From the NCBI RefSeq assembly GCF_002571385.2, contig NW_019218306.1, positions 75,538-135,135 on the forward strand: a stretch of DNA of 59,598 bases. Reading direction: 5' to 3'. Below are positions 1 to 59,598 of this stretch, in pieces. The DNA is from Stylophora pistillata. Taxonomy: Eukaryota. Each line of letters starts with the position of its first letter. Position 1 is the first letter of the stretch. Position numbers and translations under genes: made by a program. The notes under the pieces are model-generated. The model was not told the origin of the DNA. It did not search any database and saw nothing but the letters and a program-made list of their open reading frames with translations.

Positions 1-3000
1 ACCTAAAGCCCAATGCTGCAAGTGTTCCTGCAGGAATATTACTTGAGGGATCCTTGAGGTCTCCACTCATGTTAATACCTGCCAGTACTCCTGTTGCACT
101 GGGGAAGAAAACACCAAACACAGAAAAGAAGTTCTGCCCTTCAGAGAACTTGGGCGGGGCATTTTTCTCCATATTTTCCGTTCTATAGCCAGTGAAACCA
201 GCAGCTGAAAGAGATAGATGCCACAAACACAAAACATATTGATGAGTGTTTAGAGGTCACTTTACTGAATAAAACGAAACTTCCCTAAGCTTTTTACAAA
301 ACCTACCTGGTGGCTATTTATCTTTGGGGAACTTAGTGTACCGGTTTAAAATCAATGAAAAGGGTTTCATCTCTTTAAAAAGATCTTTGATGATCTTTTT
401 ACCACCCTGTACAGATGAGATACACAAGGACCTAACAAATTCTTACATATCAAAGTGATTTATTTTTCAAGAATAACTATATCATACTTACTATTCACGC
501 TTTGGAAGATAATTTCTAACTCTGTGTTAAGAATTGGTCCCTTGTATTCCTTATTAATAAAGTTTTCCTCTTAAGGTATTCGACACCAGTCAGTCATAGA
601 AGAATACACATGCATTTACTTCAAAAATGTAGAAAAGATGGGCAAAACTGTTCACTCACACAGAGGCCAAAAGAAATAAATGTACAAATACCAAGCCATC
701 ATTAGAATTAATAAACATGGCACAAATTATAGGTCACTTAATATTAAAGATCATCTCTTGACAGTAATTACACAGACCCCCACCCTCCCCTCCCCTTGCC
801 TTCTCTATCACTTCCTGACACTTACCATAATCAGTATGAGCAAAGGTGCCGACAAGGAAGTCAAGAACAGAGAGCATAAGGATAGCAAGAAGGAGAAGCT
901 GTAGTTTGACGACCCATTTGACGCCAGCGAGAACAACAACCAATAAGATCAAGGAAGTAATCAGACCAATCACACGAACTGCCCATGGACCTTCCCAGCC
1001 TGTGGTCTCCGCCAAGGATTCACCAAATCCAGCACAGAATAATGAAATGCTAACGGCCTGATGGAAATGAAAATGAGAGGATTAAGAAGAATAAAACCTG
1101 TGAGCCATGGTGATCAACTTCTTATCAAATAATTTAAAAAAAATCTTTAAAGATAAAATTTGTTGGCTGAATGGGAATGGAAGGCTAAGAGAGAAAGAAA
1201 ATTAGAACAGATATTTGCTATTTTGAAACTGGAATTTTACAACCCTTTCTAAGTTTGAAACTTGTAACTAGTCATGGACCCTTAAGGTTTTCCACATTTT
1301 TCTGCATGATCCCTTAGAGGCTACATGAGCTATCTTTTGGTGATAAGAGATGCCAATGCATCATTTCATCACCACCTCACCATTCCAAAAGAGTAAAGAA
1401 TTCCAATTGTTCCTCCACTCCGCTGTCCTAGAACATGCGCTAAAAGGAAGTACACACCACCACTTTCAACATGACACCGCTCACAAACCCCAATGGCTGA
1501 TAGTGCTGGAGCCAGAGCAACCAACAGAGTTAACACAATAATCAACAATGACAGCCCAATGCCAGCATTACCCTGAGAAAAAATAATGAAAAATAACAAT
1601 TTGGAATGGTTTTATAACTAATCATGCATAAAACTATTTACACAAAGAATGCCTTCCTTGTCGTTGTTTTTGTAAGGAAATCTTAACATTTAGCACAAAA
1701 GCTCTACATGATCATCTGGGATAATATTTTTTTATAACCCTTTGACTCCTAGTGGTGACTAGCATCTAATTTCTCCTTACAATACCACCCCTGAATCAAA
1801 CATTAAGGTCAGGAGAATAAAGGAAATGATCACCAACTAAAAGCTCTTGATTGTTAAACAAAATCTCCTTTTCAGCACCTTAGAAAATGTATAGTCAGAA
1901 CAGTCTGAAGAAAATGTAAACTGATGTTAGCATGTAGAGGGTTATTGAGACTGCCTTATAACTGGGCTTGGACACATTGCTTGTTTATTGTTAGTGTGGT
2001 TATATTAAAAGGAAATAGATATTATAGGTACATACCACCATCCACCCAGTCCTGAGAAATATAACCACACCAAAGATGTTCAGCATACATGATGTAAATA
2101 CACCTTTGATTAAAGAAAAATTAAACAAAAAATTCAGTTTACTTTCAATTACTTAAATCAGTACACTTGAAAACTGCAACTGTCCTGTGATACATAAATA
2201 TGTAGAAGAATTTCACAAGATTTGCAAAGGGATTGGCAAACATTTCCTGAATTTTGTCGATGAAGTGTGCGTGTGAATAATGTTGATGGCTAGTTTATAT
2301 CTGTAAGGGTGGCTGGTGGTTTGATCAAAAATGTTTATAGGGGCCATCAACTACCAACAAGGATCTTGATTTTTTTCAGCATAGCATAGAGAATTATAAC
2401 CCATAGGTGAAATTCTTGCATGCGGAGCCTGAGTGCCCAAGGCTATAGCAGTAAAAAACAATTTGATTAAGTCCCTTATTGACAGTCTGTAGCAAGCTGT
2501 TACAGTTTTATAACTTATGGTTATGGGTTAAAGTGAGATAAACATTAACACAAAATAAAATGTCATGAAAATTGCAGGTAGAGTAAAGGAGCCTCCCAAG
2601 TTGGGTACCTGTACTAGATCACTAAATATCTTAATTCCTGCTACAGGCAGCCAAGCACCTATCCTATTAATGATTCTAAATCATGAGTAATTCAAATACA
2701 CTTTATTATATCCCACTAATATAAAAGCTCACCATCCCATGTTCCAAATAACACTGGCTCCCTCACAAAGAAGTTTGCCTTCCACCATGGCTTCTCAGAC
2801 ACTTGATCCCCCTTAATGTAATTAATTAAGGACATTTTATATATTAATCAATAATTAATTATTCATCAAATTAAAGGTGGATAGGGGTGAATATGTACCA
2901 AGCCAAGAGGCACTGAGGTAGAGATGGTTTGCAACCAATCTCTAGAGACACAGGTAACAATGGTGAAAGGAACAAATGCTGGTAGACAAACAAAAGAAGC

Positions 3001-4519
3001 TAATGAGATATGTTGTTTACGTCCACCAACATGGCAGTAATGACATAACATGCAAACCATCTATATATCCCTCACTTTCACAGAGAGAGAGATTTTGATT
3101 TTATCTCTTAGGCTCATTGGAGATGAATGGTACTTGCCAATCACTTTTGAACTAGCTAATCAGCATGCATGAGAAGCACTTTGCACCAGTGGGGTATATG
3201 AACTAACTTTTTATAATGTTATCTACATTGCAAGCTGTCTGTCATTATGTTTTCGACAACAGCAAAAGCTCCTTTACTTTGGCTTCTAAGATTTGTCTGG
3301 ACAGAAAGGTCAAATATCTGTTAAAAGAGATTCTCATGCAAAGTACTTAACAGCAAAGATAGACTTTTTCTGAATAAATATTAAAAGCTCTGGCAGACAG
3401 CATATATATTGCCGTGGGCCATTTTGAGAAAAAACAACTTAATCTCACATCGACCGAGAATTGTTGTTCATCTGGATCTTCAGAAGTTCTCTCTATAACA
3501 AAATTATCAAAATGCTTTCCCAGCGAACTCGATATTTGTCCAGTTCTAAAGGATAAGCCTATATGGGGTATAAAGGGTTTATTGTTAAATAGAATATTCG
3601 AGTGCGGGCACTGTCAGTGCGAATTGGTTCCTCTTGATCGAATCTCAGGAAATTTACATCTTCACGCTAGACAAAATTAACAATATTGTTCAAAGCTAAT
3701 GGAACGGAGAGAAAAAAAAAACTCTTTTTTCATCGTAACACATGCATAGAAAAAGCATACTGTTCATGAAATCAGTAATCGCTATCGGAGTGTCTAATTT
3801 AAATTTTATCAAATTTTGATTAACAATTCAGGTCGGGTAAAGAACACGTTCGATCAAGTACAATTTTGTTTGTTTCAATTTTTTTCTTGAATAATTTCAC
3901 GTTTGATCAAAATTAGATCAACCATGAAATCGCTTACCTTCCCTCTAATCACAAAGAGTAAAATGTATTCTAAAGAGTCTTTCATGTACTTATAAAATCA
4001 AAACACAAATTGAAGAACCTGTACTCGCCGGTGTTGAAGCCAGCTGCCGAAACACGCGAATGAGGGAACGTATGCTTACTTACATGGAAATACAGAAACT
4101 TAATTAAATATTAGATTCAAGTCAAGGTTTATCCCAATTTTCCTTCCAAATTGTTGTGTTCTCTTTTCACAAAAATTTTTGGTTAATAACTATTCGTTTG
4201 AAATAACTGCTTGTTTTAACCCCTAAAACTACAAGAATCCTTTTAATATGCAAATGAAAGTCGTTCCTTCGAGCGAGAACGGATGATCATAAAATTGACA
4301 ACGGTAACGAATTTTCTTTTCGTTTCCCGCCATTTTTTTCATACTAACCTGATCTTCATCAAAAAGATCTTTGACATTCGGATTACCACAAGATGTACTT
4401 CCACTGGCTGTAACTTCTACCGACTCATCGCCGTGAGGTCTTGGAGGCGAAGGCTCTGATCGCCCAACAGGATCCAAACCAAATCTACTCCAATTTACAT
4501 TATCTTTGTTGTCCGTCAT
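1..4519 (-). CDS. SLC12A8: Solute carrier family 12 member 8 (orphan cation-chloride cotransporter CCC9), 5' part; continues beyond left edge
   Basis: Exons 4349-4519 ([14 protein letters not shown]...DLFDEDQ), 2733-2811 ([27 protein letters not shown]), ~2035-2103 ([22 protein letters not shown]), ~1381-1572 (GNAGIG...[28 protein letters not shown]), ~826-1057 ([17 protein letters not shown]...[12 protein letters not shown]), ~3-205 ([37 protein letters not shown]). Canonical GT-AG boundaries. PWW...[16 protein letters not shown] is characteristic of SLC12A8. Confidence 0.93.
1735..1945. mobile_element. ~210 bp non-autonomous DNA element (MITE) with TAACCCTT...AGGGTTA ends (piggyBac-like termini)
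   Basis: Begins taaccctttgactcct and ends gtagagggtta. Related copies or fragments at ~7690-7775, ~8185-8320, and in reverse orientation at ~39645-39855 and ~40321-40510. Confidence 0.7.
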
Positions 4520-5169
4520 TCTGTTGTCGCGGCTCTGGTGAGATATTTCCCTTCGGTAACAACCGCTTAAATTTCACTGTAAGCCCAAGTTCACCCATGA
4601 AGGGTAGAATTTCACTCAGGGCAAACTCATCATCGGAGCCACGGTAAAAATTTTCGAATTCGCATAATTCTTGTTGACGGACAAACATCCTACACGCATG
4701 ACAATGGTAGGTTCATTTGACTGACAGCTTTGCTAATAAAGGGTCGCCAATAGTAACCACATAAAATGTATGATTCACCTCAACATACACCTGTGTTTGA
4801 AAACCTCCCTTTCATTTGCGACAGAAAGTAAATAAGTTGACTTCCCTTCATCGGAAAAAGAAACAGACCTATTTTAGAAATTTTATTTTGTTGCCGGAGA
4901 ATAAAAGAACTGCAGGCAATGAAACCTTTTCCTTTGGGAGTTTTTATTCCTTTTAAATTTTCCTCTTATCTATTGAATCGAACAGCTTCGCCCACGCTCC
5001 TATGTTGAACAAATGCAATCTGTCATATTTTTTTGCTTTAAATTTTCAACAAATCTTAATTTTGTGTTTAGCTTTTCCACGTTTTCTGGATTCCACGTTG
5101 CAGACTCTTCAAGTTAGAAAAATCTAATCGCGTAAGTGAAATCTTACTGGCTTAGAAAATACAAGACAG

Positions 5170-5392
5170 TAGGAGCCGACTATTTAACTTTTGAGGGGGG
5201 GTGGGTGATTTTGAAAAAACTTCCTGCAAGCGCTTGTTGGAAGAAAAAAATTGCATGCAACCCAAATGTAACAGGAAAAATGTACCAAAAAATCGGAAAA
5301 AAATATCCTGCACAGCGGATTGCAAGAAAAAAACTTTCTTGATGACCAGAAATCATCCACCCCCCCTGAAAAGTTAAATGGTCGGCCCCTTA
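5170..5392. mobile_element. MITE with ~40 bp terminal inverted repeats
   Basis: aggagccgactatttaacttttgagggggggtgggtgattt ... aaatcatccacccccctgaaaagttaaatggtcggcccct form imperfect inverted repeats flanked by TA. Confidence 0.75.
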
Positions 5393-6345
5393 TCGCTTTT
5401 GATTCAAAATAGAAGGCGTCTGTTTTAGCGCAGTCAAGCGACGAGGTGCAAATTTCCAAACTTATAAAATCTAAATTAGTCTTCCAGAGCTCCCTTATCG
5501 CTTTAAAAATGTGTCCTCTGTTTTAGTTTTCAAACTCTGTTTTCTAACACTATAATTACCTCACATATACTCAATTCCTTAAACATACAAAGAGCGCAAA
5601 TAACTTCGCAAAAAAATTGCTCGACGACCGAAGTGTTGAGATATACATAATATATGCGTCTAGGTTTAATGCATGCTCTCTACAAATTATTCTGACAAAA
5701 AAATACCATTCAAACTGCTATGTCCTTAAGGCTCTTTTACCATATTCAATCAATAAATTAAATTACATCTCGTAGTTTATAAAAGAATTCAAGTGATATA
5801 TATTTTTTGAAAAACTAATTCAGAACTGAAAAAATATTTCATAGACAAACGTTTCTAGGACGCTAGTGGGGGTATTAGCTTCGATTGACAAAGATGACTT
5901 TTGTGCAAGCCTCATTTGTAAGTGCAACTGTATCATGTCCAATTTTGAACAATTCACAGCGCTAAAATGAATCACAGCCAATTTTTTTTTGGAAGCAGAG
6001 AACACCCAGGGCTAACTTCACACACTTCATGCGACAACCAATGTCGCCAACTGTATCTAATGTCAATTCCTCGAAAGTTCCGGTAAACATCGATCCCGGA
6101 AAATGATTTTTGTTTGCTGTGTTGTTATAGAGATCGCGATACTGATAGTTTTGAAATTAAAATGATAAATTTATCTGCTGATGTAACGTTATGGAAATAA
6201 CTTTTGAGCTGCATGCAAGACCCAAACCACTGTTGCTTAGCTTTAGAGTATGGCTTGGGGCCGTTAGTAACCGGGACTTTTGAGGAACGGGCCAATAATG
6301 CACAACAGTTCAACTAATCTTTCCACTCGTGGCTTGCCACCCCAG

Positions 6346-9300
6346 TCACTTAGTTTTAAATTCAAAACACACAAAATCAACAAACGCATCTTGACTAAAA
6401 TTCTCCCAGCCTTTCAGTTGGACGGTTGGAACTTCAAGGTATTGCGGTTTGACTTTTCCACCAATAACCTTCTTTCTCTGTCGGATCATGTGAAAGTAAA
6501 GTTGCGGGAAGACTGAAATTCAAGCGAATATTTATCATTTGTCAGCTTAAGAAATTTTTGTTTCTTTATTGTTTTATTATTATTTTTTTTTTTATAAGAC
6601 ATTTCACGGCAAATTCGTCAGATTCCCAACAACCCATACGGGTTTTGAACAGTTTCATTCCATAAACTGTGGTCATAGTCTACCGATGTGGAATCCTGCG
6701 CGCTTGTCTTGCGTGAAAAGGTGAAACTCTTTTGGCCAAAATTCCAAACCAACTAAAATTTGCCTTTCCTCCAAACTTGTAGCTTTCTATCTCTGCTTGT
6801 AGGTAGTAGAGCAGGACTGGGCCCAGTTGTATGTGAACGGCGGATAACGTAGCCTGAGTATCAGGCGTTTCTGGGAGCGTTTCTGGGGAAAGGGGTAAGA
6901 GAGAAGCGAGAAAGGGAGAGAGCGAAAGGAAGAAACTTCCTTTCTCTTCTCCCCCTCCCCTAGCCCCTTAGGAAGGCCTGACACTCAGGCTACGGATAAC
7001 GTTTTCCAACGGATAAATCGCTGTCAAGGGGACAAGTGAGAGCAAAACGTACTGCGGGGCCTGGTATCTAGGGGACAAGAGTTCAATCCCTATCAGAGCC
7101 TGAATTTTTTTTTTTTAATATTATTATTTTAGGCTTCCATTTCTACAATTGTCTTCGCTGGCGTCTAATTGAAAATTAAGTCTCCTACACAGTCGTTCCA
7201 GGCCAGCAGTCATTCATTACATTGTTACCCCAAGGGGGGGAACATTCAAATGAACGAAAATCACGCAACGCTCATCCTAAAAGAGGGACTTTCACCTCGA
7301 AAGAGGGTCATGCGTCGGTCATGCTTGAGAACGGCTCTCACGTGACGCTCACATTTAAAAAGGGCCAACATCCCGAAACGACTGTCGCGCAACGCGCGCC
7401 TTAGAGAAAAGGTACAAAGGAGAGGACCTAAGCACGGTGAGTCCAGTATTGAAAATCACTCCAAAATTTAAGTGTATCGACATTGAGACACTTACTTGGA
7501 ATATAAGAGAACATCACCACCATTAGGAAGAGATGAAAATCAAAGGAAAAATTGAGACGATTTGGCATGGACACACTGTACAGACCAGACTTGGAAACAT
7601 AACCAAGAGAGGAGTATATTGTCACCAGCTCACCCTGAAAGCAACAATATCAGCGATTAGCATCTAACTAAGAAAATCTTGGTATGTGAACACATTCTCC
7701 TCGTCAGCACCTTAGAAAATGTTTAGAGAACAGTATAGAGAATATAGATGGCCATGTTAGAGTGCATAGGGTCAACTGATAGTTGTACAGTTGAATGATG
7801 TTAGTTACACAAATGATCCGAACAAGACAAGTAACTTCCTAGAAAAATCTTTACTTCCTCTTAAATTAGAACTTTATTACTACTTACTGTCACGCCAATG
7901 GGATAAAGGAAATAAAAGAAAGTATATCTGTGAAAAGAGCCAACAAAAACATGTTTTAGTTTCAGCCACTTAAATAATTACGGAATTTCAATAGAGAATA
8001 CAATTTAGCACGATGCAAGCAAAGGAAAACCAATGCACTCTCAGATGATCTCAGATTTACTTCAACCGGCAGTTGAAGATGCCCCCTGAACTGCCTATGT
8101 TTTGCAGTTTCTTCTTCTTTATGGGCTTGTCAAACAAATGACGAGAAACTTTTTGCGATAAATCCTAACCAACTGACTGTTAATCTTTTAATCCCTATGA
8201 GTGACTGGCTTTTAATTATTCCTTTAAGTATCTATCTTTAATTTAATGTACAGGTCACGAGAATTAAGGCAATGATCATCAATTTGAGAAGTTTTTGATC
8301 GTCAAAAAAATTCTTCTTGCCAGCACCATAAGAACAGTAAAAAGAACACTGTGAAGATTATGAATACTAAAGTTAGGGAGTAGAGGGTGACAAACCTGCA
8401 CCACTGAAGTATGTACGGCAACTTGTCCAACAATGAAAATGCATAAAATGAATAGCGAATAACCTCCGTGATGGACCAAGCAAAAATGAACCCTGCCACG
8501 CCAGCATTGTCATGAACCTAGAGCAAAGAAACACAAAAAATCTAACTAATGAAATATTAGTAACCTCTGAAGCAAATATATTGACCCACATTATCCCACA
8601 ACAACTCAAACTGATATCTGTTGATGTATAGTCTGTTTATACCATCTCATGTCACTGTTTAATCCAACCTCAAAATGACTGGGGAATGGAACCAGTTAGG
8701 GCATTTAGGTTAGGGGAGAAAATGTCAATTTGTTCTTATCAATTGAGTAGATAAATAAATATAAATTGGCCTCTGCAACAAGGTTTTAAAGCTGAAGTTT
8801 GGAGCCTTCGCCCTTCATCAAAACAAATATAGGAAATCTTCTTGGAGCTAAAAAACAAAACTAGCTACTTGGCAGTGGGGCATATGCATGAAATAATAAT
8901 ACCCAAAGCTCTAAGCACACCAAATCAGTGCTATCGTGAAGATTTGATGAATACTTACTTGAGGGACACTGTGAGCCACTGCCCAGGTTAAAAAGAGTCT
9001 TGAAGCTACTTGAAATGCTGTAATAACAACTGAAGATGGCACTAGACCTACAAGTGGGAAAAAAAGAATGCCACTGAAAGTAAATTTGAACTATTAAACC
9101 CTCTATAAATGTGCACGATATTTCAGCTTAAAAACAAGTTTAGGTTGAAGCCTTTATTTAGAGCCTATACCAGAGTTTGTGGCTATATTTTTTGTTTTTT
9201 GTCATTATTTAGACCCTGATTATTCTCTGTAAATTGTACCATAAGATTAAAGCTATACCAACTGCAAACGGGGAACATGTTTCTCATACTAAACAAAGTA

Positions 9301-10533
9301 ACTCACAATGACAAGCCCTTCAATGAGAACAGAAATAATTTTCTTATCTTGGCTAGCACATGACAGCTTACAGCCTGAGAGTGACAAAAATGCCAGCCTT
9401 TGTAGAACGCTACTACACAATGCCATAGGCATGCAGTGCAAATTGGTAAAATGTTTCTTAAACAATGATCAAATTTTCCCTCATAAATAATCTTACATAC
9501 CTACTGCACAGTGCAATACCTGGAACAGGAGGAAATAAAAAGTCATGTTGGATATTTTCTACACCTCACAAAAAGCATACTTCAAGGTAAAAATTTCAAA
9601 CTTAAAAAAGATATTCTAGCTGACATCAGAAAGGTTGCCTTAAACACCCTTAACTCGTTGGTTTTTTTTTTTTTTTGTTTTTGTTATTTTTATTTTATGA
9701 AAAATGCTGTTTACTCTGCATTGTTAACTACACGGCTAAATTAAATGTTCTAATTTCTTAGTTCTATTCATGTAGGTTTGATAATCATTCACCTCTAGGA
9801 TGGCTGCAGATTGAAATATCTTGAGGGGTGTTTCCACTGAGTTGTAAAGCCCAATGTTGGTTTTCTTCTCTGTCAAGTGCTTTACTGAGAGGACTAGAAT
9901 CACACCCCATCTGCAAAATAAAAATAACATCGCTAAAGTTATTAAGGAAATAATGGCACCTATCTGCCAATATAATAATGATAAAAATCAACTGCTTGGC
10001 AATACCTCACCAATCAACTTTTATATCTAAGTTCTTAGGGGCATAGAATGTAATTAATCTGGCGTACACAGTACGAATTATTTATTTAACGAAATTTGGC
10101 CATTTTGGCGAAATAAAAAAATTTAAGGCGCGTGACAATCTGCAGACAGCGGAACAAGAAACCAACCTCACTTGATAGGATCATGAATAATAAATCTAAC
10201 GATAAAATCAGAGATTTACACAGAAATCACTGAAAAACTTACGCCTGAAATTAAATCTTGGTTGCAGTAGTCTTAGGCTTTGGCTTGCTAAGGGAAACCT
10301 ATATTTTCTGAGCTGCACCAACGAAAAAACAAGTAATCGTGCTTTATGAAAGTTAAGCTGTTTACACCTGGGTTATGGCCAAATATACCGCGCAAAAAAT
10401 TACTCTCTACTAGTTAAATTATACCCAAGCCTCTTGCATTAAATATTTGGATTATGGGGAGGTGATCTGATCCTTACCCAAGCGTCAGTACAACGTTGTA
10501 CAGCACCAAGTAAGCCTTCGCTAGAACCGCCAT
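6346..10533 (-). CDS. HACD2: Very-long-chain (3R)-3-hydroxyacyl-CoA dehydratase (HACD1/HACD2, PTPLA family)
   Basis: Exons 10478-10533 ([19 protein letters not shown]), 9793-9910 (WGVIL...FQSAAILE), 9501-9519 (VLHCAVG, 19 nt), 8959-9047 ([16 protein letters not shown]), 8396-8517 ([13 protein letters not shown]), 7888-7927 ([13 protein letters not shown]), ~7496-7634 (GEL...[11 protein letters not shown]), 6346-6512 ([14 protein letters not shown]...). Phases are consistent and the catalytic Y-x6-E (LYPIGVTGE) motif is present. The HACD1 vs HACD2 label is nominal for a pre-vertebrate gene. Confidence 0.93.
6850..6992. mobile_element. 143 bp MITE with TAGCCTGAGT/ACTCAGGCTA termini and a 9 bp flanking duplication
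   Basis: TIRs tagcctgagtatcaggc / gcctgacactcaggcta; cggataacg is repeated at 6841-6849 and 6993-7001; purine-rich/pyrimidine-rich internal fold-back. Confidence 0.85.
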
Positions 10534-11766
10534 CTTGCACCGGTGCAAGAGCGGAGCCTGGTGCAAAGTCCACGATTTGAGCACGCTGCACGCTGTCATG
10601 GGGGGATGAGAAGGGAATGGAGAATTCTGAACATCGCATGGTTTTCAAGGGGAAAGAGGGGATCAGTCGTCTACAACAGAGTATACAGGGGGGGCTATAA
10701 AATATTGACAGCCAATTAGCTACCAATGAGGTGGGGGAGGGGCTCTGGAGGGATCATAAGAATATAACTGAGCCTTAGAGGGGATCAGGGCATTTTATCA
10801 CGACATAACCAAAGTCCTCCGACATTCCCCCCCCCCCCCAAGGCTATTAATGACGACCAAAGCTCTCTAAAGTTTGAGAAATTTGCGCTAGACTTATCAA
10901 ATAGTGTCCAATTTTTGGAGGTGACGAGAGCTTAGCTGGAAGATTACAGGTGACCCGAGTATCATGTATTAGGCACGCGCTTAACTGAAATTATGCCAAA
11001 CGCGTAACAGACTCTTGAGAGTTTAAACAGGTTCATGAAGACAAAGACAGATTTTCCACAGCGGATGTTATTTCCTTTTGTGAGAATTACTCCTGAAATT
11101 TGTTTTGTTATATACCTGTTTTATTACCAAATTGGAAAGATTTAATGAAAGCTTTCCTTGTATATCAAGAGAATTTATTCTCTTGTTGTGCATTAAAACC
11201 TGGTTTCGACAGATTTTTTTCGAGACTATCAATTCAACACGAATGAACATGAAGAATCACGATTCTATCCGAACGAAACGTTGTCGTCTCAATCGCCGAT
11301 CTCTAAATTCGTGAGTAATCGTTTGGCCCGGTTTTCTTAACAACAATCCCGACGATCAAATGGAAACCATTTACAACAACCCATTTACAGGAAAGTTACA
11401 ATCGAAAATGATCTCTTTTACTAATTTAATCATTTTGGTGACATTACACCAAAATTAGGGAACTCGGTCTTTCTATTTAAACCCATCTCCTTTGATTATC
11501 AACGGTGGGTTTACTCTGATAACACGTGCAAGGCCTATTGAATCTATGCGGGATGTAACTAAAATGACGCTCCTGTGCAAGACTCCTGTGTAAGTGTATT
11601 ACAATGTATCTACCCATTATAATCATTAATATAATTCTATTTCATTTAAAACTGCGACTGGGCCAAAGAGACGTTTAAAAGTGTGTCGAGCTGTGTTACA
11701 TAATTCCACTGAACTCGATTAACAAATTAACGAAGGAACTTTAACCGGAGCTTTTTGAAACTGCTC

Positions 11767-22500: not shown

Positions 22501-23469
22501 TAGATCAGCAAAACTATTTGTGTGAAGATGTAACTGTACATGTAGTTTCCCTGTGGCATAAGAATAAATTTGTAGCTCTACAATTAAGTCAGCTGTCTCC
22601 TTATTGCAACTGTGCACTCGAAAGGACACTCAATAATGCTTTAGATCACCACAGTTCAGTTGCATAACAAGTCAGAACATTCAGTATAAGTACCAATGTG
22701 TGAATGAACTTTTGTTTTTTGATTATATTGTAATTTTGATGGTTACATGTAGATTCAAGAGCTTGAGGTAGACAAGCGAGATCTTGAGAGGCAGGTCAAT
22801 GAACTGAAAGCCAAGTGCGAAGCTATTGAGAAGAGGGAAGCTGAAAGAAGGGCAGTAGAGGAGAACAAGCATGCTGAGGAAATTCAGTTTCTTAAGAGGA
22901 CCAACCAACAACTCAAGGTACATACTTAATCAGCTGAAAGGCAGCTTGTCTCAGAGAAGCTTATTTAAAAAGCACTTTGCTGGCTTCATAAACTGACAAA
23001 AGTGCAGCCACCTAGTTTGACTTCAGGAGGGGTCATCAGAGGTACCCTGCAAGCAGAGTCTTTTTAACCATCTTTGGAGCGTTAAGAAGAAAAGAAGAAG
23101 AAAAGGCTCTGCTCGCAGGGTACATCAGAGAAGGAATACTTCTGAAAAATAAAACCTACCCACCCCCTCCTTCCTAAGAGATGCCAGAATGGCTTCTTCT
23201 TGTCTTAAGAACAAAAAATGGGCATTTTGCTTGTGGAATGTGTTTCTTCTCTGTAGACTAGCTGGAAGCCACAATGTAACACTTAATAAATGATTGTGTA
23301 TAAGCTTATCACTGCTATTATAATAGACAAAGAGGAGGGAGGGGGGTAAATAATGATTATTTTCCTACTAAATTTCTTGCTGAAAATCCAGAATATTAAA
23401 TTATTGAAATAATGGCTGTTCCTATTTCAGACCCAGCTTGAAGGGATCATTGCTCCAACCAAGAAGTAA
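19552..23469 (+). CDS. DNALI1: Axonemal dynein light intermediate polypeptide 1 (p28); first coding exon not visible
   Basis: Exons 19552-19703 (ARSLKV...EILNAILPPR), 20282-20363 (EWTENGQLWVQQVSSTPATRLDVVNLQ), 21188-21275 (EQLDMRLQQRQARETGICPVRRELYSQCF), 21467-21524 (DELIRQVTINCAERGLLLL), 21981-22037 (RVRDEIRMTIAAYQTLYES), 22410-22473 (SVAFGMRKALQAEQGK), 22753-22917, 23431-23469 (TQLEGIIAPTKK*). Confidence 0.96.
19793..20042. mobile_element. Degenerate fold-back copy of the hammerhead-bearing Penelope-like terminal repeat
   Basis: aaagctgaaattccaagcattagccctt ... aagggctaacacttagaaattcagctt ... ggtggccaatttac ... cagtttcttaagaaacttatcccctttac. Confidence 0.65.
20390..20542. mobile_element. 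~150 bp near-perfect hairpin (palindromic MITE end)
   Basis: ttaaacagttattggattctgttttgtgatatccggaata ... tattccggatatcacaaaaaccgaatccaataattgtttaa around a gccgaaggc apex. A diverged relative lies at ~39348-39500. Confidence 0.8.
20825..20976 (+). mobile_element. tRNA-derived SINE 5' fragment, cut by N gap
   Basis: A-box-like tagcccaatggatgg and B-box-like ggtttgagccc, followed by the body accaacactcaaggtcttaaaataattgagaagaa. Confidence 0.5.
21712..21945. mobile_element. Fold-back copy of the hammerhead-bearing Penelope-like terminal repeat
   Basis: ~85 bp arms centred at ~21797 (…aaagctgacgttttgagtgttaccccttcatc|gacgaagggctaacggtcgaaatgtcagcttt…) plus the tail ttacccccactgacgcagccccaaacagtttctttagaaact, shared with 14590-14635. 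Confidence 0.8.
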
Positions 23470-24789
23470 ACTTGTTTGAATGATCTGGGCAGTGTACATT
23501 TTGTAAACATTGGGCAGTTTTTTGAATGGTTATTTTTCCACAGGAAATAAGCAATTCCTTTGGATTAAAACTGAAAAGGAACCTTACTTGATAACAATAT
23601 TCCAACATTTACTCATTACTTAAAAGATAAATTGTCATCTATTCAATTTTTTTTTTAGGTAAAATTGAATGCTTTTACCAATAGACCTCATGTTGCATGC
23701 CGAAGTGTTTTGGCAGCACTACATTTTTGTGGCCACACAATTCACAACTGCATAGTTGACATATTTTGAAAACATTGATGAAGTATTGAAGAGACCCTTG
23801 CAAAAGAAATAAAAGTTGAACTGACTCTTTGCCACATACAAACTTTGTTCCAGTTTTTAATTGATGTTCAACACACACACAACTTGTTTGAACATGTTAA
23901 ATTAATGTAATAAATAATAGTAAATAAATTAAATAGACACTCTTTCTTACTATTATACAATTCAATTTTCTACCTCCAATTTGGTTTTCCACTCATTTTA
24001 ATGACTTTCAAACAATTCTAATTTGCTAATTTGCAAAGAAAATATAAAACTTTACTGTGAAAAAAAAAAAGAAAAAACTTTCAAGTAAAGCCTACCATAT
24101 AGTCTACAATGCTTCTAGCATTTTGTGTCCACTGAAGTTAAACAATTGGAAGATCTTAACATTTTTTGCAGACATTTAAATAATTTATCATAAACATCCA
24201 TGCACAGAAGACACACCAAAAGAGTACTAATTAAGGTCAAATGTGTATGACCATGCCCTTACAATGGGCTGCAACTATACACAGAAAATTCACAATTGCA
24301 GGGCAAAGAAAAGAAAGCTTTATGATAATTTGAGGTCAACCTTTCTAATATAAACCCCAATAATTAATATGTTTCCAAAATTTTACTTACTTTCATGAAA
24401 AATGAATGCATATATTAAACAGATGTTGCATTCACATCATGTGCTTAACATAGAAGCTACAATTTGTCCAACACTTCTCATCTTTCTACACAGTACACAA
24501 TGTGCATTACATTCTATCTATTAATCTGAGCAACTTCCAATCACCACTGAACAAACAGAACAGTTACTGGATGCGATTCTTCAACAGGAATCAAAGCCCT
24601 CAACTTGTACGTTAACTCTTCTAGCTGCACACACTATTGGCCATTCAGCTAACATCAATAGAATGTGTAAATCCTAAGTGGGAAAAGAAATCTCTTTTGA
24701 TGCAAAATGCAACTGCAAATAACTGCAGCAATGTCTTGCATGTGGCAATGATTTCAACTTTGGATCATTGTAATTTCATCCATCTTCAG

Positions 24790-27700
24790 TCAGCATCTGG
24801 GAAAGAGAAAGAGAGAAGAGTTTGATCACTCAGTGAAACATGAATAATAACAAACAATGACTAGTATTTATAATGATCAACGCACTAAACATAATTATTC
24901 CAGTTACTGTATCTTGTAGAGTGTGATACCTACATGAAGGTAGATATGAGAGAGGTATTTTTAGTGGCGGCCAGACTGAAGTCATAATCACCTGACTCTC
25001 TCACCCTTTAATTTCCTTGGGTTGTCAAAATGTTTACCACAACAACTAACAGCATTCCTTTTCGGGGACTGCTACCATCTGGGAAATTTCATGCAACAGT
25101 CAACCATTCAAAGAATTTTGTGCAGGATTTTAAGTCTGTTTGTGGCTGCTAAATCATACAACACAATTGTTCCAGTCAGCTATTGATGGAGAAAGGCTAC
25201 TGTACTTCTAACAGCCCCTATGGGTACTGGAACATTTAACAAATAGATTCCAAGTTGCCTGCACATCTGTCTCTATGATCTGTCTTCCAACAGATCATAA
25301 ATAAGTGCCAATCAAAATGTGTGTGTAATTCAGCTTAGCGATATATTCAAGTTCCATGATCACAAAAAAATAAAAATCCTTGATCAGCCACCTAAAATGT
25401 TTTAAAATTTAAGGAATACCAAGGTCTAGAATCAAACAGCATGTAATAAAAATAACAAACTCACTGTGATATTTTGAGCTTTGCAGGGGGGTCACCCTTA
25501 CAACCAGACACCTTCCATTTGTGGTATTCCTCCAGCTTTTTATTAGATGTATTTTTGTTATTGTTGGATGCTTGTGTGTTATTATTAGTTTGGTGAATAA
25601 ATGAATCAGTTTTGCTTATGGGTTGAGTGCCTGTCTTGTGATGCACTCCAGAGTTGATGTCCACTCTCCTTCTGTCTGCAGGCATAGACTCTGTCCTCTG
25701 AATGGTTGTTGCCCCCCTGTGTGTGTTTTCATTAGAAGGCATATCACTTTCCTTTGAAAACCTCTGAAAAAAGTTTGACTCCCCAGGCAAAGGTGACAAT
25801 TCCTCTCCTGCAACAAAGCATCATACTCGTGCATTTAATTTGTTTTAAATATCAAGCAAAAGAGCCAAATATCTAGAAGTTGGTAAGTTAAAAAAAAAAA
25901 AAAAATCAAGTTCAAGTTTCCCTTTGCTTAACAAAAACCAAAACCTTGAGCTATGCAGGATTTTTTAATCACCTCCTGTTGTGATCGAAAAATTAAAAGA
26001 AAAAAAATTTGGAGTCTATAAGTGCTTGCAATTTGCTGCAGGGTAAAATAAAAGGCCTGAAAAAGGCAAAAAAGAAGACTAGTTATGCTTATCCTGCAGG
26101 CAAAGGTAAAATTTCAGCTTGCTTAGTTAGTAGTGATATGAGTCATATCTGGACCTACCAGTTGATACATTGATAATACTATCAGGGGTGAAGGTCCACA
26201 TGTCGTCTTTGTCACGTTTAGGATCACTACCACCACTGTCTTTCACATCACACACTTCAGAAAATCTGTCCCATTTGTTTCTGTTTAATGATAACCGCAC
26301 TGCATCAGACTCATCAAAACTTTCCCAATCCTGCAGCTGAACATTGCTTGAAGACGACTGCCGTGTCACCCTGTCAAACTTCTCACATGGGTCTATGTTG
26401 TTAATATTGCTGAAGTTTGTCGCTCTCCGTAGACTACCAAGACCATATGATTCTTTATCTGTTAATGTAGGAACATCATAATCTGAAAGGCTAACATGTC
26501 CAGCAACAATTGCACCAAAGTCATCAAAGTAAGAAGTACCACGAGTGGTCAAATCACTCAAGTGTCGCCGAGGTTGCTTCCTGACACGTCGTACAGGCAT
26601 ATCATCCACAAATCCAGATTCAACCAAACCGTAATCCGAGTTCTCTAAAGGATCAGCGTAGCCAGATATGTCTCCGACAGCACCTAGTGACTGAAGGTCT
26701 GATTCTTGTTCTCTAGCTGAAGTGCAGTCAAGCTCCAAGGCAAGATGGTCCCTCTCTGCCTGCAGCGATGCTATTGTGGCATCAGAATCAACTAGCTGCC
26801 ATTCCAAGTTTGAAATGTGTTTGTCCTTCTCCAATAACTTTAATTGTAGTGCATCCACCTGTCAATGAAAACCAAAATGAACAAGAATCACAAATCAGTT
26901 GATCAGTATGATGGTCCATCTGCCTGTCCATCCCCCCCACAATAGTCTTTTAGTCAGTTTGTCTATTAGCCAGACAGTCAGTCAATTAGTCTACAACTTA
27001 AGTCAGTCAATTCTTTTCTGGCTTGGTCAGTCCTGAAGTCAGTCAGTCAGTCAGTCAGTCAGTCAGTCAGTCAGTCAGTCAGTCAGTCAGTCAGTCAGTC
27101 AGTCAGTAAATCACTCTGTTTGGCTATCTATCTGGGAGTCTGTTGGTTAGTTTGTTGCTCAGCCTACCAACTTATCAGCCAGTAAGTTAACCAGTTGTTC
27201 AGTCAGCCAGCTAGTCATTTAGTCACTCAGAAATTCATTCATATTTCATTCATTCCGTCAGTCACTTGTTCAGTCAGCCAGTCAGTCACTCAACTGAGTT
27301 GATAATATAATTGGCCCCCATAAGGATCTCTCAAGCTGACATACAGAGCATTAGCCCTTCATCAGAGCAATCAAGTCCACCACTCATCGCAGTCAGTCAG
27401 TCACTCAACTGAGTTGATAATATAATTGGCCCCCATAAGGAGTCTCTGAAGCTGACATACAGAGCATTAGCCTTCGTCATAGCAACCAAGTCCACCACTC
27501 ATCGCAATCAGTCAGTCACTCAACTGAGTTGATAATATAATTGGCCCCCATAAGGAGTCTCTGAAGCTGACATACAGAGCATTAGCCCTTTGTCATAGCA
27601 ACCAAGTCCACCACTCATCGCAGTCAGTCAGTCAGTCACTCAACTTGAGTTGACAATATAATTGGCCCCCAAAGAAGTCCCTGAAGCTGACATACAGAGC

Positions 27701-29075
27701 ATTAGCCCTTCATCAGAGCAACCAAGTCCACCACTCGTCGCAGTCAGTCACTCAACTGAGTTGATAATATAATTGGCCCCCATAAGGAGTCTCTGAAGCT
27801 GACATACAGAGCATTAGCCCTTCGTCATAGCAACCAAGTCCACCACTCATCGCAATCAGTCAGTCACTCAACTGAGTTGATAATATAATTGGCCCCCAAA
27901 GGAGTCCCTGAAGCTGACATACAGAGCATTGGCCCTTCATCAGAGCAACCAAGTCCACCACTCATCGCAATCAGTCAGTCACTCAACTGAGTTGATAATA
28001 TAATTGGCCCCCAAAGGAGTCCCTGAAGCTGACATACAGAGCATTGGCCCTTCATCAGAGCAACCAAGTCCACCACTCATCGCAATCAGTCAGTCACTCA
28101 ACTGAGTTGATAATATAATTGGCCCCCAAAGGAGTCTCTGAAGCTGACATACAGAGCATTGGCCCTTCATCAGAGCAACCAAGTCCACCACTCATCGCAA
28201 CAGTCAGTGACTCAAGAGTTGATAAATATGTAAATTAGTTATCATGAAGCTGAAGTAACTAGCATTAGCCCTTCATCATAGCAACTAAGTCAGCCATTTA
28301 TCCTCTCGGTCAGCCTGTTGGTCAGAGCAACTGAATCAGTCATTCATCTTGTTGGTCAGTCAGTTGGTCATTTCATCAGTGACTCAGTTATAATGCTTAT
28401 TAATGTCTCAATTTGATGATTGTTTTGTCTTCATGATGAATGTAACATACCTTGGCATCTGCTTCCAACTTTTTTTGATACACTTGATCAGAATCAAAAA
28501 TTTCCTTTAATAAGCCTGACGAATGACTCAAATCTGCGACAGATAAATATAAAAAAGTGAAATAAAAATCCTCTGAATGCCATAAAATCAAACAAAACAC
28601 TCAAGTTGATTCTTTCAAGAATGTTTTGACTCTAGCTTCCCATTCGACGGTTCTAATGAGTGAGATTACTATAACTTCTAATTTAGCACTGCTTAAAATT
28701 TCATGATATGCAATGCTACTCATGAAATAATGTGATGATAAATCTGATATTCATTGATGAAGAAAAAAAAACATTTTTTTTACCTTTGTCAGTTGCATTC
28801 TGGGATGACAACAATTGTATATTTAATTTCCTTAGCTTGCTAATGTCTTCTTGCAGTTTTTCTTTGAAAAGTTGATTTTCTTTCTCTTTCTCAATTAACA
28901 ACTGATCAACTGCGGCTTTGTCTGAGACTAGCTTTTCACAGTGCAACTGAAGTTGCTCAATTTGTGCCCGAAGACTGTCATAGGAGTCAAGAATCTCTTC
29001 TAATGCTTCTTCACCAAATAAGTCCAGCTCACGCGGAGTATCACGTTGTGACAACTCTTGAGCAGATGAATCCAT
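24790..29075 (-). CDS. Uncharacterised protein (~474 aa): N-terminal coiled coil and long disordered S/D-rich region
   Basis: Exons 28784-29075, 28451-28533, 26159-26858, 25465-25807 join in frame with GT-AG. A probable 7-nt terminal coding segment at 24790-24796 gives ...KLKISQC*. An in-frame stop upstream of ATG 29075 fixes the start. Candidate 5' UTR donors lie near 30336 and 30616. Confidence 0.8.
27037..27106. repeat. (CAGT)n microsatellite with degenerate flanks
   Basis: About 17 perfect agtc units. Similar degenerate tracts occur at 26950-27290, 28290-28390 and 55700-55960. Confidence 0.95.
27281..28295. repeat. Tandem array, ~115 bp unit x 8 plus one degenerate unit, derived from the hammerhead-bearing Penelope-like repeat
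   Basis: Units start at ctcaactgag: 27289, 27404, 27519, 27639, 27751, 27867, 27982, 28097, (28211). Each contains aattggcc...aagctgacatacagagcattagcccttcatcagagc plus a short (CAGT)n linker. Confidence 0.95.
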
Positions 29076-31606
29076 GACTTTGCAGCAGAAAGTTCACACT
29101 TTTGTCAAAGCTGGACTGTTAAGCACATCTAAGAAACAAAAAGATGAATGAATGAAGTCAGTATTTTGTAAACAACCACTGGATCTAAAACAATGCAATG
29201 TAAGTTGTACAAAAAAAAAAAGAAAATTTAAGAAGTTTGTTCAAACGTGTTGGCACAGCCTCAAACACAAAAAGCTGTTGTGTGGACTTCCCACCTTTCC
29301 TTACCTCCTCTCAAGGGAGTAGATATCCAAATTAGTTCCCAGCCCTCTCCTCTTCCCACCAACCCCAGTGGGGTAAGGATGGACAAATAGGTTTATAGCT
29401 ACTGGTATTTTCTGGAAAAACACTGTTTTTACAGTTTATAGGAATAAAAGGGCACTGTTAAAGTTGCCACTTTCAACCTGGTAGATAATTCTACAGTGAA
29501 CTGCTCCAGTTATCTCTTGGCTTTTAAATCTAAAAAAATTCTTACAAATAAATAGATTTGCCATCTTATTTGTGTTCATCAGTCCGTTAGAACAACAAGT
29601 CACAATCACATGAATTGTGTGACTACGAACGGAAGAAAAAAAATAGGAATTCAACATCGATAGTCGTGTCAGACGCCTAAACTTTGGATATAAATACCCG
29701 TTTTGACGCCTAATCCATATCAAGTTTCATGTCGAACAAGTTGGTTTTGAGTGGCCAGAATGAAGTGAACTATGCTTTGATTTTTATCCGTAAATGTAGG
29801 TAACTTATCCAAAAATCCACATTTATTTTATTATGTCAGAAAAGGTAGGGCTGTTGAGAGAGTAGTCCAAGTTTATTTTACAAAACCAGAAACACGGCTC
29901 GAAATAAGTCAGCAAACCTCTGTTTCGCACGATACGAAATTTTGCATAATAAAGAATAGGTTTGGCGCCTCGTATTATAAATGTGGCAGGACGAGAAGGC
30001 AAAAGCATCACGTTCTCATGGCGAAAGTTATCGAAGGCGTGAAAAGCAAAATTTATTGAAGTACGTCAAAATTATAAACATGTCTTCGATTCATAATTCA
30101 ATTATGTTATTCTGAGAATCCATCTGCAAAAACATCACAAATAAATACGGAAACGTCGAAAAAGGGCGCTGTTTCTTCAGATTATATCTCTATGATGCTA
30201 TTTGCAACCTATTAACTTGTTATCACGACCAGCGTGAAGAAATCGAGGCGAATTACTCACAGAAATATATTATATTGAATTTGACAATGCGTTGACAATA
30301 ATATTTACTTTTCGCTACGCTCGAGTGAAATCTTACCTTGAAAAACCAGCACAAATGAGAACACTTCATTCGTATCACCTGCTCTTCTCACGCTGCAAGA
30401 AACGCGGTGCTTTTTAACTTCAGAGCTGTATGAACCTGGAATGTCGATGTCGTTCCGAGTCACATGTTCAAATATACAACACGCTTTCTGGAGAACCGCG
30501 CGTGCGTACGTAGACCTGAAGTGTTTGTGTACAGTTCGATTATTCATTCTTCTCGTGCATTGTTCAAAAGTACAATTCTGTTCGACACTCAAAGACAATC
30601 ACTATCGAAATCTTACCTACATCTGAGCAGAACCTAACAATCGATGAGTTTTAACAACAATTTGTCACAATCCGACCTTAATGAGAGGGTGGGTCTTCAC
30701 TACTGTGCTGCAAGATTTTTCTTCTTTTCATCTCACGACAATTCCTGGCTCGTTAATCGGTCATAATTGCGCCGATACTGGCATCTCCTTGTTTTAAATT
30801 TGTCCATAATTGCATGATCACAGCCAACACTCGAAGGTAAGCAGATAAAAAGATTACGAAGTTTCAAGCATATCTTATCTGCAAGTGCGAAAGTCGAACA
30901 AAAGAAATCAAATAAAGTTTTGGCTGAATGCCCTATTACTTGTTCACTCAGTGGGAACACTCAAAAGAGGCCTGCATGTGCGAACACATCTTTTTGAAAA
31001 TTTATTTCAAAAACTTCCTCGACGTATTTTGAGGTCAGTCTAGGCACAAAAAGGGGAAGAAATAAATACAAGATTTGTCGCATGGGAGGTCCAACCTGCA
31101 ACTTAACCCCCTAAGGTGCGAACAACATCTTATGAATATTTATTTCCTCAAGATAAGCCGGAAACACTACGTTTGTATTGTACAGAAACACATGGGCCCA
31201 CAAGGAGTGCAAATGATCTTTGTGAAAAGAAAATGCGCGTCACAGAGTAAAGCACGAACAGATTAAACGTAAGGAACGACTTACAGTAAATTCGGTTTTT
31301 TAATAGTGAGATCCAATAGCGAAATCATGGTAAACTTGACACGAAAAACCGACACAGGCCCCCTACAGTGCAGGGCGCTACAAGAGGCATGGGCTTTTAA
31401 ATAAAAATTAAAAATTAAAAAAAAAAAAAAAAAATGAAAGAGACATCAACAACGGATTGTCCTTTGGGTTAATTCACTCAAAGACGTCATTTTGATACAA
31501 ACCCGGCAAATATTCTAAAAACACAACATTATTATACAACATTTGGAAAAGACTAGTCTGAACGGAAGAGAAATGGATGTCCACAAACATAACGGCAACA
31601 GACACA

Positions 31607-32788
31607 TCATTGATCTTTCTTGGCAGCTGACTCTTCTTCATCTATTCTCACAACACAATGTCGAGGAAACCAGCCTTTTTCTTTGCTCAGAGCTTCGTCT
31701 GTAATTTCTTTAAATAAAAATGAAATGAACAAACGATGCCTCACTTTCAACTCATTTAGTTTACCATGTTCAAATTCAATTACGAAGAAACTTCGGTTTC
31801 CAGGCCGAATTCTGTCGCCAGTCGAACAAAATAGTGCAACGGCGACAGGGGCTCTGTAAAATTTTTGGACACGCTGTGATTGGCTCAAAACACACTTGCA
31901 ACCAAATGATTCCAAGATCATAAAAGAAAAACAAAACAAAACCAAAAAAACGCATTGGTAATACTCATTTTCCCACATTAGGCTGTTATGTAAATGATGT
32001 GTCTATTTTACTTTACACCCCTTTGGGTGTGGTTAAAGTACATTTAAAATTTTTCTCTCGTGGACTCACCAACAACTGATAACCTATGGGGAGACTTTTC
32101 ACCATACAGCCACCACCTGACAAAAAAAAAAAATGAAAAAAAAATACAGTGTGAAATCACAGAAAACTGAAATAGTTTCAAAGTCCGACGAAGAGTTGTG
32201 ATGAGACGCTACAAAGGAAAACAAGACACGAAAGCAGCAGAGTGCGAAAAACAGAATTGATGCAGATAGGTAAGGAAGGGCAAGACAATAAAACTGAGAA
32301 TGGGACGGTCAGGCACAGAGATATGGGGAACGCGAACAGAAGAACGGAATTAAGAAAGAATACAGTAATGGAGAAATCGAGAGTTAAATTAAGAACAAGA
32401 CACAGTCGAACAAGAAACAAACAAAAAGAAAGACAGGGAGCTATAGTACCAATGGAGTAGGAGGAAAGAAACGAACAAACGTATAGACATACAAAAACAA
32501 ATCAACGACATACTTTCTCCAGCGTGTCACCAAAATAACATCTCCCGTTTCCACTTTAATTCGAGGTTCGTCTGTCCATGGAGTGGATATACATGTTCTT
32601 AAACCTTCTCGCCAGGCAATAACGCTTCCATTATAAGATTTTACTACACTGCAACAAATCTGAAAGAGGTAATATGTGGGTTAGAAATATCATGTAAGAA
32701 CCTTCGACTTGTAGAGGGATAAAAATTTAATTTCCTAATAAATTAATTTCAATCATACATATATCTTATCAGACGTTTTGTTGCGTAT

Positions 32789-32827
<39 letters not shown>

Positions 32828-33208
32828 TCGCCCTACGTGCTCGTTAAAATACAAACAACGAGTAAAAATACTCAGGGACATTACACAACAAAACGTCTAA
32901 TAAGAGATTGATTATTCTGCACGCCAAATTGTTATTTCAGTGCAGATAATAAATGTATTTATCAATAATCCAACTGTGCTTCGTAGAGTACAAATAACGC
33001 ACGAGACGAGTACAAATAACGCACGAGACGAGTACAAGTATCACGCGATATTTGTACTCCAGAAATATCCGCAAAATTCGCCAACACTGAAATAACAATT
33101 TGGCAAGTTGGATAATAAATAACTTATTAGACGTTTTGTTGTGTAGTATACACAGCAAAACAAATACTACATAACATTTTTACTCGTTATTTGTATTTTG
33201 ACTTGCCC

Positions 33209-33244
<36 letters not shown>

Positions 33245-36200
33245 CACCACACAACAAAATGTCTAATAAGATATATGTATTCATTTGATTTTTTAACTCA
33301 CCGTTCTTTCTCTTTTCAATTTCTTCTGCTCCAACTGTTCCTTCTAAAATGGGAAGAAAAAAAAGTCGAAATAATGAATTACAAAAATCAAGCACACTTT
33401 GACAAATTGAGTCGGAGTGATTAGTTCTAACTATAAAGCAATAGTTACAGCCTGAGAGGGCCTGAAGGTCATTCTTAAAACCAGTTAGCACGAGGAAAAA
33501 CACAGAGATCACAGTTCATTCCACTTACCGTCAAAGTAAACTGATCACATCCTTCAATGACAGGCCACATTATTCCATCGCCAACATAATCTTGCCATAA
33601 TGTTATCACCTACAAGTATTTTAAAACAGACCATCAGGAAATTGCACAACAATAACTGTACTGCATGGAACGAAAAATTCCAAATTGTCACAATTAGAAA
33701 TTTAAATCGCCTGATTCTCAGAGAGCCAGAAGTTGCTCTTTTCCACAACTTCCTCCTGTTGAAATTAACCTCATCAGACCATCTGAGAATCAGGTTAAAC
33801 TTTAAGTTACTGTGCACCCACCCCCCCCAACCCAACCAAAGTCCACCGGTAACAAGTTAGGGTCAATGTTATGTGGGAGGGGGGGGTGGTGTGCAGTTGA
33901 TACTGTCTTTTATCCAAAATGTTCACATTACTTGTTTAAAATTTTCTTTCCAGCCAAGATTGTATGGGTATCTAAAAAACTCGCCATTGGGCCGATGCCG
34001 GTCAGCCTGTCAAATGAAAGAGCAGTAATACTATATTAAGGTTGGCAGTGTTAAGTAATACCCAAATGAGCCATCATGTATTCCAATATATTGAGAGTAT
34101 GCACATTCTGTATTCAAGGATACATAGGAAGACATGTAATTATATTTTTTGCAATAATAATGAATACAAAACAAACATGCTCAAAACCTTCTCTACAATC
34201 CACCCTTCAATCGCTGTCTTGTTTGTTAATATTCCTTTCATCTAANNNNNNNNNNNNNNNNNNNNNNNNNNNNNNNNNNNNNNNNNNNNNNNNNNNNNNN
34301 NNNNNNNNNNNNNNNNNNNNNNNNNNNNNNNNNNNNNNNNNNNNNNNNNNNNNNNNNNNNNNNNNNNNNNNNNNNNNNNNNNNNNNNNNNNNNNNNNNNN
34401 NNNNNNNNNNNNNNNNNNNNNNNNNNNNNNNNNNNNNNNNNNNNNNNNNNNNNNNNNNNNNNNNNNNNNNNNNNNNNNNNNNNNNNNNNNNNNNNNNNNN
34501 NNNNNNNNNNNNNCACAGGTTGTCGAAACGTTGGTCACTACCACCGACAACAGTCCTTCTCAGGACTACACTCACCCAGACAATCAGACTACACCTTCAC
34601 ATGTTACCCACGGGTTCAAGCCATTTACTGCAAGTAGGGTTTAATTAAACAACAAATTCCCAGAAGTAAAATTACAAGAAATGTATCACAGCCTGAGTGA
34701 AAACAGTGAACGCTTAGGTCTTAAAAGTAAAAATTAAAGTAAACCTTATTTCACAAATCAATAAATAGGCATCAAGTAAACAAATCCACACAAAATTACC
34801 GTCCACATTTGCTACAGTGATGTGCACGGGGTGCTTTGTAACCTTTACACAGACCACAGTACTGCAACAGTGCTTTGCCTTTGTCATCATCCTGCAAAAG
34901 GGTTCATGTATATCATTAGCAGAGCATCACAAAGATCCTTATCTACAAATTTATTAAAGACCCAAGGACTTCTTTTCATTTTTTCTACACCCGAACAACT
35001 TTTAAAAGGCTGGAAAAAAAGTGAATCCAGCTTCCTATTTGGAATTGGATGGAAAAATGGCTTGTTTGAGGCAATGATTTCTTCACAAGTAAGCAAGAAA
35101 CTTTGCGTACACCAATGCAAAGTTAGTTGTCCAAGACCACTAGGTAGGAGTTTTTATAGCCCTCCTCACGCAGTTAATTCAGTTGGAAAACATTTCCAGT
35201 TCTCTAGAGGGATGGTGTTTACTCTCCATCAATCTGTCAAGTCTAGTGGCTTGTTTTTAATGCAGCAGAGGTTCCTGTCCAATACAATACATATATCTTA
35301 TTAGACATTTTGTTGTGTAGTATCGCTGATTAGTTTTATGAGTTATGCAGTATTTTGACGAGCCCATAGGGCTCATGAAAATACATATAGCGAGTAAAAA
35401 TACTCAGCGATACTACACAACAACACGTCTAATAAGTTATTTATTATCCGACATGCCAAACTGTTATTTCAGTGCAGGTGAATTTTGCAGATATTTATTT
35501 ACGGGGAGTGCGTGAATGAAGTATGCGAAGAGGAACGGAATTGGCACATTGTTGTGTTGTTGTTTCTATTTTCTTCCTTGAATGAAGAAACTTTGTGGTA
35601 GTCAAGCTGTTTTTCTTCGTTTGATTCATCTAACGAACTTGGATCTATATTTGCCAGCCATTCTGACTCTTCATCGTCGGAAATATGATTCAAATTGTCC
35701 ACCACTTTTTTTTTTCTTCGTAACTACAATCCAATTCTTCGCTTGCGCAATGCAAGAAAACCTGTTTAACCGGTACTCTACAATAGACGAGTACAAATAC
35801 TGTGTGATATTTGTACTCGTCTGTGCCATTATTTGTACTCATCTAGGTGTAGTTGGATAATAAAGTAATATATTCTTTATTTAATGAAGGTGACATAATT
35901 AACGCAATGAGTTATCTAACTTACGGCCTCCATTATGGTGGCCACCTACTAGGCTGATGAAAAGATCCCCATTAAGAATAATGGAAAGATAATACACACT
36001 CTGCAGGAAAATGAATATATTATGTCAAATATCATTTTAATACTGCTCACCGGTTTCCATCCTAAAGGAAGATATCCTGGTCCAAGAGTTATTGATTTAA
36101 TAAAGTAATTCATAATAAGAATCATCCATGAGATATATACTACTAAGTGCATCACGCTTGCAACTGAAGTCCAAGGAGGGTACCATAGCAGTATACAATA

Positions 36201-36275
36201 AAATCCACAAAGGAATAGAGTCCAAATAATTGATAACGCAAATAGTGGACCCCAATGACAAATTCCACGGTTCAT
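31607..36275 (-). CDS. ZDHHC6: Palmitoyltransferase ZDHHC6 (DHHC plus C-terminal SH3-like domain); middle exons not visible
   Basis: Exons 36051-36275 (MNRGICHWGPLFALSII...GPGYLPLGWKP), 34800-34891 (LQYCGLCKGYKAPRAHHCSKCGR), 33529-33609 (GDGIMWPVIEGCDQFTLT), 33302-33343 (KEQLEQKKLKRERT), ~32514-32659 (TPWTDEPRIKVETGDVILVTR), ~32070-32116 (WWLYGEK), 31607-~31707 (KGWFPRHCV...AKKDQ*, KKxx ER signal). Confidence 0.94.
32760..33275. mobile_element. Nested-palindrome non-autonomous element
   Basis: Two ~145 bp hairpins (cttatcagacgttttgttg...caacaaaacgtctaataag; 32765-32905 and 33123-33270) flank a core with 24 bp repeats gagtacaaataacgcacgagac. Same family as 35291-35865. Confidence 0.8.
34514..34630 (+). 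mobile_element. Second Penelope-like terminal repeat family (3' half of a hammerhead-like motif), truncated by N gap
   Basis: caggttgtcgaaacgttggtcac...aacagtccttctcaggactacactcacccagacaatca. A degenerate relative lies at ~25018-25095. The CUGANGA half would fall in the gap. Confidence 0.5.
35291..35865 (-). mobile_element. Non-autonomous element with terminal hairpin and a short remnant ORF (possibly Crypton-derived)
   Basis: Hairpin 35295-35440, internal inverted ends ttattatcc / ggataataa, and an acidic remnant ORF at 35499-35705 ending FKEENRNNNTT, reminiscent of the N-terminus of tyrosine-recombinase (Crypton) ORFs. Confidence 0.55.
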
Positions 36276-36591
36276 TTTCCAACGAAATGAGCATCGAACT
36301 CTAATCAAAATACATCTCAAGGTCTTCCAGGTAACATTTACATCCGCACTGTTAATAAATGTGTTAATCCTTCTTGTTAAGGCTTGTTTTGTTGCTTTTT
36401 ACGGACAGAATCCTCATAAATGTTCACTTTAATGCAAAACTTTGGCCAAGGCGGTCCAAAACAACAAGGCGTAATATTGCGGTATCCCATGAATCCTCTG
36501 TAGATTTGTCGTTCCCAGACTCCCCTCGATCCAGTATCCAAGATGGCGGATAGTTAATGAAGAAAAGTGTTATGAGTTAATCACGATCAAA
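36276..36591. promoter_or_regulatory. Bidirectional promoter shared by ZDHHC6 and LIG4
   Basis: Divergent ATGs only 316 bp apart; YY1-type motif CAAGATGGCGG at 36539-36549 and AAAATGGCGG at the LIG4 start. Confidence 0.75.
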
Positions 36592-39500
36592 ATGGCGGGA
36601 GTTTCATCCGCAGAAGTAGCAACTCAGGTTCCGTTTTATGATGTATGTGCTCTGTTAGAAAAGATAGCAGGCACAACAGGAACTGAAAAGAAGAAGAGAA
36701 TCTTGGCATCATTTGTTAAATCGTGGAGAGAAGCGCACGCTAAGTTGCATGGAACTTCGAAAACAGCTGAGTATATGTTGCATTGCTTGCTGTTAAATCT
36801 GACCTTCTTATATACCATTTGAGAATAAATTTTCTTTTGCCTGAGGGACTTTTATCTTCATATATACCTTTGATTACTACTGCGTCATGCATGTAGCATT
36901 TAACTTCTCCTTGATTATTATAACGATACATTACTCAACAAATGGATTGAGTGAAAACTTTATTTTAGCACGATAAGTAAAATCAGCATTGCTGGTGGGG
37001 TCGTGGTATGATAAGAATTAATTTACGAACATATCACCAAGCACAGTGGCTATTATGATGAAACATCTCTTATCCAGCCCTTCCCCAACTACTCCTCCCT
37101 TACCAATAATATTATTTCAGATCCTGGTTCCCCAGAGAAGGGCAATGGCATACCTAATATGGAGGGCAATGGCATACCTAATATGGAGGGTAATAGCATA
37201 CCTAATATGGAGGTTGGGGGAATAGCAATCAACTCTGGCTCACCTGCAGTTAGTTTGTACAATAAATTTATTTTATTTCTTCTGTCTCAGACTGACTCAT
37301 TCCACTCTGGTATGCGCCTGTTGCTTCCTCATCTTGACAAAGAACGAGGAGCTTATGGGATGAAGGAGGTTGGCATAGATGTGATTTTATTGAGTTTAAT
37401 CAGCAATAAATAAAAATAATAAATTAAAATTTCTGTAGTGCAAGAATTATAGGGAGATGCTTTCTTGCACTTTACAATCTTACAATCAGCAATGATATTA
37501 TAATCGTGCTTTACAATCAGCATTAATATTATAGTTTTAAAAGTTAAAATATATAACCCATAAAACTACATTAACTCCAAACTAGATAGAACTATTTGAT
37601 CAAAGTTCTTAAACCTTTTGACTGTTAAGAGTTTGTACATTATCTGCACAACAAACTGCATTAGGTAATTTATTCCATAACGCTGGCACAGCCACACTAA
37701 AACTACATTCACCAACTGTGCATAGAATAGTAGCATAGGTAAACTATTGATTTTTAAAAAATATTCCTTTTTTTTTCAGTAGCTTGACAGAGACTAAGGT
37801 CTTTTTAATTATTCAAAAACTACTCTTATTAATAAAGTTTTTTCCTTTTAATCGTAGGTTGTTCTTGCAAAATATTATATTGAAATATTAAGTATTGGGA
37901 AGGACTCTGCTGATGGCCGTAAACTGCTGAATTACAGAGCACCCAAAAATGTTAAACAGGTACAATACTTACACAGAGAAATTTATTCAACAAATAAAGT
38001 CTCTTGCTTGATTACTAATACTTACTTAATTACCTGCTAATTTTAATCTACAAAATGAGTTGAACACAGTCTTCCGGAGTCTTATTTCTTCTCTGCCATG
38101 TTTTCCTTTCTCAAAGTATAATAATTATTTATGATGGTCTCTGTAGCATTAATGCAAATAAAAGGTTGGATAGGTTGTTATGATCTATCAGAGGTAACCC
38201 TCATTCTCCGGGCCCCTGAATAATTTTTCTAGTTTCCTTGAAAGTCTACTTATACCTGCCTATTCACCTGGTTATTGAGAGTGACTGTTTAAGCAAACTG
38301 TCCCATCTCTACACAAAGTACATCACATGACTTGGTACAGATCTTTTATACCTGCCTATTCACTTGGTTATCGAGAGTGACTGTTTAAGCAAACTGTCCC
38401 AGGTCTAAACAAAGTGCATGACATGACCTGGCACAGATCTCTTGACCTGCAGTCAAACCATTTGGTGGCCAGGTCTCCCTTTTACTAAGGTTAGGGCAAA
38501 GTAGATGTCTGTAGTAGATTTAAAATCAAAATATTTTAGTTACCCTTGCTTTTCTCATCATGTAGGATTCTGTGGCTGATTTTGCAAGTGTTGCTTACTT
38601 TGTTTTGAGAAATAGATGTCCTGAAAAAGGAAGGTAAATGCTTTTTATACAATTCATCTTTCAAAATCTACATAAATCTGATTTTAATTTTCCCCACTAG
38701 AGGCTGAAAATTTCCTTTTAAACTGATTAAAATAATTTTGTTTTCAAATAAGTACCCTTTCCACTTCGTAAATGTGGTTTTTCTGTTAACCTGTCAGCAG
38801 AATTTTATTCTTGGAATTTTTGCCAAATGTCATTTATTTTTTGAAAGTTACAAGTTTATAGGTATTAGTATATGACCAATAGGCTCTCTGCAAATTAAAT
38901 CAAGACAATTATTATGGTGAAAAAATCAAATGGATACAATTATAGGATGATGTTTCAACTTATTGGGCAGTTTTTTCCCTTAGTCAGTAAATTACTGATT
39001 GGAGTTGAACATCTTGAAATACTCAGTTTAAAGATTGACCAAGTAAACAAGTACCTTGACCAGCTCGCCTCTGCAAATATTGATCATAAACGTGATGAAG
39101 CCAAGAAAGCTTTGCAGTTACTGCTACGTAACACAAGTGCTCTGGAACAGGTCTGTACGGTTTTTTTTATTTTGTATTAACATTTTGTGGTATCATTCAC
39201 TAGATGTCTATATTCAACATTAAACATTAGATTCTGGTAGATAACAGGGGTTAATTTTCTCATACAGAAATGGTTAATCAGGATAATTTTCAAGGTAAGT
39301 TTTGCTTTATCTGCCATAAATATGTCAATTAGATGACAGGATGATAATTAACAATTATTAGATGGGGTTCAGCATGATAGTGATAACTATGAAGGCAAAA
39401 GTTTGTGTTATCTGATGAAGCTGAAGGCTGAAGCAGATAACACAAACTTAAGCCTCGATAATCATCACCGTCATGTGAAAACGGAATCCAATAATTGTTT

Positions 39501-39872
39501 TATTATGCATATTCCTGAGCTGCACTTGTAAAGACAAAAGAGTGCATAAAATTGTTGTCTGTAGGTATGATGTTACTTGTACGTAAATAAAATCTTTTGT
39601 CTGTAGTTATGACCTAAGAGAATGTCTAATAACAATGATTTATTGCCCTTTACACCCTAACTGTAGTACTTAGCAGATTCTCCATACTGTTCTCTTTACA
39701 TATCCTTGGGTGTCAGAAGGGAGAATTTGTTCAACAATCCAGAGCATCTTAAAGAGTGTGATCATTTTCTTTATTCTCCCAATCTTTTATGTTTGATTCA
39801 GGGGTCACGTTGTAAAAAGGAATAAGGTGCTAGTCTCTCTAAGAGGTCAAAGGTAACTTAAACTATTAGAAT

Positions 39873-39903
<31 letters not shown>

Positions 39904-42900
39904 AATTAATAATTGATCATTATTATTAATAATTGCAATTTTATTTTACACAATCATTGCATTTGCCAGGAACTGAAGATTGGCCTCAGTGAGAACTCTG
40001 TATTTAATGTTTATCATCCAGATGCAATGGAACTGTTTGGAGTCTGTAACAGTCTACCCAAGGTTTGATGAAATAATTTATTCTAAATTCATTGGTAAAT
40101 TTTACTGTTTTTGGTGGAAATTAGTGTTGCTTTTAGGTTTTCATATTGAGTTTCACAGGATTTTGTGGATTTTATTTTATCTATCAAAGCCTCGGTAAAA
40201 ATAAATTTATAAGTTTTCAAACTTGCCAAAACTAAGATTGAAAACTTTCGCGAATTCTTTTCTATAAAATGCAATTAACCAATGTCCTTAAATCTCCAAG
40301 AACTTTTGAAAGGTAAATGCTTGACCCTTTCCACCCTAACATCAGAATACATATTCTCCATACTGTTCTCTACACATCTTATAAGGTCCTGACAAGGAGA
40401 ATTTGTTTTAAAAATCAAAACCTTCTTTAGCTGGTGATTATTTCCCTTTTTCTCATGACCTCAATGTGTGATTTAGGGGTGACTTTTAAGGAGAAATTAT
40501 GATGTACGATGCCATTCCAAACATTTTGTATCTCTAGAGGCAAAAGTTCTTTTAGTGTAGTAGAAGTTAATTTCAACTTTAAAGTATTAATTTGACCATA
40601 GTTAATTATGAAAAATTTGTTTGAAAGGTTTGTTTGGATCTTCATGATCCCAGCATTAGAATGAATGAAGCAGAGATGTCTTTGTTCTCACCATTTCGAC
40701 CAATGTTAGCTGAAAGAAAACACATCAGTGAGGCTAGTAAATCTATATTTTGTTTTCTTTGCAGTAGATTATCCATAATCACATTTCATTTGAATTACAA
40801 TTGTTTATGTTTGTGTGTTAGTTGCAGCTAGTAGACGTATTATTTTCTAAGGAAGGGGGTAACAATTCAAAAGGCTGAGAAACCCAAGGCGCTTTTTGTG
40901 TAAATGTAGCTCAGCAGAATTTATGATGATTTCTTTTGAGATTTTCTTCCTCATTGTGTCTATTCATAGGTGGAGAACGTAATGAACAATCAGTCATTTT
41001 ATATAGAAACCAAAATAGATGGTGAGAGAATGCAGCTTCATAAAGACAAAGACAGTTTTATGTACTTCTCAAGAAGGTACTAGTGTTTAAGTTCAACAGT
41101 TACAATTATTATTTTTTCTTATCTGCAAATCCCAAGAAAAACGTTTCACAAGACACAGCATTGTTTAAGACTTACTGATAGGTCCAGGTTGAAGTCTGTA
41201 CTTGGACTAACGTGCATGCATTTTGAAGCATGTTTAGGATTCTGAAACATGAGGTGATCAGGAGTTTTGCTCCTCCCTCCTCTCCCCCTCCCCCCTCCTT
41301 GGATGAGGTGTGGATGTTATCCCCATGCGTTTGAGTGTTTTCCATTACAGTTCAATAATACTGTAGCTCATTTATGTTGCAGGGTGAAACAAATAGTATT
41401 TCTATCATTTGACAAATTATACTGAATAAGGTGAAAGACATCTCATTTCCATGTTAACAAATTAAAATGTGAAGTTAAAGTGAGTCACAACAGTTGTATG
41501 CTAATTATGAAGGCATTATAATAAAATTATTATCAGTGAAAGCAGGTCCATATTGAGGAAAGAATTAGTAACATGGATTTTAAGTTGCTTTGAAAACTTA
41601 AAATGTACTGATCAATTTATTTTAATATATTTAATTTACAGTGCAAATGAATACACTCATGTATTTGGTGCAAACTCATCCTCTGGAGTTCTTACACCTC
41701 ACATTGCTGGTTGCTTCTCAAGGTATTTACAAATCTCTCACATTTCTTAGAATGTTCTCTGCAACTTGATACACTCTATCACTTGTAACAAGTTGCTAGC
41801 ATAAGGTAAACAGTTTAACAGAAGTTTCCTCTTGCAGAGATCAGATGTCTCCAAAATCAAACACTAGTGTATAAAAACACATACTGGTGTGAAATCAGAC
41901 ACCAGTGTTTGTAATCAGACACTAGTGTCTAAAATCAAACACTAGCATCCAAACTTGGACACTAGTTTCTTAAATTGGAGAGATCAGATATCTAACGTTG
42001 CTGCATTGTGAGTGACTCAAGTGTGGTCTTATATTAAATAATTGCAGAGTCTGATATTCTCTGTAATGTTAATTGATTTGTCAACATGTAGCTCTGTACA
42101 TTCATGTATCCTGGATGGAGAAATGGTTGTTATTGATCCAAAGACAGACACATGGCTGTAAGTTTAACTTTCCATAATTTTTTTCCTTATTTTGAATCCT
42201 TTTGTCCTTATCCCTTTTATTCCTTTTCTTTACTCTTTGTCTTCCTTTCTCTCTTGTTTGTGTTTTACTTACTTCCTCATTCATTTTCTTCTGTCCCTTC
42301 ATTGTGTTATCTTTGTATCCTTCCTTTTGCTTGTCTTCTTCTCTTTCCTGACTTCCCCCTCACTTGACTGTTCTCTCTTCCTTTTTTCCTTTCTATTTCC
42401 TTTCCTCTGCTATCATTTCTTGTAAACAATATCACTAAATTATAGACTAGACACCATATATGACCTGAACCAAATTCGGAATTTACTTTTGTTCATTTTA
42501 GGTCTAAGGGAATGAATGTTGATGTGAAATCCTTAACCGCTTATGAAAACGGTAAAGTAATAATGTCCTTCCAATGTTCGATGTAGAGAGTAATATTACC
42601 ATTATACTGCATTAAGTCTTGTAATGAGGTCAGATTGATTTGGGAACATAAGGTCGTCTAAAACTTACACGTGGATTTGCTGTGATCACTTGTGAATTTC
42701 TCGTCTTTGTCATTTTAGATCAAGGTCTTCACCCTTGCTTCATTGTGTTTGATATCCTAATCATAAACGATAAAAAACTGGCAAATGTTCCTTTGAATGA
42801 AAGAATCAAATCCATGGAAAAGTGAGTACATGTCAGTCACATGACTTTACATTTCAATTATTTGTGAGTTTCTTTGTACTGGTTGTATATAATGAAGTGT

Positions 42901-44008
42901 TGTTTGGGCAATGTTTGGCATATTTGATGAATTTGGTTTTTTTTTTTTTTTGTTATATGTTTTGCATGTTCTTCTAAATTTGTTGTAGAATGCTGAAGCC
43001 GAAGCCTGGATATCTTCAGTTTGTTGAGAGACAAGAAGCCATTTCTAAGTATGTATAATAGAACTGTATATAAAATAGTAAAAGCTAAAAGTTTGGAAGA
43101 TATTCCAACTTAATATCATACAGCACAACCAAAGTAATCTCAACAACCAATCAGAAATAATGAAAGTATCCCAAGAAACTAAGGAACTCTCGAAAAAAAA
43201 AAATTTATTTCAGTTGGGGGTAGTTTTGCCTCTGATTGGTTGAGAAAATTTTGCGAGATTTCTGAACCAATCGCTTGTCAAAGTAAAGCAAAACTGAACG
43301 GATTGAAAACACTCAGATTAGAATTCCTCCATTATTGACAAAGAGACTTTGTTTTCTTTGTAGTGAAGACGTGGTGAAAGCTCTTAACTCTGCAATTGAC
43401 AAGAGGGAAGAAGGCTTGGTTGTGAAGTCACCATCCTCTGTTTATAAACCAAACTCAAGAAGTGGTATGTGCATAACTGATTGCTGTGCATTTACATTGA
43501 TTTATTGTGAACTAGCTTACTTGACATTGTTCGTTATTCCAATTGCCTCTGTTTCCTGTGTACAACAGGCAGTGGCTGGGTGAAGATTAAACCAGAATAT
43601 GTCGACAGCCTCAGTGATGAGGTATGTTTTATTTCTAGCCTGATCATTATTGTTATAATTGTAATTTATTATCATTATTATCTTTATTTCATCATTATCG
43701 TTATCGTGATAGTCCTCGTTATCATCTATATCGTCATTGTCATCGTTTATCATTATACGGCAGTTCATACATCTAGATGCCCAAAATAAAAACAAGACTA
43801 TAGCTGTGGCTGGGTGATAAGCCATGGCCAGCCACAGCATCGACTAAGATCCATATATACAATTAAAAATAGAAATGAGTGAAAATAATTAAAGGAATTT
43901 GTAAATACTGTGAATGTCTTAATGTTCAATAATGTTCTATGGAAATCAATTCTAGTTCCACTGTTCATATGTAATATCTAGTGACTCAGCTTAAATGTCT
44001 ATTATTAC

Positions 44009-44041
<33 letters not shown>

Positions 44042-55900: not shown

Positions 55901-58900
55901 ATCATACAGACATACAGTAGACCAGTCAGACACTTAGTGAGTGAATCAGTTAATTATTCACATTAGTAACCTACCTGTCCAGTCCCCAGCGATTCGAATA
56001 TGTACAGAGAAGAAATCATCCTCAGGGGCCTAGGAGCAAAGGAAATGTTCGTGGTGTTCTGTTAGTACAGTACACACAATATGGGCGCCTACTTCTATAC
56101 GTGTTATCTGTATTATTTATGAACTGGACATCTAGTGACAGGAGGCAAAACGACGCTAAGCGTAAATATTCTCCCTGGGTTCGAACTTTCTTAACAACCG
56201 ACCCGTAGTAGAACACGTTGCTATGTAAACAGCATCAATATACAGTACAATAAGTAACAAAAAAAATAATAATATTTTTTTTATCAAAGGAGTATTTTAT
56301 CTTCAAAACATCTGCTTAGAGTTCTGTGTAGTATTTACTCACCGATGTCAAAGTGAAAGGATGCCACTCCAAATGAGAGAGTTTGGGACACTTCAGAAAA
56401 ATGTACTGGAATAAAATAGGAAAAAACGAACAGCTCATTTATCTGAGCCATTAGCTCTTTGATAATTATGTAAATGTAAAATTTATCATATTGCGTTGTC
56501 TTTTTGTAAGAAATACGTCCTCGCAGAGAGCAGCTCGGTAAAACTGCCAATGATTACCCCTCTCTATGAAGTAATCTCCGCTGAAAAAGAAATTCGAAAA
56601 AATGATTCAAGTACAAAAAAAACTAATATACCTGTCCAGCATCATGATGGAAGCCAGCTTTCTTCATCTGGATCTCGATAACTCTAGATGGATGGTTAAC
56701 TACCTACATGACAGTTAATATCAGTCACTATTAGCTCGCTGTCATTTGATTGAGGAATTCTCAAATTGAATGTGATAAACTCCTAACTGTACATGTGAAA
56801 GCAGCTACAATAACCAATCACAAAAAAGATAAACAGTAAAATAATATTAATGCCTAAATTTGATGAGCCTTCTGACGGAACTCCAGTTGGTTTAATTAAA
56901 GTGCCTTTCTCATTATGAGAATTTGAACAGGCTACTTATCTATTCATAATTTGGTAATATCAACTAGGTTGAAATTATAAATTGGCCACCGTAAAGGCTT
57001 AAAAAGCTGACGTTTCGAGCGTTAGCCCTTCGTCAGAGCGAAGTTTCTTTAGAAACTTATCCCCTTTAAACTTATCTATTCGCCTATGTGTATTGTCTTG
57101 TGTTGCATCCATAATCAGATTGTTCCGCATATAAAATATGGCTTTTCGTCCGCATGAAATGAGGACCATCGCATGAAAACCAAAGTGTCATGTTATAACG
57201 GATACCTTATTTAATTGAATATGAGGCTCCGCTGGCGAGATTTTAACGCATGAGTTATAGAAATGATATCAGTCGGATACACAAAGACATCTGTTTCCAG
57301 ACGTTCATAGAAAATATCAAATAGCAGGAAACCGGTCGAGCTTACTTTCATAATTTTAACTGTCTGGAATGAGCGATAAAATCTGATTCCACGTTCAACG
57401 AGGTACAGGAACATTGGTCCAGCAACCCACTTCCAGGTCTGTAAGAGAAAATAATTGTTAGTTTAAAAGGAATGATGTTCAATTTTGCGCGTGCTCATCG
57501 AATCAAGAAACATTTTTACGTATTTATCGAAACAGTGTAACACAAAAAACTGGGTCTACTCTGCTAAATTGAATCTCAGACTTTCTGATTTCGCGTTTGG
57601 ATACTCTGACAACTGAGCGATAAAGAAGTTGTAGATGATAAAGCCATTTACAAGTAACATTCTACTAATAGGATCGTAAAATCTATGACTGTGACTTTAT
57701 CTTTCGTCACACCAGACAAATTCGAAATCGATCAACCTATCAGCATGCTAATGGATGGCCTGGCTCGCCACAAATCCCCTGTTTTTCACTGGTAGAGCTT
57801 CAGTAGAGCAGTAGCAGTAATCTGACGGTAATGGACTAGATTCTCTCATATCTTCTATGTCTTGTCTCTTTCACTTTACTGTTTTACAATATACTTAGGG
57901 AGATGTTTGTGAAAAATTAACGATAAAGGTAGATTTAATAATAATAAGCGTGGTAAAGGATGTGGCTTACTGCGAGTTTCAGACTTCCCTTAGTTTACCC
58001 ACTCGCAAAAATCTTGTTTGAATATCATTAAGTAATTGTAAATCTTAGGCGATCACCATAATTTGATGACTACGAACAAAATAGTTAACCCCTTCTCCCA
58101 AAAGAGCTGCTTCTACGACTACTCCCTCAATGGCAATTGAACTCACACATCCCAAGCAAAAGTTGACAGTGAATAAACACACGACTGAGTCACTCACATT
58201 CATTCCAAAAGGAACAAATTTGGGAAGTGCTTTGCAATCTCCCTCCTTGCCCCACATGGTCAAATTTTTGTGGCAGATTTCAGGGTCATGTTCATCAATG
58301 TTCTGCTGAAATCGTACCACACCCCTAGAGAGAATAAATATCTGTTAGTACTAGAGAGGTGTTTTTTTTTTTTTCGCGAGCGGTGGGCAGATATTGGAGA
58401 ACGATCTGTCGGCGTTATAGAAAGGTCCAGGATCGAGCCACACCCATACCCATCCATACTCTAACAATTTATCTTCTACTATTAGAGATACCTGAGCAGA
58501 CATCTGTGACTCATCACTGCATACCAAACAATTAGTTTAACAAAAGATACTCAACGGAAGTTCTTATATATTTTTCAATAAAATGCTATTTTATTCAATT
58601 TTATTCAGTTCAGGAAAAACTGGAGGGTACCGAGCAGGATCGCGGCGGAATCTTTTGCGGGAATGAATTGCGGGAATCTAGCTGCGGTTAGGCAAGGATT
58701 GCAGCGTGGTCCTGGCTGCAGTCCTGGAGGAAATACCTTCGGGATTAACCTTAACGGGTAATTCTATCAAAGAGCACACCACACTGGTCAATATACTTAC
58801 TGTATTCCATGAACAACCAGTCCAATGTAGAAGATCACAAACAGATGATGGTTATACCAAAACACTTCAAAATACGACCGCCTGTAAAGAAGAAAGAACT

Positions 58901-59256
58901 TAACATGATAGTTACGCTTAAACATGATAACATCGAAACCATGAAAATCAGAGCGCTAAAACATAAACACAACTTCATTACCTGATTAGTTCCGTGGCAG
59001 AAGAAAGCTGTTCGGGAAGAAAAACGAAAGGTAACTATGCTTGCAAACTTATAGAGTCAGTCTAGTGCTATAAGATATAGCTGTAGGTTTGTCAGTTCAT
59101 GAAAAGATCATTGATCAACCAATTAGAAAGCGCGTATCATCTTAGCTATTTTATAACCGTGGTTTAGTTCTAATCGACATTGCTAAATTAAGCTCATACT
59201 TAAACATACCATCAAAATGAGGCAAAGGGTTATGACAGCTCCAGTAATACCAGCCG
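52979..59256 (-). CDS. CYBB: NADPH oxidase catalytic subunit, NOX2/gp91phox-like; N-terminus lies beyond the right edge
   Basis: Exons 59210-59256 ([15 protein letters not shown]), 58982-59007 (LSSATELIR), 58801-58881 ([25 protein letters not shown]), 58198-58324, ~57345-57437 ([23 protein letters not shown]), ~56632-56703, ~56343-56405 ([10 protein letters not shown]), ~55976-56029 ([18 protein letters not shown]), ~55624-55688, ~55392-55428 (VDGPFG), ~55109-55191 ([11 protein letters not shown]), ~54548-54668, ~53480-53551, ~53249-53372 (YGRPEW), 52979-~53103 (GVFFCGP...YNKENF*). Confidence 0.93.
54105..54170. repeat. Subterminal repeats (gacaactcgcccc-like) of a DNA transposon fragment
   Basis: gacagctcgcccc / gacaattagcccc / gacaactcgcccc / gacaaccggcc in tandem. 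Confidence 0.45.
57006..57039 (-). ncRNA. Minimal type I hammerhead ribozyme motif (Penelope-like-element type) in a NOX intron
   Basis: Minus strand GCU CUGACGA A GGGC UAAC GCUC GAAA C GUC AGC: conserved CUGANGA and GAAA boxes, GUC cleavage triplet, stem I GCU/AGC, stem II GGGC/GCUC, and a palindromic ACGU in place of stem-loop III. Embedded in the repeat at ~56950-57070. Confidence 0.75.
57545..57850. repeat. Degenerate tRNA-derived dispersed repeat
   Basis: Decayed A-box-like cactggtagagc after tggctcgccac, with an oppositely oriented decayed half at ~57565-57625. Confidence 0.35.
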
Positions 59257-59461
59257 CTACAAATAATACAGGTAAACAAAATCAAACGTTATGTACAAAT
59301 TTCCCCATAGAAGGGGCTGGCAAAATGTGAGATGCCAATAACAAGGAGGAGAAGGGAACCAAGACTTTTAAAAAGCGGAGGCCCCACAATATCGATGTAT
59401 TGGAATTTTAAAGAATACCATAATAGTTGTTTTTTTTATACAAAAACGGGTGGGGTAGGGT

Positions 59462-59598
59462 GAGGTGAGGTCACTAGCACCCTACATCCTTGGAGGTGAG
59501 TTCAGTAGCATCCTACACCCTTGTGGGTGGGGTCACCAGCACCCTACACCCTTGGGGGTGAGTTCAGTAGCATCCTACACCCTTGTGGGTGGGGTCAC
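59462..59598. repeat. 31 bp minisatellite with alternating A/B variants (62 bp higher-order period); runs off the window
   Basis: ggtg(a/g)ggtcac(t/c)agcaccctaca(t/c)ccttg alternates with ggtgagttcagtagcatcctacacccttg. Confidence 0.9.

Follow-up and report, generated by a model that had tools for sequence, protein, structure and literature searches.

The intron of an unnamed gene in the coral Stylophora pistillata holds a head-to-tail array of hammerhead-like units, which raises the question of whether the array is a retrozyme-like mobile system, as an earlier note on this DNA had labeled it, or a minisatellite of local origin. We addressed this question in a window of 59,598 nucleotides (the whole stretch of DNA analyzed, to which positions refer) and in the assembly and in sequencing runs. 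The features are collected in Table 1.

Table 1. Features of the array, its host gene, and related copies of the hammerhead family in the window and on other contigs
Feature	Position	Strand	Evidence and remarks
Host intron, 1,592 bp as assembled, GT..AG	26859..28450	-	Exon frame joining and RNA reads; gene for an unnamed coiled-coil protein
Host exon upstream of the array intron	28451..28533	-	Splice joint 28533-28784 in 4/4 runs; depth ~8-17 in three raw-read runs
Perfect (CAGT)17.8 microsatellite	27037..27107	.	TRF
Tandem array, 8 assembled units of 112-120 bp	27279..28225	-	TRF, unit alignment, and contig depth; assembly probably collapsed
Penelope-like pLTR-derived part of the unit, shown for u8	28098..28176	-	Dispersed family copies match at 73-81% identity
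Locus-specific spacer plus (CAGT)1-3 closing each unit, shown for u8	28177..28207	.	Pattern search with <=2 mismatches; non-element origin
Ninth unit, older and decayed	28245..28302	-	79% over 58 bp
46-bp partial duplication of the unit end, still older, in CAGT-rich DNA	28276..28370	.	TRF: 2.1 copies, 79%
Reference solo copy of the family with an intact minimal type I hammerhead	57006..57039	-	Sense, intron 57345-56704 of an NADPH-oxidase-like gene
50-bp array on contig C336		sense	Flanked by ABC_ATPase exons on both sides, with GT and AG ends; interrupted by a 1.7-kb gap
Array on contig C90, UTP20 intron		3 sense and 2 antisense copies	Position 4 changed
Array on contig C1315, probable ion-channel intron			Weak Pfam support; position 4 changed
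135-bp array on contig C335 in a probable poly(A) polymerase intron; five copies, all identical			Upstream exon without Pfam confirmation; 5' strand of stem I lost

Analysis with TRF described the array as a repeat of period 115 with 8.2 copies, 93% matches, and a score of 1610. We cut it at CACTCAACT into eight units, which start on the plus strand at 27287, 27402, 27517, 27637, 27749, 27865, 27980, and 28095 and differ pairwise by a mean of 6.0% substitution (n = 12, comprising the eight array units and four of the five units of scaffold C2826, discussed below). On the minus strand, all eight read GCUC-UGUAU-GUC-AGC, with UGUAU in the place where the Penelope-like family has GAAAC. CUGAUGA is intact in five units (u1, u4, u6, u7, and u8), and its first letter is A rather than C in the other three. 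The loop of stem II reads UAAU in u1 to u5 and CAAU in u6 to u8, and stem II of u2 is short by one G. Each unit consists of approximately 80 bp of a Penelope-like, hammerhead-bearing end followed by approximately 33 bp of local DNA and (CAGT)n; in u8, the hammerhead remnant occupies 28176-28143, with UGUAU at 28153-28149, and the family downstream segment continues to ...UCAACUCAGUUGA. The core of the ninth unit is broken in another way (GCUA-GUUAC-UUC), and this unit carries a diverged copy of the spacer. No open reading frame of at least 60 amino acids was found inside the array among those listed, and hence no reverse transcriptase-endonuclease frame of its own. Cryptic CAGT-rich DNA flanks the array on both sides, with 29 CAGT per kb at 27110-27280 and 50 at 28300-28400, compared with 4.9 across the window. 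The unit junctions are bounded by CAGT in variable number, and sequence variants are distributed as a mosaic across the units.

Three exons of the host gene on the minus strand join into a single open frame around the intron. Raw RNA reads joined position 28449 to the next exon in two of three runs, as did the contigs of a fourth run. The host protein gave only weak, subthreshold Pfam matches of the coiled-coil type. Together, the TRF analysis, the unit comparison, and the spliced reads confirm what the earlier note had described, namely, eight units and a decayed one within an intron, UGUAU in all eight, CUGANGA retained in five, and flanking (CAGT)n tracts.

The origin of the unit was traced through the approximately 80 bp that align at 73 to 81% to a dispersed repeat family. 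Outside the locus, no match exceeds 81% along approximately 80 bp; a shorter one, of 53 bp, reaches 85%. A pattern running from stem II to stem I of the family, with five free letters, had 6,298 matches in the 398-Mb assembly, 5,657 with GAAAY and 641 without, and the exact full canonical core had 530. In longer copies of the family (L039, L058, and L063), the motif lies approximately 100 nt past an open reading frame ending in GIY-YIG (Pfam PF01541, E 1e-4). The L058 frame also carries a C-x4-C-x2-C linker upstream of the PF01541 match, in keeping with the CX2-5CxxC linker before a C-terminal GIY-YIG domain that has been tied to Neptune (10.1101/2021.04.23.441226), a type for which an insertion bias toward microsatellites is reported in the same source. 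The copies closest to the unit belong to a sister subfamily (L015 and L016), in which we did not find the frame; the linker was read from L058, of the other subfamily. An intact reverse transcriptase was not recovered from L067 or L068, and both were rejected as full-length parents, the former for an unrelated frame on the opposite strand and the latter for containing broken pieces only. Naiad was also rejected, as Naiads are described with an N-terminal endonuclease and without a hammerhead (10.1101/2021.04.23.441226). Judged by homology to the end beyond the GIY-YIG frame, the unit derives, as had been proposed, from a hammerhead-bearing Penelope-like terminus; it is a remnant of the pLTR of an element with a C-terminal endonuclease, and the parent element was likely of the Neptune type.

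An intact copy of the same family lies in the window at the place and on the strand given earlier, and approximately 80 bp of it align to the unit at 73% (E 3e-6 within the window). Around it, the reading frame continues from exon 57438-57346 into exon 56703-56632, and the next exon has a FAD_binding_8 match. In the intact family form, stem I spans 3 bp, stem II spans 4 bp and is preceded by an additional A, and stem III is a palindromic ACGU. This form matches the minimal type I hammerhead described in PMC4209133, which has a palindromic stem III, depends on dimers, and shows low activity. The 80 bp of the unit are homologous to the minimal type I pLTR hammerheads of C-terminal GIY-YIG Penelope-like elements (PMC4209133; 10.1101/2021.04.23.441226), and this assembly, too, shows what is reported for these elements: short copies dispersed in the thousands, along with inverted arms and partial tandems. 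In contrast to such pLTR hammerheads, the array unit lacks the GAAA box, the open reading frame, and the tail and is fused to local DNA. A scan of the whole window against Rfam (E up to 5) returned no hammerhead or other ribozyme family, not even for the intact copy at 57006-57039; therefore, Rfam is no judge of the minimal hammerhead family.

The units carry the marks of decay. The intact 80-mer has five CpGs and u7 has none, the observed/expected CpG ratio of the array is 0.23, and both the CpG losses and UGUAU are common to all units. The hammerhead core as listed in PMC3088659 comprises C3 U4 G5 A6 N7 G8 A9, G12 A13 A14 A15.1, and U16.1 H17; a mutation in G12, A13, A14, or A15.1 there disqualifies a match, and the natural core variants that it describes are single changes, mostly compensated. 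In an ungapped alignment, the array units keep none of G12, A13, and A14. If the register is shifted, stem II gains the new U and reaches 5 bp, G12 and A15.1 are kept, and AA becomes a single U. Whichever register is used, no more than two of the four letters G12, A13, A14, and A15.1 survive, C3 is gone as well in three of the eight units, and the units do not hold the core expected of an active hammerhead. GAAA is kept in none of the eight units, and no CUGANGA..GAAA combination occurs on either strand between 27201 and 28400; a hammerhead formed with another GAAA or on the plus strand of the array was considered and rejected, as none is present. Our literature search for mutational data on G12 and GAAA returned no paper that matched all terms combined. 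We predict from these sequence comparisons that the hammerhead core of the array is dead. Among the first 100 family matches listed, 14 have broken cores, each with one change or with one change plus a CpG change. The array core has three adjacent non-CpG changes, more than most decayed copies have.

The earlier note had suggested a genome search for UGUAU at other loci, and this search led back to the array. The UGUAU 15-mer GCTCTGTATGTCAGC has 13 exact matches in the assembly, eight in the array and five in scaffold C2826; a looser variant-core pattern (12/12 matches) and a spacer pattern allowing up to two mismatches (13/13 matches) were likewise confined to these two places. A 26-nt variant core had no matches in a set of metagenome contigs that may omit records near this genome. 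C2826 is 4.5 kb long and more than half N, and we rejected it as a second locus: since its nonarray part corresponds at 99.8% to window positions 20997-22086, 5 kb upstream of the array, C2826 is likely leftover or allelic sequence of the array locus.

Contig depth was compared between tandem junctions and flanks in three samples, with values of approximately 1,912 versus 94.9 in X1, 134-147 versus 6.7 in X3, and 3.8 versus 12.7 in X8. The corresponding ratios of approximately 20, approximately 20, and 0.3 are only a rough guide and not a copy number; they suggest some 20 units in two samples and one or two in the third. X3 is possibly the sample used for the assembly itself. The X8 assembly is small, its flank diverges by 2.5%, and it may come from a different population or species. 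X11 has spliced ends, was treated as RNA, and was left out of the estimate. The loose contig ends on the spacer side in X1, X3, and X11 contain CAGT repeats only and no foreign flank. These data suggest that the eight assembled units are probably an undercount, the array having collapsed in the assembly, and that array length may vary between individuals. The contigs of all four runs (four studies), X8 included, list no other letter at 28149-28153. Since the decay is shared by all units and low-copy X8 already has UGUAU, loss of the core likely preceded expansion, in agreement with the earlier proposal that one inactivated copy was amplified.

The units stand head to tail at a single locus and derive from a transposon, as expected of a transposon-derived minisatellite. 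We consider it highly probable that the array is a single-locus intronic minisatellite (VNTR) whose unit joins local DNA to a decayed 80-bp end fragment from a Penelope-like element of the GIY-YIG type, the hammerhead in this fragment being predicted to be dead, and that the array likely grew at the DNA level as flanking (CAGT)n tracts slipped or underwent unequal exchange. A review describes fragments of mobile elements that become minisatellites by unequal exchange, microhomology, and slippage (PMC9659126). The array resembles the examples given there in having an element fragment repeated head to tail at one site; it differs from them in its source, a hammerhead-bearing pLTR in a coral intron. 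No title on a hammerhead-bearing pLTR turned minisatellite in a coral intron was returned by a limited literature search. The sequence of events may be pictured as follows. A truncated fragment, homologous to the pLTR, would have entered a CAGT-rich tract of the intron. Neutral decay, perhaps driven by methylation, would account for the observed loss of its CpGs and of the GAAA box. An early duplication would have left the ninth unit, which has the spacer in common with the others. Mispairing of the CAGT tracts on either side could then have duplicated the 115-bp unit, after which the array would have grown and mixed its variants. The array would be transcribed only within the pre-mRNA, where read depth is low, and then spliced out. 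We infer the order of events, the recombination mechanism, the inactivity, and the variation in copy number.

Among the other explanations, the one that survives best is that tandem hammerhead arrays expand in sense introns only after the loss of cleavage, a dead core being a precondition. Direct tandem pairs of the family end with intact GAAACGUC gave 58 matches at 50 other loci, and the gene context was examined at four of these, a small, hand-picked sample (Table 1). Counting the UGUAU array, five of five multicopy arrays examined lie in sense introns and four of five have some defect, a pattern that such a filter also predicts. The arrays on C90 and C1315 read CCGACGA or CAGACGA through the change at position 4, stem I of the C335 array lacks its 5' strand, low-copy X8 has UGUAU already, and Xenopus retrozymes are reported to be depleted in introns (10.64898/2026.07.22.740005). 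However, the sense-intron array on C336, in its predicted gene context, has a canonical core in three of five assembled units and a full stem I as well in two. CCGACGA also looks like a subfamily trait, since solo copies have it (C335 position 7200). Furthermore, minimal metazoan hammerheads cleave weakly, dimers included (PMC4209133), and 44% of Xenopus tropicalis retrozyme copies overlap introns (10.64898/2026.07.22.740005). We therefore regard selective filtering as improbable, with a small opening left to it by the pattern of four defective arrays among five in the sense orientation. The related idea that inactivity is what allows the array to persist in a sense pre-mRNA, which the earlier note had raised, did not hold up; inactivity is not required, because an intact solo core at 57006-57039 and the array with canonical cores on C336 both sit in sense introns.

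Less credible is the idea that UGUAU forms a variant core that is still active. The U would pair with the bulged A to give the 5-bp stem II of the shifted register, G12 would be kept with AA replaced by U, and A15.1 together with a wobble palindrome AUGU would permit stem III in a dimer. The minimum free energy fold of u7 does show a 5-bp stem II; CUGAUGA, GUC, and the 3-bp stem I are kept in five of eight units; and slow cleavage is on record for some natural core variants (PMC3088659). Against this stand the four core letters defined in that source, of which two at most remain, and the stem III duplex, which is needed for dimers and which weakens from -2.3 kcal/mol (AACGU) to +0.8 kcal/mol (UAUGU). 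The loss of C3 in three units, the different break in the ninth unit, and the confinement to one locus also argue against activity. UGUAU is invariant in 13/13 assembled units and 4/4 runs, as an active core would be, but recent amplification predicts the same invariance. That an active core is the less likely reading, as originally judged, is upheld by the core letters lost and the weakened stem III. A register-shifted core of this kind might cleave slowly as a tandem dimer, such that an intronic array of variable copy number would tune the yield of host pre-mRNA between colonies; we think this highly improbable.

The label "retrozyme-like" was not supported. The array resembles non-LTR retrozymes (PMC7229834; 10.64898/2026.07.22.740005) in its tandem, low-GC, noncoding units and its Penelope-derived type I motif; it differs from them in lacking an intact core and a stable fold, in showing no enrichment in the reads sampled where retrozymes give abundant linear and circular RNA of monomer length, in being present at one locus rather than at the several genomic loci expected of a mobile retrozyme, and in having a parent hammerhead that is minimal, not canonical. 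In three raw-read runs, sense depth was 0, 2, and 4 on a reference unit that gathered the reads of all units, compared with 8 to 17 in the exon and 0 to 3 in the intron. We observed no enrichment of unit RNA and no pileup of read ends in the unit in these runs (approximately 2% of each), from ordinary paired-end libraries that would undersample a 115-nt RNA or circle. X23 and X24 each gave two reads with go-back joints; tandem DNA or pre-mRNA would explain these joints, and circles are also compatible with them. Folding of monomers gave z scores of +0.6 (u7) and -0.5 (u1) against 300 dinucleotide shuffles, values that do not indicate a stable monomer. The RNA data fit transcription of the array as part of the pre-mRNA only. 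The earlier note had itself allowed that a single locus with no unit-length RNA would leave a plain minisatellite, and with one locus and no enrichment of unit RNA, that clause applies. Non-LTR retrozymes have been proposed to derive from pLTRs (10.64898/2026.07.22.740005), and tandem pairs of the family end are common in this assembly, but a fossil or nascent retrozyme, whose circular RNA was reverse transcribed to a multimer, inserted as a tandem, and then decayed or homogenized, is barely plausible and largely refuted by the single locus, given also that part of the unit is local DNA confined to this locus, that decay common to all units places amplification after core loss, that neither RNA enrichment nor a stable fold was seen, and that Acropora retrozymes have canonical cores and units of 220 to 245 nt (PMC7229834).

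As a minisatellite derived from a Penelope-like end, the array is one more of its kind and has little significance as such. It is, nevertheless, a probable hypervariable marker, ranging from approximately one or two to approximately 20 units and collapsed by short-read assembly. It also illustrates that a decayed Penelope-like end can mimic the architecture of a retrozyme and can produce a false positive in tandem-repeat screens that relax the core. Finally, the sense-intron tandem arrays of this minimal hammerhead, including one with canonical cores, would provide a direct test of a question left open in the cited papers, that of whether such hammerheads cut pre-mRNA in vivo.

All five multi-copy arrays whose context we examined, a small and non-random sample, lie in introns in the sense orientation: the minisatellite of the window and the arrays on scaffolds C336, C335, C90 and C1315 (see the table). 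The host of the C335 array is probably a poly(A) polymerase gene. The array's units have a canonical core and a stem I that has lost the 5' strand, and the array is enclosed in a larger local duplication.

Tandem and dispersed copies of the Penelope-like family end, with the gene that hosts the intact hammerhead (G000, genome assembly; C, its scaffolds; L, pieces drawn from them; other coordinates, window)
Feature	Location	Strand	Details
Minimal-hammerhead array	G000:C336 ~128200-130200 = L078:3231-5188	minus	50-bp unit
Array	G000:C335:93341-94017 = L077:842-1518		135-bp unit, 5 identical copies
Array	L069:5940-6330 (C90)		100-bp unit, CCGACGA-type cores; UTP20 intron
Array	L070:4848-5140 (C1315)		121-bp unit, CCGACGA-type cores; probable ion-channel intron
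Three-copy tandem	G000:C33:524147-524249		44-bp period
Three-copy tandem	G000:C127:400520-400912		189-bp period
Further copies, decay varied	8757-8826, 14480-14586, 19788-19982, 21708-21872		
NADPH-oxidase-like exons	56322-57459	minus	FAD_binding_8 match

Within the window, the intact hammerhead copy is likewise in sense, in an intron of the NADPH-oxidase-like gene, and three of the four further copies are inverted pairs. Exons at 36493-43789 (plus) may belong to a DNA ligase IV-like gene. Three near-identical tRNA genes, one of them inverted, occupy 13832-14397 (anticodon AGU, read from the Rfam alignment), and arms of the family end lie next to this trio at 13659-13694 and 14480-14632. A 4.5-kb scaffold (C2826) repeats window 20997-22086 and part of the window array, a sign of collapsed or heterozygous assembly at this locus.

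The gene whose intron holds the C336 array encodes an ABC-class ATPase. The array is interrupted by a 1.7-kb gap and contains several hammerheads with a canonical core. To find out whether ribozymes of this kind cleave pre-mRNA, it is the best candidate that the Stylophora pistillata genome offers.
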